In this document: positions 1 to 64,000 of the stretch, piece after piece | How the letters are laid out: every line of letters starts with the position of its first letter | Numbering within the stretch: the first letter of the stretch is position 1 | Source of the DNA: an uncultured virus (IMG/VR IMGVR_UViG_3300020048_000037) | Lineage: Duplodnaviria; Heunggongvirae; Uroviricota; Caudoviricetes | IMG/VR virus record: IMGVR_UViG_3300020048_000037 | Reading direction: 5' to 3' (one strand) | Length of the DNA: 64,000 nt | Program-made: the position numbers and the translations under genes | The notes under the pieces: generated by a model | Told to the model about the DNA's origin: nothing | Database searches by the model: none | What the model saw: the letters and a program-made list of their open reading frames with translations, nothing else

Positions 1-333
1 ATCATATAGAATTGTAAAGTCTTCATCTTGCAACACTTTAATCTCATCAATTGTCATTCTAATAATACTTCTATGTGCAAGAGAATATACATTAATCATA
101 CTTCTATATGACTTTAGAAATTTTTTAATATCTTCTTCTTCATCATCATATCTCCATTGATTAGGTAAATTTTTATCATAACTAATTTCTTCATCATCAT
201 AAAGGATAGTAAAATCATTCTCTATTAATTCATCAAGTTCTTCTTTATTTACAGTTATGATACTACTATCTGATAAACTATATAAATCTATCAACTTGTT
301 TTTACTTGCTTCAAATGTTTTTATATATTTCAT
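1..333 (-). CDS. MKYIKTFE-tag family protein (3' end outside window)
   Basis: ATG at 333 overlaps stop of 330..650; translates MKYIKTFEASKNK..., open to window edge. Confidence 0.75.
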   Translation of the reverse strand, partial: MKYIKTFEASKNKLIDLYSLSDSSIITVNKEELDELIENDFTILYDDEEISYDKNLPNQWRYDDEEEDIKKFLKSYRSMINVYSLAHRSIIRMTIDEIKVLQDEDFTILYD

Positions 334-650
334 ACGTTAAATTTTATTGTATCTTTATTCAATCTCATAAATTCATCTAAGTTTTCAATATTTATTTTAG
401 TTCCATTTTCATCAACTAATATATAATTATATTTAAGTTTTCCGTTAGTAAGCAAATATTCTTCAACACTATAATAAATCAAAGATTTCATATCATCATT
501 AGTCATATTTTCTCTATGATAATCCATATAATAATTAGTATTAATAATTTTATTAAATGTTATATCAAGTTTATCTGCACTTAAATCAACTATCACATGA
601 ACTCCAGTATTGTTTATATCAGTACTCTCATTAAACTTTCTTACTATCAT
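330..650 (-). CDS. Dual-tag family hypothetical protein
   Basis: Starts MIVRKFNE, ends IKFNV*. Confidence 0.75.
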   Translation of the reverse strand: MIVRKFNESTDINNTGVHVIVDLSADKLDITFNKIINTNYYMDYHRENMTNDDMKSLIYYSVEEYLLTNGKLKYNYILVDENGTKINIENLDEFMRLNKDTIKFNV

Positions 651-778
651 AATTAAAAACTAATATTTTTAACTATATATAAAAAATATAAGGTAAAAAT
701 TATTTTTAATAAATGTATGATATATCATTCACTATCTAAAAAAATGTTGATTAATGAATGAGTTATCATTCAAAAAAT

Positions 779-836
779 ATAACATCTGATATATCAATAC
801 AAAATAGTACATTTGTATTGATATATCAGATGTTAT
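779..836. repeat. Perfect 25-bp inverted repeat with 8-nt loop
   Basis: ATAACATCTGATATATCAATACAAA (779-803) and its exact reverse complement (812-836). Confidence 0.9.
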
Positions 837-870
837 GTCTCATTAAAACAAATCATTTTTTAAAAACAAT

Positions 871-1341
871 TTAAAATTCAGAATTACCAGTTCCTTTATA
901 AATTAATTTGATAGCTTTTACTGGTATGTTTTCAAATGTAATTATATGATAATTTTTATATTCGTTATTTGGTAGTTTAATTTTTCTACCATTATAAACT
1001 GCAAATTGTTCATTATCGTTTGAAAAATTTGGGTCTTCAAACCATTTATTTGTAATTTTTTCTGTATCTATTTGATAAATATCATCGTCATATGTGCTAT
1101 CAAACCAATCTTCTTTTTTATCTGAGTTTGTTGCAAATATCACCTCACCTTCAATTTTTGTATCTGAAAGCCAAGTTTCACTTTTTCCTTTTACTTTTAA
1201 TCCATCCTTTAAAATATCATTTCTAAAAAATGGATTTGATGAATGATATATAAATTTATTTACATTAACTGGTTTATATTTAAATTTACTCAATTCTTCT
1301 CTAATCAATTTACATATAAAATCTTCCTGCTTTGTAATCAT
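871..1341 (-). CDS. Putative ADP-ribosyltransferase-fold protein
   Basis: FIYHSS...ILKDGLK...VIFAT resembles the YHxT..I..GL..(V/I)F motif of ART/Tpt1-like proteins; likely ATG start MITKQEDF. Confidence 0.4.
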   Translation of the reverse strand: MITKQEDFICKLIREELSKFKYKPVNVNKFIYHSSNPFFRNDILKDGLKVKGKSETWLSDTKIEGEVIFATNSDKKEDWFDSTYDDDIYQIDTEKITNKWFEDPNFSNDNEQFAVYNGRKIKLPNNEYKNYHIITFENIPVKAIKLIYKGTGNSEF

Positions 1342-1432
1342 AATATTAAGTTTTTTTATAAATATAGACAAATTAAATTTAATTTTTTAATATTGACTAA
1401 TATATCAGATATTATTAATTTGTTATTTACTA

Positions 1433-1843
1433 TTAAAGATTCAAATCTTGAATTACTTCTTCAATTTCTGAATAGAATATTTCTCGAATGTCTGTTTCTT
1501 CACCATATAAATTAAAACCTTCAACAGACACTTCATAATCTTTCCAATTTACTAATTCATCTTTATATTCTGTTGTTGTATCAAAATCTTGTTTGTTTAA
1601 AATAATATCTGGAACTTCAATGTCAAATGTTCTTTCTAATTCATCACCATCACCTTTAAGTAAAACTCGAACACGAAATACACCACTATTAAACTCTCTA
1701 TCAAATTCAGTATCATGTTTTGATATAAATCCGTTTTTTCTTAACATTTGTGTAAAACAAATGATATTATTACACACTGGTTTTGAACCCAACATTTTAC
1801 CTTCATTCATAAATTGTTTGAATTTTTTAACTTTATCACTCAT
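1433..1843 (-). CDS. Hypothetical protein with CTS-like N-terminus
   Basis: MSDKVKKFKQFMNE. Confidence 0.7.
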   Translation of the reverse strand: MSDKVKKFKQFMNEGKMLGSKPVCNNIICFTQMLRKNGFISKHDTEFDREFNSGVFRVRVLLKGDGDELERTFDIEVPDIILNKQDFDTTTEYKDELVNWKDYEVSVEGFNLYGEETDIREIFYSEIEEVIQDLNL

Positions 1844-1885
1844 AATTTTTTTATTTTTATATATTAAAAATTAATATATAAACTT

Positions 1886-2401
1886 ATGAAATATTTAAAA
1901 TCATTCGAAGAAATAAAAGTTTATCAAAAACATTACGATCCTTATTATTTACTTAATCTTGTTTCTTATAAATATAACATTGAAGAAATGCTGATTAATC
2001 TTATAGATTCAGGACAATTTAATTTAAATTTAGCTGGACAAGTCAATAAAAAAACTGCATTAATATATGCTATGATTAATAGATATGAAAAAGTATTTGA
2101 CTCTTTAATCAAGGCTGGAGCAAATTTAGATAGTCAAGATGAAAATGGTAACACAGCATTAATTTTAGCTGCATATGGTAGTAATGGAACAAGTGGATCA
2201 TATTTTAAATCAATGATAGAGAAATTAATAGACGCAGGGGCTGATTGGAATATAAAACAATCATATACATCAAAAGAAAATAATAAAGATTTTCTAGAAC
2301 ATATAAAAGATGAAGAATTTAAACGTCATATAATAAAGAAATATCATAAAAAATATGAAGAATATTTAATTAAAAAAGACTCATATAAGTATAATATATG
2401 A
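1886..2401 (+). CDS. Ankyrin-repeat protein, dual-tag family
   Basis: TALIYA..LIKAGANLDSQDENGNTALILAA..LIDAGAD; MKYLKSFE...YKYNI*. Confidence 0.85.
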   Translation: MKYLKSFEEIKVYQKHYDPYYLLNLVSYKYNIEEMLINLIDSGQFNLNLAGQVNKKTALIYAMINRYEKVFDSLIKAGANLDSQDENGNTALILAAYGSNGTSGSYFKSMIEKLIDAGADWNIKQSYTSKENNKDFLEHIKDEEFKRHIIKKYHKKYEEYLIKKDSYKYNI

Positions 2402-2428
2402 AAAAAGACATCAATAAGATGTCTTTTA
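2402..2428. terminator. Bidirectional intrinsic terminator
   Basis: AAAAGACATC-aataa-GATGTCTTTT between convergent genes. Confidence 0.7.
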
Positions 2429-2449
2429 ATTTAGAAAATATATTAATTT

Positions 2450-2650
2450 TTAACCAATAACTTCTACATTTACACAATTTAAGCCTTTTTTTCCATCAAC
2501 TAACTCAAAACTAACTTCATCATTTTCATAGATTTTATCTTGAATGTCAGTGACATGAACAAAATAATCTTTGTTTGTTTCTTTTTCTGTGACAAACCCA
2601 TATCCGCGATCTTCTCGAAAAAATTTAACAACTCCTTGTAATTTACTCAT
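2450..2650 (-). CDS. csp: Cold-shock domain protein
   Basis: GVVKFF..RGYGFV..DYFVH..VSFELVDGKKG (RNP1/RNP2 motifs of CspA family). Confidence 0.92.
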   Translation of the reverse strand: MSKLQGVVKFFREDRGYGFVTEKETNKDYFVHVTDIQDKIYENDEVSFELVDGKKGLNCVNVEVIG

Positions 2651-2721
2651 TTATTTATTTATTTATTTTTATTATTGTGGAAAAAATTCCACATACTATA
2701 TAGTAATAAATAAAAAAAAGT

Positions 2722-3675
2722 TTATAAATATTTAAAATAATTTTTTTTGTGTGATTTTTTATTTCCTGATAGTACTTCCCATATTCTATTACTTTTGGTA
2801 TTAAAATAATCTGCACATTTTTTTACACTATCAAATTCTTTTATTGTTTCTCCGCTTTCTGATATTTGAGCAACTGGTTTAGACCTTATTAATTTATTTT
2901 CATCTGACATTGGTCCTTTTTTTATTCCAGTCATAGCTTTACTCATTTTAAGTTTAACTTCATCTGATCTTTTTTGTCCAGTGTTTTTTTTAACTCTTTT
3001 TTCAATAGTTTCTTTGCTTTGTTTTTTACCTTTATTTAATATACTTAATTTTAATTTAGTTTCATCACTTATTATTTTACCTTTTTGTGATTTGCTTTGT
3101 TTTAATCTGGTTTCATAAGTAGTTATTCTACCTTTCAGAGAGTTACTTAATTTTAATTTAGTTTCATCTGATAAATGAGTACCTTTCAATTTATCAGATA
3201 TTTTCTTTTTAGTTTCGTCTGTTTGTATTCTTCCTAAATTATTTTTATTACCAGTACTTTTTTGCCTTAATATTTTCTTTGTTTCGTCACTGTGTCTCAT
3301 TCCTAAATTGTGTCCAGCATTAGGTACAATATTATATCCATTTTTACAGCAATCTAAAAAATCTATATAATATTGTTCTCTAATTATAATATTTTCTATT
3401 TTACATTCTTCAACAATTTCATATTTAAAATTTTCTATACCATATTTATCATAAGCTCGTTGTAATTTAATTGAATGATGTTTATTCTTTTTTAATTGAT
3501 TTTTATGTTGATTTATTCTTCCTTTAACATTCAATGATGATCCAATATAGCATTTGTTATCTNNNNNNNNNNNNNNNNNNNNNNNNNNNNNNNNNNNNNN
3601 NNNNTAAAAGTTTTTTGTATTTTCATATAATGTTTTATATGTATATATAAATATATTAAAGTTCAAATTAGACAA
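2722..3675 (-). CDS. GIY-YIG homing endonuclease with NUMOD3-like repeats (5' end uncertain, N gap)
   Basis: CYIGSS..R..QH..L..NKHHS.KLQRAYDKYG; repeated (H/Q)SDETKxK(I/L)S; C-terminal NUMOD1-like HTH. Confidence 0.85.
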   Translation of the reverse strand: MSNLNFNIFIYTYKTLYENTKNFXXXXXXXXXXXXXXXDNKCYIGSSLNVKGRINQHKNQLKKNKHHSIKLQRAYDKYGIENFKYEIVEECKIENIIIREQYYIDFLDCCKNGYNIVPNAGHNLGMRHSDETKKILRQKSTGNKNNLGRIQTDETKKKISDKLKGTHLSDETKLKLSNSLKGRITTYETRLKQSKSQKGKIISDETKLKLSILNKGKKQSKETIEKRVKKNTGQKRSDEVKLKMSKAMTGIKKGPMSDENKLIRSKPVAQISESGETIKEFDSVKKCADYFNTKSNRIWEVLSGNKKSHKKNYFKYL

Positions 3676-3710
3676 AAAAAAGACTGCAGATATATCTGCA
3701 GTCTTTTTTT
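3676..3710. terminator. Intrinsic terminator
   Basis: AAAAAAGACTGCAGA..TCTGCAGTCTTTTTT. Confidence 0.75.
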
Positions 3711-3766
3711 TATTTATATTCTATTATTCTATTATTTTTTAATGTACCATCTTTATTGATATATTT

Positions 3767-4114
3767 CTAAGTATTTAATTTATAAAGTTTAATTTTTCTT
3801 TCTAATTTTAATGGAATTTCATATTTAAATTCGTATCCTAAACTTCTCAAATAATCAATTCCTATTAATGAATTTATATCTATATATCTATGTCCACCAT
3901 AATTACCATTATTTCTACTTAGTTTAATTCTACCATCATAATATATAACAATATAAGAATCATCACTATCTCTATTTATTGTAGATGTTGTATTTATTTG
4001 AACAGCAAGATCTAAATTTTTCCATACACCAGCAATATAGCTAATATATGGTTCATCGTAAATTTCACAAATGGTTTTAACTTCATCTTCAGTAATATCT
4101 TTTAAATCTTTCAT
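3767..4114 (-). CDS. Hypothetical protein, RxxK(I/L) C-terminal tag
   Basis: Ends LERKIKLYKLNT*. Confidence 0.7.
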   Translation of the reverse strand: MKDLKDITEDEVKTICEIYDEPYISYIAGVWKNLDLAVQINTTSTINRDSDDSYIVIYYDGRIKLSRNNGNYGGHRYIDINSLIGIDYLRSLGYEFKYEIPLKLERKIKLYKLNT

Positions 4115-4296
4115 TTTTTATTATGTTTTGATATTAAATAGAATATTAACACAAGTAAACTTATAGTAGTTATATTAAAAACACTTGTACATATCCACCA
4201 ATTTAATGATAAATATAAGTATCCTAATTTTTTTGCAACTATTGATGATATAACACCTATAGACAAACCAACAATTACACTCTGATAATTTTTCAT
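4111..4296 (-). CDS. Small membrane protein
   Basis: Two hydrophobic segments; ATGA overlap with next gene. Confidence 0.65.
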   Translation of the reverse strand: MKNYQSVIVGLSIGVISSIVAKKLGYLYLSLNWWICTSVFNITTISLLVLIFYLISKHNKK

Positions 4297-4311
4297 AATA
4301 ATTATTTTTTT

Positions 4312-4320
4312 ACAAAGATA
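4312..4320 (-). promoter_or_regulatory. Bacteroidota-type -7 promoter box
   Basis: TATCTTTG on minus strand just upstream of ATG 4296; matches TAnnTTTG. Confidence 0.55.
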
Positions 4321-4335
4321 TGAATAATAATTGAA

Positions 4336-4502
4336 TTATATATCTATATCTTTGTTATTTATATATTCTTTTAATAATTTTTCTATAAATGTAGATCTTT
4401 TTTCATCTTTTATTAATAAATCAAATTTTTTGAGCAGATTTTCATTGATATTAATAGTTATTTTAGATTTTTTTTCTTCTTCTGATAATNNNNNNNNNNC
4501 AT
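4336..4502 (-). CDS. Small RHH-like DNA-binding protein (type A, cassette 1; N gap)
   Basis: Not in ORF track; ...LSEEEKKSKITININENLLKKFDLLIKDEKRSTFIEKLLKEYINNKDIDI*; homologous to 31092..31256. Confidence 0.7.
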
Positions 4503-4637
4503 TATTTTTTTGTGATTATTTTTTATTATATAGTATATTTATATAAATATGATGTTAAATAAATGTTAAATAATTAAAAGTATTACATAAAACACACTTT
4601 TTGACTTTTTAAATATTTATATATACTAATAAAAACA

Positions 4638-4799
4638 ATGGAAGATAATAAATTAAAGAAAAAAATATCAATTTCTATAAATAAAGAAATATTAAAAAAC
4701 ATAGAAAATTTATCAACAAATAAAAGTAGATTAATTGAATATATTTTATTAGAATATTTACATAAGAATAATATAAAAACAGATGATATAATATTATGA
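4638..4799 (+). CDS. Small RHH-like DNA-binding protein (type B, cassette 1)
   Basis: Not in ORF track; MEDNKLKKKISISINKEILKNIENLSTNKSRLIEYILLEYLHKNNIKTDDIIL*; ATGA overlap with 4796. Confidence 0.75.
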   Translation: MEDNKLKKKISISINKEILKNIENLSTNKSRLIEYILLEYLHKNNIKTDDIIL

Positions 4800-5950
4800 A
4801 ATGGACAGAAGAAAAAAAAGATAAATTAATTGAATTGTTTGCAAACAATTCAAATAAAAAACTTGCTGATTTTTTTAATACAACAATAGCAAGTATAGCA
4901 GGAAAAGCAAGAACTTTAAAATTGATTAAAGATGAAAATTATAAAGTTTGGACTAAAGAAAAAACAAAAAAATTGATTAAATTATATTCAAATAATTCAA
5001 ATAAAAAAATTGCTCAAATTTTTAATACTTCAATAAACAGTGTAAACGGAAAAGCAAGAATAATGAAATTAAATAAAGATAACAATTATAAGTCAAATTC
5101 AATAAGAAAAGGAGCAAGATTTTTATCATATGATATAGTTAAAAAAATAGCAAAAAAATATAAAACTAGACATGAATTTTCACTTTTAGATAAGAGCGCA
5201 TATTCTTATGCTATTAAAAAAGGTTTTTTAAACGATATCTGTTCTCATATGATACCACAAAATATAAGTATGCCTGAATTAATTTTAAAATATATTATAT
5301 TAAAAATTTTTAATGAGGAAATATTATATAATACCAGAAAAATAATTAAACCATATGAATTAGATATTTATATACCAAAATATAATTTGGCATTTGAATA
5401 TGATGGTTTATATTGGCATAAAAATCGTATAATAGATAATATAAAAAATAATTTATGTGATGAAAAAAACATAAAATTAATTAGAATTAATGATTATAAT
5501 ATATCATCATCAAATTATATAAATGATATTAAAAAAATAATAGAAAATAGATTAGATGAAATAAATAATTATTGTAAAACAAATATACAAAAAGAGGAGA
5601 TAATTTTTTTATCAAATGAAGAAATACAAAAATTTATTAATAATAATATTTTAGATTATGATCAGATACGAGAAATTACTAATAAATATGATAATTATAG
5701 TAACTTTAAAAAAAATCAAAAAAGTTTATGTAGAAAGTTATTAAAAATGAAAATTTCACATGAATTTACTAGTCACATGCATAGAGATGTAGTAAAATGG
5801 AATATAGAATTGTGTAAAAACGAAATAAGCAAATATGAATCATTTATAGAATTTAGAAAAAAATCAGTCAATTGTTATAATTATATACTAAAATATAATT
5901 TAGATAATCTATTATCTCATTATACTTATAAAAGTAGAAGAAAAAAATAA
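4796..5950 (+). CDS. Putative PD-(D/E)XK / Vsr-like homing endonuclease with N-terminal HTH repeats
   Basis: Duplicated WTxEKxxKLIxL repeats; ELDIYIPKYNLAFEYDGLYWH. Confidence 0.75.
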   Translation: MKWTEEKKDKLIELFANNSNKKLADFFNTTIASIAGKARTLKLIKDENYKVWTKEKTKKLIKLYSNNSNKKIAQIFNTSINSVNGKARIMKLNKDNNYKSNSIRKGARFLSYDIVKKIAKKYKTRHEFSLLDKSAYSYAIKKGFLNDICSHMIPQNISMPELILKYIILKIFNEEILYNTRKIIKPYELDIYIPKYNLAFEYDGLYWHKNRIIDNIKNNLCDEKNIKLIRINDYNISSSNYINDIKKIIENRLDEINNYCKTNIQKEEIIFLSNEEIQKFINNNILDYDQIREITNKYDNYSNFKKNQKSLCRKLLKMKISHEFTSHMHRDVVKWNIELCKNEISKYESFIEFRKKSVNCYNYILKYNLDNLLSHYTYKSRRKK

Positions 5951-6109
5951 TAAATAGAACAACAATAATTTACTATATACAATTGTAATAGTAAAATACT
6001 ATTACGTCATTTTGGATCATGTTAGTTTAGAGTCATATTGTGGCTTTGAAATTGTTTAACAGCAATGAATAAATTAGCATATCAAAAATATAAAAAAAAT
6101 GAACAAATT

Positions 6110-7021
6110 ATGTCACACAACAAGCTCTTAGACAGGGATCCCTCTGTTATTTTCACAACAAGCAACAAAAACGAATTGAAAGTTTACCAAGGTAATCAAA
6201 TTTATTTGAATCATGGTGATAACTTTGAACTAAGATTTTTTAATCCTCTTCAAGAAAAAATTGGTGTTGAAATTGTATTCAACGGAATTAAAAAAGGAGA
6301 TTCCTACTTAATCTTAAATCCTGGTCAAGATGTATTCTTAGATCGTTTTTTAGATGAACAACGCAAAATGTTATTTGAAACGTATTCTATTGATGCAGAA
6401 AATAAAGATGCTGTTGAGGCTATTGCAAAAAACGGCTTAATCACATTTAATTTCTACAGAGAATCTTGGAAAAATAATGTTAAAACAGAAGTAGATGTTA
6501 AATATGAGTTTCCACCTAAACCATATGAATATAACTACATTAGTACAACTAATAATCCTACAACATTTAATGGTATATATAATGGAACATACAATGGATC
6601 AATTACATTATCAGGATCAAGTACAACTAATTCTACTGTTACATTAGATGGGTTATTTTCATCTAGTAATTTAATGAATTGTAACTCAAGAACATATACA
6701 TACACATCTAATTTCTCAGATAATACTATTGGATTATCAGGATTAAATGGCGAATCAGGAAGCATAGGAACTACAAGTTTAAATATTAATTCAATAGAAA
6801 CTGGTAGAATAGAAAAAGGTGAAACATCTACACAAAAACTAAAAAATGTAAATGTTAATTTTTCAGATACATCATTTCATACTATATCATATAAACTTAT
6901 GCCTTATTCTGCTAAAGCACAGAGTATCAATGAGATACGTGAATATTGCACTGAATGCGGCTACAGATTGAGGAAATCTTCTTGGAAATTTTGCCCGAAA
7001 TGCGGAGAGAAAATTATATAA
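6110..7021 (+). CDS. Hypothetical protein with C-terminal zinc ribbon
   Basis: YCTECG..WKFCPKCG; start 6110 (MSHNK) or 6065. Confidence 0.75.
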   Translation: MSHNKLLDRDPSVIFTTSNKNELKVYQGNQIYLNHGDNFELRFFNPLQEKIGVEIVFNGIKKGDSYLILNPGQDVFLDRFLDEQRKMLFETYSIDAENKDAVEAIAKNGLITFNFYRESWKNNVKTEVDVKYEFPPKPYEYNYISTTNNPTTFNGIYNGTYNGSITLSGSSTTNSTVTLDGLFSSSNLMNCNSRTYTYTSNFSDNTIGLSGLNGESGSIGTTSLNINSIETGRIEKGETSTQKLKNVNVNFSDTSFHTISYKLMPYSAKAQSINEIREYCTECGYRLRKSSWKFCPKCGEKII

Positions 7022-7025
7022 TATT

Positions 7026-7634
7026 ATGGGTAAAATAGATATAATTTGTATATTAGATATGTCAGGCTCAATGAGTAGCATGATAGTGAAAGCAAGAGAA
7101 GGATTTAATAAATTCTTAATGGAACAAAAAGAAAGCGGAAATGAAATAAATTTCTCATTGATGCTTTTTGACACTAATTTTTATATGCCATATAAAAATG
7201 TTAATATTAAAGAAGTAGAAGGACTTAATGAAAAAACATATTATGCAGGTAGTTGTACATCTTTGTATGATGCATTAGGTACTTGTATTGATAATTATTT
7301 AGATCACTTAGGATCAACTAAGATTGAAGATAGGAGTGATAAAACTTTATTTGTTATATTAACTGACGGTGAAGAAAATTCATCAACTATTTATAGTAAA
7401 TATATAATAAAAAATATGGTGACAGTAATGAGAGAAGAACTTAATGCAGAATTTATCTATCTAGGCGCAAATCAGGATGCTTGTTTTGTTGCTGAATCAA
7501 TGGGAATGAGTAGAAGTAATTCATTTAATTATGATTCTACAGGTAACGGAATATCAGTAGCGTATTCAAATATTTCAACAGCAACAAGTTATTATGCAAA
7601 TAATGATGTGAAAGAAAATCTTTTTCAAAAATAA
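7026..7634 (+). CDS. von Willebrand factor A domain protein
   Basis: MIDAS DMSGSM, TSLYDA, ILTDGEENSS, FIYLGAN. Confidence 0.9.
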   Translation: MGKIDIICILDMSGSMSSMIVKAREGFNKFLMEQKESGNEINFSLMLFDTNFYMPYKNVNIKEVEGLNEKTYYAGSCTSLYDALGTCIDNYLDHLGSTKIEDRSDKTLFVILTDGEENSSTIYSKYIIKNMVTVMREELNAEFIYLGANQDACFVAESMGMSRSNSFNYDSTGNGISVAYSNISTATSYYANNDVKENLFQK

Positions 7635-7683
7635 AAAAATGTGCGATTAAATGAACCTTAACACACAAAAAGATATATTAATA

Positions 7684-7712
7684 AAAATGTCAGCAATTAG
7701 CTGACATTTTTT
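7684..7712 (+). terminator. Intrinsic terminator
   Basis: AAAAATGTCAGC-aatta-GCTGACATTTTT. Confidence 0.75.
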
Positions 7713-7740
7713 ATTTAAATTAAATTTTAATATATATTAT

Positions 7741-8157
7741 ATGGAAAATATTAAACTATTTTTAGAATTTATATCTGAAGAACTTACAGATAAAATTAAA
7801 TTTGTTGTTGATAAAAAGAATAACAAATTTAAATTGTTTTTAGGTAATATTTTAGTATCTGAATCTGGTTTCAATATTGAAAATAAAGATAAATGGTTTG
7901 AACAAAAATATGTAATTATTCATGACTTTAAAACAGTTGAAAAATTTAAAGGAAAAGGATTTGCGAAATATTTATTAGAACAAATATTCAATTATGTGAA
8001 GTATGAACTCAAATTTAATATTATATCATTAATTGTATATAAAGATAACTACAAAGCGTTAAATTTGTATATTAATAATGGATTTGAAATATATATTGAT
8101 TATGAAGATTCATATTCATTAATAAAAAAACTATGGAACTCTCCTGATAAATGGTAG
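7741..8157 (+). CDS. GNAT acetyltransferase with CTS-like N-terminus
   Basis: FKGKGFAKYLL..LIVYKDNYKALNLY..NGF; starts MENIKLFLEFISEE. Confidence 0.85.
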   Translation: MENIKLFLEFISEELTDKIKFVVDKKNNKFKLFLGNILVSESGFNIENKDKWFEQKYVIIHDFKTVEKFKGKGFAKYLLEQIFNYVKYELKFNIISLIVYKDNYKALNLYINNGFEIYIDYEDSYSLIKKLWNSPDKW

Positions 8158-8170
8158 AAATATAAAAACG

Positions 8171-8596
8171 TTATAAATTATATTTCAAAGAATTTAAATA
8201 TATTTCATAATTATTTTTTGTTATTTCTCTTATGATATTATCAATATCAGAATAATCTACTATATCATAATTATATTTTTTATCTGTTTGTTTTTTATAC
8301 ATATCAAATATTGATTTAATAAAATATGAAATATTCGTTATTGTTTCATTTATCCAACCTGGATTCTGAATAATATTATCTATATTATATCTAATCATCA
8401 TTGGGTGTTTATATATATCTAATTTTATATTTAGAAAATATTTATTTTGTACTTGTTTAACTATATAATAAAAATTATAATCTCCTTCGTGTGATACATA
8501 GTCAATATTATCATGATATTTACTCATAAAATAAACTATGTGTTCTATTAAATTTTGAATTCCAGTATTATTTTCAAATTTTTTAATATATTTCAA
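8171..8596 (-). CDS. Dual-tag family protein (TTG start)
   Basis: MKYIKKFE...LKYNL*. Confidence 0.75.
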   Translation of the reverse strand: MKYIKKFENNTGIQNLIEHIVYFMSKYHDNIDYVSHEGDYNFYYIVKQVQNKYFLNIKLDIYKHPMMIRYNIDNIIQNPGWINETITNISYFIKSIFDMYKKQTDKKYNYDIVDYSDIDNIIREITKNNYEIYLNSLKYNL

Positions 8597-8597
8597 A

Positions 8598-8846
8598 TTA
8601 TTTGAATTTTATTTTTTCTTTTGCATTAGTTTTTTTATCTATCTCTTCTTCATCAATCCACATTTTAACAATTTCTTGTGTTTCTTTATTAATTGCTTCG
8701 ATATAATAATCTGGTGTTTTTAAATCTTCATTTATATCTAAAATATGAACTAATAAATCAACTTCCCAATCAGTATCAATTAATTTAACATAATCACCTA
8801 TTTTATATTTAGTTTTTACTATTCTATCAACCCTATCATATTTCAT
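8598..8846 (-). CDS. Dual-tag family, GDYV (SH3/KOW-like) member with degenerate termini
   Basis: KYKIGDYVKL; ends KIKFK*. Confidence 0.65.
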   Translation of the reverse strand: MKYDRVDRIVKTKYKIGDYVKLIDTDWEVDLLVHILDINEDLKTPDYYIEAINKETQEIVKMWIDEEEIDKKTNAKEKIKFK

Positions 8847-8869
8847 ATTCTTTTATTTTTTTTTAATAA

Positions 8870-9175
8870 TTATATGTTATATTTCATTTCACTTTTTTTT
8901 ATTTCATAATTTAATATTTCATTTTGTGTCATTTTTCTCTCTATACATTCATCAGTAATATCATCACAAGTTTCAAATCTATTGTTTTCTAATTCAAAAT
9001 ATTCAATTACATAATCATCAAATTTATTTCCATATCCAGGAGTAAAACAATAATTTATAATTTTAGCATATGGATAATCATCAAAATCAGGTGTATTTTT
9101 TTGATTAATTTTAACATAATCATCTATGCTATATTTAGGTTGTTGTATATTTTCGAAATGAATTAAATATTTCAT
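8870..9175 (-). CDS. Dual-tag family, GDYV-like member
   Basis: MKYLIHFE...MKYNI*. Confidence 0.75.
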   Translation of the reverse strand: MKYLIHFENIQQPKYSIDDYVKINQKNTPDFDDYPYAKIINYCFTPGYGNKFDDYVIEYFELENNRFETCDDITDECIERKMTQNEILNYEIKKSEMKYNI

Positions 9176-9663
9176 ACATTAAATTTTTTCGATATTTTTT
9201 CTAATTCTTTTTTCTTTTTATATTCAACTAGATTAATTGATTGATATTTTTTAGATGATTGATATTCTATTTCACCATTTTTTTTAGTATATATATATGA
9301 ATCTCCAAGTATTTTACATAATCCTTCTATATCTTCTAAATTATTATCATCTAGTCCTCTATCAAAAAATCCTACACCGTGTCCATTTCTAGTGTACCAT
9401 AAATCTGAACCTATTACATCATCTGATAAATCTTCTAATGAATCTCCAGCAGCAGAAATAAACCATTCCACTTCAGTAGTTATATTATCTATTGAATCTT
9501 TATCAAAATCATAAATAGTTTTACCTTCAAACTCATCTACCTCATCACCTTTGTTTTGAACTTCCTCAGTAAAAAGTGCGGTTATACAATAATTATCTAC
9601 TATTGTTTTTATGTCATGTTCATTATCAAAATCTACATCTTCAAAGTATTTTAAGTGTTTCAT
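9172..9663 (-). CDS. Dual-tag family protein
   Basis: Start reassigned to MKHLKYFE (9663); DLWYTRNGHGVGFFDR; ends KKFNV*. Confidence 0.8.
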   Translation of the reverse strand: MKHLKYFEDVDFDNEHDIKTIVDNYCITALFTEEVQNKGDEVDEFEGKTIYDFDKDSIDNITTEVEWFISAAGDSLEDLSDDVIGSDLWYTRNGHGVGFFDRGLDDNNLEDIEGLCKILGDSYIYTKKNGEIEYQSSKKYQSINLVEYKKKKELEKISKKFNV

Positions 9664-9664
9664 A

Positions 9665-10096
9665 TTATATGTTAAATTTTGTTGATAATAAAAAAATGTC
9701 ATATTCTTTTTTTATTTCACTTGGGTTTATTTTTTTGTCTATTGCTGTTAGTAAAAAATCAAATATTCTTATTTCATCTTCTGTTAAATCTGCATTAACT
9801 TCAGATTCTTCTATCCAAAACTCAATTATCTTATAAGTATCTTTTTCAACTCCTATAACCTTATAAGAAGGTTGAACTTTCTTGAATCCGTTACGATCAA
9901 ATGTACTATTTTCAACTTCAATTATTTTAGCAAATGTTCCAATGATATTCCATTCACTTTCATTTTCATCTATTTTTATATAATCACCAACATTTTGATT
10001 AGTATAATGTTCAAATTCTTCTTCATCTTCCTCATCATAAATATCTTCAATATCTTCAATATCTTCAATATTTTCAAAGTATTTTAAGTATTTCAT
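9665..10096 (-). CDS. Dual-tag family, GDYV-like member
   Basis: MKYLKYFE...TKFNI*. Confidence 0.8.
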   Translation of the reverse strand: MKYLKYFENIEDIEDIEDIYDEEDEEEFEHYTNQNVGDYIKIDENESEWNIIGTFAKIIEVENSTFDRNGFKKVQPSYKVIGVEKDTYKIIEFWIEESEVNADLTEDEIRIFDFLLTAIDKKINPSEIKKEYDIFLLSTKFNI

Positions 10097-10099
10097 ATT

Positions 10100-11452
10100 T
10101 TATATATTAAATTTTCTTGCTGATATAGCAAATTCATATTCTTTTTCAATTTCTTTATTTAGTATACCTGCGGTATTTAATTCATCATAATATTCAAATC
10201 TATCAACAATTAATTCTTTTTGAAAATCATAACTTTCAAACCATTTTAATATTTTACCATTATATAATTTAGCCATTTCAAATAAATTTTCATTTTTACT
10301 ACTACCATTAAACCAAAAATCGTAATAAAATTCATACCAGGCATGTCTTTTTTCTTTCTGGAATAACTCTAAATTATCATTTTCAATCCATATTTTAAAT
10401 ATTTCATCTGGTCTACTTACATATTTATCTACTACATTTTCTATTGTTCTTTTAACATCTGTCATATCAAGATATTTATAACTATCTTCATATTCAATAG
10501 CTGAATAATTTAAATCTTCAGAACCAACAATGTTTTCTAAATATTCCTTAATTGTTTTAACATTTAATTTGTGTTTTTTCATATATTTAATCATATCTTC
10601 ATAATCGAAATATAATTTATATCCATATTGTTGGGTTTCATATTTGTTGTTATTGTCTATACCAAAAGGTAATTTTTTTAATGCTTCACTTGCTGCTTTT
10701 TCTGATGCTCTTTCATGAGACATAGCAATTTCACTTTTTATGTCATCTAAATCACTATTTAAATTTAAATAATAAAGTAAATCATGAATTTTTCCTTCTT
10801 CTTCTGGATCAATATTATTATCAAAATCAAACATCTTGGATAATTTTTTTATCTCATTCCTAGTTTTTTTTGTAGTATAACTACTTAAATAATTAAATTC
10901 ATCATCATCAACATAGTACTCATAATTATTATATGAATTATTGAGTTCTAATGCAAAATTTAAAGAACCATCTTCAATATCCAACAATCTTTCTAATGTA
11001 TAATTTTTTATAAGTAATGTTAAGCCGCTCTCAAAATAATCTAATTCGTTATATGGATAGTTAGGATTTTCTGTTTTACCTATTATAGCATCATCTTCAT
11101 CAAAGTCAATATAATTCTTTATATCATCTGGTTTAAAATCTTTTGATGCTAAAATTTTAACTAAGCTATCTTTGTCATAATTAAACGCTTCTGTTATTTT
11201 ATTGTTTTGTAATGATGCTTGTTTAGTTTGTTTGAATGTTAAATCACTTAACCTTTTAACTTTTGTATTTATTTCATTATTTAACTCAGCGTGACTTTTT
11301 CTATCTTTTTCTCTGGTTAATCTTTTTTTTAGTTTTTTTATACTATCTTGTAAATACATTATTTTACCAACAATATTATCGTCAACTTTAAAAGGTTTTT
11401 CATTGTTTATTTTTATTGGTTTGAAGTATTCATATGTTTTAATATATCTCAT
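10100..11452 (-). CDS. Large acidic dual-tag family protein (probable paralog of 58332..59474)
   Basis: MRYIKTYE...RKFNI*; shared HERA motif. Confidence 0.8.
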   Translation of the reverse strand: MRYIKTYEYFKPIKINNEKPFKVDDNIVGKIMYLQDSIKKLKKRLTREKDRKSHAELNNEINTKVKRLSDLTFKQTKQASLQNNKITEAFNYDKDSLVKILASKDFKPDDIKNYIDFDEDDAIIGKTENPNYPYNELDYFESGLTLLIKNYTLERLLDIEDGSLNFALELNNSYNNYEYYVDDDEFNYLSSYTTKKTRNEIKKLSKMFDFDNNIDPEEEGKIHDLLYYLNLNSDLDDIKSEIAMSHERASEKAASEALKKLPFGIDNNNKYETQQYGYKLYFDYEDMIKYMKKHKLNVKTIKEYLENIVGSEDLNYSAIEYEDSYKYLDMTDVKRTIENVVDKYVSRPDEIFKIWIENDNLELFQKEKRHAWYEFYYDFWFNGSSKNENLFEMAKLYNGKILKWFESYDFQKELIVDRFEYYDELNTAGILNKEIEKEYEFAISARKFNI

Positions 11453-11471
11453 AATTCTATATATAATTTTT

Positions 11472-11915
11472 TCACAAATTAAATTTCTTTGCTGCGTTAA
11501 TAGCTAATAAATTATCAATATATTCTTCCAAATCCACTATATCTTTTGTTGTTTTAGTTTGAAATTCTTTCCATGCTCTATTAGTAATCTGAGATATTTC
11601 GGTATTAAACCAATCAACTCCAATTCTTTTTGATATATTATGTTCATGTTCATCATTAAGCGGAAAATAGTGCATCATATGTTTAAATTCATATGGTAAT
11701 AAATCAATATTATGTGTATCATTTAATATAATTAAAAAATTTACATCATTAGTAAATAATCTATATGATATTTTTTTTGAATTTAAATAATTAATAATAT
11801 ATGGTATATAATTAAAAAAACTGTGATTAATTATTTTACCTGGTTTAGAACCAAATATACCACCAACATTAATTTGATTTGTTGTGATTATTTTATAACT
11901 TTCTAAGTATTTCAT
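11472..11915 (-). CDS. Dual-tag family protein
   Basis: MKYLESYK...KKFNL*. Confidence 0.75.
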   Translation of the reverse strand: MKYLESYKIITTNQINVGGIFGSKPGKIINHSFFNYIPYIINYLNSKKISYRLFTNDVNFLIILNDTHNIDLLPYEFKHMMHYFPLNDEHEHNISKRIGVDWFNTEISQITNRAWKEFQTKTTKDIVDLEEYIDNLLAINAAKKFNL

Positions 11916-12331
11916 ATATTAAATTTATTTGCTATTATTGATAATTGATGATTCTTTAACTCTGGTAATTCTTTTAAATTTACTCCGCTGATTTCTTCAA
12001 TTATAGTTAAATATTTATCTATTTTAATTTCAGAATTATATAACACATCACACATCATATTTTTATCATCATCATTTAAATATCTAACTTCACTAAAAAA
12101 TAATTTTTTATTTTCTTTTGACACTGCATCATAATTAAAAACAATACTATAATATGGTACACTATATTTACTAATACAACCAATATAAACAACAGATATC
12201 GTACTGTCAGTATTATAATAATCATCTAAAACTAAATAAATTTCATTAGTTTTACTCCATTCGGAAATTATAATATCATTTTTATGATATAATATGTCAT
12301 TAGTATTTTCAAATTTTTTCAAATATTTCAT
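11912..12331 (-). CDS. Dual-tag family protein
   Basis: MKYLKKFE...NKFNI*. Confidence 0.8.
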   Translation of the reverse strand: MKYLKKFENTNDILYHKNDIIISEWSKTNEIYLVLDDYYNTDSTISVVYIGCISKYSVPYYSIVFNYDAVSKENKKLFFSEVRYLNDDDKNMMCDVLYNSEIKIDKYLTIIEEISGVNLKELPELKNHQLSIIANKFNI

Positions 12332-12657
12332 ATATTAAACTTATCTGTTTCTTTTTTTATTAAATATTCATCTAATGATATATTATAATGTATTTCTAAT
12401 GCTTCATCAAAATGTTTTTTAAAATTATCAATAAGAACTTTTTCTAAATCATCATAATTATATTTACTAAAAAAATATCCAAAAACGTATGATGAACCAT
12501 GATTTCTATTTAAAAATTGTAATATCTCAGTTATTAGCCAATTATCATCATTCCAATTATATTTATATTCTTTCTTATCTTTATTAAGGCAAGTTCTAAT
12601 ATAAGATAAAACTTCTTTTTCTATAGATGTACTTTCAAATTTTTTCAAATATTTCAT
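12328..12657 (-). CDS. Dual-tag family protein
   Basis: MKYLKKFE...DKFNI*. Confidence 0.8.
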   Translation of the reverse strand: MKYLKKFESTSIEKEVLSYIRTCLNKDKKEYKYNWNDDNWLITEILQFLNRNHGSSYVFGYFFSKYNYDDLEKVLIDNFKKHFDEALEIHYNISLDEYLIKKETDKFNI

Positions 12658-13079
12658 AGATTAAATTTATCTGTTTGTTTTTTTATTAAATAATCTTTAT
12701 ATTCTTGTGTGCTTATTAAATTATTTAAATTAATACCACAGTTTATTTCGATTTTTTTAATAATATCTTGATTTATTATATCATTTTCTTGTATAACATC
12801 AAATAATGCATATAATCTTTCATCATCTATTTTTGTATAATCAGTTATTGATGCTTTAATTTTTTTATTCTTTTCTTCAAAAATACCAAATAAACTCAGA
12901 ATAAAATCATGATCAATACCATTATCAGAATAATTCATAAATCCAATATTAAAAATAATAAAAATTCATCGTTCTCATACATCATTTAAAACAACATAAA
13001 CCTCATCATAGAAATATAACAAATCTCATTTTTTATATAGTATATTATCTTTATCTTCAAATCTTTTTAAATATTTCAT
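12654..13079 (-). pseudogene. Frameshifted dual-tag gene (paralog of 11912..12331)
   Basis: MKYLKRFEDKDNILYKK* at 13079, FYDEVYVVLND in another frame, 3' part 12654..12938 ends DKFNL*. Confidence 0.6.
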
Positions 13080-13264
13080 ATTCAAATGTTATTTTATTCA
13101 ATGATTATATATAAAAATATTAAAATCATTTGTTTAATTCAAAAAGAAATACTATATTTGGTGTTATAACAGTTAGATAAATTTTTGTTTATATTTGCTT
13201 ATAATTTAGTAAAATTGTTTAAACTTGATTATCATTATTTTATATATATTTTATAAAAAATACA

Positions 13265-14680
13265 TTGAGTGGAATGTTTAAAAACACAAATCAATATTCT
13301 TTTGATTACAATAAAAGTGATTATGATGATTTAATTTCTATAGCCAAGAAGTATAGGAATGTAAAGAATTATGTTTACTCATCTTTTTCTGGAATTCATT
13401 CATATTTAAAGGTTTATAATCAAAGAAAGGATATACGTGATGTTTGGACAAAGAATGGGTTTATTGACACTTGGGGAATTTCAAGACGGTATATTAGAAA
13501 TGCGATAGAAGATGCTGTGAGTGATATTAAGGTTAGTTGGAAACAAACTTTAAAGAAAACAAGGAAAGATATAAATAAATCAAAGTTGAATAAGGAAGAA
13601 AAAATATTTGCTTACACCATTTTAAAGAACAAATTATTTCTCTTTAACGTTTTAACTCAAATAGAGTTTGATGTAGATAAATTTGATGATATTGATAAAT
13701 TAAAGATGCTCAAGTTGATTCGTAGATTGATCAGGAAGAATAAACCAAGAATATCAAACACGAAAAAACTATCCATGTTAATTGATAATGAGATGTATAG
13801 TTATGACTCAGAAAATATATTAATAACATCTTCAGTCAAGAATAAACGATTCAAGTTTAAGGTTAACACTAATGATAGATACACTGGTAGTATTAGAATT
13901 GTAATAGAAGATGATAGAATTCGTTTTTCAAATAGTATCACAATTAAGACTAAAACCATTGATTATGAACAAGAAAGGATTGGAGTTGATAAAAACTACA
14001 TCAACTGTTTTGATACAAACAATGAAACATCATATGGTTTAAAGTTGAACGATAAAATAGTTTCACTGAGTGATAAACTTCAAGCAAAAAACAGCAAAAG
14101 ACAGTTTTATCATAATAAAATAACGGATGAAAAAGATTTAAAGAAGATAAATAATATCAAAAAATTCAATCTTGGTAAAAAGAAATATAATAAAACAAAA
14201 AATGCGTTGCAGGAAGAGATTCGTAAACATGTTAACCAAGCAGTTAATAAAATGATTCTAACTGAAAAGCCAAAAGAAATTGTAATGGAGAAACTTGATT
14301 TCACCAGCAAAGCCAAAAAAATTAGAAAGAAAAGAATAAATAGACTACTTTCAACCTGGACCAAAGGATACCTACAGGAAAGAGTAGAATATAAATCAGA
14401 ACAAAATAATATTAAAATAATAGACTGTAATGCAGCTTACACATCACAAGAATGCCCGTCATGCCATGACTTCGGTCATAAAACAAACGACATTTTTTAT
14501 TGTGACAATCATAAATGTGATAACCACGAGGGTGTGAATTCTGGACATTCGGCAGCAAAGGTAGTTTTACAACGGAGTTATGATAAAGATATAAACCTCT
14601 TTACGACATATAAAAACGTTAAAACTATCTTGACTAAACGGTTGGAAGAATTAAAAACCGATCCAACCAAGATATCGTAA
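13265..14680 (+). CDS. tnpB: TnpB-like (IS200/IS605/IS607 family) RuvC + zinc-finger protein, possibly nuclease-dead
   Basis: RIGVD (RuvC-I), IVMEKL (RuvC-II), YTSQECPSC..FYC..C zinc finger; NSGHSAA where NADxNAA is expected; no tnpA nearby. Confidence 0.85.
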   Translation: MSGMFKNTNQYSFDYNKSDYDDLISIAKKYRNVKNYVYSSFSGIHSYLKVYNQRKDIRDVWTKNGFIDTWGISRRYIRNAIEDAVSDIKVSWKQTLKKTRKDINKSKLNKEEKIFAYTILKNKLFLFNVLTQIEFDVDKFDDIDKLKMLKLIRRLIRKNKPRISNTKKLSMLIDNEMYSYDSENILITSSVKNKRFKFKVNTNDRYTGSIRIVIEDDRIRFSNSITIKTKTIDYEQERIGVDKNYINCFDTNNETSYGLKLNDKIVSLSDKLQAKNSKRQFYHNKITDEKDLKKINNIKKFNLGKKKYNKTKNALQEEIRKHVNQAVNKMILTEKPKEIVMEKLDFTSKAKKIRKKRINRLLSTWTKGYLQERVEYKSEQNNIKIIDCNAAYTSQECPSCHDFGHKTNDIFYCDNHKCDNHEGVNSGHSAAKVVLQRSYDKDINLFTTYKNVKTILTKRLEELKTDPTKIS

Positions 14681-14775
14681 AAAAGGAGCGAAGTAGTAAA
14701 ATGTTACCTAAATTAAAACAATTAGTTAAGTTTGAGTAAAATTTTATAATCGGATATATAAGAGAAAAATAAATT

Positions 14776-15042
14776 ATGGGTAAGAAAAAAGATGTACATA
14801 TATGTACTGAATGTGTTGAAGAATTTACATCAAAAGAAGTATTCACATCATTAGTACCAGACAGAGAATACTATACTATATATTGTAAAAAATGTATGAT
14901 TTCTTTGGGTATAACTAAATGTAGACCATACAATAGTAACACATTTAAGAGTGAATATATATTAGTTGAAGATATTGGAATTGAAAAAAAAACAACTAAA
15001 AAGAAAACAACTACAAAAGAAACTACTAAAAAGAATAAATAA
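14776..15042 (+). CDS. Small zinc-finger protein
   Basis: CTEC...CKKC, basic tail. Confidence 0.7.
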   Translation: MGKKKDVHICTECVEEFTSKEVFTSLVPDREYYTIYCKKCMISLGITKCRPYNSNTFKSEYILVEDIGIEKKTTKKKTTTKETTKKNK

Positions 15043-15051
15043 AATAAAATA

Positions 15052-15531
15052 ATGAATTTAAAAGAATTAAAAAAATATTATTATGATAATACTAGAAATT
15101 ATTCAGATAATGGTAGACATGATAATGAACATGAATTAAAAGATAGTATTAATTTTATGTTTGATAATATTAAAATAATTAATGATGATATTACAGACAA
15201 TAAATTAATTGAAAAAATAGAGCATTGTATATTAATAGTAAAAAGAAATAATATGTATAATTACCTAATGTACCTAAATGAGAAAATAGATTTATCAATT
15301 ACATTGTTGGAAAAAATATCAAAATCAGATATTATTAAATATGAATATTTATTAAGAAAAAAAGAAGAAATAAAAGAAAAAATTGATAAATCATATAAAT
15401 GTGTTATTGATTCTTATGATATTAATTCTTATGAACAGTTAAAAAAATTAGACACTACTGAATACGATAATATTAGTGATTCACTACAAAGATTACTAGG
15501 AGATTTATATTGGAATTCAAAAAAAATATAA
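15052..15531 (+). CDS. Hypothetical protein
   Basis: ORF in operon. Confidence 0.65.
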   Translation: MNLKELKKYYYDNTRNYSDNGRHDNEHELKDSINFMFDNIKIINDDITDNKLIEKIEHCILIVKRNNMYNYLMYLNEKIDLSITLLEKISKSDIIKYEYLLRKKEEIKEKIDKSYKCVIDSYDINSYEQLKKLDTTEYDNISDSLQRLLGDLYWNSKKI

Positions 15532-15533
15532 CC

Positions 15534-16109
15534 ATGCAAAGAATCAAAGATATTATAAAAAGTTCAATAGATGTTAAAAATATAATATTAAATGATAATA
15601 GATTAATTGAAGCTATTGATGAAGTGATAATGATACTATATACTTGTTTTCAGAATGGTGGTAAGGTTCTTTTGTGTGGAAATGGTGGTAGTGCTGCTGA
15701 TGCTCAACATATAGCTGCTGAATTGTCTGGTAGATTTTATTTAGATAGAGATCCTTTATTTGCTGAAGCATTACACGTTAATACTTCATATTTGACAGCA
15801 GTTGCAAATGATTATTCATTTGATGATGTATACTCAAGATTAGTAAAAGGAATGGGTAGAAAAAATGACATTTTAATTGGAATATCTTGTTCAGGTAACT
15901 CAACAAATATTATAAATGCATTTGAAAAAGCAAAAGAAATAGGAATGATTACTATTGCATTTACTGGTTATAATGGTGGTACACTCAAAAAAGTCAGTGA
16001 TTATATAATAAATATACCATCAACTGATACACCAAGAATACAAGAATCTCATATAATGATAGGACATATTATATGTGAAATAGTTGAAAATAAAATGTTT
16101 AAAAAATAA
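15534..16109 (+). CDS. gmhA: D-sedoheptulose 7-phosphate isomerase
   Basis: LLCGNGGSAADAQHIAAEL..ANDY..GISCSGNS..TPRIQESHIMIGHIIC; ATG start MQRIKD. Confidence 0.95.
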   Translation: MQRIKDIIKSSIDVKNIILNDNRLIEAIDEVIMILYTCFQNGGKVLLCGNGGSAADAQHIAAELSGRFYLDRDPLFAEALHVNTSYLTAVANDYSFDDVYSRLVKGMGRKNDILIGISCSGNSTNIINAFEKAKEIGMITIAFTGYNGGTLKKVSDYIINIPSTDTPRIQESHIMIGHIICEIVENKMFKK

Positions 16110-16112
16110 TTC

Positions 16113-16415
16113 ATGAAAGTTTATAAAAATGGTAAACAATTAGTTGTTAATAGTGGTGATGGTAATATTTATTGTTTAATATTAAATTATCGTAAAAAAG
16201 GAACAATACAATCTAGATATATTCTTATACCAGACAAAAAAGGTGGTTATAAATTCAACACAGAATGGGAAATGGATAGTAAACATCATCCAGTCAAATT
16301 AAAAAATAAGTGGGAATATATTAGAGAAGCAACACCAGAGGAAGTAAATAAATTTAATGAATTAACAGAATATTATGGTAAAGTAATATATATTAAAAAT
16401 AATGAACAAATATGA
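16113..16415 (+). CDS. Hypothetical protein
   Basis: ORF in operon. Confidence 0.65.
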   Translation: MKVYKNGKQLVVNSGDGNIYCLILNYRKKGTIQSRYILIPDKKGGYKFNTEWEMDSKHHPVKLKNKWEYIREATPEEVNKFNELTEYYGKVIYIKNNEQI

Positions 16416-16807
16416 AAATAAGAAATGGATTTGTAAGTAACTCATCATCAAGTAGTTTTGTGATTTTGAAAGACTCTCTTAGTAAAAATCAACAAGATAT
16501 GATTTTTGATTATCAACAACAGGTTAAAGTTTTTACTGCTAATGATGAAACCTGTGTTGATTTATTTTCTTATTGTGATAGTGATCCATGGAGAATAATT
16601 GAATATGATGATTTCATATTCGGGGAAACATCAATGGATAATTTTAGTATGCAGGACTATTTTGATTATATAAAAATAAATTTCTCTACTATTGGTTGGG
16701 ATGATGGTTATAATGACAATCCTACTGAAAGTCAATTGGATTTTATAACAGAAATGAAGCAAAAATATCGCAAAGAAAAAATAATAAAATTAGATAATTT
16801 AGACTAA
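16412..16807 (+). CDS. Conserved phage protein with MKIRxGFVSNSSSSSF N-terminus, RxxK tag
   Basis: Motif recurrent in phage hypotheticals; ends YRKEKIIKLDNLD*. Confidence 0.75.
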   Translation: MKIRNGFVSNSSSSSFVILKDSLSKNQQDMIFDYQQQVKVFTANDETCVDLFSYCDSDPWRIIEYDDFIFGETSMDNFSMQDYFDYIKINFSTIGWDDGYNDNPTESQLDFITEMKQKYRKEKIIKLDNLD

Positions 16808-16830
16808 TAAAAAGAAACAATTAAAAATAA

Positions 16831-17280
16831 ATGAAGAGAGAGCCAAGAAGCTTTGTGGTATTAAAACAATCTTTGAATAAAAAACAAAAAGATATGATTA
16901 TAAATTATGATTATTGGATTAATTTTTTTATTCAAAATAATGATGAAGAATTATTTAAAAAATATAATACAGAATCATGGAAAATAACTGAAAATGTAGA
17001 TTATATATTTGGAGAAACATTAGATAATAAATTTCATATAGAAGATTATTTAAAGTATATAAATGTTAATAATAGATATGTAATATTTGATAATTGTAAT
17101 ATAAAACCAAGTGATATGCAACTTGAATTTATTGATGATAGAAAACTTAATTTTAAGATAGAGAAAGAAGAAAAAATTAATTTTAAAACTTCTGTACAAA
17201 CAGGTTTATCATTTGCTAAATCAAAGCCACAAATAAATGGTATAAATTTTAACAAAGATAAGAAAAAAAGACATAAATAA
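16831..17280 (+). CDS. Paralog of 16412..16807 lacking the SNSSSSS motif
   Basis: SFVVLKQSLNKKQKDMI..W.I.E..D.IFGET.DNF alignment. Confidence 0.7.
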   Translation: MKREPRSFVVLKQSLNKKQKDMIINYDYWINFFIQNNDEELFKKYNTESWKITENVDYIFGETLDNKFHIEDYLKYINVNNRYVIFDNCNIKPSDMQLEFIDDRKLNFKIEKEEKINFKTSVQTGLSFAKSKPQINGINFNKDKKKRHK

Positions 17281-17282
17281 TT

Positions 17283-17549
17283 ATGAAAATTAATGCTAAA
17301 TATAATCTCGTAAAAATTAACGAACAAGATAATTCATCACTACATTATTACATTGATACTGAAAATGCTATGGCACTTTATATTTTTAAATCTGGTTGGA
17401 AAAAATACTATGAGTGTATTGAAGAATGGGGTGAATATGAAAAATCAGAATTAAAATTATTAGACGCAACAGAGATTAATAGAATATATGGAATAAAAAC
17501 TTTTCTAAGAAAAGAAAAATTAAACGATATAAATGAGAGTTTATTGTAA
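17283..17549 (+). CDS. Hypothetical protein, RxxK tag
   Basis: Ends LRKEKLNDINESLL*. Confidence 0.7.
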   Translation: MKINAKYNLVKINEQDNSSLHYYIDTENAMALYIFKSGWKKYYECIEEWGEYEKSELKLLDATEINRIYGIKTFLRKEKLNDINESLL

Positions 17550-17787
17550 AAAATCATATCATATATTTGAACAAAATAAATATTATATTGCTAATATTCA
17601 TTCTGTATTTGTAAAAGATGATTTTATTGCCATTGAAGCTAGTGTAGATTTATTATATAGATTTAGAATGAATAAATCTACTGAATGTATTGAAGGATAT
17701 ATAGGTGATATTGAATTATATTTTTATGATTATTTTAATTTATTAAAAGATGAAAGAAAACAAAAATTAAAAAAATTGTCTGAATAA
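17533..17787 (+). CDS. Hypothetical protein, RxxK tag
   Basis: Ends ERKQKLKKLSE*. Confidence 0.7.
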   Translation: MRVYCKKSYHIFEQNKYYIANIHSVFVKDDFIAIEASVDLLYRFRMNKSTECIEGYIGDIELYFYDYFNLLKDERKQKLKKLSE

Positions 17788-17818
17788 AAAAGTTAGTAAA
17801 AAATTACTAACTTTTTTT
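17788..17818 (+). terminator. Intrinsic terminator
   Basis: AAAAGTTAGTAA..TTACTAACTTTTTT. Confidence 0.65.
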
Positions 17819-17831
17819 AATATATAGTATT

Positions 17832-18203
17832 ATGAAATATTTGAAGAAATTTGAAACTACGGAAAAAGATAAAAGTGGTAATGAACTAGTGGATGCAGTG
17901 TGTGATAATAAGTATTATGTTGCAAAAAACTTATTAGATTCAGGATTTAAAGTTGATAGTGTTGCAAAAACTAATAATACACCACTATTATATGCTGCAT
18001 ATCAAGGTAAGTGGAATTTTGTTTTTTTGCTATTAAAATATAATCCTACTTGGGAAATTAAAGATTCCTCTAATACTGATTTTATTGATTATATAAATCA
18101 ATGGGTTGGTGGTAATAAAGTATTAGAAAATATAATTAAATGTTATCCAGAAAGATATCAAGAATATATTTCTAAAAAAGAAGCATTAAAATACAATTTA
18201 TGA
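17832..18203 (+). CDS. Ankyrin-repeat protein, dual-tag family
   Basis: NTPLLYAAYQG..LLLKY; MKYLKKFE...LKYNL*. Confidence 0.8.
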   Translation: MKYLKKFETTEKDKSGNELVDAVCDNKYYVAKNLLDSGFKVDSVAKTNNTPLLYAAYQGKWNFVFLLLKYNPTWEIKDSSNTDFIDYINQWVGGNKVLENIIKCYPERYQEYISKKEALKYNL

Positions 18204-18739
18204 AACATTTAAAAAAATTTGATAATTATAGTTTAAGTAGCGAATATCCTGATATGTTTGAACCAGAAAAAGAAGATGATATACCTAAATGTGTACCAGG
18301 CTTTGATGGTGGTACAATTGATCCAGACGATGATGGCGACACTATATATAATGAGAAAAGTGAAAAAGAACAATATGAAGATTTTAAAAAACTAGTCAAA
18401 GAAAGAAATTTCACAGAAACATCGACTGAGATAGAAATAAATATTAAAAAATTATATCATGATTTTTATATGTCAATTTATAACCCAAATAAGCATTTTA
18501 AAGAATTTTTATATAATGAAATTATTGGAAAATATTTATTAGATAGTGTGGTGGATTTTATGAGTGGTCAAGTCTATTCTGGTATAGTTAAAAAAATAGG
18601 GTATCAATTTGATACGTATAGTGCTCTTGTTGCAGTAGAATTTGAAAATAATACTGATTTACAACTTGATAATTCTCTATGTTCAAGTGTAATAATTATT
18701 GATAAATTGAAATCAGTAACAAATAAATTTAATATATGA
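18200..18739 (+). CDS. Dual-tag family protein
   Basis: MKHLKKFD...NKFNI*. Confidence 0.8.
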   Translation: MKHLKKFDNYSLSSEYPDMFEPEKEDDIPKCVPGFDGGTIDPDDDGDTIYNEKSEKEQYEDFKKLVKERNFTETSTEIEINIKKLYHDFYMSIYNPNKHFKEFLYNEIIGKYLLDSVVDFMSGQVYSGIVKKIGYQFDTYSALVAVEFENNTDLQLDNSLCSSVIIIDKLKSVTNKFNI

Positions 18740-19032
18740 AATATATTAAAGAATTTAAATTAAATGAGGAATTAATAGATTGGCAAACTCAATTATATTA
18801 TATTAAAGACTATGTTAAATTATCTGCAAGTGGATTTAAAGATAAATTACCAAGATACGGCAAAATAACAAGCATTGAGTTACCTCAACACAATAGTATT
18901 ATATTTTATAGTATTATATTATCAGATAATACTACTATTGTTGCATCTAATGATAGAATAGAAAGAACGTTAGATAAATCTGAAATAGAAAAATATGAAT
19001 TAGATATCGCAGCAAACAAATTCAATATATAA
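18736..19032 (+). CDS. Dual-tag family, GDYV-like member
   Basis: MKYIKEFKLNE...NKFNI*. Confidence 0.8.
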   Translation: MKYIKEFKLNEELIDWQTQLYYIKDYVKLSASGFKDKLPRYGKITSIELPQHNSIIFYSIILSDNTTIVASNDRIERTLDKSEIEKYELDIAANKFNI

Positions 19033-19033
19033 A

Positions 19034-19381
19034 ATGAATAATCACAAAACAAGAATAGAAATAATAAATAATATTAAATATCATGTACTAGATTATAGTA
19101 ATCCAACAATAAAAGATAGAAAAAAATTAGAAAAATTTATCAGTAAAAATAAATATGTAAAATTAATAAATAGAAATTATAACATTTTAGAATTTTATTA
19201 TAAAAATGGTCAAATACACAATGATATTGGGCCTGCAATAATATTAATTAATGGAAAAAATAATAAAATTGAAAAAGTAGAATATTATTTAAATGATGTT
19301 ATCATATCAGAGAAAAAATGGAAAATTCAGTTTAGAAAATATAAACTATTAAATTTGACAAATTATAATGATGATTTTTAA
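19034..19381 (+). CDS. Hypothetical protein, RxxK tag
   Basis: YYKNGQIHNDIGPAI; FRKYKLLNL. Confidence 0.7.
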   Translation: MNNHKTRIEIINNIKYHVLDYSNPTIKDRKKLEKFISKNKYVKLINRNYNILEFYYKNGQIHNDIGPAIILINGKNNKIEKVEYYLNDVIISEKKWKIQFRKYKLLNLTNYNDDF

Positions 19382-19384
19382 AAA

Positions 19385-19573
19385 TTAAAATTTAGTTTGA
19401 AATGATACTTGATCTTTTGCTTTATTTGACACAACAGAAACTGGCTCTAATATACCACCACCTTTCTTTTTCTTTCTCTTTTTCTTTTCCTCATTTTTGT
19501 ATGAATTATGCCGTGGTTTAAAATCAGTATATTCAACAGGAACAAACTCTTCATATGTTTTTAAATTTTTCAT
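19385..19573 (-). CDS. Small basic protein with CTS-like N-terminus
   Basis: MKNLKTYEEF; last gene of array. Confidence 0.65.
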   Translation of the reverse strand: MKNLKTYEEFVPVEYTDFKPRHNSYKNEEKKKRKKKKGGGILEPVSVVSNKAKDQVSFQTKF

Positions 19574-19899
19574 ATATTGTATTTTTTTGCATCAAATTGT
19601 GATTCTAATTCAAAATGATTAGATTTCCAACCATATGTTTTTTTACCTGTTTCAACATCTTCAACATCAACTCTCATATAAGGTGTTCCAAGTGCTTTAT
19701 CTTCTAATCCTCTCACTATTTTTAATACTTTATATTTACTACCCTTTGTTAATAAATTTACGATTATAGGATTAAAGTCAGAATTTTTTTTAAATTTAGG
19801 TAATCCTTGAACAGTAATTAAGCTAGCTACAATATCTCCAACTTGATAATTATATGGAATAATTCTGTCTATGTCTTCAAAATGTTTTAAATATATCAT
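19570..19899 (-). CDS. Dual-tag family, GDxV member
   Basis: Start reassigned to MIYLKHFE; ends KKYNI*. Confidence 0.75.
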   Translation of the reverse strand: MIYLKHFEDIDRIIPYNYQVGDIVASLITVQGLPKFKKNSDFNPIIVNLLTKGSKYKVLKIVRGLEDKALGTPYMRVDVEDVETGKKTYGWKSNHFELESQFDAKKYNI

Positions 19900-19900
19900 G

Positions 19901-20308
19901 TTAAATATTATATTTTTTTGCATTAATATAAAGTGATATTTTTTCATCAATTATTTTTGGATTATAAAAAAATATTTTCACATCTTTAATATTATGTTCA
20001 TTATATGCACTTAATTCACCATAACTAAAAGAATAGTCTCCAATACGTATTGCTATAGAATCATCTTCATCTATATCAAAATCAGTTTGTTTAATTGTAT
20101 CATAAATAATTAAATCATCGGTATAACTATAATAGTGTTCATATGGATTATTAAATGTTGTGAATCCAACACCAGTTGAATTAGATTTTAACTTATTTAT
20201 TTCTGTAATAGCATTAAGCATTCCCCCAATATATTTACAAAAATCAAAAAGATCAATACTTATTACATTATCTACTTTTTTTGATTCATATTTTTTAATG
20301 TATTTCAT
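19901..20308 (-). CDS. Dual-tag family protein
   Basis: MKYIKKYE...KKYNI*. Confidence 0.8.
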   Translation of the reverse strand: MKYIKKYESKKVDNVISIDLFDFCKYIGGMLNAITEINKLKSNSTGVGFTTFNNPYEHYYSYTDDLIIYDTIKQTDFDIDEDDSIAIRIGDYSFSYGELSAYNEHNIKDVKIFFYNPKIIDEKISLYINAKKYNI

Positions 20309-20628
20309 ATATTAAATTTATTTGCAGTATTTTTTATTTTCTGATTTTCAATTTCTTCTTTAGTTGCCAATCTTAAAGCATCTCGATCGAACTCTTTAAT
20401 ATTATCTGGAAACCAAATTTCTATTTCTTTATTAACATTTTTATATTTAACAAAAAAATTAGTATAAAACATTATTTTATTATTAAAATCTTTTAATCTA
20501 ACTACTTCTCCTACATTATTATTTAAAAAATCTCTTATTTCTGGTTTATATGGCATATTTTCAGCAACCACATAATCACCAACTTTAAATTTTCTACTTA
20601 CTCTTTCAAATGTTTTAATGTATTTCAT
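20305..20628 (-). CDS. Dual-tag family, GDYV member
   Basis: MKYIKTFE..VGDYV..NKFNI*. Confidence 0.8.
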   Translation of the reverse strand: MKYIKTFERVSRKFKVGDYVVAENMPYKPEIRDFLNNNVGEVVRLKDFNNKIMFYTNFFVKYKNVNKEIEIWFPDNIKEFDRDALRLATKEEIENQKIKNTANKFNI

Positions 20629-21029
20629 ATGTTAAATTTACTTACACTATGTTTTAATTCAAAATCATCTTTTGATATTTGGTTAATTATATTATCAACA
20701 TTTTTACCCATTATTGAATAATAATTTCTGTGCGTACCTTTTTCTAATCTTTTTATTCCATTTATAGTATCAAAATAATGTAATATATAACTACAAATAC
20801 CTGTAGTAATATCATTTGCACTAACAATCAAATGTCTATCTTCAAATGATATTTTTAGTGAAAATACAAATTTAGATTCAGTATTATAAAATAACACTTC
20901 TTTTATAACATTCTGATACTTTTGTATTTGGTATGCATAATACTCACTAAATACATCGACTAAATGATTAAATAATTTTTTTAAATCTTTAGTTTTTTCT
21001 ACTCTTTCAAATGTTTTTATGTATTTCAT
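20625..21029 (-). CDS. Dual-tag family protein
   Basis: MKYIKTFE...SKFNI*. Confidence 0.8.
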   Translation of the reverse strand: MKYIKTFERVEKTKDLKKLFNHLVDVFSEYYAYQIQKYQNVIKEVLFYNTESKFVFSLKISFEDRHLIVSANDITTGICSYILHYFDTINGIKRLEKGTHRNYYSIMGKNVDNIINQISKDDFELKHSVSKFNI

Positions 21030-21460
21030 AAATTAAATTTATTTGCATCATTATATATTTCATATTTATAATCAAAATCTTCTATTGTTATTTGTTTAAT
21101 TATATCATCAACATCACCAATTATATCATATGTAATATAATATTTTGTTTCATTTGATACTTTCAATCCACTTATACTTTTAAAATATTGCATAATAAAA
21201 AAATATAATTTGGTATTTTTATTTCTATGTATTGATAAATGTGAACCTAATATTGAATCTACAGATATTGTATACAAATTAAATTTGTATAAATCATAAA
21301 ATTCTGTTTCATGTTGTCCATTACTATTATAATAATTGGAATAATCATAAGAATATATATTTAATATTTTTATCAAATGACTTAATAATTTTTTTACTTC
21401 TGTATCAGAATTATCAAAATTATCATTTGTTTTTTTCATAAAATCTTTAAATTTTTTCAT
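21026..21460 (-). CDS. Dual-tag family protein
   Basis: MKKFKDF...NKFNL*. Confidence 0.8.
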   Translation of the reverse strand: MKKFKDFMKKTNDNFDNSDTEVKKLLSHLIKILNIYSYDYSNYYNSNGQHETEFYDLYKFNLYTISVDSILGSHLSIHRNKNTKLYFFIMQYFKSISGLKVSNETKYYITYDIIGDVDDIIKQITIEDFDYKYEIYNDANKFNL

Positions 21461-21786
21461 ATATTAAATTTACTTGCATTTTTCATAATATTAAAATCAT
21501 CTATTTCTTCTTTGTTCATTAATCTTTTAATTTCAGCTTGTCTAACAGAAATTGTATCAGTATCACATATATTTGCAACATACGGATAGGGAAAACTACT
21601 ATCGAATTTTTGTAAACTTACTATTTCAGCAAAATTAGTATCAGGTATTGGATCTTGAATTCCAATACTATTATTATATTTTATCATTTCTTCTAAATCC
21701 AATAATACATAATCACCAGGTTTATATATTAATGAATCTATTGGATTTTTTAATTCTAATTCTTCATATGTTTTTAAATATTTCAT
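21457..21786 (-). CDS. Dual-tag family, GDYV member
   Basis: MKYLKTYE..PGDYV..SKFNI*. Confidence 0.8.
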   Translation of the reverse strand: MKYLKTYEELELKNPIDSLIYKPGDYVLLDLEEMIKYNNSIGIQDPIPDTNFAEIVSLQKFDSSFPYPYVANICDTDTISVRQAEIKRLMNKEEIDDFNIMKNASKFNI

Positions 21787-22235
21787 ATATTAAATTTTTT
21801 TACATCATATTTTAAATTAAAATCATCAATATATATTCTTTTAATTATGGTATCAATATTATCAATGATTTTAAATCCAATAAATGTATTATAATCTTCC
21901 ATAATTGATAATCCATCAATTGTCTTAAAATACGGAACAATAAAATCAGCCAATGAATTATCATCTATATTTCTTTTTATTGATAAATAACCACTATGTG
22001 TTGTATTTACTTCAATTTCAAATAAATCTGGAAACACACCAAATCCTTCATCATTTATAAAACCTTTTTCAGTTTTACAAATTAACTTATATCCTTTAAT
22101 ATAATTATATTCATAATATCTTAATGAACACATTAAATTCATTTCACTAAACATATTTTTTATATGCTCAATTAATTTTTTAAGTTCTTCAATAGAATTA
22201 TATTCTATATTTTCGTATTTTTTTAAATATTTCAT
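21783..22235 (-). CDS. Dual-tag family protein
   Basis: MKYLKKYE...KKFNI*. Confidence 0.8.
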   Translation of the reverse strand: MKYLKKYENIEYNSIEELKKLIEHIKNMFSEMNLMCSLRYYEYNYIKGYKLICKTEKGFINDEGFGVFPDLFEIEVNTTHSGYLSIKRNIDDNSLADFIVPYFKTIDGLSIMEDYNTFIGFKIIDNIDTIIKRIYIDDFNLKYDVKKFNI

Positions 22236-22669
22236 AAATTAAATTTTTTTGAACTTGCAAATAACATAAGTTTTTCTTCATCTATATGTTCAATTACTTC
22301 ATAAACATCACCATAAATATAAAATTCACATTCATCTTCTACTTTTTTATTAAATTTAATACCATTAACTGTTTTTAAATAATCTGGTATAGCAGAAACT
22401 AATAAATTATCACTTTTTTCGAACGAATAAAAAGATATAGTTTCGTCTTCTTCTATTGCACCAATTTTAAATGTTCCTTTACTTGAACCGTTCATATAAA
22501 ACATTATTAAATATTCGTTAGGATTAGAGTTCATATTAATAAAATCAAATCCAAATGTAGATATAAATCCTGTGATGAATTTTATAAATATTGGGATATT
22601 TTTTTTGAATCTATCGATATCTTCTTCTGTATAATATTCTCCTTCATATATTTTAAATTTTGTAATCAT
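22232..22669 (-). CDS. Dual-tag family protein
   Basis: MITKFKIYE...KKFNL*. Confidence 0.8.
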   Translation of the reverse strand: MITKFKIYEGEYYTEEDIDRFKKNIPIFIKFITGFISTFGFDFINMNSNPNEYLIMFYMNGSSKGTFKIGAIEEDETISFYSFEKSDNLLVSAIPDYLKTVNGIKFNKKVEDECEFYIYGDVYEVIEHIDEEKLMLFASSKKFNL

Positions 22670-23010
22670 ATGTTAAATTTGTTAGTTTGTAATATCATTT
22701 CTAAATCTTCTCTATTTTTAGACCAATATTTTATATCGTTTTTATAAAATGATAAAACATATTTACCTAAATCTTTAAAATTAAGCCAATCTAATTCATC
22801 TGGTAGAAAATCATATTTAACCATATAAGAATATTCTATTTCATTATAATGGTTTAAATTCTGTATTTCCATTAGTTTACCAATATTATTGCTTGTGAAT
22901 TTATCACGAAAAAGAACATCATCAGTTTCATAATTATAGCATATTACATAATCACCAACTTCAGGTTCATTTACATTTAATTTTTCATATATTTTAAATT
23001 TTGTAATCAT
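22666..23010 (-). CDS. Dual-tag family, GDYV member
   Basis: MITKFKIYE..PEVGDYVIC..NKFNI*. Confidence 0.8.
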   Translation of the reverse strand: MITKFKIYEKLNVNEPEVGDYVICYNYETDDVLFRDKFTSNNIGKLMEIQNLNHYNEIEYSYMVKYDFLPDELDWLNFKDLGKYVLSFYKNDIKYWSKNREDLEMILQTNKFNI

Positions 23011-23324
23011 ATGTTAAATTTATTCAAGTTTATGTACATTTCTAATTCTTCTCTATTTTTTGAAAATTTTAAAATATCTTGTCTAGCTAATCTAAAAGCT
23101 GTACTATCTGAAGCTGCTGTATACATATGTAAATCTGCAGGTATATTATCATATCGTATTATATGAGAATTCATACTATATTTAATTATATTAATTATTT
23201 GCCCTATATTATTTCTTATAAATATATTAGCTTCATGTTCATCATCAGCATTACGCCAATTACATATTACATAATCACCAATTTCTGGTTCAGATAATTC
23301 TTTATATATTTTTAAATGTTTCAT
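23007..23324 (-). CDS. Dual-tag family, GDYV member
   Basis: MKHLKIYKE..PEIGDYVIC..NKFNI*. Confidence 0.8.
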   Translation of the reverse strand: MKHLKIYKELSEPEIGDYVICNWRNADDEHEANIFIRNNIGQIINIIKYSMNSHIIRYDNIPADLHMYTAASDSTAFRLARQDILKFSKNREELEMYINLNKFNI

Positions 23325-23647
23325 AAGTTAAATTTTCTCATATTTTTTAATAATTCTCCATTTTTTATGGTGAAATATCTTTGTAATTTTTCATCAGGAA
23401 CTAAATGATTAAATCCAGTTAAATAAATTCCTCCCATTGTATTTTTAGTAATTTTTTTATTTTTTCCTTTTTTAACAAATAATTTATCTCCAAATAGACT
23501 CAATTTTGGTGAATTATAATTTACTTCAACTCCTTTTGGTAATCTGATATAAATATCATACTTCGCAATTAGAATATCACCTTCTTTTAGATTTACAAAA
23601 TCTTCAATTGAATCTTGATAATCTTCATATATTTTTAAATGTTTCAT
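23321..23647 (-). CDS. Dual-tag family protein
   Basis: MKHLKIYE...RKFNL*. Confidence 0.8.
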   Translation of the reverse strand: MKHLKIYEDYQDSIEDFVNLKEGDILIAKYDIYIRLPKGVEVNYNSPKLSLFGDKLFVKKGKNKKITKNTMGGIYLTGFNHLVPDEKLQRYFTIKNGELLKNMRKFNL

Positions 23648-24228
23648 TATTTTTTTATTCTATCTATTAATTTTGTTATTAAAACTTTAGTTATTAAGTC
23701 ATTATTTACTATATTATTAACATCTCCTATAGAAACTCTAATACATTTAGATAGTTTCTCATTTGTAGTACCATCAGTAGGTGGTTTAATTTGTTTGTAT
23801 GTATTTACTGGTAATTCTAAAAAACAAATGTGTATTTGATTTGAATTATATTTATCTATAAAAAACGGACCCTCAAAATCAAATTGGAATAAATCATTTA
23901 ATACTATACCACCCTCTTCATATAATTCTCGTCTTATTGCCTGTTCAGGCGTTTCTCCTTCTTCTATTCCACCAGTAATAACTGTTAAGTAATTTGTTAG
24001 ATTTCTAAGATTTATGTTTTCACGATTCTTATATTGATACGCAGGTAGATATTCTAATCTCATTAAAATAGTAGCCTCATCTCTAAAATATGGTAATATA
24101 GCAATACTATCGTGTCCTTTAGTTATTTCTGAATCTTTATATTGAATCACATCAAGATATTTACCATTAAATATAATATTATCTTCTGGTATAACTGGTT
24201 TATCTTTTATTTGTGTAAATTTTTCCAT
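23647..24228 (-). CDS. Nudix hydrolase (ADP-ribose pyrophosphatase-like)
   Basis: Nudix box GGIEEGETPEQAIRRELYEEGG; first gene of array. Confidence 0.9.
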   Translation of the reverse strand: MEKFTQIKDKPVIPEDNIIFNGKYLDVIQYKDSEITKGHDSIAILPYFRDEATILMRLEYLPAYQYKNRENINLRNLTNYLTVITGGIEEGETPEQAIRRELYEEGGIVLNDLFQFDFEGPFFIDKYNSNQIHICFLELPVNTYKQIKPPTDGTTNEKLSKCIRVSIGDVNNIVNNDLITKVLITKLIDRIKK

Positions 24229-24305
24229 TAGTAATCTTTTTTCTTTATATATTAAAAAACTAACTGCATTTTTTTTTCTATAAAAAATAGAAAAATAAAT
24301 TTTAC

Positions 24306-24587
24306 ATGGAAATTAAAAATATAGAACTCAGAGAATATTATTGTGATTTTATTAATAATAGAATAAACACATATAAGAGATATAAAAACTCAAAATTTGA
24401 TATAAAAACATATGAAGATATGATTGTTTTTTTTAATTCTATAAAAAATGATTATAGTGTAAAATTAGAAAGTAGATTATATGCAGAATATATATTAGAT
24501 GTTGTTGAAAAAAAATATAGAAAAGCATTTAATATTAGAAAATTAAAAATAGAAAAAATAAACGAATTGTATGACTCCAATAATTAA
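24306..24587 (+). CDS. Hypothetical protein, RxxK tag
   Basis: IRKLKIEKINE. Confidence 0.7.
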   Translation: MEIKNIELREYYCDFINNRINTYKRYKNSKFDIKTYEDMIVFFNSIKNDYSVKLESRLYAEYILDVVEKKYRKAFNIRKLKIEKINELYDSNN

Positions 24588-25407
24588 TATATCTGAACTA
24601 GAAAATGAATTTTTTAGTGTGAATAAAACTAATGAACAAAAAAGTGTTATACATTTTGTTGATTATAATAATCAAACTCAACCATCAACAAGTATATATC
24701 CTGCTAGTATTGGTGTTAATATTTATAATAAATCAATAACACTCAACAATTTATATATTAGTACAAACACAACTAATATTAGTCAAGAACAATTAAATAA
24801 TCACGTGAAAAATATTATAAATGTTAAATTATTTGAAGAGTTTATACCTAAGTTATATAATCTTGCAGAAAAACATAGAAAATATAGTAATATTAATAGA
24901 CTTGATATATCAATTAGAAAATTAAAAAATAAATATGCAAATGATGTTGATATTAATAATAAAATAATAAGAAATATTTATAGTAAAATTACTTCATCTT
25001 GTATTTATATTGCAACTCAAGGTAGAATAGGACCAGGTAGTTTTATTATTTTTAATAATAATGTATCAAATAAAATTTATAGAATAATTTCAGAAACAAA
25101 TGATAGTATGCTTCATAATAAAATATATCCTTATGTTACAGATTTAATAAAATCAGATGTTATTATATTAGGACGTAAGAATAAAATTGATCAACCAGGT
25201 ATTCATGCTATAATACTAACTGATGATAAAGGTAATATTGAATTTAAACAAATAGATACGCCACATGGAAATAAATATGTATGTCATTTTGTTATTGAAG
25301 AATGTGGATTTACACCAGAAACTCAATATATTATGATTGATACAAAAGATATATCAGATTATAGACGTGAAAAGATAAATAAAATAAATGAAAGCATAAA
25401 TGAATAA
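24571..25407 (+). CDS. Truncated T4 gp23 (major capsid)-like protein, RxxK tag
   Basis: IATQGRIGPGSFII and YVTD...VIILGRK..DQPGI resemble gp23 IARxTGRGxGNFII and VYID..TVGYKG..DAGI; ends YRREKINKINE. Confidence 0.5.
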   Translation: MTPIINISELENEFFSVNKTNEQKSVIHFVDYNNQTQPSTSIYPASIGVNIYNKSITLNNLYISTNTTNISQEQLNNHVKNIINVKLFEEFIPKLYNLAEKHRKYSNINRLDISIRKLKNKYANDVDINNKIIRNIYSKITSSCIYIATQGRIGPGSFIIFNNNVSNKIYRIISETNDSMLHNKIYPYVTDLIKSDVIILGRKNKIDQPGIHAIILTDDKGNIEFKQIDTPHGNKYVCHFVIEECGFTPETQYIMIDTKDISDYRREKINKINESINE

Positions 25408-25788
25408 TATAGTAATACCAAAAAATTTAGAAGAATCATATTTGTTTATTAATAATTTAGATAATACTAGTAAAAATGAATGGTTAAAAAAAATGAAGAT
25501 GATGCAATATCATCAGCACATTTTGGATTAGGTATGTGGATAAGAAATAATTTTAAATTATGGGAAGAAAAATCAGAATTAAAAAATTGGTTCATTGATA
25601 ATTATTTTATAGATCATCCTGATGATATATCATCAATAATATTATTGTATTATTATCAAAAAAAGAACGAACATAAAATTGATTTATCAAAACAATTAAA
25701 AATGTGTTATACTCATTGGATGAAATATGATCCAGAATATAAAAAGAAAATTAGAAAATTTAAATTAAATAATTTATATGGAAAATAA
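25400..25788 (+). pseudogene. Hypothetical protein (HFGLGMWIRN motif), frameshift in A-run near 25490, RxxK tag
   Basis: MNNIVIPKNLEE from 25400 joins 25480..25788 only after a 1-nt shift; may be an assembly error. Confidence 0.5.
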
Positions 25789-25990
25789 ATCAAAATTTAA
25801 AAAAGATGATATCATTGTTGTATTAAAAGATTTTTTTATACCAGGAACAGGTGTTACATTTAGTTATTATAAAGGACATAAATATAAATTAGAATGTATT
25901 TTAAAATGGCAAGTTCCTGTGAGACATGAGGTTAATTTAATAACTAAAATTGAAAGAAAGAAAAAAATAATTAAAATAAATAATGGATAA
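25778..25990 (+). CDS. Hypothetical protein, RxxK tag
   Basis: ERKKKIIKINNG*. Confidence 0.65.
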   Translation: MENKSKFKKDDIIVVLKDFFIPGTGVTFSYYKGHKYKLECILKWQVPVRHEVNLITKIERKKKIIKINNG

Positions 25991-28322
25991 TTACTTTATA
26001 AAAGCAAGCACAAGTTTCATTGGACAAACTGGTTATAATGCACATGCAAGAGATTTTTTCACAGCATTAAGCAAAAAAAATAACTTAAAAATTAGAAATT
26101 TTACTGTTGGTAAAAGTTGGAATGGATTAGGAGTAAAATTAAATAATGGTAGATATGGTGATCCACACAAAAAAGAAAAATATTTAACTGAATATCAAAG
26201 AAATTTGATTTCAGAACAAACATTATATTCTGATCCAAATACACCAGGTTATTACAATGGACTCTGTGATTTTAATATAAACACTGAAAGTCTAGTTGAA
26301 TATACTCAAGATAAAATAATTGATATTATATTAAGTGAAACTAATCATCAATATTTTTATAATCTTGAAAAATATAAAGGATTCAAAATAGCATATAATG
26401 TATGGGAATCAACTAAATATGATGATGATTTCTTTGAATTATTAAAACAATATGATCAATTTTGGTGTCCATCTGAATGGCAAAAACAATGCGTTATAAA
26501 TCAAGGATATCCAAAAGATAGAGTGTTTGTAGTACCTGAAGCAGTTGATGGTAACATATTTAAACCAGATTTTTTTAATTCTGAAATTGATATGTATAAA
26601 GATAATAGATTCAAATTTGTTATGTTTGGTAGATGGGAATATAGAAAATCTACAAAAGAAATTATTGAAACATTTTTAAAAACTTTCACAAAAGAAGATC
26701 CAGTAGATTTAATATTAGCTGTTGATAATTCTGATTATGCTAATGATGGAATGAAAACAACTGAAAATAGATTAGAGTTTTATAATTTTAAAGATGATAG
26801 ACTAAAGGTTCTACATTTTGTCGAAAGAAAGGATTATATTAATTATTTAAAAAATGGTCATGTATTTTTATCTTGTTCAAGATCAGAAGGTTGGAATTTA
26901 CCTCTTTGTATTCCTTCTGGTAAATTAATATTTAGTAATAATAGTTTTATAACAATAGAATCAATAAAGGAAAATGATATTGTTATTAGTCACACAGGAA
27001 AAGAGCAAAAAGTATTAAAAGCATTTAAAAATAAATACAATGGTGATATAACAAAAATTGATTTATATAATGATTTTGAACAATTAGAATTAACTCCAGA
27101 ACATCCTGTTTATGCGATTAAAAGAAATAAATTTATAACAAAAAAAGGAAAATTTAATAACATACCAAATATTAAGCCAGAGTGGATAAAATCAAAAGAT
27201 ATTAAAAAAGGAGATATAATTTTAAGAACAACTATACCTCAAACTTATTTTGAAACAGAAAAATTTGATTTGCTTACATTAGATGATACTTTATTATATG
27301 ATAATGAAAAAGTGTGGTATAAAACAGGATATAATTATAAAAGTGAAAAACTTACATATAATAGATTTATTAATTTGTATGATTTATCTTTTTTATTTGG
27401 TTGGTATATAGCAGAAGGTTGTGATTCATCATATAAGTTGACTTTTTCTTTAAATGCACAAAAAGAAATACATATAGCGGAAAATATTATATCTGAGATA
27501 AAAATAATATTTAATGCAAAAGGAACATATTTTATTAAAGATAATAGATTAGTTGTAGTTTTTAATTCTACTATTTTATGTAAATTTTTTAATAATTTCT
27601 GTGGAAAAATGTCATATAATAAAATAATACCAGAAAAATATCTTTTAGGACCATTAAATATTTTAGATGAATTAGTTAAAAACATGGTATTAGGTGATGG
27701 ATGTTTTTTAGATGCAACTAATAGATTTAATTATACAACAGTATCAAAAATATTAGCTAGACAATTAATGTTTGCTAATCAAAGATTGAATAAAAAAACA
27801 TCACTACAACTTAATAAAAGGAAAAGAATTGATAAGAGACCTTGTTATACGTTATCTTGGAGTATAAATAATGAAAATTACAGGCATAGTAATAAGTCTT
27901 GGTGGCATCCTGAAGGATTAGCAATTTTAGTAAAAAATATTAAATTTGAAAAATATGATGATTATGTTTATAACTGTGAAATTGAAAATGATAATTCATA
28001 TCTTATGTCAAACGCAACAGTACATAATTGTGAATCGTTGGCTTGTGGTACACCATCAATATATTCTAATTGTAGTGGTCAGTTAGAATTTGCAGAAGGA
28101 AAAGGACATCCAGTTAAAATATTACATGAAACTCCTGTTCCTAATGGAGTTGGAAATTATTATGAGCCAGATTTTAACGATTTATCAAAAGTGATGAAAG
28201 ATGTATATGTAAATTATTGGAGATATAAAGAAAAAGCAATAAAAGAATCAGAAATTATTAGAAATGAATTTTCTTGGGAAAATGCAGCAGATAAAGCTAT
28301 AAAAATACTTAATAATATATGA
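25983..28322 (+). CDS. GT4-type glycosyltransferase interrupted by an intein
   Basis: TGYNAHAR, YNVWES, GRWEYRK, SRSEGWNLPL|CESLACGTP. Confidence 0.9.
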   Translation: MDNYFIKASTSFIGQTGYNAHARDFFTALSKKNNLKIRNFTVGKSWNGLGVKLNNGRYGDPHKKEKYLTEYQRNLISEQTLYSDPNTPGYYNGLCDFNINTESLVEYTQDKIIDIILSETNHQYFYNLEKYKGFKIAYNVWESTKYDDDFFELLKQYDQFWCPSEWQKQCVINQGYPKDRVFVVPEAVDGNIFKPDFFNSEIDMYKDNRFKFVMFGRWEYRKSTKEIIETFLKTFTKEDPVDLILAVDNSDYANDGMKTTENRLEFYNFKDDRLKVLHFVERKDYINYLKNGHVFLSCSRSEGWNLPLCIPSGKLIFSNNSFITIESIKENDIVISHTGKEQKVLKAFKNKYNGDITKIDLYNDFEQLELTPEHPVYAIKRNKFITKKGKFNNIPNIKPEWIKSKDIKKGDIILRTTIPQTYFETEKFDLLTLDDTLLYDNEKVWYKTGYNYKSEKLTYNRFINLYDLSFLFGWYIAEGCDSSYKLTFSLNAQKEIHIAENIISEIKIIFNAKGTYFIKDNRLVVVFNSTILCKFFNNFCGKMSYNKIIPEKYLLGPLNILDELVKNMVLGDGCFLDATNRFNYTTVSKILARQLMFANQRLNKKTSLQLNKRKRIDKRPCYTLSWSINNENYRHSNKSWWHPEGLAILVKNIKFEKYDDYVYNCEIENDNSYLMSNATVHNCESLACGTPSIYSNCSGQLEFAEGKGHPVKILHETPVPNGVGNYYEPDFNDLSKVMKDVYVNYWRYKEKAIKESEIIRNEFSWENAADKAIKILNNI
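26907..28028 (+). mobile_element. Intein with LAGLIDADG homing endonuclease (374 aa)
   Basis: Starts CIPSG, block B LTPEHPV, GWYIAEG and MVLGDG motifs, ends VHN followed by Cys+1. Confidence 0.92.
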
Positions 28323-28588
28323 CAATTTGGTTTAGTAGAAAAATAAATGGTAAGAAACAATATTGTAGCAAATCAATATCAATTAATTATCATATAAATC
28401 ATTGGAAATTAATAAATTTTAGAACAAATGGCGCAACAAAAGGAATAAAAGAAGATAAATGTTTAGATATTAATATTTATATATTAGGTTTATTTTTATC
28501 TTATACAAATTATGATTATAACTATAAATATAGATATACAGANNNNNNNNNNNNNNNNNNNNNNNNNNNNNNNNNNTCGCAAACTTAA
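28319..28588 (+). CDS. Hypothetical protein (3' frame uncertain, N gap)
   Basis: Alternative frame after the gap reads RKLKLIKI (RxxK tag). Confidence 0.55.
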   Translation: MTIWFSRKINGKKQYCSKSISINYHINHWKLINFRTNGATKGIKEDKCLDINIYILGLFLSYTNYDYNYKYRYTXXXXXXXXXXXXSQT

Positions 28589-28615
28589 ATTAATAAAAAT
28601 TAACAAACCGAAAAA

Positions 28616-28990
28616 ATGGGATTTTTTAAAAAGAAAAAAAATATTCAACCAACAATAGAATATATTGAGAATAAATATAAGATAAAATTAACATATCCAT
28701 ACCAAATTATAGATAAATCTATACTAATTTTTGATGATAATTTTTATGATGAAATAAGAAACTTTGGATGTTCTGACATTATTTATGGTACTTGTATGAT
28801 CCACAAAAATTGTATATGCTCTGGTAAATTTATATTTGATCCAGATACAGGTAAACCAATTGAAAAAATTAAAAGAAAATGTGATAATTGTAATTATTAT
28901 CCAGTAGTCAAAGAATATCAAGATAGTCTTGATGTGAAAAAAGTTAGACTTAAAAAAATAAATAAATTAAATGAGTTTATTAAACGATAA
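28616..28990 (+). CDS. Cys-rich hypothetical protein, RxxK tag
   Basis: VRLKKINKL. Confidence 0.7.
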   Translation: MGFFKKKKNIQPTIEYIENKYKIKLTYPYQIIDKSILIFDDNFYDEIRNFGCSDIIYGTCMIHKNCICSGKFIFDPDTGKPIEKIKRKCDNCNYYPVVKEYQDSLDVKKVRLKKINKLNEFIKR

Positions 28991-29261
28991 TGGTGATAAT
29001 GGACCAAAATTGATGAAAAAATTTAGTTGTGAAAATTGTATTTTTTTAGGTAATGCTGCATATCATGTAAGAAAACAATATAAATGCTTTCATCCAGATT
29101 CTATCAAAAATGATAAAACACAATTTGAAATAATAGCTGGAAATATTACATCAGGTAAAATAACACCAAGCTTTTGTCCATTTATTGTTAAAAAATATAG
29201 ACTTGAAAAAATAAATGAAATAGAAAGTAAAATAATAAATAACTTGAAAATTACTACATGA
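28971..29261 (+). CDS. Cys-containing hypothetical protein, RxxK tag
   Basis: CENC..C.HP..TPSFCP; YRLEKINEI. Confidence 0.7.
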   Translation: MSLLNDNGDNGPKLMKKFSCENCIFLGNAAYHVRKQYKCFHPDSIKNDKTQFEIIAGNITSGKITPSFCPFIVKKYRLEKINEIESKIINNLKITT

Positions 29262-29292
29262 TATTAATTTATCTTCTATTGAAAAATATATA

Positions 29293-29385
29293 ATGATTAA
29301 ATCTACTTGTGCTAGTTGTAAAGAAAAAACTATTTATGAACATTACTGTAGTATTAAGTTTCAACGATTAGAAAAACTAAAATAA
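29293..29385 (+). CDS. Micro-ORF or remnant with RxxK tag
   Basis: MIKSTCASCKEKTIYEHYCSIKFQRLEKLK*. Confidence 0.4.
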   Translation: MIKSTCASCKEKTIYEHYCSIKFQRLEKLK

Positions 29386-29446
29386 ATAATGAATATAGAT
29401 GGATAATAAATATTTAATAAAATAAAATAAACAACTTTTTAATTAT

Positions 29447-30805
29447 TTATTTCTTCTTTTTGTAAAAAATATCTAACCAATTGTTTTTTTTACAAATTCT
29501 ATATATTTTGTGATTTTTATTTTTTAGTTCACTTCTATTTTTAAATTTTGATGTAATAATTTTACATGTATCAAAATTACATTTTTCATTTGGATAAAAG
29601 TCATCTAACCAATTATTTTTTTTACTAAAATTATATATTGTTCTTTTATTATGTGACAATTCATATATTGTATTATATTTTAATGATATTTTTTTACAGT
29701 AATCATAATTCAGTTTTCTGTTTGATCCACCTAAATTACCACCTTTGACTTTATTTAAAATATTGTAGTTCAATTTCCTATAGTATTCAATAAAAATTAT
29801 TTCCATTTCTTGTGCTTGCTCATATGGTATAAAATCTGTCAATTCGTTAAATATAGGAGTTATTTTTGTTTTATTTATATATTCTATAACAGATGAATTT
29901 GTATTTTTGTTTAAATGTTGGTTATATCTAGTTTTTATATTGCAAGTTAATCCAATATAAATAGATTTATCTTCAAATTCAAATGAATATATTATTCTAT
30001 CTGATTTGTTTATAGTTGTTGTCATATGGGAACAAACATCATTCAGCCATTTATTTTTATTACATTTTAGGTATGCTACATTACTTTTTTTAATCCATTC
30101 TGATTTAGTTGTATATTTTAATGCATCTTCATGACATCTTTCTTTAGTCCAATAATCATTTGGTTGTCTACCAATTATCATATGTGAGCAAATTTCATCA
30201 AGACAATTTAATTTTAGTGATGCTTTATATGCATCATAATGATTATTCATAAATTCTATTTTATCTTTACATAGAATAGATATTTCTAAACATTTTTCTT
30301 TAGTCCAATAGCCTTTTGGTTTTTGTTTTTCTGACATATGTATACAAATATCATCTAACCAATTATTTTTTCTGGATATAGAATAAGCAGTAGAATAATT
30401 TATACTAAATTCTCTTCTACTATTACATAATAATGACTTGTCATGACATCTTTCTTTAGTCCAATATCCATTTGGTTGTTTAACAATTATCATATGTGAA
30501 CAAATTTCATCCAACCAATTATTATCACATGAAATTCTATAAATATGAGATTTTTTTGACTTAAAATCACTTCGTGTAGTATATTTTAATGCAACCTCAT
30601 GACATTTTTCTTTATTCCAATATCCTGTTTTATTTTTAATTATAATCATATGATTGCATATATCATATAACCATTTATTTTTTACACATTTAACATACGC
30701 TGATGAATATTTATTATTGAATTCTATTCTACTACTACATAGTAATGCGACTTCATGGCATTTTTCTTTTGTCCAATAGTTTCTTAATTTATTTTTTTCA
30801 TTCAT
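29447..30805 (-). CDS. GIY-YIG endonuclease with tandem YWTKExC repeats (cassette 2)
   Basis: Five approx. 52-aa repeats YWTKEKCH..WLDxICxHM; IIYSFEF..IYIGLT..RYNQH. Confidence 0.85.
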   Translation of the reverse strand: MNEKNKLRNYWTKEKCHEVALLCSSRIEFNNKYSSAYVKCVKNKWLYDICNHMIIIKNKTGYWNKEKCHEVALKYTTRSDFKSKKSHIYRISCDNNWLDEICSHMIIVKQPNGYWTKERCHDKSLLCNSRREFSINYSTAYSISRKNNWLDDICIHMSEKQKPKGYWTKEKCLEISILCKDKIEFMNNHYDAYKASLKLNCLDEICSHMIIGRQPNDYWTKERCHEDALKYTTKSEWIKKSNVAYLKCNKNKWLNDVCSHMTTTINKSDRIIYSFEFEDKSIYIGLTCNIKTRYNQHLNKNTNSSVIEYINKTKITPIFNELTDFIPYEQAQEMEIIFIEYYRKLNYNILNKVKGGNLGGSNRKLNYDYCKKISLKYNTIYELSHNKRTIYNFSKKNNWLDDFYPNEKCNFDTCKIITSKFKNRSELKNKNHKIYRICKKNNWLDIFYKKKK

Positions 30806-30960
30806 AATATAATATCATCTGTTTTTATTCTATTTTCAATAGCAAAATCTAATAATAATTTTTCGATTAAATTACTTTTATTAGTTGTTAATTGTTCTAT
30901 TTTTTTCAAAAGTTCTCTATCAATTGAAATCGTTTTTTTTATTTTTTGTTTATTATACAT
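30802..30960 (-). CDS. Small RHH-like protein (type B, cassette 2)
   Basis: MYNKQKIKKTISIDRELLKKIEQLTTNKSNLIEKLLLDFAIENRIKTDDIIL*; close homolog of 4638..4799. Confidence 0.75.
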   Translation of the reverse strand: MYNKQKIKKTISIDRELLKKIEQLTTNKSNLIEKLLLDFAIENRIKTDDIIL

Positions 30961-31091
30961 GATTATTTGTTTTTTATAGTATATATAAAAATAATAAAAA
31001 TCAAAAAAATACATTTTTAGAGTTATTTTAATTATATTTTAAACTTTTTTTTATAAAAATGATAAAATATATAAAGAAAACAATAAACAGA

Positions 31092-31256
31092 ATGGCAAGA
31101 AAAAAATTATTAGATGAAGAAAAAAAAACTCATATTAATATTAATATTAATAAATTACTTTTAGATAGACTGTATAGTTTAAATAACAACAGATCAAAAT
31201 TAATTGAGAATTTACTACAAAAATATGTGGATATAAATAAAGATAAACTAATATGA
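31092..31256 (+). CDS. Small RHH-like protein (type A, cassette 2)
   Basis: MARKKLLDEEKKTHINININ..NRSKLIENLL. Confidence 0.75.
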   Translation: MARKKLLDEEKKTHINININKLLLDRLYSLNNNRSKLIENLLQKYVDINKDKLI

Positions 31257-32071
31257 CATTTATAAATACTGCACTTTCATATACGGGAAGTAAGCATAAA
31301 CTTTTATCACAACTTATATCTGAAATGGATTACTCCAAATCATACTTCATTGATCTTTTTGCTGGTAGTGGTGTTGTTGGATTTAATGTTGTTAATAAAT
31401 ATGAAAAAATACTACTCAACGATATAATTAAGGATTTAATTGGTATACATAAAGAAATTATATATGATTTTGATGATTTTGTAGGTAAAGTTAAATTTTT
31501 ATGCGTAAGTAAAGACGACCAAGATGGATTTAATAAGTTAAGAAAAGACTATAATGAAAACAATTCACCAGAACACCTATATGCTCTACTATTGTGCTCC
31601 ACCAACAATATGCTAAGATATTCTAAATCAATGATTTACAATCAGACTTTTGGTAAAAGAACATTTAATTCTTCAACTCAAAAGAAATTAGATTTATTTA
31701 TTGAATATATTACACCATATAAAAACAAATTATACTTTTCATCAAATCATTTTTCAAATGTAAAAATTATTAAGCCAAGTATGGTTTATATTGATTCTCC
31801 ATATACAAACTCAGAAGCTGGATATAATAATTTTTGGTTAAAAGATGATGATGAGAAACTATATAATTATTGTAAAGATTTAGATAGAAACGGACACTCA
31901 TTTATGCTATCTGGTATTTTGGGTGAGCACAAAAATGGAAAAAGGTGGAAACTTATAGATGATTTAATATCTGATGGATATAGATATAAAATTTTAGATT
32001 TTGATTATGAAAAAGTAGCAAGAAATAAAAACACAAAAAATTCACAAGAAGTTATCATAATGAATTATTAA
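31253..32071 (+). CDS. dam: DNA adenine methyltransferase (Dam/D12 class)
   Basis: YTGSKHKL, DLFAGSG, VYIDSPY (DPPY variant), EVIIMNY. Confidence 0.88.
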   Translation: MTFINTALSYTGSKHKLLSQLISEMDYSKSYFIDLFAGSGVVGFNVVNKYEKILLNDIIKDLIGIHKEIIYDFDDFVGKVKFLCVSKDDQDGFNKLRKDYNENNSPEHLYALLLCSTNNMLRYSKSMIYNQTFGKRTFNSSTQKKLDLFIEYITPYKNKLYFSSNHFSNVKIIKPSMVYIDSPYTNSEAGYNNFWLKDDDEKLYNYCKDLDRNGHSFMLSGILGEHKNGKRWKLIDDLISDGYRYKILDFDYEKVARNKNTKNSQEVIIMNY

Positions 32072-32134
32072 AAATAGACATCAATTTGATGCCTATTTTT
32101 TTTTATATATAGTGTAAATTATATCTATAAAATT

Positions 32135-33400
32135 ATGGCAATATTAAAAATACCAGGTGATAGAACATCAATTAACACGACTGGAGTAGAATCTTCTAAT
32201 GTATCATCTTCACTAAGTGGAAATATGGACTTAATAAAATCACAGACAGCTCAAATTAGTAAAGATTATATTAATATTAAAAATGCTACTAGAATATTAG
32301 AAAATTATTCAAATTGGAATGGTTATATTAAACTATACACAGAAATACAAAGTAATTTTGTAGTTGATGATATAGTTTATATAACATACACATCAGATAT
32401 TACAGGAGCTACAATTTTTAATATTGAAAATCCTTCAGTTCCTGATGAAGCAGGAAATAGATTTTATTTAGGATATAAAGTTTTATATGTAAATCAATAT
32501 AAAAATGAAGTTGTGATAAATAGATATTATGATGATATAAAACCTGTTGGTTCAACATTAAACTATCAATATATTAGTAAAATATCATGTAGAGGAGGTT
32601 ATTTATACCAAGATGTGTCTGATGGAGTATTATTTAATAACTGCAATATTATTAATCCTGGATTTGCAACAATAGAAGGTATAATAAGTGGTAGTACAGG
32701 AGTGTTAGTAGGAGCATTAGTTACTATTGCAGGGACAAATTTAATTACAACAACAGATTCAAATGGTCACTACATTTTAAATTCTATAGAAGGAGAAAAT
32801 ATAATAAAAGTAAAATACGACGGATATATTACAACTGGATTTACAATAAATATAAGTACAGAAACTAATATTACACAAAACATAACTTTAGTACCTGGAA
32901 CAAATAATATTAATATATCAATAACATCACCAACTGGTACAACCACACCATATAATATACTTTTAAATAATAATTTTGTTAACTTCACATCAACAAATAC
33001 AGGGTTTACAAAATATATCGATTATAAATGGTATATATCTGGTTCTACAACTACTATTGGTACAAATAGTAATATACTTCAATATAATAACTTTATAAAT
33101 AATGATGTAGTTTATTGTGAGATTACAGATAGAGATTTTGGTGATATCTCTAATAGTAATAGTATTTCTATTATAACTTCACTTGGTATAAGTTTTGCTG
33201 TAAGTGATATCTTTGCGCCATTTATTTGTAATAATCCTAATCCATCACCTTATTATCCAAATGATTTAGATTTTTCAACTGCTACTAAATTATACAATAG
33301 TGATAAATCATTTGCAGCAAATGGTTATTATGGTTATGATCATAAGGTTAGAATAATTAGTGATAATAACGGTACATTAGTAGATTATTCTACATGTTAA
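32135..33400 (+). CDS. Putative virion structural protein with carboxypeptidase-regulatory-like beta domain
   Basis: GALVTIAGT..TTTDSNGHY..VKYDGY; Thr/Asn-rich. Confidence 0.55.
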   Translation: MAILKIPGDRTSINTTGVESSNVSSSLSGNMDLIKSQTAQISKDYINIKNATRILENYSNWNGYIKLYTEIQSNFVVDDIVYITYTSDITGATIFNIENPSVPDEAGNRFYLGYKVLYVNQYKNEVVINRYYDDIKPVGSTLNYQYISKISCRGGYLYQDVSDGVLFNNCNIINPGFATIEGIISGSTGVLVGALVTIAGTNLITTTDSNGHYILNSIEGENIIKVKYDGYITTGFTINISTETNITQNITLVPGTNNINISITSPTGTTTPYNILLNNNFVNFTSTNTGFTKYIDYKWYISGSTTTIGTNSNILQYNNFINNDVVYCEITDRDFGDISNSNSISIITSLGISFAVSDIFAPFICNNPNPSPYYPNDLDFSTATKLYNSDKSFAANGYYGYDHKVRIISDNNGTLVDYSTC

Positions 33401-33403
33401 ATA

Positions 33404-33437
33404 AAAAATCTCTTTACTAATTAGTAAAGAGATTTTT
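33404..33437. terminator. Bidirectional terminator
   Basis: AAAAATCTCTTTACTAATTAGTAAAGAGATTTTT palindrome between convergent genes. Confidence 0.75.
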
Positions 33438-33707
33438 TGTTATTTGATTTAGTTTTTCACTTCTCATATATTTCAAACAAGCAGTATGGTTATTTAACAA
33501 TTTCCTTATTTTTGATGTTGTTAAAGAATCTGGTATTTTATATATTCTTTTATGTGTTGCAATATCAATTCTTTCTATAAATCCAATTCTTCTGATAAGA
33601 ATAAGATATTGTTCACCAGTACTTGATAAACCAGATTCATAGAACAATTTTCTTGTAAATAAATCATTATTATTAACAAATTTTTTAACATCATCCCATT
33701 CACTCAT
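33417..33707 (-). CDS. Hypothetical protein, RxxK tag
   Basis: MRSEKLNQI. Confidence 0.65.
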   Translation of the reverse strand: MSEWDDVKKFVNNNDLFTRKLFYESGLSSTGEQYLILIRRIGFIERIDIATHKRIYKIPDSLTTSKIRKLLNNHTACLKYMRSEKLNQITKNLFTN

Positions 33708-33882
33708 TATTCCACTTTTTATTTAAATTTTTAATTTTTTCTTTTCTTTCTGCTTTAAGAAGAGTTCTTTTTATTTTTAAATTGAATTCTATCATTGCTT
33801 TTTCATATAATTCTTTTGGATAAATTCTACCATTACAATTAGTAGGCATAGGATTAAAATCAAATATTAATTTTGGTTTCAT
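33700..33882 (-). CDS. Mini-protein resembling part of T4 gp21 prohead protease, RxxK tag
   Basis: NCNGRIYPKELYEKAM vs NRNxRxYP of gp21; ERKEKIKNL. Confidence 0.5.
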   Translation of the reverse strand: MKPKLIFDFNPMPTNCNGRIYPKELYEKAMIEFNLKIKRTLLKAERKEKIKNLNKKWNNE

Positions 33883-33886
33883 GATT

Positions 33887-34138
33887 TTATTTATAAAAAA
33901 TATTGTTTAATTTATTTTTACGTTCTAATCTTAATTCTGTTTTAAAATAGTTCTTAATAAAATCAAAATTTGATCCATCATATATAGTTTTCAATTTAAT
34001 CATTGCCTTTTTTTGTTTACGAAGACTTATATTATTTAATGGTACTGTATATTTTGATACCGCACTACAACCATCATATTCAACATCAACTGTAATAAAC
34101 ATATCTTTATCTATTGGTAGTTTTATTATTATGTTCAT
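33887..34138 (-). CDS. Hypothetical protein, RxxK tag
   Basis: ERKNKLNNI. Confidence 0.65.
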   Translation of the reverse strand: MNIIIKLPIDKDMFITVDVEYDGCSAVSKYTVPLNNISLRKQKKAMIKLKTIYDGSNFDFIKNYFKTELRLERKNKLNNIFYK

Positions 34139-34945
34139 TTACCACTGTATTATATTATAATGTAAACCAAATCCTACACTCCATCCAAATTGTGTGTTTC
34201 CTAGATTTGGATCAGAACTTAATCCAAATCCAACGTATGGTCCTATACCCCATTTCTTTAATTTAACTGGTTTCTGAATTTGTTTATCAATGAAATAACC
34301 ACCTGTTAAATCAGTAAATGTAATTTTATCAGATTTTGAAATTGCGAAAACTTGATATTTATCTTTTAATTCTTTAAATCCATAAGTAACTTTAATTGTA
34401 GTCAAATTAGTATCAAGAACTGTTACATCAGGTTTAATTCTCCATTCATTAGTAGTAGTATTTGGAATAGCATAAAATTTACTTCTACCAGAAATTTTTT
34501 GTTGAAGTCCACTATCTACATAATTTGTAGTAAACTTCAATGCATAATGTCTACTAGCACTATCTAAAACTTCTAAATCGTTAGTTCCTGTTAGTCCACC
34601 TAAATCTGCTTGAGCACCAGTCTGAATTGCAGATAAAACATCTCCTTTAACTTTTTTTAGTTGATCTGACAATGATTTATTATATTGTTCTAAGTCAGAT
34701 AATTTATTTAAAACAAAATTATCTTTAGTAGCTTCATAAGCATTTAATTTTTTATTAAATGTAGTAGTTATACTATCAGTCATTGCTTTAATATTTTGGC
34801 TATTTATTTTCTCTTGTCTTTTGCTATTTACTCTTTCAGTATTTAATGTAGAACATGTTTGAAAAAGTAATACTGAAAGTATTATAATAGCAACAAAAAA
34901 TAAATATGTATAGTATTTTTTTATAAAATCTAAAATTTTAGTCAT
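34139..34945 (-). CDS. Membrane-anchored protein, possible spanin-like
   Basis: N-terminal TM ending LFQTC, coiled coil, C-terminal amphipathic beta strands WGIGPYVGFG..GWSVGFGLHY. Confidence 0.45.
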   Translation of the reverse strand: MTKILDFIKKYYTYLFFVAIIILSVLLFQTCSTLNTERVNSKRQEKINSQNIKAMTDSITTTFNKKLNAYEATKDNFVLNKLSDLEQYNKSLSDQLKKVKGDVLSAIQTGAQADLGGLTGTNDLEVLDSASRHYALKFTTNYVDSGLQQKISGRSKFYAIPNTTTNEWRIKPDVTVLDTNLTTIKVTYGFKELKDKYQVFAISKSDKITFTDLTGGYFIDKQIQKPVKLKKWGIGPYVGFGLSSDPNLGNTQFGWSVGFGLHYNIIQW

Positions 34946-34980
34946 AGGTATTTTATTATTTTTTCTAAGAAAAGTTTATT

Positions 34981-35349
34981 TTATTGAATGAAATTATTAT
35001 TTTTAATTTCTGGTTTATTATAATCAACACCGTTTAATGTACCATAATGAAACTTTCCACCACCAAAATAACCTTGAAAATTTCCACCATAAAAATGTCC
35101 ATTAGTCCAAGATTCATTATATTGATATAATTCAACATAAACTGAGAAATCACCAATATCATTAACAGTCACAACACAATTATTATTAGTTCCAATTAAT
35201 GTTATAGTAGCACCAGAATTTGAAACTAGATATAGATACCATTTATATACAGAATTAGGTAAATCATTCTCATCAATATAAAAATTAATTATTTGACCAG
35301 ATGAAAATGTTATTCCTGATGGTACACTTTTTATTATAGGATTTGGCAT
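34981..35349 (-). CDS. Hypothetical, probably structural
   Basis: Ig-like start plus GxFxG repeats. Confidence 0.6.
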   Translation of the reverse strand: MPNPIIKSVPSGITFSSGQIINFYIDENDLPNSVYKWYLYLVSNSGATITLIGTNNNCVVTVNDIGDFSVYVELYQYNESWTNGHFYGGNFQGYFGGGKFHYGTLNGVDYNKPEIKNNNFIQ

Positions 35350-35434
35350 TATTTAAATTATTTTTATTATTTTTTATTATTATCATATTTTTAGAAAAAG
35401 AGTCAAATTAAATTTATGAAATCATCAAACTAAT

Positions 35435-37300
35435 TTATAAACAATAAATTATTTTTGTAAATGTCCATGAGACTCCGCCATTATCATAAAATTGACTAGC
35501 ATTATCACCTGAAATTAGATCATCATAAAATATAACTCTATTATTTATAGTAGAAACATCACCAATTTCCATATCAACTATCACATCATTTATTTTAATT
35601 ACTTTCCAACAAGTACTAATCAATTCACTAATTGATGTATAACCACTAATATAAAAACTAATATCATCTACTTGGTTTTCACCAATTGCTGTTAATGTGA
35701 TTGTTGTATTATCATAAGGATCAGAAATATCATAATTTAATGGATTATCAACTGCTGTTAATTTAAAATATAATACAGCATTTGGATAAATATTATATCC
35801 ATAAAGATTCACCAAATTATTACCATAAGCATAGTTAATTGGTATATATGTTCCTCCGCTAGAAGTAGAATAACTAGTTATTCCAGAAATAGCAGGATAT
35901 GTCATATTATAACTCATACTAAGATTATTTAAAGACGTTCTTGTTATACTATTTATTGTTATTGTTATGCCGCTAGTGGTTGTGGTTGTAGTTGTAGTTG
36001 GTGCTAATGTAGTTGTAGTTGTTGTAGTAGTTGGTGCTAATGTAGTTGTAGTAGTTGTAGTTGTACCAGACATAGTTGTGGTTGTGGTTGTAGTTGGTGT
36101 AGCAACATTAAATGATAAAGAGTTAGATATACCAGAATTTATTACTGTTGTAGTAAATTCTCCATCATTCCAATATCCGTCATACCAACGACAATTAAAC
36201 ATATCACCATCAGTATAAACGCCATATTTAAAAGTACATCCTGTTGAATAACAGTTTGTAAAATTACCATCTTTAATTGTCAAACCAGTGAATGTACTAT
36301 TTCTAAATGCACCATTATGAATAACTAAAGAATTATAACCATATATATTAGTATAATTACCATTATATATATCACCATTATTGAATATCATATTTTGATA
36401 TGTACCATTATAAAAATTCCCACCTGAAACTAACATATTTACAATATTACCATTATATACATTAGCATTAATTATATTATAATTTAAATAATCATCAGTA
36501 TCAAAATTTCCTCCTTTTATATCAGTGTTTCCATTAACTGAACAATTATAAAAATCACCATCATTAATAATAATAGATTTAGTATTACCAGACAGTAAAA
36601 TATCTGAAAAATCACCGCCATTAATAAAACCACCATTAAATTCAGAGTTACTATATGTACCTCCATTAAAAACGCCATCTTTAAAAATACAATTTTGGAA
36701 ATCCCCATAACGAAATAATCCAGAAAGAAAAATAGTAGGAGATAATGTTCCGGAAAAATAACCGCCATTAATAGTACCACCAGACCAAACTGAACTATTA
36801 AATGTACCACCATTAAATATACCATCTAACCAACCATATGGATTATCAAATACACCACTATTCCAAACACCAATCCAAGGTTTTGTCCAAACAAATGGTG
36901 TATTATCATTTTGCCAAAATCCATCATTCCATTCATTAGATTTATCTACATCACAATCTATGAAAATACCATTATTAATTATGTAATTAAAAATTGTACA
37001 ACCACTAAAATATCCATCATTAATATAATTTGTTACACCACTATTACCAGTTATTATACAATTAATAAATCTTCCAGTTTCAATATTACAATTTATTAAG
37101 TTAGTATTTTCACAAATATTATAATATGTATGATCATCTGACATAATAGTTGATGTTTGAGATGTAGTAGAATTGATATCATTAGAAAATTTAGATATAT
37201 AATTACCATTTGTTAAAATAGATTTTATATCTACATATTTATCTATAAAATCCATACCATAGACATTAGTGTTTTTAAAAACTCCTTGAGTTACTTTCAT
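35435..37300 (-). CDS. Beta-helix repeat protein with Thr-rich linker (putative virion fibre)
   Basis: Many GxF/xxGxF repeats; (T)n-LAP-(T)n tract. Confidence 0.65.
   Translation of the reverse strand: MKVTQGVFKNTNVYGMDFIDKYVDIKSILTNGNYISKFSNDINSTTSQTSTIMSDDHTYYNICENTNLINCNIETGRFINCIITGNSGVTNYINDGYFSGCTIFNYIINNGIFIDCDVDKSNEWNDGFWQNDNTPFVWTKPWIGVWNSGVFDNPYGWLDGIFNGGTFNSSVWSGGTINGGYFSGTLSPTIFLSGLFRYGDFQNCIFKDGVFNGGTYSNSEFNGGFINGGDFSDILLSGNTKSIIINDGDFYNCSVNGNTDIKGGNFDTDDYLNYNIINANVYNGNIVNMLVSGGNFYNGTYQNMIFNNGDIYNGNYTNIYGYNSLVIHNGAFRNSTFTGLTIKDGNFTNCYSTGCTFKYGVYTDGDMFNCRWYDGYWNDGEFTTTVINSGISNSLSFNVATPTTTTTTTMSGTTTTTTTTLAPTTTTTTTTLAPTTTTTTTTSGITITINSITRTSLNNLSMSYNMTYPAISGITSYSTSSGGTYIPINYAYGNNLVNLYGYNIYPNAVLYFKLTAVDNPLNYDISDPYDNTTITLTAIGENQVDDISFYISGYTSISELISTCWKVIKINDVIVDMEIGDVSTINNRVIFYDDLISGDNASQFYDNGGVSWTFTKIIYCL
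35975..36100 (-). repeat. Coding low-complexity Thr repeats
   Basis: ACA/ACT/ACC tracts with duplicated TTAGCACCA unit. Confidence 0.85.
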
Positions 37301-37375
37301 TTAAAATTATTACTTTTTCATTATTATATATAAAAAAATTTAACTTATAAATAAAAAAAAATTATATATACTTAT

Positions 37376-37735
37376 ATGGGAAATGATGAAAGAAAAAAAG
37401 TTGTAGAAGCAGCATTAGTGGATTCATTTGTAGAAGAATACAAATCATATAAAAACACTATAAACTTAATTAATAATGATTTGTCTGATAAAAATATTAA
37501 TTTTCAATATACATATGATGAATTTTGTATTAATTTTTTATCTTATACATTAAATTCAATCGATAGTGTTGATATATTCGATTTCGATAGATATGAAGAA
37601 TTTTATTCAAACTTTTTGAAATTTAATCTATACAACTTAAAAAATATGTTATCAGACAAACTAAATGAACTTGGTTATAAATATGAAGATATTTATGGAT
37701 ATAATATTATTAAATTTCAGTCATTTTTAAAATAA
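37376..37735 (+). CDS. Hypothetical protein
   Basis: ORF preceded by TATATA box. Confidence 0.65.
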   Translation: MGNDERKKVVEAALVDSFVEEYKSYKNTINLINNDLSDKNINFQYTYDEFCINFLSYTLNSIDSVDIFDFDRYEEFYSNFLKFNLYNLKNMLSDKLNELGYKYEDIYGYNIIKFQSFLK

Positions 37736-37743
37736 TAACAAAT

Positions 37744-38091
37744 ATGAAATTCGAACCAACTATAAAACCAATAAGTAAATTTTTAAAATATTTTCTAATG
37801 TCAGGTGTCATTGGTATAACTCTATGTCCATTTGGTATTTATGTTAAAAATATTAATAACAAAAGTACGATAGATCACGAAAAAATACATTGGCAACAAC
37901 AATTAGAAATGCTAATAATTTTTTTTTATATATGGTATTTGATAGAGTGGTTTATAAGATTGATTTTTCAAAAAAATGCATATAGAAACATATCTTTTGA
38001 AAGAGAGGCATACAATAATAGTGGCAATTTAAATTATTTAGAAGACAGAAAAAGATTTTCATGGATTAAATATATTTTTAAAAATAATTGA
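37744..38091 (+). CDS. Membrane protein with HExxH motif
   Basis: GITLCPFGI..HEKIHWQQQLE..AYRNISFEREAY. Confidence 0.75.
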   Translation: MKFEPTIKPISKFLKYFLMSGVIGITLCPFGIYVKNINNKSTIDHEKIHWQQQLEMLIIFFYIWYLIEWFIRLIFQKNAYRNISFEREAYNNSGNLNYLEDRKRFSWIKYIFKNN

Positions 38092-38197
38092 AACTTTTTA
38101 TATATTCACATATATAATTATTATAAATGTTTTGGATATTTAGTATTTAGAATATTTATCAGGCTTAAAGGCTTACACAAAAAAAAAATCAAAGGCA

Positions 38198-39169
38198 ATG
38201 AAAGAATTTGAAAATGTCGATTTATTCGACGTAATTGACGCACAAAGTGAAACACTAGATTTTCTAGAAAAAAAAGGTGGTAGTTTAGATGGTATTTACC
38301 GTCCAAAAATTACTGACAAAAAGAAAGGTTATATTTCTACTATTAGATTTCTACCAAATCTAACAAGAGAAGGAAAACTAGCTCTACCTGCAATTGAAAA
38401 ACATCAACATTATGTTGATTTTAAAAATCACCCAGAATTACAAGGTTACTATGATTGTAATAAAAATTTCACAGATAAATGTGATATTTGTACAATGTAT
38501 TGGAAACTTAAAAACTCTAAAAATGCATCTGATGTAGAAAAGGCTGAATTAATAAGTCGTAGCACTAAATACTACTCTTACATTTTAGTGATTGAAGATG
38601 AACAAAATCGTGAGTTAGAAGGTAAAATTTTGATTTATCCTTATGGTTACAAAATAAAAGAAAAAATCAAAGATCAAAAAGATGGTATATCCGGAGAGGC
38701 AAATAATGTTTTCGATTTAGGAAATGGAAAAAATTTTAGACTTGTTATGAAACAATTAGGAGAATTTCCTAATTATGATTCAAGCACATTTTTAGAAGTT
38801 TCACCTATTCAAATTATGGGACCAAAAGGATTAGTTAAAGTTCCTGTTGATGTAGATGAAAAAACTGGAAAAAATAGAATTACAAACGATAAAGTTAAGG
38901 AAAAAGTATTTAAATTCTTATCTGAACGTACAGTTGAACTTTCAGAACACCAACCAAAAGAATGGACATCTGAAGATAGATATAAAATATCTCAAGTACT
39001 TGATATAATTTCTGGAAATGAAACTACAATGATGAAAAATGAAGCATCTAATTCATTTAATGATAATGTTTCTACAAAGGAACCAAAACATAATAATGAA
39101 GATACTTTTGGAGAAGATGATATCGATGATGCAGAAGATTTCTTTAATATTGATACAAACGAAGAATAA
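38198..39169 (+). CDS. Single-stranded DNA-binding protein, T4 gp32-like
   Basis: IRFLP, C..C.IC, YILVIED..EGK, FDL..GKNF.L, NYDSS.F, acidic C-tail. Confidence 0.85.
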   Translation: MKEFENVDLFDVIDAQSETLDFLEKKGGSLDGIYRPKITDKKKGYISTIRFLPNLTREGKLALPAIEKHQHYVDFKNHPELQGYYDCNKNFTDKCDICTMYWKLKNSKNASDVEKAELISRSTKYYSYILVIEDEQNRELEGKILIYPYGYKIKEKIKDQKDGISGEANNVFDLGNGKNFRLVMKQLGEFPNYDSSTFLEVSPIQIMGPKGLVKVPVDVDEKTGKNRITNDKVKEKVFKFLSERTVELSEHQPKEWTSEDRYKISQVLDIISGNETTMMKNEASNSFNDNVSTKEPKHNNEDTFGEDDIDDAEDFFNIDTNEE

Positions 39170-39191
39170 TTAAAATTTAATTATTAAATAA

Positions 39192-39225
39192 AAAAAGAAA
39201 CCACTAATTAGTGGTTTCTTTTTTT
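39192..39225. terminator. Bidirectional terminator
   Basis: AAAAGAAACCACTAATTAGTGGTTTCTTTT. Confidence 0.8.
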
Positions 39226-39464
39226 TATTTTTTGATGAACCATTTATATGCACCATATGCAATTGATGTAAAAATCCAAAGTCCCAATAATGTTTCAGCA
39301 ACAACAATTTCTTCATGTCCATAAACAATAGAATATGATAATAGTATTACTATATAATTAATAATCATAAACCAGTTTTTTTTGAACCATGCAATAAATT
39401 TATTAAATAAAGATATACATGTATCTTTAACTTTTTTTAAAAATAATTTAATTTTTTCTAACAT
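39225..39464 (-). CDS. Small membrane protein
   Basis: Two TM segments. Confidence 0.65.
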   Translation of the reverse strand: MLEKIKLFLKKVKDTCISLFNKFIAWFKKNWFMIINYIVILLSYSIVYGHEEIVVAETLLGLWIFTSIAYGAYKWFIKK

Positions 39465-39510
39465 AATTTTTTATTTATATATTAATATTTTAATGTCCTA
39501 ATATATTTAA

Positions 39511-39550
39511 AAAAACAAAAACCATACTATTACAGTATGGTTTTTGTTTT
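39511..39550 (-). terminator. Intrinsic terminator
   Basis: AAAACAAAAACCATACT..AGTATGGTTTTTGTTTT. Confidence 0.75.
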
Positions 39551-39566
39551 TCATTTTCTAATATTT

Positions 39567-40271
39567 TTAAGTTCCTAAAACACGTAATTGATTTGTTGTT
39601 ACAATAGGTGCTCCTGTTAATGTTGCATATGTAGCAGTAATATTCACATATTGTGTTGGTAAACCAGCAGCAATTGTAGCTAAACCTGCAGTACTTAATG
39701 TTACTCCAGTATGGCTAGATGACCATGTTGTCATAGCTAATGCTGATAAATTAACACTAGTAGGAGTACTAGTTAATGTGTATTGTAATGTAGTTCCTGT
39801 TGTACCACTAGCACTTGGACTAGTTAATGTAACTGGACCTGGCCAATATCCTGTCACAGCAGTTGAACCGGTAGGACCATCATTATGTGTAACTGTAATT
39901 GTTGTTGAGCCTGTATGAATAACACTAACAATACCTGCTGTACTTACTGTTGTTATTCCGGTATTTGAACTTGCAAATAAGCTTTCAGAAATAACATCAA
40001 CACCATCTTGGTTAACAACAACCAATTGTAATGTTTGTCCTGAATATTTATATGAAATTGTTGGTGTTACAAATATAGCTGTTGTTACAGAATCCTCAAA
40101 TATTATAGCTGATGCAGTTTCAGCAGTATTTCCTGATAATTTATAATGTCCACTATTGTCTTTAATATAGTGAAAATATAAATCTTCATCTAAGCTTTCT
40201 ATGGCTGTTATACCTGATAGTTGTTCGTTATTTACATAAAACGAATCTCTTGTTAATGTTCTTATTCTCAT
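39567..40271 (-). CDS. Ig-like (Big_2-type) domain virion protein
   Basis: FASSNTGITTVSTAGIVS..GSTTITVT; WSSS..VTLSTAGLAT. Confidence 0.75.
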   Translation of the reverse strand: MRIRTLTRDSFYVNNEQLSGITAIESLDEDLYFHYIKDNSGHYKLSGNTAETASAIIFEDSVTTAIFVTPTISYKYSGQTLQLVVVNQDGVDVISESLFASSNTGITTVSTAGIVSVIHTGSTTITVTHNDGPTGSTAVTGYWPGPVTLTSPSASGTTGTTLQYTLTSTPTSVNLSALAMTTWSSSHTGVTLSTAGLATIAAGLPTQYVNITATYATLTGAPIVTTNQLRVLGT

Positions 40272-40396
40272 TTTTTTTAAATTATTTTTNNNNNNNNNNT
40301 TATAGATTTTTATTTATATATTAAATAAAAAAAATCATTTTTTATCAAATTATAATTTCTACTATTTATTTTTAATATATATAAATAAAAATATTT

Positions 40397-40660
40397 GTGA
40401 TAACCAAATTTAATATATTTGAAAATAATTTTAATAATAATTTTAACAAAGGTGACATAGTAAAATGTATAAATAGTGATGTTGATGCTATAATAGAAGG
40501 TGAATTATATAAAATACAATTTATAAGTAACTCAACAAATGTGATTAATTTAATTGAAGAACCAGCTTTCGGGTTTAATAAAAATAGATTCAAATTAGCA
40601 ACAAAAGATGAAATAGAATTATATAATATGAAAAAAACAACAGACAAATTTAACTTATGA
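40397..40660 (+). CDS. Dual-tag family, GDxV member (GTG start)
   Basis: MITKFNIFE...DKFNL*. Confidence 0.75.
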   Translation: MITKFNIFENNFNNNFNKGDIVKCINSDVDAIIEGELYKIQFISNSTNVINLIEEPAFGFNKNRFKLATKDEIELYNMKKTTDKFNL

Positions 40661-41520
40661 AATACTTAAAAACATATAATATTTTTGAGAAAACATCATT
40701 ATTGAATATAGGAGTTCCAATTTCTGTTATGAAAAGTATGCAGAAAAATTATGAAATATCAAGTGATGCAGAATGGCAATTATTAAAAACAAAAAAAGAT
40801 ATTATTAAATATTTAACAGACACTGGAAACAATTTGATAATTTCTATTTGTAAAGAAAATATATTTGTTTCATTTACTTATGACTCAGAATATTATATGG
40901 AAACATTTGAATTATCTGAAAATGATGATTTCGGTAACATAAAATGGAGCAAAGTAAATAGAGTAAAAACAACAATAACTGATATATTAAGTAGCATAAA
41001 AAGAGTATGTAAATCATATGTAATTGTATCAGGTGGTTGGTTACCTGATTATTCTTCAGAGAGAAAATTAAAAAAATCAGAAGTAGACTTTGATGATTTC
41101 ACAAATAAATTTAAAATTGATTTTGCTGAAAACTTCACAAGAATAGTTAAAAAAATATATGGTAAAAAAGCTAATATAGTATCTGATATTATTGTAAATC
41201 ATTTGAAAAATATTCAAAATGATTTAAGTGATGAAGAAATTAGAGAAATATTATATCTTAATGTAGATAGAGCAAAAGATGTTGATTCATTTAAACAAAA
41301 ATCAAAAGATAAAGATCCATATAAAATTTACAATAAAATTATACGTGATAATAGCTTGACTATCTTTGATGAATTTTTAATTTCGTTTGAAGATGAAATG
41401 TCAGATAAATATAAAGAATACTTAAATATTAATTTAATGTGTGAAATATACTCAAGAGATAAAATATTTACTGCTTTTTGCTATTATTTATATTCACAAA
41501 AAATAATGGACTTAAAATGA
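40657..41520 (+). CDS. N-tag family protein
   Basis: MKYLKTYNIFE; no C-tag. Confidence 0.8.
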   Translation: MKYLKTYNIFEKTSLLNIGVPISVMKSMQKNYEISSDAEWQLLKTKKDIIKYLTDTGNNLIISICKENIFVSFTYDSEYYMETFELSENDDFGNIKWSKVNRVKTTITDILSSIKRVCKSYVIVSGGWLPDYSSERKLKKSEVDFDDFTNKFKIDFAENFTRIVKKIYGKKANIVSDIIVNHLKNIQNDLSDEEIREILYLNVDRAKDVDSFKQKSKDKDPYKIYNKIIRDNSLTIFDEFLISFEDEMSDKYKEYLNINLMCEIYSRDKIFTAFCYYLYSQKIMDLK

Positions 41521-41789
41521 AATATATTAAAACATTTGAAATTGTCCATTCATACCCAAAAGAAGGAGATTATGTAATACTTAATGCTGAACATTATATA
41601 ATACTAAATCCAAATTTTTATAAATTTATTAAAAATAAAATATTTAAAATTGAAAAGCATAATGGAGAATATTTTACTTTTAATATTAATAATAAAATTA
41701 AATATTTAACAATTAATAGTATAAAATATTGGGCTGATAATGAAGAAGAATTACAAATTTACATAGAATCAGAAAAATATAACATATAA
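41517..41789 (+). CDS. Dual-tag family, GDYV member
   Basis: Start reassigned to MKYIKTFE; ends EKYNI*. Confidence 0.8.
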   Translation: MKYIKTFEIVHSYPKEGDYVILNAEHYIILNPNFYKFIKNKIFKIEKHNGEYFTFNINNKIKYLTINSIKYWADNEEELQIYIESEKYNI

Positions 41790-42367
41790 TGAAATATATT
41801 AAAACATTTGAATATATAGTACCATTAGATAAAACCAGATTAGAAGGTGATATAATAGGAAAGTATGTTATAATTCATTCAATAGTTGGAGGCAAAGAAC
41901 TCGAAAAATTCTTATTAACTAATATTGGACAGATAGTTAAAAATGATATTGATGATAACACAATTAATGTGTCATATGAAGGTTGTGAAATTCCAAATGA
42001 ATTAAAAGGATTATTTAATAACTGTAGATGGTTTGCATCAAAAGAAATAGAAGAAATTTCTGATACAAAAGAAAAACTTGAATATATACTACAAGCAAAT
42101 TTAGTTCAATATTATAGTGATATTTCAAATACTTTTCAAACATATGATTTTAACGTATATGAAGAATTTGGTAAAATTAAACTTAATTTAAAATATAAAA
42201 ATAGAATATCAAAAAATATTTTAGAAAAGATAACTATTTTTTTTAAAGGATATTCATATGAAATAACTCACACCCCAACATGTATAATAGTAGAATGTTG
42301 GTTTCTACCAATAGATATATTTGATCAATTCGAAATTGAAAGAAACACAAAAAAATTCAATATATGA
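41789..42367 (+). CDS. Dual-tag family protein
   Basis: MKYIKTFE...KKFNI*. Confidence 0.8.
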   Translation: MKYIKTFEYIVPLDKTRLEGDIIGKYVIIHSIVGGKELEKFLLTNIGQIVKNDIDDNTINVSYEGCEIPNELKGLFNNCRWFASKEIEEISDTKEKLEYILQANLVQYYSDISNTFQTYDFNVYEEFGKIKLNLKYKNRISKNILEKITIFFKGYSYEITHTPTCIIVECWFLPIDIFDQFEIERNTKKFNI

Positions 42368-42690
42368 AATATATAAAAAAAATTGAAAAACAAGCAAAAA
42401 CTGAAGAATTAGAAAGAATAGGAAATTATGTAATAACAAATCCTATACATTGTAACCAATCAGAAAAAATATTTTTTAATAATACTATTGGTAAAATAGT
42501 TGGAGTTAGTGTAGATCATGTTGGTAATGAAAATTCATTTAAGATAGAATATAATTATGAAGATATTCCTATGAAAGTAATATTAAATAGAGATAATACA
42601 TATTATGTTAAAAATTATGAAATTATACTTGAATTTAAAAATAAAGATGAGCTAGAAGTAGTTATAGCAGCAAAAAAATTTAACATATGA
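42364..42690 (+). CDS. Dual-tag family, GxYV member
   Basis: MKYIKKIE...KKFNI*. Confidence 0.8.
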   Translation: MKYIKKIEKQAKTEELERIGNYVITNPIHCNQSEKIFFNNTIGKIVGVSVDHVGNENSFKIEYNYEDIPMKVILNRDNTYYVKNYEIILEFKNKDELEVVIAAKKFNI

Positions 42691-43028
42691 AATATATTAG
42701 AATATTTGAAAATAATATAACAGTCGGAGAATATGTTTTAATTAACATTAATGGTAATTCTACAGTTGGCTCAAAAGAATTTATGAATTTTATAAATAAT
42801 AATATTGGTAGAATCATAAAAATAAAAGATATTAATAAGTGGAGTGAATTTAACATATATGTAGAATACGAAAATGTTCCATATGATATAAAAAACTATT
42901 CAAGTTTTATATATAATGAAGAAAATGATAAACCATATATTATAGTTCGACGTGGTTTCATAATAGCAAATCATAAAGATAAAAATAAATTAGAAGCAAT
43001 CATTGCAGCAAAAAAATTTAACTTATGA
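42687..43028 (+). CDS. Dual-tag family, GxYV member
   Basis: MKYIRIFE...KKFNL*. Confidence 0.8.
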   Translation: MKYIRIFENNITVGEYVLININGNSTVGSKEFMNFINNNIGRIIKIKDINKWSEFNIYVEYENVPYDIKNYSSFIYNEENDKPYIIVRRGFIIANHKDKNKLEAIIAAKKFNL

Positions 43029-43480
43029 AATATATTAAAACTTTTGAAAAAATACTTAAAAAGAAAGATCCAGAAGTGATGAATAATCCGTTGCGTGATA
43101 TAAGTTATAGATTTAAAGACATATTGAAAAAATTACAGAAATATGATAATAGAGCTGATAGTTCTTCTAAAGTTGATTTAATTTTTTATAATGATAATTA
43201 TATAATAGCACATTATTATTTTTATAATGATTGTTTATTTGAAATTAGTTTACGTTTAAATTCTGATTATACATGTGAATTAGCAGTATTGTTAATAAAA
43301 AATACTAAATATAATGAAACTTTATTGGATTTATTTAAAACAATATTTATTGAGTATATTGTAAAAGATGATTATCTATATTATCAGTTTACTGTACCTA
43401 TAAAAAATATGAATTATTTAATAGATGAATTGTCTGTTAGTTTTCTAGCAAAAATTTCAGCAAACAAATTTAACTTATGA
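43025..43480 (+). CDS. Dual-tag family protein
   Basis: MKYIKTFE...NKFNL*. Confidence 0.8.
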   Translation: MKYIKTFEKILKKKDPEVMNNPLRDISYRFKDILKKLQKYDNRADSSSKVDLIFYNDNYIIAHYYFYNDCLFEISLRLNSDYTCELAVLLIKNTKYNETLLDLFKTIFIEYIVKDDYLYYQFTVPIKNMNYLIDELSVSFLAKISANKFNL

Positions 43481-43818
43481 AACATATTAAAACATTTGAA
43501 AAAATTATAAACACTGATATTAAAATTGGAGACTATGTTTTAATTAATTGTGTCGGATATAGTGGCATGGGTGCAAAAAAAATGATGAATTTTATAAATA
43601 ATAATATTGGTAGAATAATAAATATTGATGATCCTGAAAAAAGATGGGATAATTTATCAGTAGCATATGAAAATGTACCAGACGATATTATTCATCCTTG
43701 GTTTTTTATAAAAAATGATATAATATTTAAAAGAATTAGATATGGATATATAATTGATAAATCAAAAAACAAAGTAGATTTAGAATATATATTACAAGCA
43801 AAAAAATTTAATTTATGA
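43477..43818 (+). CDS. Dual-tag family, GDYV member
   Basis: MKHIKTFE...KKFNL*. Confidence 0.8.
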   Translation: MKHIKTFEKIINTDIKIGDYVLINCVGYSGMGAKKMMNFINNNIGRIINIDDPEKRWDNLSVAYENVPDDIIHPWFFIKNDIIFKRIRYGYIIDKSKNKVDLEYILQAKKFNL

Positions 43819-44349
43819 AATATATTAAAACTTTTGAATCAGAAATAGAAGGAAAACTTAGATCAGATATACTTGATATTATTATTTATGATGACTAAAC
43901 AAAAATGAGAAAATTATTATATAAAAATAAGATAAATATAAATGATAGAATATGTAAAATTAATGGAATAATTTTTGGTTTTTGTAGTGATGTTATTAAT
44001 GTATTAGATAATATTACTAATATAGAAACTGCAAACTGGACATTATTAATGATAGCAGCGTATACAGGTAAAATAAATATTTTAGAAACTTTAATGGAAT
44101 TTGGTGATAAATCCTATTTAAATGATAATGATAAAGGTATCACAGCTTTAATGTTAGCATCAATAAACAATAGATTATCAGCAATTGAAAAATTAATAGA
44201 ATTAGGTGCTGATATGTATTTAAAAAATGAAAAAGGACAAGATTTCTTTGATATTGCATCAGAAAATTTAAAAAAAGAAATTATTGATACTGTTGGTGAT
44301 AAAAATGGTATGCCATTTTTTACAGATTCAAAAAAAATTTAACTTATAA
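43815..44349 (+). pseudogene. Ankyrin-repeat dual-tag gene with in-frame stop and 3' frameshift
   Basis: MKYIKTFE at 43815 is in frame with 43905..44342 but has TAA at 43896; removing one A near 44331 restores SKKFNL*. Confidence 0.65.
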
Positions 44350-44366
44350 AAAATAACAATAATATC

Positions 44367-44630
44367 ATGCTAAAAAAATTTAACAATTTTAATAAAATAG
44401 AAGAAGATTTTAGACCTAATATATCAGCCCAAATTATTTGGTCAAATAAAGAAGAATTAAGAAAAATAATACTAAAGAATTTAATAAATGACAATAATTT
44501 GACATTGGATGATTATATTAAAAGTTGTAAAGGATACGTTAGTAGACTTAGTGATGAAGATAAGAAAGATTTTAATGAAGTTGTAGATAAATTAAATTTA
44601 CCAGTTTGGCAAAAAAAAAGAAATTATTAA
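44367..44630 (+). CDS. Hypothetical protein with CTS-like N-terminus
   Basis: MLKKFNNFNKIEE. Confidence 0.7.
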   Translation: MLKKFNNFNKIEEDFRPNISAQIIWSNKEELRKIILKNLINDNNLTLDDYIKSCKGYVSRLSDEDKKDFNEVVDKLNLPVWQKKRNY

Positions 44631-45089
44631 ATGAAACACATTAAAAAATTTGAAGCAGTATCAAAAGAAGATAAAATGAAAGATAATGTTGATTTATTAA
44701 TAGATTTACTACACGAAAATCCTAATTATGAAACACATGATTTCTATGTATTTATAGCTAGGGAAGATTTTAAAGAAGTTGAAAATGGATTATATAAGAA
44801 ATCAATAACAATAGAGAATATGGTTATAATCACACCTGATGAACATGGTGTAACATCAATGGCTGGATTACAAATTAGAGCAAGATTTCAGACAGACAGT
44901 GAATTATATCAGGTATGGCTTCCGAAAGAACTAAGAAAAGATATTGAAGGTAAAACATCAAGTGAAATTGAACCATATATAGTAGATATTATAGATAAAT
45001 ATAAAACGTCTGGCTCAGATGACACTGGAAGAAAAGTTTATAATGATGTAGTACAAAGAAGAAAAGATATATCTAAATTTAATTTATGA
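44631..45089 (+). CDS. Dual-tag family protein
   Basis: MKHIKKFE...SKFNL*. Confidence 0.8.
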   Translation: MKHIKKFEAVSKEDKMKDNVDLLIDLLHENPNYETHDFYVFIAREDFKEVENGLYKKSITIENMVIITPDEHGVTSMAGLQIRARFQTDSELYQVWLPKELRKDIEGKTSSEIEPYIVDIIDKYKTSGSDDTGRKVYNDVVQRRKDISKFNL

Positions 45090-45349
45090 GAATTAAAAAA
45101 TTTAAAGATATAACAGATAAATATTTATATGATTCACCTTTTTATAATGGAGTAGTTTATTATGTTTGTACAGAGTGCTATAGCAATAAATTAGTAAGAA
45201 CTATAAAAGGTGGATTTCAACCACCTGAATATATATGTGATAATTGTGGTTCTAAAGTTTATTCTCCTATGAGTTTAACACCAGATAAATATAAAGAATT
45301 TATAACAGAAAAAGAATTGAAAAAAGACTTGAAAAAATTTAATATGTAA
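45086..45349 (+). CDS. Zinc-ribbon dual-tag family protein
   Basis: CTEC..CDNCG; ends KKFNM*. Confidence 0.8.
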   Translation: MRIKKFKDITDKYLYDSPFYNGVVYYVCTECYSNKLVRTIKGGFQPPEYICDNCGSKVYSPMSLTPDKYKEFITEKELKKDLKKFNM

Positions 45350-45351
45350 TT

Positions 45352-45729
45352 ATGAATAAATATACTAAAATATTTGAAGAAATAAATAATGACAATTGGA
45401 GCAATTATTGTATGATTATAAGTGATGTACATGAATCTGATGGTTGTCCTGAAGTGTATTTGTGCAATAATGAAAAACAAGCATTTATATATTTAAAAAA
45501 TTTAATTTGTGCTGAATATAAATCTTATAATACATGGGCACATTATAGTAAATATTTAGATGAATATAGTAAAGCAAGCAATTTAGAAGAATTATATGAA
45601 ATATTCGAAAGTAGACATAGAAATCTAAATGTAAATATTATTTATAGTGATTTGAATGATGATGTTAAACTTGATGATTGGATAACAAAATTTGAATTAG
45701 ATAACCAGTTGAAAAAATTTAATTTATAA
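45352..45729 (+). CDS. Dual-tag family protein
   Basis: MNKYTKIFE...KKFNL*. Confidence 0.8.
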   Translation: MNKYTKIFEEINNDNWSNYCMIISDVHESDGCPEVYLCNNEKQAFIYLKNLICAEYKSYNTWAHYSKYLDEYSKASNLEELYEIFESRHRNLNVNIIYSDLNDDVKLDDWITKFELDNQLKKFNL

Positions 45730-46172
45730 TGAAAATATATAAATTTGATATATTTATTAATGAAAATAATGATTTTAGTGATTCAGTTTATTCATTAGTA
45801 CATAGAGATAAATATGGATATAAAGAACTTATTTTTCATATTGAAAGTGTATCATATAAATTTGATATTATTTACACTAAAGAATATGGTATTCATATGT
45901 TCTTAGAAATTATTTATGAATTTCCTATAGAAAATAAAAGAGTTGATCGTAGACTTTTTGGTCCAGATGATAGTTTTGATATTGAAAAAATTATGGATAA
46001 ATTGTGGTTTACTATTAGTGTTATGAATCATTTAAACTTAAATAAATTAATACCAAATAAAGATAAAAATGGCATAGTAATAACTAATAAAAAAGATAAG
46101 TTTAAGAATGATACTTTGAAAGTTTTAGAACACATAAAAATACTTTATGATACAAATAAATTCAACATTTAA
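45729..46172 (+). CDS. Dual-tag family protein
   Basis: MKIYKFDIFINE...NKFNI*. Confidence 0.8.
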   Translation: MKIYKFDIFINENNDFSDSVYSLVHRDKYGYKELIFHIESVSYKFDIIYTKEYGIHMFLEIIYEFPIENKRVDRRLFGPDDSFDIEKIMDKLWFTISVMNHLNLNKLIPNKDKNGIVITNKKDKFKNDTLKVLEHIKILYDTNKFNI

Positions 46173-46251
46173 AATAATATAATAAATCATAAAAAAGAAT
46201 AAAATATACATATTTTATTCTTTTTTTATGTGTAGATTAATATTAATTGAG

Positions 46252-46259
46252 TATCTTTG
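46252..46259 (+). promoter_or_regulatory. Bacteroidota-type -7 promoter box
   Basis: TATCTTTG before ATG 46277. Confidence 0.55.
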
Positions 46260-46276
46260 TAAAAAAAATTAAATAT

Positions 46277-47008
46277 ATGAGCAAATTTAATGATGAAGAA
46301 TATAATGGATTGGTGATAAAATTACCAAAATGGTTTATAGATTTAAATAATCTAAATGATATTTTATCTAAATTGAAAGATGATATTGAATCTAATGTCT
46401 CTCTATCAACTATGTTTCCAGATTATGAAAAATCAATGTATGAACTTGAGCATTATTCTGATAAAATTGATATAACAAAAGAAATTAAAAAATCTCATGA
46501 TGAATCAGAAGAAAGAATAAGAAAATACTATCAATCTAGAGTAAATAAAGAAATATTTGATATTACTTGGACTGAAGTTAGACACACATTAATAAGGTCT
46601 AAATTATATATTGGTGATGATGTATATGAACTAGATGATTTATTAGAATTAAAAAGTAAAGATAAGAAAATATTGACTGAAATAAACAATAGAATAAATA
46701 ACTTAAATAAAGAAGAAATTGAAAAATTCGTACTTGATAATAATCTAAATGATGTAAATGTATATGAGTATGATACTCATTGGAGATTCACATATAATAC
46801 AATATATATTGACAATTATATGAATCCATCATTTAGATTTGAAATACTATCTATTAAGTGGTATGTTGATAGATATCACTATTATGATAATTTAAGATTA
46901 TGGTGGGATCATAATGATTATTATTTTATATTACCAACAAAAAGAAAAGGTGGAAAAATATTTTTAAATGATTATGAAAGAAAAGATTTAAATTTGATTA
47001 AAAAATAA
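46277..47008 (+). CDS. Hypothetical protein
   Basis: Start reassigned to MSKFNDEE. Confidence 0.7.
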   Translation: MSKFNDEEYNGLVIKLPKWFIDLNNLNDILSKLKDDIESNVSLSTMFPDYEKSMYELEHYSDKIDITKEIKKSHDESEERIRKYYQSRVNKEIFDITWTEVRHTLIRSKLYIGDDVYELDDLLELKSKDKKILTEINNRINNLNKEEIEKFVLDNNLNDVNVYEYDTHWRFTYNTIYIDNYMNPSFRFEILSIKWYVDRYHYYDNLRLWWDHNDYYFILPTKRKGGKIFLNDYERKDLNLIKK

Positions 47009-47035
47009 AGATTATTACTAAATTAGTAATAATCT

Positions 47036-48220
47036 TTATAAATTTTTAATTAATTCATTAAAATGCTTATCAAATATAACTTTAACTTTTTCATAATTAG
47101 ATTTAGAACATACAATTGAATCATGTATAGTAAAAAGGATTATATCAGGATATTTTTCATATATTTCTTTTATTACTGTATTAAATATAAAATCACTCTC
47201 CATCTTCTGAAGTTCATGTGATAACTCCTTATAACTAGTTCTATTTTCTTTAAACTCTAAAATATATTCATATACTGATGGATATAACTTCTGAAAAATT
47301 TTATTTAATTTTTTATTTGTTTTTACATTATTTCCAAATAAAACTTTATACATCAATTCTTTAGCTTCAAATCTTTTTGTTAATTTAGATTTTTCAATAA
47401 TATCTTCATATATCAAACCCTGCTTTACTAAATCAAAATATCTTTTTGTATCACCATTTATATACGGTAATTCTTTTTTCAATAATACTGCAAAGAATAA
47501 TGGTTGAGAATTTTTTATATCAATTTCATCAAGCATCTCATTATCAATACTTAAACATCTATTTCTAACTTCTCTTTTAAGTATTGTAAAATTTGTATGG
47601 AACCTACCATAATCATCAAAGTTAAAATATATACTTTTTGAATTTATATTTTCTATTGAAATTAGATTTTTCTGATATTTAGGTTCGCACATTTCACCTA
47701 TTTTTCTCTTATAGTCAATAAATTTTAGTGCTTCATCATAATCAATATCAATTTTAGTTAAAGATTCTATTAATTTTTTCCTTACATCAATAGATATAGA
47801 ACTAAAATTCATCTCAGTGATAGATGATTCGTATCTATTGTCTATTTTTTTTAATAATATTTTATCATAATTTTTCCATCTAATTACATTATAAATATGT
47901 TCTATATTTAATTTATATGTTTTAGTTTTTTTACCAACACAATAATTAGATACCATACTCATAAACCCTTGTTCACATAAATAATCAATATAATAGTTAT
48001 AATGTTCATTATATCTCTTTTTTAATATTATTGATGATAATTTAAATGTAATATCTGTATTTTTACTGAAATGAAATTTTATTATAAGTTCATGAATAAT
48101 ATTAATTAAATATGAGCACTTTAGATTTATTCCTTTATATTCTACTTTTTTCTGCTGTGTAAGATATTGAAAATCATTTGAAACAAATTGCCAAGTATAA
48201 TCACTAGTTTTTGAAACCAC
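47036..48220 (-). CDS. Family A polymerase-like (palm-domain) protein without exonuclease
   Basis: GRFHT, motif A EIDIKNSQP, motif B RFEAKELMYKVLFG, LQKMES, motif C TIHDSI. Confidence 0.65.
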   Translation of the reverse strand: MVSKTSDYTWQFVSNDFQYLTQQKKVEYKGINLKCSYLINIIHELIIKFHFSKNTDITFKLSSIILKKRYNEHYNYYIDYLCEQGFMSMVSNYCVGKKTKTYKLNIEHIYNVIRWKNYDKILLKKIDNRYESSITEMNFSSISIDVRKKLIESLTKIDIDYDEALKFIDYKRKIGEMCEPKYQKNLISIENINSKSIYFNFDDYGRFHTNFTILKREVRNRCLSIDNEMLDEIDIKNSQPLFFAVLLKKELPYINGDTKRYFDLVKQGLIYEDIIEKSKLTKRFEAKELMYKVLFGNNVKTNKKLNKIFQKLYPSVYEYILEFKENRTSYKELSHELQKMESDFIFNTVIKEIYEKYPDIILFTIHDSIVCSKSNYEKVKVIFDKHFNELIKNL

Positions 48221-48365
48221 TTAATGTTATTTTTTATTACATATAGGATATTTTATTGTGTTTGTTTCTTATAATTGAAATTTATTTTATATTATTTTAT
48301 CTATATTATTTTGTATATTAAAAAAAAAATATTATCTTTACACCAAAATTAAAACCATATATTAA

Positions 48366-48806
48366 ATGAAAAGAATCATAACAATCAGTCAAAAAGACAA
48401 AGATGAATTTAAAATGATTAATCAATCAGAAAAAGGATTTGAGTTGATTATCAGAACAAAATCAAAATTGAATGAATTATTGAATATTATAAATTCAACT
48501 GACGATTCTGATATTTATATTAACTGGCAACAAAAGTTTAAGAAAGAAAATTATACATTATATAAAAAATGTATTTTTTCAGAACCAATTGATAATTTTT
48601 TTATATCACCAAGAAGTAAAGAAAAAATTGCTTTTGGCAAAAAAATAAAAATAACTTGTTCAGGTATATCATACTATACATCTAATAAGTTATATATTAA
48701 CAAACAAGTTAAATATTCAACTCACTCATATAAGGATGAAAAAATGTTAGTTAGATTATTGAAAATTAGTGAATTAAAAAATATAGAAAATGAAAGTTAC
48801 ATTTAA
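48366..48806 (+). CDS. Hypothetical protein, RxxK tag
   Basis: VRLLKISEL. Confidence 0.7.
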   Translation: MKRIITISQKDKDEFKMINQSEKGFELIIRTKSKLNELLNIINSTDDSDIYINWQQKFKKENYTLYKKCIFSEPIDNFFISPRSKEKIAFGKKIKITCSGISYYTSNKLYINKQVKYSTHSYKDEKMLVRLLKISELKNIENESYI

Positions 48807-49131
48807 TAAAGTAAATGATACAAAATTAGAACGAAAAATAAAATTAGAAAATATTTTTAAAAAAAATAAAGATTTTTTTGTTTTTTATAGTTGGGGTACA
48901 GAAAATGAATACTATTATGAAGATATAAGAGATCTTCATTTATTGTGTCTTTCAATATCACTTGATTTACTTAGAAACACATTTAAAACAAATGAAATTG
49001 GTAATATTAAATATGATAATTATATTGAAAATGAAACAGCAATATCTGAGATTCAAAAATTAGGTAATATGATAAAAAAAGATAAAGAAGACAATCCATA
49101 TAAATATCATCGTAAAAATATTAAAAAATAA
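48790..49131 (+). CDS. Hypothetical protein with RxxK motif at N-terminus
   Basis: ERKIKLENI. Confidence 0.65.
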   Translation: MKVTFNKVNDTKLERKIKLENIFKKNKDFFVFYSWGTENEYYYEDIRDLHLLCLSISLDLLRNTFKTNEIGNIKYDNYIENETAISEIQKLGNMIKKDKEDNPYKYHRKNIKK

Positions 49132-49192
49132 ATTTAAATATTAAAAAACATTAAATAACACATAAAAAATATTATCATATTAAAAAAAGATA

Positions 49193-49200
49193 TATCTTTG
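49193..49200 (+). promoter_or_regulatory. Bacteroidota-type -7 promoter box
   Basis: TATCTTTG upstream of micro-ORF pair. Confidence 0.55.
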
Positions 49201-49247
49201 TAGTATTATTAAAATATTATTATTTTCACTCTAAAAAAGTAAATATT

Positions 49248-49280
49248 ATGGAAGATAGTTGTAACTCACCGCCATGGTAA
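49248..49280 (+). CDS. Micro-ORF MEDSCNSPPW
   Basis: Paralog of 49350..49382 with synonymous divergence. Confidence 0.5.
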   Translation: MEDSCNSPPW

Positions 49281-49349
49281 GATAAATATAAATATAATAG
49301 ATAAACAATAAATATAAACAATAGATACAATTTTAAAGATTTAAGTAAT

Positions 49350-49382
49350 ATGAAAGATAATTGTCATTCTCCACCGAGTTAG
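49350..49382 (+). CDS. Micro-ORF MKDNCHSPPS
   Basis: Paralog of 49248..49280. Confidence 0.5.
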   Translation: MKDNCHSPPS

Positions 49383-49457
49383 TAGATAAATATAATATAA
49401 ATATGATATAATAAAGCCAAAAAAGCAATAAAATATAAATAATAGATATAATGATAA

Positions 49458-49490
49458 AAAAAGCCATTCTTAATAGTAAGAATGGCTTTT
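49458..49490. terminator. Bidirectional terminator
   Basis: AAAAGCCATTCTTA..TAAGAATGGCTTTT. Confidence 0.75.
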
Positions 49491-49507
49491 TCCATTTATT
49501 AAAATAT

Positions 49508-49945
49508 TTATTTATTTTTAGCTTTTTCTATGTTTTCTGCAAATTTTTTACCATCTTCTCCTAATTCTCCATTTTTTAAATCATTTAAAACATCTTCATA
49601 TTCATCTGTAACCATATCAACTTCTTTGACAAAATTATCATCCTTTTGTTTTGATTTAAATAATGATGCACCTTTTTCTCCTAGTACTTTAATTTTATTT
49701 GCAAATTCTTTACCGCGATCACCTAATATTGAATTTTTTAATGCAGATATTACTACACCACCTACTGAACTTACAATTCCACCTACAGCAAAAGCTTCAA
49801 CAGCTAACCCCATATAATATGCTGCTTGCATAATAGGTTCTAATCCTGATCCAGCAGAAATTATATCAGAAAATATATTTTCATTTATTTCTTCTTTTTT
49901 AATATTTTCATTTACAAAATTACCAAAATCTTTTATCTTATTCAT
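49508..49945 (-). CDS. Protein with CTS-like N-terminus and hydrophobic Gly/Ala-rich segment
   Basis: MNKIKDFGNFVNE..INE; AFAVGGIVSSVGGVVISAL. Confidence 0.75.
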   Translation of the reverse strand: MNKIKDFGNFVNENIKKEEINENIFSDIISAGSGLEPIMQAAYYMGLAVEAFAVGGIVSSVGGVVISALKNSILGDRGKEFANKIKVLGEKGASLFKSKQKDDNFVKEVDMVTDEYEDVLNDLKNGELGEDGKKFAENIEKAKNK

Positions 49946-49979
49946 AGTCTTTTTTATTTTTTATTTGTATATATAAATT

Positions 49980-50495
49980 TTATATGTTGAATTTATCAAC
50001 ACCAAACATCCATTCAACTCCTTTTTTAACAACAGAATTTAAATCATCTTCATATAATGTATAATAATGTTTAAAATTAATAGGATCTGATTCTAATAAT
50101 TCAATAATTTTTTTATCTAATTTATTTTTAAAAATGTTTTTATATTTTTTATATATCACATCTTCAATCTTAAATATACTATTACGAAATGATACAGTAC
50201 TATAATTTAGTTTATTATCTATGTTATATCTATCCATAACTTCATAAAAACTATATGAACCAATTTTTTTTTCATAACCAATTAAATTGTTATATACTGT
50301 TCTATATTCAAAATTAACATGTTCTATTTCATCTAATGTTAACTCATCAATCTTATCTAATATATTTAAATTATTTATATAATTTTCAATAAAGTCAATT
50401 AACTTATTAGTTTCTGCTATTGTTAGGTATTCAAAATTTTTTCTGTTTCTAGACTTATTTTCAAATCTTTGTTCAAATGTTTTTATATACTTCAT
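49980..50495 (-). CDS. Dual-tag family protein
   Basis: MKYIKTFE...DKFNI*. Confidence 0.8.
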   Translation of the reverse strand: MKYIKTFEQRFENKSRNRKNFEYLTIAETNKLIDFIENYINNLNILDKIDELTLDEIEHVNFEYRTVYNNLIGYEKKIGSYSFYEVMDRYNIDNKLNYSTVSFRNSIFKIEDVIYKKYKNIFKNKLDKKIIELLESDPINFKHYYTLYEDDLNSVVKKGVEWMFGVDKFNI

Positions 50496-50830
50496 AAATT
50501 AAATTTTTTTGTTTCTTTTTTCATTTTTAATTCTTCAATGGTTTTACCATATTCTACAATTCTACTAATATCAAACCATCTATAAAAAACTCTACCTTTT
50601 TTTAAAAAATAATGTTCTATATTTTTTGGAACATATTCATATTTAACACTAATATCACTTATATTTATGTTTATATTTAATTCAACTACAATACCTATTG
50701 TATTTTCTAAAAAATCTTTAATATTGTTCATTATTTCATTTTCTACATAACTATAAAATGGTGGTTTCATTAACACATAATCACCAACACCAATCTTATC
50801 AAATTTTTCAAAAACTATCAAGTATTTCAT
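50492..50830 (-). CDS. Dual-tag family, GDYV member
   Basis: MKYLIVFE..VGDYV..KKFNL*. Confidence 0.8.
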   Translation of the reverse strand: MKYLIVFEKFDKIGVGDYVLMKPPFYSYVENEIMNNIKDFLENTIGIVVELNININISDISVKYEYVPKNIEHYFLKKGRVFYRWFDISRIVEYGKTIEELKMKKETKKFNL

Positions 50831-50925
50831 GTTTTATATATTATTTTTTATTAATCGTTTTTTTATATCAAATATTTTTTATATATTTATAATTATATAA
50901 TTAAATAATAAAAATAATATTAAAT

Positions 50926-51150
50926 ATGAAAAGACTTAAAAATTATTTAAATGAGCTGTCACCTAAAAATTGGACAAGAGAATATACAGGTATTTATACA
51001 TTAACTATATGGGTATCAATATTATGCTTATTGTTATTATTACGTTATACATCTAATTATACACCAAGTATGTCTGATGTATTAATAATGATAATATTTA
51101 CTTTTGCAGGAATGTTAACAGGATATTTTTTTGGTAAACACATGAAATGA
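50926..51150 (+). CDS. Small membrane protein
   Basis: Two TM segments. Confidence 0.65.
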   Translation: MKRLKNYLNELSPKNWTREYTGIYTLTIWVSILCLLLLLRYTSNYTPSMSDVLIMIIFTFAGMLTGYFFGKHMK

Positions 51151-51962
51151 AAATACAAGAAATAACAGATAAAATAATAAAAAGAATATCAGATTATGTT
51201 GAATTTGATATATATGAAGCATTTGATCAATCAGACTATATAACCATATATGGTGGTGCTGTGAGAGATAGTATAGCAGGCTTAGATATTCACGATGTTG
51301 ATATTCTTTGTATGTCAGAATCCGCAATAGCACTTAGAAATTATATAGTTGAACATTGTGGTTATAAAAATCTAGATTTATATGATTTAGATTCTATTAA
51401 TATGTACAAAGGAATATCATTAATATCAGAGCCTTGGACATTTATAAATAGTAACAATAAAATTATACAAATTATCAGACCAAATTATACTCATTGTAAT
51501 GGTATTATTACAAATTATAATAATTATAATAATATTACTAGTTCTTATATTAAATCATATGTTGATTTGATAAAAAATGTTGATTTATCATGTTGTGGTG
51601 TTTATATAGAAAAAATAGATATGTCAATTGATAATTCAAATAATAAAAAAAGAATAATACTTAAAGAATCATGTAAAAATGCTATATCTCATTGTTTATC
51701 TAAATCATTTGAAATTAATAATTGGGCAAAATTATATAATCAAGAAAGAACATTATATAGAGAATGGAAATTAGAAAATAGAGGTTGGTTTAATTTATAT
51801 CCTACAAAATTTGGGCATAATCAAAACAATAATATATTAAAACACAATAGACACATTAAAATATCTCTATTAGAATTAGAGTCAGATTATAATTATAAAA
51901 TGTGGACAGATTATGAATATTCAAAGCACGAAAAAAAGACAAATATAGATTATCCTTTTTAA
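51147..51962 (+). CDS. Nucleotidyltransferase (CCA-adding/poly(A) polymerase head-like)
   Basis: IYGGAVRDSIAGLDIHDVDIL (GG.VRD..DxD). Confidence 0.75.
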   Translation: MKIQEITDKIIKRISDYVEFDIYEAFDQSDYITIYGGAVRDSIAGLDIHDVDILCMSESAIALRNYIVEHCGYKNLDLYDLDSINMYKGISLISEPWTFINSNNKIIQIIRPNYTHCNGIITNYNNYNNITSSYIKSYVDLIKNVDLSCCGVYIEKIDMSIDNSNNKKRIILKESCKNAISHCLSKSFEINNWAKLYNQERTLYREWKLENRGWFNLYPTKFGHNQNNNILKHNRHIKISLLELESDYNYKMWTDYEYSKHEKKTNIDYPF

Positions 51963-51982
51963 ATAAAAAATAAAAATAAAAA

Positions 51983-52636
51983 ATGACAGATTATAGTAAA
52001 TTAAAATGGGGTAATATAGATGAACGTTCTATTAATTCAATGACGAATGAACTTTTAGATAATGTATATGAAAGATATTTCAAAGTAGAAAAAAATGACA
52101 TAGTTGTTGATATCGGTGCATTTATTGGAGGATTCACATATTCAATATTAGATAGAAAACCTGAACATTGTTGGGTAGTAGAGCCAGTTGAAGAGCATTT
52201 CAGAATATTATATGAAAATCTTAAAGGAAATCCAGTATCTTTTGTAAGAGGTGCAATTTCAGATAAAAACACAGAAGTTATAAAATGGTGTGGTTATGAA
52301 AGTGATTCACCAGGAATAAATTTTAAGAATTTTATAAAAAATAACTGTATTGATAAAATAGATTTTCTTAAAGTGGATTGTGAAGGTGGAGAGTATTTCA
52401 TATTCACAGAAGAAAATTTACATTACTTAAAAAATAATGTTAATAAATTTTCAGGAGAATTTCATCTATTCAACTTAGAATTAAAAGAAAAATTTAGATA
52501 TTTCAGAGACAATATACTTATCAAATTTGATAATTATAATATCACATCTTATGATGGAGTAGATATCAAATGGGATATATTTAATGAACATTTCATAGAA
52601 TATTATTCAGAAATAATAATACATATTAAAAACTAA
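51983..52636 (+). CDS. FkbM-family methyltransferase
   Basis: VVDIGAFIGGF, VEP, IDFLKVDCEGGEY, EFH. Confidence 0.9.
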   Translation: MTDYSKLKWGNIDERSINSMTNELLDNVYERYFKVEKNDIVVDIGAFIGGFTYSILDRKPEHCWVVEPVEEHFRILYENLKGNPVSFVRGAISDKNTEVIKWCGYESDSPGINFKNFIKNNCIDKIDFLKVDCEGGEYFIFTEENLHYLKNNVNKFSGEFHLFNLELKEKFRYFRDNILIKFDNYNITSYDGVDIKWDIFNEHFIEYYSEIIIHIKN

Positions 52637-52641
52637 AAACT

Positions 52642-52971
52642 ATGACTAAAATTGAAGAAATACAAAAAGAAATAGAATACAAAAAAATAGCAATTAAAGA
52701 ATTGGAAAAGCTAAAAAAATTAGAGATAAGACATTTAGCAGTTAAAGATTTATCTGAATTTACAATGCAAGAAAAATGTGAAAAATTTGATAAATTATAC
52801 AATCTTGCGTTATCTGTATTAACAGAAGCAGAAACTAATAAATATTTTGATGAAAATGAATCTCATTTTGATGAGAATGATTTTTTTGAAATAATAGCAC
52901 GTGATGAAACTACATTTTGGGAATATTGTAATTCTCTTGAAGATGATGAAGATGATGATGAAGATGATTAA
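52642..52971 (+). CDS. Hypothetical protein
   Basis: ORF with acidic tail. Confidence 0.65.
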   Translation: MTKIEEIQKEIEYKKIAIKELEKLKKLEIRHLAVKDLSEFTMQEKCEKFDKLYNLALSVLTEAETNKYFDENESHFDENDFFEIIARDETTFWEYCNSLEDDEDDDEDD

Positions 52972-53037
52972 AATATTAAAAAAACATAAAAGTCAAACAA
53001 ATATGTTTGACTTTTTTTGTATATGAATAATTATAAC

Positions 53038-53045
53038 TATCTTTG
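53038..53045 (+). promoter_or_regulatory. Bacteroidota-type -7 promoter box
   Basis: TATCTTTG with upstream TTTG at 53016. Confidence 0.6.
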
Positions 53046-53049
53046 CACT

Positions 53050-53325
53050 ATGAAAACAAAGTATATAGAACATCTAATTGAATTATCAGAAAAGAAAACA
53101 TCTCTTTTAAGAGAATTAAAAGAATCTGTTATATATGAAGAAAAAATATATGATTTAATTCGTTTCGATATGGGGTTTCAAAAAAATTATGTATTATATC
53201 TTATATCAGGTAAAAAAGAATTAAAATCAGGTAGGATATCAGATATTAAATCATATATAAGATTACGTAATATTGACATCAAAACTATACACAACAATAA
53301 TGTTTTATTAACAATAGATAATTAA
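53050..53325 (+). CDS. Hypothetical protein
   Basis: Start reassigned to MKTKYIEH. Confidence 0.65.
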   Translation: MKTKYIEHLIELSEKKTSLLRELKESVIYEEKIYDLIRFDMGFQKNYVLYLISGKKELKSGRISDIKSYIRLRNIDIKTIHNNNVLLTIDN

Positions 53326-53327
53326 TT

Positions 53328-54113
53328 ATGACTCAAGTAGAAAAAATACACAAGGAAATTGATACTGCTCAAGATAGATTATTAAATCAAGTTATAATAC
53401 TCATATCTACAAATGAAATATCAGAAAATCTAAAAACTAAAGCAGAAAGATTAAAGAATTCAGGATTTATTAATAGTGAATTGGTACGTACTTTTGAACA
53501 AAAAAATACACAATTAGTAATAACAAAAAATCAAGCTAATATTATTAATCATTATAAAAATGATTATCCTGGATATAAATTCTTAACTGAAACAGAATTT
53601 GACAGAATATGTAAAAAGTATAATCTAATTTATGCACCTATTTCAAATTATATTAAGGATATACCTGATGACAATTTGAGAGATATTGAAAATATTATTC
53701 CACTAAATAATAATGATATTTCTAAATCTTTTTATAAATATACTAATTTACGTAAATGGCGAAAAGGTGTAACAAAAGAAGCAAAAAATTGGATAATAAA
53801 CTTAGAATCAACATATCACTTAACAGAAGAAGAAGCATCAAGTATGTGTCCATTTAAATTTGAGTCATATAATAATTGGTTCACAGCAGTAGATTGGGTA
53901 TCAACTAAATTTGAAAGAGATGGATTATTCATTGCTGCACCTAAATCTCATTTTAATATCAAAGGATTAAAAAAGAATAAAAAAGGATGGTTTAATGTAT
54001 CTTTTATTGTTGAACCAAAAGATCCAATAGTATTTAGATATGTTAATAGTGGAATACAAGTTATTACTAAATGGGGAGATGAAGCTAATGATCCAAATTT
54101 AATTATATTTTAA
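53328..54113 (+). CDS. Conserved phage hypothetical protein
   Basis: IC.KYNL..Y..DIP..NL; LFIAAP; DPIV..ITKWGDEA. Confidence 0.75.
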   Translation: MTQVEKIHKEIDTAQDRLLNQVIILISTNEISENLKTKAERLKNSGFINSELVRTFEQKNTQLVITKNQANIINHYKNDYPGYKFLTETEFDRICKKYNLIYAPISNYIKDIPDDNLRDIENIIPLNNNDISKSFYKYTNLRKWRKGVTKEAKNWIINLESTYHLTEEEASSMCPFKFESYNNWFTAVDWVSTKFERDGLFIAAPKSHFNIKGLKKNKKGWFNVSFIVEPKDPIVFRYVNSGIQVITKWGDEANDPNLIIF

Positions 54114-54124
54114 TATAACAGAAA

Positions 54125-54397
54125 ATGAAGATTAATTTTAGTTTTGATTATTGTATAGATAATGCTATATTAATAGATTACGTATCACAAAATTCTGGAA
54201 TAGAATGGGATGATGTGTGTGAAATGGAAAGTATATATCGTCATTCTAATAATTTTGAAACACCAATAGCATATCCTTTAATTGAATTAGGAGAAAGTGA
54301 TTGTTCAACATTTCAATATTGGGTGGAACAATTTTTAAAAGAATATAAAAAAGAGATAGGAGATAAAACAGTTTATTCATTATTTATAAATTACTAA
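54125..54397 (+). CDS. Hypothetical protein
   Basis: ORF in operon. Confidence 0.65.
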   Translation: MKINFSFDYCIDNAILIDYVSQNSGIEWDDVCEMESIYRHSNNFETPIAYPLIELGESDCSTFQYWVEQFLKEYKKEIGDKTVYSLFINY

Positions 54398-54409
54398 AAT
54401 ATTAAAGTT

Positions 54410-54772
54410 ATGAAAGTAAGTTTCGAAAAAGTTAGTGCTATTGCACTTGATGAAGTATCAAAATTAAAATATATTTATTTTGATCAAATGACAGGATTAA
54501 TTGGTACTATATTAAACAATTCAGGAGTTGAAAAAATAAATCCAATACCTGAAGATTATTTTATTGCTATTAAAAATGCTATTTGTGATGAATTTCATGG
54601 TGGTATGGAGCCAGAATTTGATACAAAGGAAGCGTTTGAGAATTGGTTGAATATGAATTCAGAACACTACTTCTATATTACAACAGAAGAAAGAAAACTC
54701 ATGGATAATACATGGAGCCAACAATCTCCATACAGAGATAAAAACATACCATATTTATTTCACAAAAAATAA
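54410..54772 (+). CDS. Hypothetical protein
   Basis: ORF in operon. Confidence 0.65.
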   Translation: MKVSFEKVSAIALDEVSKLKYIYFDQMTGLIGTILNNSGVEKINPIPEDYFIAIKNAICDEFHGGMEPEFDTKEAFENWLNMNSEHYFYITTEERKLMDNTWSQQSPYRDKNIPYLFHKK

Positions 54773-54781
54773 ATTCATTTA

Positions 54782-55381
54782 ATGGCAAGCATAAAATTAA
54801 CAAATAAGCAACTCAGACTTATTCAAAAATCATTGGATTTATATTCTCGAATTGGAATTCTACAATTAGACGAAATATTATCAGTACCTACTATTGATAA
54901 TTTTTTATACAAGCAATTCACGCCAAATAAAGAACTACAAGTTGGTGATAATACAACAAGAGGTAAAATTGTTGAAATCGGAGAAGATTTCATAAAAACT
55001 GAAGGTACATGGAGTAATGGTATTGAAATAAAAACATGGAATGATATTGACAAAATAAGATTATCTCCTGATTATGGAATGTTACATGAAACTAGTGATA
55101 AAATAAAAACTAAACTAAACGAAATAAAAGTATTAATAACAGGTGATAATCAATTCTATAACGCATATACTGGGATATATGGTAGTACTACTGATAATTC
55201 TTGTAGAGAAGCATTTGATATGATACAATATATAAGACATGAATTTTGGAAAGCAGATCCAAATCATTCTAATATAACAGTAGACTCCAGTATAACTAAA
55301 TCTTCAATTGATATGCCAATTATTGTTAAATTAGATAATAATCAAGATAATAGAAAAGAAAAACTACACAATTTAAAGTAA
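54782..55381 (+). CDS. Hypothetical protein, RxxK tag
   Basis: Ends NRKEKLHNLK*. Confidence 0.7.
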   Translation: MASIKLTNKQLRLIQKSLDLYSRIGILQLDEILSVPTIDNFLYKQFTPNKELQVGDNTTRGKIVEIGEDFIKTEGTWSNGIEIKTWNDIDKIRLSPDYGMLHETSDKIKTKLNEIKVLITGDNQFYNAYTGIYGSTTDNSCREAFDMIQYIRHEFWKADPNHSNITVDSSITKSSIDMPIIVKLDNNQDNRKEKLHNLK

Positions 55382-55385
55382 AAAT

Positions 55386-55814
55386 ATGGATTTAATTTTT
55401 TTGTTATCTTTAGGATTATTTTTTGGATATGAACTACATAAATTAGTAAAATTTGATTTTTTTTATAGAATTTTTTGTATATCATCAGATTATGGAAAAG
55501 AAATAGTGAAAAAACAAAATTCTGTAGCATTAAAAGAAATACTAAAACAGTCTATTGTTAATTTATACTATACTATAGTTATTTTTTATGGTTTATTTAC
55601 TACTAATAATTATTACTTGTTCTTCATTTTAATTTTAATCGGAATAATTACATCTTTTATTTTTAAAAAAATAAAAATAAGTTGGTTTAGAAAAACAATA
55701 AAAATAATAGATGGTATTTTATCTATTTCAATATTATTAATATTGATAATAAACTTACTTTTTTATAATATGACTGATGCACAGTTATTAACTAAATTTA
55801 TGAATATAATTTAA
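55386..55814 (+). CDS. Membrane protein
   Basis: Several hydrophobic segments. Confidence 0.65.
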   Translation: MDLIFLLSLGLFFGYELHKLVKFDFFYRIFCISSDYGKEIVKKQNSVALKEILKQSIVNLYYTIVIFYGLFTTNNYYLFFILILIGIITSFIFKKIKISWFRKTIKIIDGILSISILLILIINLLFYNMTDAQLLTKFMNII

Positions 55815-55911
55815 TGAATATAAATACAGAACAAATAATACAAACATATTTAGTAGACTTACAACAAGATATAGTAAGTAGAGTTAAATATGTCAAATCT
55901 TTAGAATTAGT

Positions 55912-56649
55912 ATGATGTCAGACAAAAAAACATGTTATCAAAAACCATTATCAGTAATTTGTATAAAATCAAATAATACAAAATTAATAATAGGTGCAAA
56001 ATATTTAGCAACAACAATGTATTACGTATATAATAGTAATGTTAAAAAAGTTGCAATAAAAAATGTTGGTAATTATACTGCTGATTCTTTTACATTAGAA
56101 ACTGGAGAACCATTAATTGATTTAGATGTATTTTTTGTTAATAGTGCTAAAGACTTAGATATAGAAAATAATAATTATGTAGGTAAACTTGTTAGATGCC
56201 GTTATAGTGATAGTAAAATATTAAAAAATGGACAAATATATTATGTTGAAGAACAATTTATAGATAGAACAAAAAAATACCTTAGTTATTATATAAAAAT
56301 TAAAGGTGTCAAACATAAAATTCAGTCATATAATTTTGAAGAACTACCTGTTTCTGAACAAAGAGCAATAAAAATAAAAAATATAGCAGGAGATAAACTA
56401 AAAACAACAGAAACAACACGAAAATTTTTACTTTATACTGAAATTGAAAAAACTGAAATTTTATTAAAATCACTATTATTAATATTATCAGATATTAATA
56501 AAATAGAAAATCTAGATAAATTAAATATTGATATAATTCAACTAATAAAAAATAAATGTAAAAAATATAACGTCATAGAAGATGATATTTATATTTTTCT
56601 AAAAAATGATATAAAATCAATAATTGATTTGTATGGTATAAAAATATAG
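55912..56649 (+). CDS. Hypothetical protein
   Basis: Internal QRAIKIKNI motif. Confidence 0.65.
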   Translation: MMSDKKTCYQKPLSVICIKSNNTKLIIGAKYLATTMYYVYNSNVKKVAIKNVGNYTADSFTLETGEPLIDLDVFFVNSAKDLDIENNNYVGKLVRCRYSDSKILKNGQIYYVEEQFIDRTKKYLSYYIKIKGVKHKIQSYNFEELPVSEQRAIKIKNIAGDKLKTTETTRKFLLYTEIEKTEILLKSLLLILSDINKIENLDKLNIDIIQLIKNKCKKYNVIEDDIYIFLKNDIKSIIDLYGIKI

Positions 56650-56685
56650 AATTTAAAAAATAATATATACAAATAAAAAATAACT

Positions 56686-56964
56686 ATGAAGTATATTAAA
56701 AAATTTGAATTTTTAGAATTTGATATACCAGAGAAAATTAAAAAATTGGCTATCGAATTAGATTTTAAATTTAGAACAACAACAAAAGAAGATATGAAAA
56801 ATAAGACTATCTTCCAAATAATAAAAGAACTTGGCTTTGATAGTGGAGAATTAAGTGGAGTTGAACTAGGGCAAATTCTAATGTATCAGATGAAATTCAA
56901 TAAAATGACTGATAATGAATTCTTAAAATTCTATAATAATTATAAAAAAAATCCTGAAATTTAA
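56686..56964 (+). CDS. N-tag family protein
   Basis: MKYIKKFE. Confidence 0.7.
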   Translation: MKYIKKFEFLEFDIPEKIKKLAIELDFKFRTTTKEDMKNKTIFQIIKELGFDSGELSGVELGQILMYQMKFNKMTDNEFLKFYNNYKKNPEI

Positions 56965-56980
56965 ATTTCAGGATTTTTTT
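56945..56980. terminator. Bidirectional terminator closing the tRNA operon
   Basis: AAAAAAATCCTGAAATTTAAATTTCAGGATTTTTTT. Confidence 0.8.
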
Positions 56981-56981
56981 G

Positions 56982-57052
56982 TTCCATTGTATAGATTCAA
57001 ACTATACCTCTAACATTCAATGTGTTATGTGCTATCGCTACACCACAAGGAA
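56982..57052 (-). tRNA. tRNA-Gln(TTG)-like, atypical
   Basis: Cloverleaf; anticodon stem TAACA/TGTTA, loop CA-TTG-AA (A33); D-loop GA with T-loop TTTGAAT; one acceptor mismatch. Confidence 0.65.
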
Positions 57053-57062
57053 ATATAAAATG

Positions 57063-57133
57063 TTCTTACTCTAAGATTCGAACTTAGTCACTCATTTTCA
57101 GATGATGAGATGCTACCATTACATCAAGAAAGA
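57063..57133 (-). tRNA. tRNA-Gln(CTG)
   Basis: TCTTTCT/AGTAAGA acceptor, D-loop AATGGTA, loop AT-CTG-AA, T arm CTAAG-TTCGAAT-CTTAG. Confidence 0.75.
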
Positions 57134-57134
57134 G

Positions 57135-57220
57135 TCGCCTTGGTGGGGTTCGAACCCACAAGCTCATTATGAGCATCAGTTTCAAAGACTGACATGTTTA
57201 GCCAATTCCATCACAAGGCA
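57135..57220 (-). tRNA. Class II (long variable arm, Leu-like body) tRNA with TTG (Gln) anticodon
   Basis: TGCCTTG/CAAGGCG-A; D arm ATGG-AATTGGCTAA-ACAT; TCAGT-CTTTGAA-ACTGA; V arm GCTCA-TAA-TGAGC; GTGGG-TTCGAAC-CCCAC. Confidence 0.85.
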
Positions 57221-57230
57221 GTGATATTTG

Positions 57231-57302
57231 TTGCTCTATTCGGATTCAAACCGAAACTGCGGACTTCAAAGATCCGATTGCTATCATTACAAATATAGAG
57301 CA
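57231..57302 (-). tRNA. tRNA-Gln(TTG)
   Basis: Perfect acceptor TGCTCTA/TAGAGCA; CGGAT-CTTTGAA-GTCCG; TTCGG-TTTGAAT-CCGAA. Confidence 0.8.
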
Positions 57303-57312
57303 TTATATAAAC

Positions 57313-57396
57313 AAAAAAACCAACTTTAATAATTGGGCATAAAAAAACCCAATCTATAAGATTGGGTAAAAAAACAGACACGACTCTAACCCAATC
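57313..57396 (-). promoter_or_regulatory. Transcription attenuator: antiterminator plus two tandem terminators
   Basis: GATTGGGT (57389-57396) competes with AGATTGGGT (57347-57355) for ACCCAATCT (57359-57367); U-tracts at 57341-57346 and 57313-57319. Confidence 0.8.
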
Positions 57397-57448
57397 AAAC
57401 GAAAGTTTGTTGTTGTTGCTGAGTCATATTTGAAATATTTTTATTCAT
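57395..57448 (-). CDS. Gln-rich leader peptide MNKNISNMTQQQQQTFV
   Basis: ATG..ACT CAG CAA CAA CAA CAA ACT TTC GTT TGA; stop overlaps antiterminator strand. Confidence 0.8.
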   Translation of the reverse strand: MNKNISNMTQQQQQTFV

Positions 57449-57473
57449 TGTAAATTCAATTAAAGTCGTAATG

Positions 57474-57482
57474 TATATAGTA
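57474..57482 (-). promoter_or_regulatory. Putative phage TATATA-type promoter for leader/tRNA operon
   Basis: TACTATATA about 25 nt upstream of leader ATG; same motif precedes many operons. Confidence 0.45.
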
Positions 57483-57493
57483 ATATATTTTTA

Positions 57494-57697
57494 TTAAGTT
57501 TTTTCTATTTTTAAATTTTCTAAATCTTTTTTTGTTGCGATATCAAATAATTGAATATATTCATGTAATTCTAAATCACACAGTCTTTTTTTATTAAACA
57601 ATTCAAACATTGTTTTCCATCCATCAACTTCATTCCAATCCAATAGATAATAATATCCTCTAGCTGGTACTTGTGTATAATCAATTAATTCTTTCAT
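57494..57697 (-). CDS. Hypothetical protein
   Basis: 67-aa ORF. Confidence 0.6.
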   Translation of the reverse strand: MKELIDYTQVPARGYYYLLDWNEVDGWKTMFELFNKKRLCDLELHEYIQLFDIATKKDLENLKIEKT

Positions 57698-57720
57698 ATT
57701 TATATTTATTTTTATTTTTT

Positions 57721-57844
57721 AAAAAGAAACTCTCGCAATAGAAATAAAACAATATAAACTTTTAAAAAATAATGATTAAATTGCGAGAGTTTCAAACGAA
57801 AAAAGAAAAAACACTGCTTCACAGCAAACAAGAATACAAAGATA
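57721..57844 (-). ncRNA. Candidate small RNA or structured leader
   Basis: TATCTTTG box (57837-57844), 14-bp stem GAAACTCTCGCAAT/ATTGCGAGAGTTTC with 40-nt loop followed by U-tract. Confidence 0.4.
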
Positions 57845-57897
57845 ATATAATTTTTTTATATACCAAATTTTTTATATATAAATAAAAAATATTTTTC

Positions 57898-58332
57898 ATG
57901 AAACACATCAAATCATTCAAATTATATGAAACAGGAGAATGGAATAAAAATATAACATGGGAATATGTTAAAAATAATCCTGATGATGATAGTCAAGAAT
58001 CTAATATGATATTTTTTTTAAGTGAAACACTATCAGATTTAATATTATTATTAAATGATGATTATATTAAAATCCTTGATATAAAAGGATATGATATATC
58101 AACAGGACCATATGCTAATGTGAGTATTTTAGGAAATTTTTATAAAATATGGATTTCTAATGAAAGAGATAGCGATTTATATATTGAAAATTTTCCAATT
58201 GATAATTGCTCAGAAATTGACTTAATACCTGGATATATTGGTAGTATTAAAGAAATAGCACACATTATTAATAGCGTTGCTATTAGTGGTGGTTTTGAAT
58301 TATATGACTCAACAAAAAAATTTAATGTATAA
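57898..58332 (+). CDS. Dual-tag family protein
   Basis: MKHIKSFKLYE...KKFNV*. Confidence 0.8.
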   Translation: MKHIKSFKLYETGEWNKNITWEYVKNNPDDDSQESNMIFFLSETLSDLILLLNDDYIKILDIKGYDISTGPYANVSILGNFYKIWISNERDSDLYIENFPIDNCSEIDLIPGYIGSIKEIAHIINSVAISGGFELYDSTKKFNV

Positions 58333-59474
58333 TGAAATATTTAATATATTTTAATGAAAGTATTGAAAATAATATAGATAACTCATCAAATGATTTTACA
58401 ACATTATATGAAGATGATAATTGGATTGTAACAAAAGCAAAATCATACGAGTCTTTAGAAACTTGGTCAGAAGATGGTAATATAAATATGAAAACACATC
58501 GTTATGATTTTTCAAATTTATATTTAAATACAAATAAAAAAGATAATACTAAAATTGTATTAAATTTCGATAGAACAGATTTTTATAATATTGATGATGA
58601 TGTTATTTATTTGAAAGATTTTTTTGATGAAAATAATTATTTATTTAAATTTTATAGTAGTATTATACCATGTGATAATATTGTAAAAGACAATAATGAT
58701 TATTGGCTAGTAGTTAAAGATTATTCATTTTTTGAAGATTACTTTAAATTAGATAGTGGAACAAGACATGATTTAATTAAAGAAATATTATCAGATGAAG
58801 GTTATAATGCAGATTACTCTACATCTAATTTTGAGTTAGATGAAAATATTAAATTAAATAAGGATAATTTAGATATTGTTAAAATTTTATTGTTTCTTGA
58901 AAAAATTGAAAATGATTACGAATATAATATTGATGATATATCTGATTATGATGATGTTGTTAGTATAATAGAAGAATATGATTTAGATGATATTATAAGA
59001 ATATTTAAAAGTTGTATTTGTACAGGACATGAAAGAGCAGATAGTAATGCTGCATGGAACGATATTTTTAATGAAATTGTTTCTTTTTTTGGTATTGATG
59101 AAAATATTATTAAATGGGATCATTATAATAATAGCATAGGACAAATGTTATGGTTAAAATTCAATAGTGAATCTGATGCAAATAATGCTAAATTTATTAT
59201 ACTCAAACCAGATGATAGTTATGAAGATGATATAATTGAATATTCACCACCTTATTATGGATATTCTGGAGATTCAAAATATATAGTAGAAACATTTAAT
59301 GAAGAATTTATTGATAGAATAACAGAATATGATAATGTTGATGTAAATTATGATAAAATAATAGATTATTATAATTTTTTTAAAGAAAAACAAGAAATAA
59401 ATCCGAATATAAAAATCACAGATATATATGGTGATTATAAAATATATTTAGATACTAAAAAATTTAACATATAA
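58332..59474 (+). CDS. Large acidic dual-tag family protein
   Basis: MKYLIYFNE...KKFNI*. Confidence 0.8.
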   Translation: MKYLIYFNESIENNIDNSSNDFTTLYEDDNWIVTKAKSYESLETWSEDGNINMKTHRYDFSNLYLNTNKKDNTKIVLNFDRTDFYNIDDDVIYLKDFFDENNYLFKFYSSIIPCDNIVKDNNDYWLVVKDYSFFEDYFKLDSGTRHDLIKEILSDEGYNADYSTSNFELDENIKLNKDNLDIVKILLFLEKIENDYEYNIDDISDYDDVVSIIEEYDLDDIIRIFKSCICTGHERADSNAAWNDIFNEIVSFFGIDENIIKWDHYNNSIGQMLWLKFNSESDANNAKFIILKPDDSYEDDIIEYSPPYYGYSGDSKYIVETFNEEFIDRITEYDNVDVNYDKIIDYYNFFKEKQEINPNIKITDIYGDYKIYLDTKKFNI

Positions 59475-59475
59475 T

Positions 59476-59994
59476 ATGATAACAATTTTTAAAAAATTTC
59501 AATTAAATGAAACAATGATTTCTCATGATATTAGTGAATTACATAACGGTAATTATTTAAATTTAGAAAGAACAATAAATGGTGATTTGAAAATTAGTTT
59601 GACTGATGAAGGTAGAGAAAAAGTTGAAGAAGATGGAATAAGTGAAGAAACATTTTTTGATTATTTTGAGGATATTACATCAAATTCTAGTTTATTGTAC
59701 ATTACTGATATATCTGAAATAGGTGCAATGATGAATGCTCCTGCTATAGTAATAGGTTATTATTGTGATGATGACGGTAATTATGTTGATATTAATAATG
59801 AAGATTACTCAGAAATTTTTTATTATACTAATTATATTATACGTGATTTTACAGAAGATTTAAAAACTGATGAATATGTAATATTTAAATCATCTGGTAT
59901 ACTTACACCAGAAGAATTAGAAGAATTTGAAGATAGTAAATTAACACCACAAGAAAATGAACTAAAAAAAGCATCAAAAAAATTTAATTTATAA
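59476..59994 (+). CDS. Dual-tag family protein
   Basis: MITIFKKFQLNE...KKFNL*. Confidence 0.8.
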   Translation: MITIFKKFQLNETMISHDISELHNGNYLNLERTINGDLKISLTDEGREKVEEDGISEETFFDYFEDITSNSSLLYITDISEIGAMMNAPAIVIGYYCDDDGNYVDINNEDYSEIFYYTNYIIRDFTEDLKTDEYVIFKSSGILTPEELEEFEDSKLTPQENELKKASKKFNL

Positions 59995-59995
59995 A

Positions 59996-60319
59996 ATGAT
60001 AACAAATTTTAAAATATTTGAATCTAATGATGATATATGTTTTTCAGTAGGTGACGAAGTTACTTGTATTAATGGTTCATTTTCAACCACAGGACCAGTT
60101 AGTTTTAAGAAATATATAGTCATGAGAATTTATGCCAAAAAATGGAATAGTTTTCCAGCTAAAACTATTGTTATTGAACATCAATATGTAACAAAGAAAG
60201 ATATTGATTATTTTCATTGTGATGTTAAAGACATAGAAACAAATATTATTTTAACAGATTGGCTTTGTGAAAGATTTATATCAGAATTAAGACAATCAAC
60301 AAATAAATTTAATTTATAA
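59996..60319 (+). CDS. Dual-tag family, GDxV member (tandem duplicate)
   Basis: MITNFKIFE...NKFNL*. Confidence 0.8.
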   Translation: MITNFKIFESNDDICFSVGDEVTCINGSFSTTGPVSFKKYIVMRIYAKKWNSFPAKTIVIEHQYVTKKDIDYFHCDVKDIETNIILTDWLCERFISELRQSTNKFNL

Positions 60320-60320
60320 A

Positions 60321-60650
60321 ATGATAACAAATTTTAAAATATTTGAATCTAATGATGATATATATTTTTCAGTAGGTGACGAAGTTATATGCATTGATGG
60401 AGAAAAAGATGATATTAATTCTAATATACCTAAAGAATTACATAAATACTTAGTATTGAGAATTTATGAGGAAATTTTTAATAGCGACTGTGATTCAGAA
60501 ATAATTAATCATCAATATGTAACGAAAAAAGATATTGATTACTTTTTTGTTGATGTTAAAAATATTAAAACTAATATGATTTCAAAGCAATGGCTAGCCA
60601 GTAGATTTATGACAGAATTAAGAACAGCAACAAACAAATTTAATTTATAA
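60321..60650 (+). CDS. Dual-tag family, GDxV member (tandem duplicate)
   Basis: First approx. 65 nt nearly identical to 59996 gene. Confidence 0.8.
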   Translation: MITNFKIFESNDDIYFSVGDEVICIDGEKDDINSNIPKELHKYLVLRIYEEIFNSDCDSEIINHQYVTKKDIDYFFVDVKNIKTNMISKQWLASRFMTELRTATNKFNL

Positions 60651-60705
60651 AATATGCATCATTATCATTCATATTGATAATGATGCATTTTATTATGATA
60701 ATAAA

Positions 60706-60867
60706 TTAAATATTATTTAATTTCTCAATTATAATTTTCTCAATATATTCAGAATAGTTTTCAATACCGTTATCCTCACAATATTTTTCCCATAATTTAT
60801 ATACATCAGGATCAATTGAGAATGAAACATGTTTTCTTTTATCTTCTTCGTCTACTTTTTTGCGCAT
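60706..60867 (-). CDS. Small RHH-like protein (type A, cassette 3)
   Basis: Not in ORF track; MRKKVDEEDKRKHVSFSIDPDVYKLWEKYCEDNGIENYSEYIEKIIIEKLNNI*. Confidence 0.75.
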   Translation of the reverse strand: MRKKVDEEDKRKHVSFSIDPDVYKLWEKYCEDNGIENYSEYIEKIIIEKLNNI

Positions 60868-61012
60868 TTGTGTTTTATTTTAATATAATAAAAATATTTT
60901 AAAAAGTTTATTTTATTAAAACTCTAATTATCATAACTTTAATATTATTTGCTAAAAAAATAGCATTTTTGACTTTAATTTATTTATATATACTATAAAA
61001 AAAAATAATATT

Positions 61013-61189
61013 ATGAAAGAGACAAATAGAAAAATTGTAATATCAATATCTTTGAATCCAAAATTATTAGAAACTATAAATAATACAGTTTCTAATCGTT
61101 CTAAGTTCTTAGAGAATTGTATAATATCTGAATTGTGTAAAAGTTCTACAATCAAAGAAGAACTTCATAAAAAAATGTTAATATTATGA
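61013..61189 (+). CDS. Small RHH-like protein (type B, cassette 3)
   Basis: Not in ORF track; MKETNRKIVISISLNPKLLETINNTVSNRSKFLENCII...MLIL*; ATGA overlap with 61186. Confidence 0.75.
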   Translation: MKETNRKIVISISLNPKLLETINNTVSNRSKFLENCIISELCKSSTIKEELHKKMLIL

Positions 61190-62598
61190 TATTAACAAAA
61201 ATAGTAGAAGTTAAAATAGCCAATAAAAATATAAATTATTATAAAGTTAAAGGTTATAAGTGTGAAGTTAATGATATAATATGTGTTAAAATAGAAGATT
61301 TAACTAAAGGTAGTCACGAAAAAATAGTAGTTAAATGTGACAATTGTGGTAAAGAAAATGAAATGACATATCATTCTTATAATTGTAATTTTTATAATTG
61401 TAATTTTCATTATTCTTGTTCTAAATGTTCGGTAGAAAAAACTAAAAAAACAAATTTGGAAAAATATGGTGTTGAACACGTATCTCAATCGAAAGACATA
61501 AGAGAAAAAATTAAAAATACTAGTTTGGAAAGATATGGAGTTGAAAATGCATCTCAAAATATAAGTGTACGTAATAAAATTAAAGAAACTTGTTTGAAAA
61601 AATATGGAGTTGAAAGTTATTCAAAAACAGATGAATATAAAGAAAAATTTAAAGAAACAATGATGACACGATATGGTGTTGAACACCAAATGTATACTCA
61701 AGAAACTAAAGATAAAATTAAAGAAACTTGTTTGAAACGATATGGAGTAGAATACATTTTACAAGATATAGACATAAGGAACAAATCTAAAATAACTTGC
61801 TTGGAAAAATATGGAGTAGACAATTATTCAAAAACAGATGAATATAAAGAGAAATTTAAAGATACTATGTTGAATCTATATGGTGTTGAATATCCTACTC
61901 AAAATTATGAAATTAAAGAGAAAATTAAAAAAATTAATTTAGAAAAATATGGTTTTGAATATCCTATACAGAATTCAATTATTTATGAAAAAGTTAAAAA
62001 TACAAATTTGAAAAGATATGGTGTTGAACATGTTTCACAAAATAAAAAAATAAAAAATAAAAAAATAAAAACTTGTCTTTTTAATTTTGGTGTTGAATAT
62101 CCTACCCAATGTGATCAAGTTCAAGATAAGATTAAAGAAACATGTTTAAAAAAATATGGAGTGGATAATTATTCTAAGACAGAAGAATGCAAAGAAAAAT
62201 TTAAAGAAACAATGTTGGAACGTTATGGTGTTGAAAATCCTCAACAAAGTGAAGAAATTTTTGAAAGAACACAAAAATCAGCGTTTCAGTTAAAGAATTA
62301 TAAAAATTATTTATATAGAGGAACTTATGAATTAGATTTTCTTATTAAATTTAGTGATAAAATAAAAATTGAGAAGGCTAAGTCTATTGATTATTTCTTC
62401 GATAGTAAAAATAAAAAATATCATCCTGATTTTTATCTACCTGATTATAATTTCATAATCGAAATTAAAAGTAGTTATACTTATGAGTGTGAAAAAGAAC
62501 AAAATGATGCTAAAAAAGAAGCCACTATAAATAGTGGCTATAATTTTTTATTCATTGTTGATAAAGATTATACTGAATTGTTTCTAATATTGAAATAA
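61186..62598 (+). CDS. Repeat-rich PD-(D/E)XK homing-endonuclease-like protein (cassette 3)
   Basis: N-terminal zinc ribbon, about 12 x 23-aa KxTxLx(K/R)YGVE repeats, YHPDFYLPDYNFIIEIKS. Confidence 0.8.
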   Translation: MILTKIVEVKIANKNINYYKVKGYKCEVNDIICVKIEDLTKGSHEKIVVKCDNCGKENEMTYHSYNCNFYNCNFHYSCSKCSVEKTKKTNLEKYGVEHVSQSKDIREKIKNTSLERYGVENASQNISVRNKIKETCLKKYGVESYSKTDEYKEKFKETMMTRYGVEHQMYTQETKDKIKETCLKRYGVEYILQDIDIRNKSKITCLEKYGVDNYSKTDEYKEKFKDTMLNLYGVEYPTQNYEIKEKIKKINLEKYGFEYPIQNSIIYEKVKNTNLKRYGVEHVSQNKKIKNKKIKTCLFNFGVEYPTQCDQVQDKIKETCLKKYGVDNYSKTEECKEKFKETMLERYGVENPQQSEEIFERTQKSAFQLKNYKNYLYRGTYELDFLIKFSDKIKIEKAKSIDYFFDSKNKKYHPDFYLPDYNFIIEIKSSYTYECEKEQNDAKKEATINSGYNFLFIVDKDYTELFLILK

Positions 62599-63930
62599 TT
62601 ATTTCTTCTTAGTGTACTCTGTTTGTCCTTCTTTACCTGGTATATCACCCTTCGTACCTTTTTTCTTATCGTCACCAGATGGAATTTCAGACAATAGTTC
62701 TGCTGTATCTGGGTAAATTTGATTTTCAGAATCTGTACTAAAATTAACATTGAAATAATCTTTGAAATTCAAAAGATCATTATTTCGGAGTAAATACTCT
62801 CGGTTCACCATTAATACTTTATCTAAGAAATTTGAAATCTTGCTAATTTCACTATTAAAAATTTCCATAGTTTTACTATTAAAAATACCAATAGGTTTTT
62901 TCAATTTCTTATTAAATGAACTTAATACAAGTTTAAAAATATATTCTATTTTATCATCTGATTTAATATACTCAATAGTTTTATCATTTTTCAATAAAAA
63001 TGTATTTATCTTAAACTTATCTTCAGAGAAAAATGTAGGTATTGATAAATTCCAATTTTTTATTTCTTTTAAAATATTATCAATATATTGATTAAATATG
63101 GCAGATATCAATTCAATATACAATTCATCTTTTGTTATTTCTTTTAATTTCACATTCTCAAAACTAATAAGTTGTAAAAATTCTAAAAAATTTAACAATA
63201 TTAATGAATAATTCTCCAAATATTCTGTTTTGCTATCTAAGCTCATTCTTTCATATGAAGGATTCAAAATTTCAAATGAAAACTCATCATCTCCAGCAAT
63301 TCTAACAATAATTTTTTCTAAATTATCATTAAATCCATCCATTAAAAAAGAATTTTCCAATTTTGGATTTAGTATCTTATAGAAAAAATATGAAAAATTA
63401 GACTCTCCATATACATATTCTAAATCCTCTGATGATGTATGTAAAAATAAATTAATTACTTCTAATTGCTTCTCATTTAATTTACCTTTAAATATTACTG
63501 GTAATGGATCAACATTGAATAATTTAGAATATTCTAATATCTCATTATAATTATATTTATATTTTGTACCTTTAACTATACATGTTAATATCAAATTATT
63601 TAACGGCATTTTCTTATATTCAATATTACCTGGTTGATTATCAGGAAAATATTCAAATACAAACCACCATGTAGTTGATAATAAATTTGTTACAAAATCT
63701 GGAAGAGTTGAGAGATAAACAAAAATTGTATTATAAAATTTTTGTACAGCTAAATCTACGAAATTTAATTCTTCGTTGTTAATTGATTTTGGTTTAATTA
63801 CGAATTTATTACCATTCCATCGTATAAATACCTGTGCACCTTGAATATCTTCATATATTAGTAATTCTTTATCTTTAAGTGTACTAATTAAATTTTCTGG
63901 TTGTTTATTAAGTTTAATAATTTGTGTCAT
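62599..63930 (-). CDS. Conserved jumbo-phage protein, possibly degenerate RNA-ligase fold
   Basis: IYEDIQGA (cf. EKxDG), FEYF, LPVIFKGKL, EKIIVR; catalytic Lys absent. Confidence 0.45.
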   Translation of the reverse strand: MTQIIKLNKQPENLISTLKDKELLIYEDIQGAQVFIRWNGNKFVIKPKSINNEELNFVDLAVQKFYNTIFVYLSTLPDFVTNLLSTTWWFVFEYFPDNQPGNIEYKKMPLNNLILTCIVKGTKYKYNYNEILEYSKLFNVDPLPVIFKGKLNEKQLEVINLFLHTSSEDLEYVYGESNFSYFFYKILNPKLENSFLMDGFNDNLEKIIVRIAGDDEFSFEILNPSYERMSLDSKTEYLENYSLILLNFLEFLQLISFENVKLKEITKDELYIELISAIFNQYIDNILKEIKNWNLSIPTFFSEDKFKINTFLLKNDKTIEYIKSDDKIEYIFKLVLSSFNKKLKKPIGIFNSKTMEIFNSEISKISNFLDKVLMVNREYLLRNNDLLNFKDYFNVNFSTDSENQIYPDTAELLSEIPSGDDKKKGTKGDIPGKEGQTEYTKKK

Positions 63931-64000
63931 ATAATTCTTTTGTTTTTTGAACTTTATGTTATATAGTTAATTATTTGAGTTCATTTATAATTAGTATATA

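What the first reader, a model, noticed from the sequence alone, without database searches (positions are those of the whole stretch)
56982..57482. Glutamine-sensing leader-peptide attenuator controlling a phage tRNA-Gln array
Seen (minus strand): a TATATA-type box, then a 17-aa ORF MNKNISNMTQQQQQTFV* with five consecutive Gln codons (1 CAG + 4 CAA). Four tRNA genes follow, all with Gln anticodons (3 TTG + 1 CTG), and a terminator closes the unit. Between leader and tRNAs are mutually exclusive pairings. AUAUGACUC in the leader pairs with GAGUCGUGU (protector). GAUUGGGU overlapping the stop codon can pair with ACCCAAUC (antiterminator). Otherwise ACCCAAUCU-UAU-AGAUUGGGU-U6 forms a terminator. 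Established: this is the geometry of trp/his-type ribosome-mediated attenuation. Inference: a ribosome that reaches the stop covers GAUUGGGU and transcription terminates. A ribosome stalled on the Gln run frees it and the tRNAs are transcribed. The phage would therefore make tRNA-Gln only when charged tRNA-Gln is scarce (starvation, or host anticodon-nuclease defence). I know such attenuators for amino-acid biosynthesis and synthetase operons, not for tRNA arrays in phages.
Basis: partly seen in the sequence, partly recalled or inferred. Interest (0 to 1): 0.96.

Follow-up and report, generated by a model that had tools for sequence, protein, structure and literature searches.

The report
Glutamine-codon switch before phage tRNA genes
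A giant phage puts a tiny test gene with five glutamine codons and a switchable transcription stop in front of its four glutamine tRNA genes, so it probably makes these tRNAs only when ribosomes read glutamine codons slowly.

Summary
It holds the 17-codon ORF with the window's only run of five Gln codons. It holds the protector, antiterminator and terminator pairings. It holds four tRNA genes, all with Gln anticodons, and a closing terminator.

Comparison supports the interpretation. Twelve distinct homologous leaders from huge-phage contigs keep the ATG, the frame, the Gln run and the 10 or 13 nt spacing to the antiterminator arm. 32 of the 33 tRNAs downstream of them are Gln.

Sister units in the same phages have the same three-arm design but other codons. 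Their leaders match their own arrays: Glu, Leu, Leu+Tyr and mixed sets. Shuffling the leader-array pairing never reached the observed match (0 of 200,000).

The protector helix covaries. Ribosome-footprint folding puts the on/off boundary one codon after the Gln run.

There are no expression data, and the transcription start is unknown.

Five literature searches found no account of such control of tRNA genes. This scan has noted the same kind of element on other DNA (46 earlier notes), none of them on this sequence.

Verdict: a real, Gln-specific member of a probably undescribed family of attenuators. Confidence is about 0.8.

The parts
57468..57483 (-). Promoter-like box holding TATATA (57478-57473). 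It is identical in the four closest Gln-type homologues. The transcription start is unknown.
   Evidence: A TATATA-type box lies upstream of every unit inspected. No promoter scan or transcript data support it.
57395..57448 (-). Leader ORF: ATG, 17 codons, TGA.
   Evidence: The frame is kept in 12 of 12 distinct homologous sequences. It has no Shine-Dalgarno sequence, but none of the 88 ORFs of 100 aa or more in the window has one either.
57407..57421 (-). Sensor run of five Gln codons (CAG and 4 CAA).
   Evidence: It is the only (CAR)5 in the window, and 0 of 100 shuffles gave one. Homologues spell the run with other CAA/CAG mixes.
57421..57429 (-). Segment 1 (AUAUGACUC), the 5' arm of the protector helix P1.
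   Evidence: fold; 96.5% of cells are paired in 11 sequences, and 3 of 8 pairs changed on both sides.
57396..57409 (-). Small inner hairpin CAAAC-UUUC-GUUUG. It joins the last Gln codon to the start of segment 2.
   Evidence: 2 of 5 pairs show changes on both sides.
57389..57396 (-). Segment 2 (GAUUGGGU), the antiterminator arm. It overlaps the stop codon TGA (57397-57395).
   Evidence: I15, D1; the duplex with segment 3 is -12.4 kcal/mol, against -4.8 +/- 1.6 for shuffled upstream sequence (1 of 500 as low).
57368..57386 (-). Segment 1' (GAGUCGUGU, 57386-57378), then CUG and U7 (57374-57368). P1 followed by this U-run looks like an extra terminator that would act when nothing is translating the leader.
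   Evidence: The U-run is conserved in the 11 aligned sequences. Its role as a terminator is inferred.
57341..57367 (-). Terminator T1: segment 3 (ACCCAAUCU), loop UAU, segment 4 (AGAUUGGGU), then a U-tract.
   Evidence: Hairpin energy -11.0 kcal/mol.
57313..57338 (-). Second hairpin with U7 (T2). Segment 5 is GCCCAAU, segment 6 is GUUGG. Segment 5 can also pair with segment 4.
   Evidence: (I3). A second hairpin followed by a U-run can be read in 7 of the 11 aligned Gln-type sequences (WIN, L044, L048, L055, L050, L057, L128); in L137 the hairpin has no U-run after it.
57231..57302 (-). tRNA-Gln (UUG), 72 nt. It starts 10 nt after the T2 U-tract.
   Evidence: Rfam 46.2 bits. ARAGORN at lowered threshold.
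57134..57220 (-). tRNA-Gln (UUG) with a long variable arm, 87 nt.
   Evidence: Rfam 50.6 bits. Orthologues in 4 other arrays keep the arm, with compensatory changes.
57062..57133 (-). tRNA-Gln (CUG), the weakest of the four. It has a U-U mismatch in the acceptor stem.
   Evidence: ARAGORN only. No Rfam match even at E up to 10. The orthologue in L044 has a perfect acceptor stem.
56982..57052 (-). tRNA-Gln (UUG) with A at position 33 and one acceptor-stem mismatch.
   Evidence: Rfam 35.9 bits. ARAGORN at lowered threshold.
56945..56980 (-). Closing terminator with a 16-pair stem. It is shared with the convergent + strand ORF 56686-56964.

Best explanation
This is a ribosome-mediated (leader-peptide) transcription attenuator that gates the phage's four tRNA-Gln genes.

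How it works:
- Transcription starts upstream of the leader. It must pass two or three hairpin-plus-U-tract stops to reach the tRNAs, because only 10 nt separate the last U-tract from the first tRNA.
- A ribosome that reads the five Gln codons quickly reaches the stop codon and covers segment 2. Segments 3 and 4 then form the terminator, and transcription ends before the tRNAs.
- A ribosome that waits on a Gln codon covers segment 1 and leaves segment 2 free. Segment 2 pairs with segment 3 before segment 4 is made, so the terminator cannot form and the tRNA genes are transcribed.
- With no ribosome on the leader, the protector helix locks segment 2 away, and in the model segment 3 stays free for the terminator.
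- The product (tRNA-Gln) relieves the stall, so the circuit is a negative feedback on the capacity to decode Gln codons.

Shown:
- the sequence elements;
- their conservation;
- covariation of the protector helix;
- the match between leader codons and downstream tRNAs across a family of sister units.

Inferred:
- that the leader is translated;
- that termination occurs;
- the direction of the response;
- the natural trigger.
For: The window itself:
- The only (CAR)5 run in the window lies about 100 nt upstream of the window's only tRNA cluster, and all four tRNAs are Gln.
- The leader uses 4 CAA and 1 CAG. The array has 3 UUG and 1 CUG anticodons. The window's ORFs of 150 aa or more use 208 CAA and 31 CAG.

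Homologous Gln units:
- There are 12 distinct Gln-type leader sequences in viral and metagenome contigs.
- In 12 of 12 the run lies in an ATG-started frame.
- The spacing from run to segment 2 is 10 nt in 10 of them and 13 nt in 2.
- The stop codon starts at -1 or -7 relative to segment 2.
- 32 of the 33 tRNAs within 700 nt downstream are Gln.

Sister units:
- A finder that asks only for a terminator, an upstream complement and a short ORF gave 30 hits in 490 kb scanned. The same sequence read backwards gave 4.
- 25 of the 30 hits have tRNAs downstream.
- Their leaders mirror their arrays: Glu, Leu, Leu+Tyr, Gln/Glu/Met, Arg/Gly/Asp/Cys and others.
- For 12 representative units, 0 of 200,000 permutations of the leader-array pairing reach the observed match.
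- The window's own 5 Gln in 16 residues has binomial p = 1.6e-5.
- The same design occurs in the published 636-kb genome LR756504.1.

Structure:
- The protector helix is 96.5% paired in 11 sequences, and 3 of 8 pairs changed on both sides. Slid controls pair at 18-47%.
- Segments 2, 3 and 4 change together between units, for example AUCGGGGU/ACCCCGAU and GAGACUGGGU/ACCCGGUCUC.
- The 2:3 duplex is -12.4 kcal/mol and the terminator is -11.0.

Footprint model:
- With a 5' UTR of 18 nt or less, segment 3 pairs upstream with probability 0.98-1.00 while the A site is on any of the five Gln codons or the next codon.
- That probability falls to 0.14-0.18 on the last two codons and the stop, and is 0.14-0.17 with no ribosome.
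- In the nine other units modelled, the boundary also falls within a few codons after the cognate block.

Translation start:
- The leader lacks a Shine-Dalgarno sequence, like 88 of 88 ORFs of the window.
Against: - There are no transcript, 3'-end or ribosome data. No RNA run holds the sequence.
- The transcription start is unknown. If the 5' UTR is 22 nt or longer, a stretch found only in this window (57469-57460) pairs with segment 1' and segment 2. The modelled switch then fails unless a second, queued ribosome covers that stretch.
- At equilibrium the full leader still favours the terminator under a stalled-ribosome mask in this window and in L050. The switch must therefore work kinetically, as I recall is also held for the trp attenuator.
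- In L044 the second terminator T2 forms in every modelled state. How it is passed is unexplained.
- Inside the Gln family the 2:3 pairing never varies, so it gives no covariation. The family was found with a pattern that fixed those arms.
- Two of the four tRNAs have defects.
- 110 of the 212 tRNAs in the analysed loci are not within 3 kb downstream of a unit that the strict finder detects. Inspection by eye showed that some units had been missed.
- It is not known which polymerase transcribes the unit, or whether it obeys intrinsic terminators.
Confidence: 0.8

Rival explanations
1. The attenuator is real but not Gln-specific. It senses any slowing of translation (ribosome shortage, inhibitors, general stress), and the Gln run is merely a slow patch.
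For: In the footprint model, any stall from about codon 5 up to the codon after the Gln run frees the antiterminator.
Against: Specificity follows the array in every family examined: Gln before Gln, Glu before Glu, Leu before Leu, and mixed sets before mixed arrays. The permutation test gave 0 of 200,000. 32 of 33 tRNAs behind Gln leaders are Gln. A general sensor would not need matched codons.
Confidence: 0.08
2. It is an RNA-only sensor. The Gln codons in the loop of the protector helix pair directly with the anticodon of tRNA-Gln, as in a T-box riboswitch, and no ribosome is involved.
For: The codon run lies in the loop closed by helix P1. Matching codons to tRNAs is also the logic of T-box leaders.
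Against: No T-box family or any other known leader family matched at E up to 10. The only leader-family hit, Thr_leader at 27 bits against a cut-off of 55, covers the closing terminator. ATG, frame and stop are kept in 12 of 12 sequences with length changes in whole codons. Many sister leaders carry 6 to 17 different cognate codons in one frame, which a single specifier loop would not need.
Confidence: 0.05
3. There is no regulation. The hairpins are constitutive tandem terminators of the upstream 67-codon ORF, the tRNAs have a promoter of their own or depend on leaky read-through, and the Gln ORF is coincidence.
For: The upstream ORF (57697-57494) ends 46 nt before the leader. TATAAT-like letters lie at 57308-57303. 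AT-rich DNA yields many short ORFs.
Against: A start about 7 nt after 57303 would fall inside the tRNA. Only 10-14 nt separate the last U-tract from the first tRNA in the relatives too. The Gln run, the frame and the three-arm repeat are conserved. The codon match recurs in independent units.
Confidence: 0.04
4. The element acts with the opposite sign or at another level, for example a stalled ribosome that promotes termination, or control of tRNA precursor processing or stability.
For: No experiment fixes the direction. The protector helix with its own U-run, and the second terminator T2, show that the leader is more complex than the simple model.
Against: The geometry gives the opposite result. 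The stop codon overlaps the antiterminator arm, and the cognate run ends 10 nt before it. Shutting off a tRNA when its codons are read slowly makes no obvious sense.
Confidence: 0.03

Closest known systems
Leader-peptide attenuators of enterobacterial amino-acid operons (trpL, hisL, pheL). Textbook knowledge, recalled. Of PMC1183508 and PMC3082878 I saw only the abstracts in search listings.
   Same: A short ORF with a run of regulatory codons. A terminator hairpin with a U-tract. An antiterminator that shares one arm with the terminator. A protector pairing that includes the codon region. A stop codon placed so that a finished ribosome blocks the antiterminator.
   Different: The regulated genes are tRNAs, not enzymes, so the product is the very molecule whose shortage stalls the ribosome. 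It lies in a phage. It uses Gln, for which I recall no classical leader. It has up to three successive hairpin-U-tract stops. It has no Shine-Dalgarno sequence.
Attenuator of the pheST (phenylalanyl-tRNA synthetase) operon of E. coli.
   Same: A leader peptide whose cognate codons control a gene of the translation apparatus rather than of biosynthesis.
   Different: It controls a synthetase, not tRNA genes, and it is cellular, not viral.
Multivalent leaders (thr: Thr and Ile; ilvGMEDA: Ile, Leu, Val). Recalled.
   Same: The sister units in the same phages carry leaders that mix several cognate amino acids, each represented in the regulated genes.
   Different: The window's own unit is monovalent (Gln only). 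The phage units mix up to about seven amino acids, matched to tRNA genes.
T-box riboswitches. Of PMC2879506 I saw only the abstract in the search listing.
   Same: They sense the state of a specific tRNA through its codon and switch a terminator/antiterminator pair.
   Different: T-boxes need no ribosome and have conserved stem I, specifier-loop and T-box motifs. No T-box family matched here, and the element is an intact reading frame.
Codon-matched leader attenuators before phage tRNA arrays, noted earlier by this scan on other genomes. These are AI notes, mostly unchecked.
   Same: The same idea: a leader spelled in the amino acids of the tRNA block behind it, with a switchable terminator.
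   Different: Those listed are mostly multivalent. None lies on this sequence or on a look-alike of it. This unit is a pure single-amino-acid case with a homopolymeric run and an all-Gln array.

Membership tests
Ribosome-mediated leader-peptide transcription attenuator (trp/his type) | A short ORF with start and stop codons just upstream of the regulated genes | tested here: met
   57448-57395. The frame is kept in 12 of 12 homologous sequences.
Ribosome-mediated leader-peptide transcription attenuator (trp/his type) | Regulatory codons cognate to the regulated product, enriched or in tandem | tested here: met
   Five Gln codons in a row before four tRNA-Gln genes. Binomial p = 1.6e-5, and the family-wide permutation gave 0 of 200,000.
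Ribosome-mediated leader-peptide transcription attenuator (trp/his type) | An intrinsic terminator between the leader and the regulated genes | tested here: met
   57367-57341. A second one lies at 57338-57313.
Ribosome-mediated leader-peptide transcription attenuator (trp/his type) | An antiterminator pairing that excludes the terminator, kept in evolution | tested here: met
   Exact 8-bp complement. Energy -12.4 kcal/mol against -4.8 for shuffles. It is invariant inside the Gln family, but the three arms change together between sister units.
Ribosome-mediated leader-peptide transcription attenuator (trp/his type) | Codon positions such that a stalled ribosome frees the antiterminator and a ribosome at the stop codon blocks it | tested here: met
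   Footprint model. The result holds for a 5' UTR of 18 nt or less, or with a queued second ribosome, and fails for a longer UTR.
Ribosome-mediated leader-peptide transcription attenuator (trp/his type) | The leader is translated, and read-through responds to the supply of the charged cognate tRNA | not testable with these tools
   No RNA run holds the sequence. This needs reporter or in vitro assays.
T-box riboswitch | Match to the T-box leader model (stem I, specifier loop, T-box sequence) | tested here: not met
   No T-box match among the 29 matches listed at E up to 10 in 56800-57700.
Codon-matched leader attenuators of huge-phage tRNA arrays (provisional class; found here and in the scan's earlier notes) | The three-arm switch and short ORF lie directly upstream of a tRNA array, and the leader's amino acids match that array | tested here: met

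The most novel reading that the evidence does not exclude
Huge phages of the Mahaphage kind run a genome-wide decoding monitor. Each block of tRNA genes sits behind its own test ORF, spelled in the codons that block reads. The phage thus measures, amino acid by amino acid, whether the host's tRNA pool still works, and it replaces exactly what fails.

The window's unit would be the dedicated glutamine channel. It would switch on four strongly diverged tRNA-Gln genes when host tRNA-Gln is cleaved or depleted by a defence nuclease or by host shut-off. One of these tRNAs has a long extra arm and one has an altered anticodon loop. On this reading the unit is an inducible counter-defence circuit.
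Probability: 0.3. Interest if true: 0.95.

Novelty: new variant of a known kind. Interest (0 to 1): 0.86.

Why it matters
Why phages carry tRNA genes has been argued for fifty years, between codon compensation and escape from tRNA-cutting defences (PMC10264068; I saw only its abstract in a search listing). An attenuator whose test codons match the tRNAs behind it would show that the phage makes each tRNA set on demand, when decoding of those codons falters. That makes both ideas directly testable.

It would also extend leader-peptide attenuation from amino-acid and synthetase operons to tRNA genes themselves, where the product closes the feedback loop. It would give a compact, programmable sensor of codon-specific decoding capacity. 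The Gln unit is the cleanest case for experiments: one amino acid, one run, one array.

Tried and rejected
- blastn of 56900-57720 against 50,697 phage records found no match.
- No whole genome is held for the window.
- A search for relatives of the neighbouring 380-aa protein in viral contigs found none.
- Sequencing runs: no RNA holder is listed, and the 3 holders are DNA runs.
- The first pattern scan gave 8 loci, of which 6 were chance hits in GC-rich or coding DNA.
- In the second scan, 2 of 28 loci (L056, L059) were chance hits.
- In the metagenome scan, 80 of 83 loci were read, and 22 of the 80 had no leader ORF by my criteria.
- A Gln-run pattern found nothing in the four 634-735 kb published genomes. 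Their units use other arm sequences.
- Equilibrium folding of the whole leader under ribosome masks was not decisive. I replaced it with folding of the transcript cut just before segment 4.
- I considered that pairing of segments 4 and 5 relays the 'on' state past the second terminator. The minimum-energy fold supports this in the window but not in L044, so I leave it as a conjecture.
- The finder's second hit in the window (about 15987-16027, minus strand) has a weak terminator and no tRNA. It fits the background of 4 hits in reversed sequence.
The test was then done with automatic clustering.
- I made no protein fold, complex prediction or covariance model, because none bears on the question.
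Full report
**Observation**

All positions are on the minus strand. A 17-codon ORF runs from the ATG at 57448 to a TGA at 57397-57395. Its run of CAG plus four CAA (57421-57407) is the only (CAR)5 in the 64-kb window on either strand. None of 100 dinucleotide shuffles contains one.

The tRNA cluster begins about 100 nt downstream of this run. It is the only tRNA cluster of the window.
- Default ARAGORN calls two tRNAs.
- Rfam calls three above its cut-off, at 50.6, 46.2 and 35.9 bits.
- ARAGORN at a lowered threshold calls all four as tRNA-Gln: UUG, UUG, CUG, UUG.

The terminator at 57367-57341 and the closing terminator at 56980-56945 are both called by the scan. It found 3 sites in 56000-58500 against 0.2 expected. 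GAUUGGGU over the stop codon is an exact copy of the terminator's 3' arm and an exact complement of its 5' arm. The protector pairing AUAUGACUC with GAGUCGUGU is part of the minimum-energy fold (z = -3.9).

- A second hairpin with U7 lies at 57338-57313.
- A U7 directly follows the protector helix, at 57374-57368.
- tRNA 3 has an acceptor-stem mismatch, tRNA 4 has A33, and tRNA 2 has a long extra arm.

**Setting**

The window is 22% G+C. It encodes a gp32-like protein, GIY-YIG homing endonucleases, an intein and a TnpB-like protein, so it is a phage.

Its gp32 is closest, at 40-47% identity, to the uncultured phage records of 634-735 kb. These lengths are those of the four largest genomes of the Mahaphage clade, which were predicted to infect Bacteroidetes (PMC7162821; I read passages only; the word stem 'attenuat' does not occur in its main text).

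None of the 88 ORFs of 100 aa or more has a Shine-Dalgarno core. This fits such a host. It also means that the leader's lack of one is no argument against its translation.

**Homologues of the Gln unit**

A pattern built from the three arms found the unit in viral contigs and metagenome contigs. After removing duplicates there are 12 distinct sequences with a run of three or more Gln codons before segment 2.
- In 12 of 12 the run lies in an ATG-started frame. The ATG lies 24-30 nt upstream of the run.
- The run ends 10 nt (10 cases) or 13 nt (2 cases) before segment 2.
- The stop codon starts at -1 or -7 relative to segment 2. All length differences are therefore whole codons.
- The run is spelled with different mixes of CAA and CAG.
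- 32 of the 33 tRNAs within 700 nt downstream are Gln; the other is an aberrant call.
- In seven arrays read in full, 22 of 22 tRNAs are Gln. Orthologous positions flip between UUG and CUG but stay Gln.

**Sister units**

The contigs that hold Gln units are pieces of huge phages with 18 to 74 tRNA matches each. Looking upstream of their arrays, I found the same three-arm design with other leaders.

I then used a finder that asks only for a terminator, an upstream complement of its 5' arm and a short ORF ending there. It made 30 hits in 490 kb scanned, against 4 in the same sequence read backwards. 25 of the 30 have tRNAs within 3 kb downstream.

The leaders mirror the arrays:
- a Glu-rich leader before two tRNA-Glu;
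- Leu-rich leaders before four or five tRNA-Leu;
- an alternating Leu-Tyr block before Tyr and Leu tRNAs;
- an Arg/Gly/Asp/Cys/Met leader before Asp, Arg, Gly, Cys and Met tRNAs;
- a His/Ser/Phe/Lys/Trp leader before Trp, His, Phe, Ser and Lys tRNAs.

I clustered the 20 distinct leaders automatically into 12 groups and took one of each. The summed fraction of leader residues found in the unit's own array is 6.11, against 3.75 on average when arrays are dealt out at random. None of 200,000 permutations reaches it. The result is the same after subtracting the expectation from array size.

The published 636-kb genome LR756504.1 has the design too. One leader there has a block of Thr, Ile, Arg, Asn and Met before Thr, Asn, Thr, Arg, Arg, Ile and Met tRNAs. 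Another has a Lys run before Lys tRNAs.

**Structure**

In an alignment of 11 Gln-type sequences, the protector helix is paired in 96.5% of cells, and three of its eight pairs changed on both sides. The small inner hairpin has two such pairs. Sliding the partner by 1-3 columns drops pairing to 18-47%.

The antiterminator pairing never varies in this family. This says nothing either way, because the search pattern fixed those arms. Between sister units, which were found without that pattern, segments 2, 3 and 4 change together.

In the window the 2:3 duplex is -12.4 kcal/mol, against -4.8 +/- 1.6 for shuffled upstream sequence (1 of 500 as low). The terminator hairpin is -11.0 kcal/mol.

**Footprint model**

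I folded the transcript cut just before segment 4, masking 12 nt upstream to 13 nt downstream of the first base of the P-site codon. For the window with a 5' UTR of 18 nt or less:
- Segment 3 pairs upstream with probability 0.98-1.00 while the A site is on any of the five Gln codons or the next codon.
- The probability is 0.14-0.18 on the last two sense codons and the stop.
- It is 0.14-0.17 with no ribosome.

In all nine other units modelled, the boundary falls within a few codons after the cognate block.

**Mechanism**

The best reading is therefore classical attenuation applied to tRNA genes. Fast reading of the Gln codons brings the ribosome onto segment 2, and the terminator forms. Slow reading leaves segment 2 free to pre-empt the terminator.

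Only 10 nt separate the last U-tract from the first tRNA, so the array can hardly have a promoter of its own. The tRNAs made would relieve the stall, which gives negative feedback.

The protector helix followed by its own U-run may stop transcription when the leader is not translated at all. The second terminator may be relayed by 4:5 pairing. The window's fold supports this relay, but that of L044 does not. Both points are conjecture.

**Caveats**

- There are no expression data, and the transcription start is unknown.
- If the 5' UTR is 22 nt or longer, a stretch peculiar to this window (57469-57460) pairs with segments 1' and 2. The model then loses the switch, unless a queued second ribosome covers that stretch.
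- Equilibrium folding of the complete leader favours the terminator even under a stall mask in two of four sequences. The switch must therefore be kinetic.
- 110 of the 212 tRNAs in the analysed loci are not within 3 kb downstream of a unit that the strict finder sees. Inspection by eye recovered further units that it had missed.
- If glutamine itself, rather than tRNA-Gln, were limiting, more tRNA would not help. The natural trigger remains open.

**Known relatives and novelty**

The element works like the trp, his and phe leaders and like the pheST attenuator (recalled). It meets every defining feature that sequence analysis can test. It is not a T-box.

Five full-text searches turned up no paper describing leader-peptide attenuation of tRNA genes, in phages or in cells. 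I read only the listings and abstracts of those results.

This scan has noted the same kind of element before on other genomes: 46 notes. None lies on this sequence or on a look-alike of it. Those notes are unchecked AI notes and are not independent evidence. I reached the family from my own loci before reading them.

I class the finding as a new variant of a known kind of control. This unit is its cleanest single-amino-acid example.

Noticed in passing
window 57134-57220 (-); orthologues in L042, L044, L048 and L055: A tRNA with a Gln anticodon (UUG) carries a long variable arm of the kind known from Leu, Ser and Tyr tRNAs. The arm is kept in 5 of 7 arrays, and its stem shows compensatory changes. 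Which amino acid it accepts is unknown.
   Followed up: partly
window 56982-57052 (-): The fourth tRNA-Gln has A instead of the near-universal U at position 33 of the anticodon loop. A similar tRNA in L050 has U there. It is either a decaying copy or an anticodon-loop variant of the kind proposed to evade tRNA-cutting defences (PMC10264068, abstract only).
   Followed up: no
window 57460-57469 with 57380-57389 (-): A 10-nt stretch of the 5' region, present only in this window's version of the unit, is complementary to segment 1' and extends onto segment 2 (I12). It would act as an extra lock on the antiterminator if it is transcribed.
   Followed up: partly
L045 about 2440-2570 (+), compared with L062: One leader of the Gln/Asn/Ile/Met type has an extra C in a C-run. 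Its frame therefore runs on through the terminator, whereas the orthologue is intact. This is either a sequencing error or a broken unit.
   Followed up: no
L047, L058 and L042 (units before the Leu, Gln and Met arrays): In some units an ORF lies between the terminator and the first tRNA (about 60 codons in L047), so the attenuator would also control a small protein.
   Followed up: no
L039 about 2330-3270 (+) and L040 about 9350-9700 (-): In G001, G+C-rich, structured-looking spacers of 300-600 nt separate some tRNA genes. Some Rfam tRNA matches there are 90-130 nt long, which suggests introns or other RNAs.
   Followed up: no
L171-L175 (LR756504.1), upstream of each unit: A strongly conserved box precedes every leader in this genome: GAAAACATTTT, a few bases, then ATATATACGTTATAAT. 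It is a likely phage promoter for the tRNA units. The window's box (57483-57468) is a variant of it.
   Followed up: no
window 13265-14680 (+), 25983-28322 (+), 2722-3675 (-), 29447-30805 (-): Selfish elements lie in the window: a TnpB/Cas12f-like ORF, a glycosyltransferase-like ORF interrupted by an intein, and two GIY-YIG homing-endonuclease ORFs.
   Followed up: no
many leaders: Most leaders, whatever their cognate block, begin with the same two or three residues after Met (Lys-Asn or Asn-Asn, from A-rich codons). This suggests a shared initiation context rather than sensing.
   Followed up: no

Follow-up and report, generated by a model that had tools for sequence, protein, structure and literature searches.

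We analysed a stretch of 64,000 nucleotides, referred to here as the window, and found on its minus strand, at positions 57135–57220, an 86-nt tRNA gene of class II shape with the anticodon UUG (tRNA B). ARAGORN called it as tRNA-Gln(ttg) at 57134–57220 on the minus strand. In a whole-window search, positions 57135–57220 (minus strand) matched the Rfam tRNA family RF00005 with 50.6 bits (E = 6.9e-08; gathering score 29), and this is the sole gathering-level RF00005 match in the 64 kb.

The cloverleaf of tRNA B has a 7-bp acceptor stem, a 5-bp T stem and an intact T loop, consistent with membership of RF00005. The acceptor stem (UGCCUUG/CAAGGCG) begins with the weak pair U1.G72 and is followed by A73. 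U8 and G9 follow the acceptor strand, the D stem consists of A10-U25, U11-A24 and G12-C23 plus G13.A22, and the D loop is AAUUGGCUAA, which provides A14, A15, G18 and G19. The anticodon stem (UCAGU/ACUGA), after which comes U44, carries the loop CUUUGAA with the anticodon UUG, which reads CAA, at 57183–57185 (minus strand). The variable region is 15 nt long with a 5-bp helix, as opposed to the 4–5-nt variable loop of class I tRNAs; its hairpin, GCUCA-UAA-UGAGC (57162–57174, minus strand), is followed by two unpaired U residues, including U48, and then by the T arm GUGGG-UUCGAAC-CCCAC. Both the YUG-type anticodon and the weak first pair with U1 are marks of tRNA-Gln. UUG is neither a Leu anticodon (NAG or YAA) nor complementary to a stop codon, as that of a suppressor would be. 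The first-pass annotation of this DNA had listed an 86-nt tRNA with a paired long variable arm, G13.A22, A15/U48, a Leu-like D loop, A73, UUG and U1.G72, and every one of these features is present. The gene read on the opposite strand would have the anticodon CAA (Leu). We rejected this reading, as only the minus strand accommodates the T loop and the position of the variable arm; the plus strand scored 8.7 bits on a phage Leu model.

Three further tRNA genes flank tRNA B on the minus strand. tRNA A (57231–57302) is a class I tRNA-Gln(UUG) with U1-A72 and A73; it was not called by ARAGORN and scored 46.2 bits with Rfam, and its score was 61.4 bits on a phage Gln model versus 33.9 bits on the Leu model. 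tRNA C (57063–57133), a class I tRNA-Gln(CUG), starts 1 nt past tRNA B and was called by ARAGORN (Rfam, 39.8 bits; Gln model, 61.0 bits). tRNA D (56982–57052) is a weak class I tRNA (Rfam, 35.9 bits; Gln model, 48.1 bits) whose loop, CAUUGAA, holds the anticodon UUG and an A at position 33. The operon ends at a hairpin (56945–56980) with A/T runs on both sides, which is conserved in relatives and also ends a converging plus-strand gene. In related contigs, the homologues of tRNA B are 95–98% identical to it, whereas the neighbouring tRNAs are 32–89% identical or absent; tRNA D has 32–37% identity to the sequence at the equivalent place. One group of relatives (the L068 group) has neither tRNA A nor tRNA D; its leader has four CAA codons, and the class II tRNA is the only one behind it with the anticodon UUG. 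Of the Gln tRNAs in this small operon, tRNA B is the one that is constant. Searches of Pfam and PHROGs with 26 neighbouring ORFs returned almost nothing near the tRNAs. A tRNA(CUA) is separately present in three of five related contigs.

Upstream of the tRNA genes, the minus strand holds a leader ORF of 17 codons plus stop (57395–57448) with the translation M N K N I S N M T Q Q Q Q Q T F V. Of its 54 bases, 49–50 are identical in three groups of relatives; in all three, its run of five Gln codons, CAG CAA CAA CAA CAA (57407–57421, minus strand), is identical at 15 of 15 bases. The attenuator region that follows (57313–57396, minus strand) is made of alternating complementary segments and is conserved with changes in relatives; its segment GAUUGGGU overlaps the leader stop codon. 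Terminator 1, formed by ACCCAAUC...GAUUGGGU and a U run at 57367-57341 (minus strand), includes a terminator-like site at 57367-57347, and a second hairpin, GCCCAAUU...GUUGG with a U run, can be read from the sequence at 57337-57313 (minus strand). Two terminator-like sites were found versus 0.3 expected. The fold of 57303-57450 had a z score of -5.05, with segment 3:4 pairing in its minimum free energy structure. A short ORF with a run of Gln codons and, directly after it, a terminator hairpin ending in a U run is the composition of a leader-peptide attenuator. The Gln-codon leader and terminator upstream of tRNA B, which had been proposed as a Gln attenuator, are real and conserved in relatives.

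We infer that the position of the ribosome on the leader would switch an antiterminator. The 17-codon leader with its five consecutive Gln codons would first be translated. With plentiful Gln-tRNA, the ribosome would reach the stop codon overlapping segment 1, the terminator hairpins would form and transcription would stop. With slow decoding of CAA and CAG, the ribosome would stall upstream, segment 1:2 pairing would pre-empt both terminators and the tRNA genes would be transcribed, after which decoding capacity would be restored. The association of such leaders with Gln tRNA genes extends beyond this locus: among the 38 distinct loci with a class II Gln tRNA, 11 had a Gln-run leader upstream, compared with 1 of 38 control stretches, and a tRNA-Gln came next after all 12 of the short ORFs with a Q run. 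Within the literature collection searched, no description was found of long-armed phage tRNAs or of Gln-leader control of tRNA genes.

The complete huge phages LR745206 and LR756502 both have, in this order, a Gln-run leader, a terminator and a tRNA-Gln cluster containing a class II UUG tRNA, with a GlnRS gene 28–34 nt past the cluster. The two genes scored 661 and 618 bits, respectively, on TIGR00440 (cut-off, 425.8). The presence of the same type of leader ahead of GlnRS in both phages points to a role in raising normal Gln charging and decoding capacity, and the earlier suggestion that tRNA B keeps ribosomes moving without Gln-tRNA loses force accordingly. No GlnRS gene was found in the 64,000-nt window or in five related partial contigs (8–46% complete), and GlnRS was adjacent in only 4 of 79 IMG/VR loci. 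In LR756504 and LR756501, the GlnRS gene lacks both a leader of this kind and neighbouring tRNA genes. GlnRS is present in four of four complete huge phages, and a long-armed Gln tRNA in the regions examined of two of the four, so the tRNA is not predicted by the presence of GlnRS.

Near-identical copies of tRNA B occur in 12 related viral contigs, all with the same anticodon, and long-armed tRNA-Gln(UUG) as a whole comprises 54 copies and 38 distinct sequences from dozens of large viral contigs. We aligned the 21 sequences of the Leu-like UUG subfamily and found standard pairs in 490 of 490 cells and changes on both sides in 23 of 24 pairs, a pattern matched by 0 of 500 shuffles. All four aligned pairs of the variable arm change on both sides. 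Variable-arm loops are short, most of them resembling GAAA. The anticodon loop, C32 U33 UUG A37 A38, is canonical and does not vary, with UUG in 21/21. These data indicate that tRNA B is a real tRNA under selection. A search with the D-arm pattern that was blind to the anticodon returned 25 loci with 24 tRNA calls, comprising 22 UUG, 1 CAU and 1 GUG. Homologues with Leu anticodons, which the first-pass annotation had named as evidence that would count against its reading, numbered 0 of 24.

An assembly error at the anticodon was ruled out, as UUG is identical in the 12 related contigs and unchanged in runs X1 and X5. The X1 contig, which may come from the window's own sample, covers 57145-57365, including 57183-57185, with no differences; the X5 contig, from another study, covers 57145-57292 with nine differences and has 57183-57185 unchanged. 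In some runs, parts of 56900-57500 had no contig cover. A search of viral contigs for an exact 47-nt stretch of tRNA B gave 0 matches, blastn of 56900-57450 against GenBank phages gave none, and the proteins at 55912-56649 and 58332-59474, used as probes for syntenic loci, identified no relatives.

The body of tRNA B was compared with phage tRNA-Leu and class I tRNA-Gln using two models built in this analysis from phage tRNAs, the Leu model from 18 phage tRNA-Leu. tRNA B scored 72.4 bits with the Leu model and 50.3 bits with the class I Gln model; the corresponding scores of tRNAs A, C and D were 22–34 and 48–61 bits. The closest D arms outside its own family are those of tRNA-Leu, and its variable-arm geometry (one base, a 3–5-bp stem and two unpaired bases) is that of phage tRNA-Leu. 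With a long variable arm, a Leu-type D arm and core and a 22-bit lead for the Leu model, the 'Leu-type body' of the first-pass annotation is borne out, and the scaffold appears to be derived from tRNA-Leu. The combination of such a class II body with a non-Leu anticodon is also that of the nev-tRNAs, which are charged in vitro with Leu only (PMC3333845). By this precedent, and given the Leu-model score, the D arm and the arm geometry, a LeuRS that ignores the anticodon might charge tRNA B, in which case CAA would be read as Leu whenever the operon is switched on and ribosomes would keep moving when Gln-tRNA is lacking. Its location behind a Gln-stall sensor is compatible with such a missense role, which we nevertheless consider unlikely in view of the acceptor end, the homologues and the meaning of CAA.

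Two of the earlier Leu marks do not single out Leu here: A73 is shared by A, C and D, the class I tRNA-Gln genes of the same operon, and A15/U48 is shared by tRNA A. Judged by its bases, the acceptor end of tRNA B is Gln-like and not Leu-like. Phage tRNA-Leu has G1 in 18/18 and A73 in 18/18, while among 50 distinct phage class I tRNA-Gln U1-A72 is found in 43 and U1-A72-A73 in 35. G1 was present in 1/21 sequences of the Leu-like UUG subfamily versus 18/18 tRNA-Leu (Fisher p = 3e-10). The 1:72 pair of the subfamily is UA in 12, UG in 5, AU in 3 and GU in 1, and never G-C. At position 73, 11 members have A, 6 have G and 4 have U, with A73 kept by the clade of the window. The move away from G1, the G or U at position 73 in 10 of the 21 members, the absence of a Leu anticodon from every homologue and the GlnRS gene in the same operon type of two complete relatives all argue against Leu insertion. 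E. coli GlnRS prefers G10 and G73, and we counted against Gln charging the A73, the A10 and the U1.G72 in place of U1-A72 that tRNA B shares with its clade; the A73 would also suit LeuRS. In two MAG contigs (L209 and L214), the acceptor end of UUG tRNAs is Leu-like throughout, having G1-C72 and A73 as well as an encoded CCA. Leu-type acceptors with a UUG anticodon thus exist, which lends the missense role some further support.

Codon usage and conservation bear on what CAA means. Gln is encoded by CAA 208 times versus 31 for CAG (CAA, 87%). In Dam and gp32, 10 of 13 CAA codons lie in alignment columns where Gln is the commonest residue among 119 homologues; two of the CAA columns have Gln in at least 118 of 119, and none is dominated by Leu. 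These counts indicate that CAA is a Gln codon in the phage of tRNA B, whose genome has 22% G+C and is estimated at about 700 kb. Since CAA is the main Gln codon and is aligned with conserved Gln, Leu at CAA would damage most phage proteins, a large proteome cost for a missense tRNA. Regarding the genetic code, TAG, TGA and TAA were each tried as sense in the window. Code 11 was kept, since TAG added nothing (coverage, 0.797 to 0.800) and TAA inflated ORFs, as expected for AT-rich DNA.

The same cost weighs on a dual identity, in which tRNA B would be charged by GlnRS and also by LeuRS (or by TyrRS or SerRS, enzymes that likewise make use of long arms) and induction would place a low-level statistical mixture of Gln and Leu at CAA. 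Next to its weak U1 pair and UUG, tRNA B does have A73, A15/U48 and the core and arm of the Leu type, although its 95–98% conservation and perfect pairing fit a dedicated function, without deciding the question; we regard dual charging as improbable. Poorer still are the chances that tRNA B is a tRNA-shaped decoy or regulator rather than a decoder, for instance bait for a tRNA-targeting nuclease or a donor of amino acids outside translation. Class II-shaped versions of many isotypes in these phages would suit such a role, and there are parallels in phage tRNAs that counter tRNA-cleaving defence (PMC12409363) and in phage enzymes served by aminoacyl-tRNA outside translation, such as Mom, which uses Gly-tRNA (PMC13219725). 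A decoy would, however, hardly call for the canonical, invariant anticodon loop, the intact T loop and the 7/5 arrangement of acceptor and T stems. In addition, as the sole UUG tRNA behind the four-CAA leader of the L068 group, the tRNA has to decode CAA for the feedback to work.

We therefore favour the reading that tRNA B is functional, decodes CAA for the phage that encodes it and most likely carries Gln, with Gln determinants presented on an apparently Leu-derived class II scaffold. These determinants are the anticodon UUG, the weak first pair with U1 and G2-C71. Between the two readings offered by the first-pass annotation, the fixed UUG, the Gln-type end and the Gln context favour a class II tRNA-Gln, while the Leu-inserting missense tRNA is disfavoured. 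E. coli su+3 tRNA-Tyr has U35 and a long arm, and its mischarging mutants reportedly accept Gln when the 1:72 pair or base 73 has been changed, suggesting that a long arm alone is no bar to GlnRS. As to why the arm is there, our leading guess is that a nuclease or some other factor attacking ordinary tRNA-Gln would act poorly on tRNA B because of its foreign body, while GlnRS, which reads the anticodon, would still accept it.

In bacteria, long variable arms are textbook features of tRNA-Leu, -Ser, -Tyr and -Sec only. A family of long-armed tRNA-Gln(UUG) would be a natural test of carrying synthetase identity onto a foreign scaffold, with a bearing on the design of orthogonal tRNAs and on a natural switch of identity from Leu to Gln through changes to anticodon and first base pair. 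The association with a Gln-codon leader and with GlnRS suggests that phages sense and repair the shortage of one charged tRNA. Were tRNA B to carry Leu, it would constitute a natural missense system under regulation, an even more surprising finding. Huge phages also have long-armed tRNAs for Lys, Thr, Asn, Glu, Pro, His and Met. We tentatively raise the possibility, which we think has somewhat poor odds, that huge phages systematically rebuild isoacceptors (Gln and these seven others) on class II scaffolds, and that those for Gln, placed behind a stall sensor, form an inducible counter-defence of leader peptide and tRNA, with or without GlnRS. If so, destruction or shortage of host tRNA-Gln would cause a stall at the CAA run and release a spare, disguised tRNA that would be charged by GlnRS and missed by nucleases that read the tRNA body.

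Among known systems, ordinary class I tRNA-Gln(UUG) resembles tRNA B in the loop CUUUGAA, the weak U1 pair, G2-C71 and A73, as well as in its neighbouring Gln tRNAs and, in relatives, the GlnRS gene. It differs in having 4–5 variable bases and U1-A72, where tRNA B has 15 nt with a 5-bp helix and U1.G72; tRNA B also has a 3-bp D stem with G13.A22 and a longer D loop, and on the class I Gln model it scores 50.3 bits versus about 61 for tRNAs A and C. Bacterial-type tRNA-Leu shares with it the D arm UGAUGGAAUUGG..AAC, A15/U48, A73 and the two unpaired bases before the T stem. In contrast to the Leu anticodon, G1 (18/18) and Leu operons of tRNA-Leu, tRNA B has UUG, U1 and a Gln operon, and its relatives vary at position 73. 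Leader-peptide attenuators such as those of trp, his and pheST combine a short ORF with a run of regulatory codons, alternative hairpins and a U-run terminator, pheST being a synthetase gene. Unlike these, the putative attenuator of the tRNA B operon uses a Gln codon and would regulate phage tRNA genes, together with GlnRS in relatives.

Other tRNAs with unexpected bodies offer closer parallels. The nematode nev-tRNAs bear Gly or Ile anticodons and were charged in vitro with Leu only; like tRNA B, they are class II tRNAs of Leu descent with neither a Leu nor a Ser anticodon (Hamashima et al. 2012, PMC3333845). tRNA B departs from them in reading the main Gln codon of its phage, in its remodelled first pair and in its place within a Gln module. 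The allo-tRNAs of bacteria and phages are likewise long-armed with unexpected anticodons and have been proposed as missense or nonsense suppressors. Their acceptor and T stems are arranged 8/4 or 9/3 and their features are of the Ser type, whereas tRNA B is a regular 7/5 cloverleaf and falls outside that class (Mukai et al. 2017, PMC5389517). The T5 tRNAs for Lys, Thr and Asn are escape tRNAs against AriB of PARIS, which recognises both the D loop and the anticodon stem and did not cut E. coli tRNA-Gln(UUG) (PMC12409363). Regarding an escape role for tRNA B, we found here no tRNA-Gln-specific nuclease and no linked defence system. Like tRNA B, the T5 escape tRNAs are phage isoacceptors that duplicate host tRNAs and have altered positions in the body, but they differ by point changes (PMC12409363), where tRNA B has a new arm. 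The commonest long-armed isotypes of huge phages, Lys, Thr and Asn, are the AriB targets listed in that source (PMC12409363).

The feature under study, tRNA B, was called by ARAGORN as tRNA-Gln(ttg) at 57134-57220 on the minus strand and was the sole gathering-level match to the Rfam tRNA model in the window (57135-57220, 50.6 bits). The structural features described in the first-pass annotation are all present on reading the sequence: the 86-nt tRNA carries U1.G72, A73, G13.A22 and A15 with U48, a D loop of AAUUGGCUAA, the anticodon loop CUUUGAA and, ahead of two unpaired U, the variable arm GCUCA-UAA-UGAGC. Permissive Rfam thresholds added three class I tRNAs, likewise on the minus strand, making tRNA B one of four consecutive tRNAs with Gln anticodons. 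These neighbours, all with U1-A72 and A73, are tRNA A (57302-57231, anticodon UUG), tRNA C (57133-57063, CUG) and tRNA D (57052-56982, UUG). Besides A in place of the near-universal U33, tRNA D has two mismatched acceptor pairs and scores low, at 35.9 bits, and relatives have a different Gln tRNA or none at its place; it may be decaying.

With two covariance models, R1 made from 18 distinct phage tRNA-Leu and R2 from 52 phage class I tRNA-Gln, tRNA B scored 72.4 bits as Leu and 50.3 bits as Gln. tRNAs A, C and D scored 33.9, 30.5 and 22.0 bits with R1 and 61.4, 61.0 and 48.1 bits with R2, respectively. Outside its own family, the D arms closest to that of tRNA B are from Leu tRNAs, with those of class I Gln tRNAs from these phages not far behind. 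Its variable arm, comprising one base, a 3-5-bp stem, a 4-5-nt loop and two unpaired bases, follows the phage tRNA-Leu pattern, whereas one unpaired base follows the arm in phage tRNA-Ser, three in Tyr and four in long-armed Lys tRNAs, arm geometry in long-armed tRNAs being isotype-dependent. A second Gln anticodon loop was not seen in the arm of tRNA B. Model scores, D arm and variable-arm geometry thus bear out the Leu-like chimaeric architecture proposed earlier. Among 40 family members scored on both models, the Leu model was higher by at least 7 bits in 19 and the remainder scored about equally, a split indicating that long-armed Gln tRNAs are heterogeneous and that tRNA B belongs to a Leu-like group.

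A pattern covering the anticodon loop and T arm matched 79 viral loci, 51 of them with a long-armed tRNA(UUG); adding two from complete huge phages and that of the window gives 54 copies and 38 distinct sequences. Near-identical tRNA B, with the whole locus, was found in 12 contigs. Identity to relatives' copies is 95-98% for tRNA B; for its three neighbours it is 32-89%, or the tRNA is missing altogether. As this pattern fixed the anticodon, the search was repeated with an anticodon-blind D-arm pattern, yielding 25 loci with 24 tRNA calls (22 UUG, 1 Met(CAU) and 1 His(GUG)). Homologues with Leu anticodons, which would have spoken against a chimaera, numbered 0 of 24. The D arm UGRUGGAAUUGGYUAAACAY also occurs on long-armed tRNAs for Met (CAU; L148, 242-327, minus strand) and His (GUG; L153, 294-384, plus strand), and a single scaffold may have come to serve several isotypes. 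When 21 sequences of the Leu-like subgroup are aligned, standard pairs fill 490 of 490 cells, with both-side changes in 23 of 24 pairs, including 4/4 variable-arm pairs, a result equalled in 0 of 500 shuffles. Across 185,579 species-representative genomes, the pattern matched only 18 loci, with long-armed UUG tRNAs in 5 of them (6 tRNAs), mostly on short or phage-like contigs.

The 64-kb window has a G+C content of 20-27% and carries phage hallmarks: a gp32-like ssDNA-binding protein, a Dam methylase, an intein-interrupted glycosyltransferase (25983-28322, plus strand), a TnpB-like gene (13265-14680, plus strand) and several homing endonucleases (GIY-YIG/NUMOD; DUF7487), including 2722-3675 (minus strand) and 61186-62598 (plus strand). 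The closest relatives of its gp32 are those of the uncultured huge phages LR756504, LR756501, LR745206 and LR756502 (635-735 kb; 40-47% identity); IMG/VR contigs of 58-330 kb, rated 8-46% complete, are much nearer relatives than these phages. From these sizes and completeness figures, we infer a genome of ~700 kb. Of the 88 ORFs with 100 aa or more, 3 terminate at TAG, 29 at TGA and 56 at TAA, and reading TAG as sense did not extend ORFs in the window. An amber-suppressor tRNA of 72 nt (anticodon CUA), labelled Pyl by ARAGORN, is present in 3 of 5 related contigs (L168 and L172, both 1501-1572; L169, 1500-1571); TAG recoding may occur in other parts of the genome.

On the sequence evidence, tRNA B is probably a glutamine tRNA on a leucine-derived scaffold. 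Within its subfamily, the 21 Leu-like sequences, the first pair is U-A in 12, U.G in 5, A-U in 3, G.U in 1 and G-C in none. U1-A72 is found in 43/50 phage class I tRNA-Gln and G1 in 18/18 phage tRNA-Leu, the first base differing between the subfamily and phage tRNA-Leu (Fisher p 3e-10). The acceptor end would therefore speak for Gln charging, as would variation at the discriminator, position 73, which is A in 18/18 phage tRNA-Leu and A in 11, G in 6 and U in 4 of the subfamily. A73 and A15/U48 had been taken as Leu marks, but they are also found on bona fide Gln tRNAs in the same operon, and class I Gln tRNAs mostly have A73 too, with U1-A72-A73 in 35/50 of those from these phages.

The first-pass annotation had also raised a missense tRNA, charged with Leu and inserting it at CAA. 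This reading draws on the higher Leu model score and on the nev-tRNAs of nematodes, which are class II tRNAs derived from tRNA-Leu that bear Gly or Ile anticodons and were charged in vitro with Leu only (PMC3333845). It also draws on two long-armed MAG-contig tRNAs (L209, 370-455; L214, 370-454) combining UUG with a fully Leu-like end (G1-C72, A73 and encoded CCA). However, the subfamily departs from phage tRNA-Leu at the first pair and position 73, and a Leu-inserting CAA reader would be expected to harm the phage's own proteins, as CAA supplies 208 of the 239 Gln codons across 39 long ORFs and its columns are mostly Gln. In Dam, 4/4 CAA codons lie in columns with Gln as the commonest residue (119 homologues), as do 6/9 in gp32, two of these having Gln in at least 118/119; no Leu-dominant column was found at any CAA codon of either protein. 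Codon meaning and operon context thus also point to Gln charging. Leu missense charging of tRNA B is unlikely and mixed charging no likelier; as true Leu-charged readers of CAA, the L209 and L214 tRNAs are stronger candidates.

Upstream of the tRNA cluster lies a leader ORF (57448-57395, minus strand; M N K N I S N M T Q Q Q Q Q T F V). All relatives share the run of Gln codons, CAG CAA CAA CAA CAA, without change, and the whole ORF is identical at 49-50 of 54 bases. The stop codon is overlapped by GAUUGGGU, which could pair with ACCCAAUC, the 5' side of a terminator stem-loop that has a U run (57367-57341, minus strand). This site is among 2 terminator-like sites found versus 0.3 expected, and behind it lies another U-run hairpin (57337-57313, minus strand). 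The region has a fold z of -5.05 against shuffles. With a conserved Gln run and terminator hairpins, the Gln attenuator suggested above tRNA B is upheld as a prediction, and we infer an attenuation switch of the Gln tRNA operon. During fast decoding, the ribosome would reach the leader stop codon and cover segment 1, allowing the terminators to form; on stalling at the Gln run, segment 1 would pair with segment 2 and segment 3 with segment 4, pre-empting both terminators so that the tRNAs are transcribed. Such a feedback loop would need tRNA B to decode CAA, since in the L068 group of relatives, where the leader has four CAA codons, the operon holds just tRNA B and a CUG tRNA, so that tRNA B alone reads CAA there. 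A non-decoding role for tRNA B is very unlikely.

The same design recurs in LR745206 and LR756502, whose gp32 proteins are only 40-43% identical to that of the window: leader (MTTTQQIQQQQINQTD in one, MTTSFQQQQQQQINRTD in the other), terminator, Gln tRNA cluster including a long-armed UUG tRNA, and GlnRS gene. Leader and hairpins span about 920-1050 of L195 (LR745206) and about 970-1105 of L196 (LR756502), corresponding to 57313-57448 (minus strand) in the window. The GlnRS gene starts 28-34 nt past the last tRNA. A PF00749 (GluRS/GlnRS-type) gene of about 530-545 aa is present in 4/4 complete huge phages, and TIGR00440 identified those of LR745206 and LR756502, the two scanned, as GlnRS (661 and 618 bits; cut-off 425.8); each of these two has a second PF00749 gene of about 500 aa. 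The GlnRS genes of LR756504 and LR756501 have neither leader nor tRNA neighbours, GlnRS adjoins only 4/79 IMG/VR loci and no GlnRS gene was found in five partial relatives. A leader lies at most 700 nt upstream in 11 of 38 distinct long-armed-Gln loci versus 1 of 38 control stretches. Where a Q-run short ORF precedes a tRNA, this is tRNA-Gln in 12/12 distinct cases, a count biased by preselection of loci for Gln tRNAs. A Lys-run short ORF, MRTILIIKKKKRDAIPIKIE (L040 of LR756504, 3226-3288, minus strand), lies just 5' of a trio of Lys tRNA genes that includes a long-armed one. It may be the Lys equivalent of the Gln leader, although AAA runs are frequent in AT-rich DNA and chance could account for it.

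ARAGORN made 199 calls in the four complete phages; leaving aside Leu, Ser and Tyr, 19-21 of them are long-armed tRNAs, most often Lys (7), Thr (3) and Asn (2). Long-armed tRNAs in huge phages include Lys (UUU, CUU), Thr (UGU), Asn (GUU), Glu (UUC), Met (CAU), Pro (UGG), His (GUG), Val, Arg and Cys (L035, L040, L046, L049, L051, L055-L057, L165 and many IMG/VR loci). According to PMC12409363, the PARIS nuclease AriB targets Lys, Thr and Asn tRNAs, also reading the D loop, and leaves E. coli tRNA-Gln(UUG) uncut. A changed body as escape from tRNA-targeting factors is therefore plausible, matching the AriB targets, yet unsupported for Gln.

The literature searched described neither long-armed tRNA-Gln in phages nor the control of tRNA genes by a Gln leader (leader-peptide attenuation). 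The closest concepts to tRNA B include nev-tRNAs, likewise Leu-derived class II with a non-Leu anticodon (PMC3333845), phage escape tRNAs (PMC12409363) and allo-tRNAs, which differ in their 8/4 or 9/3 arrangements (PMC5389517). The Gln-run leader design has itself been kept between the window and huge phages of such low gp32 identity, in which it stands ahead of a GlnRS gene as well as the Gln tRNAs.
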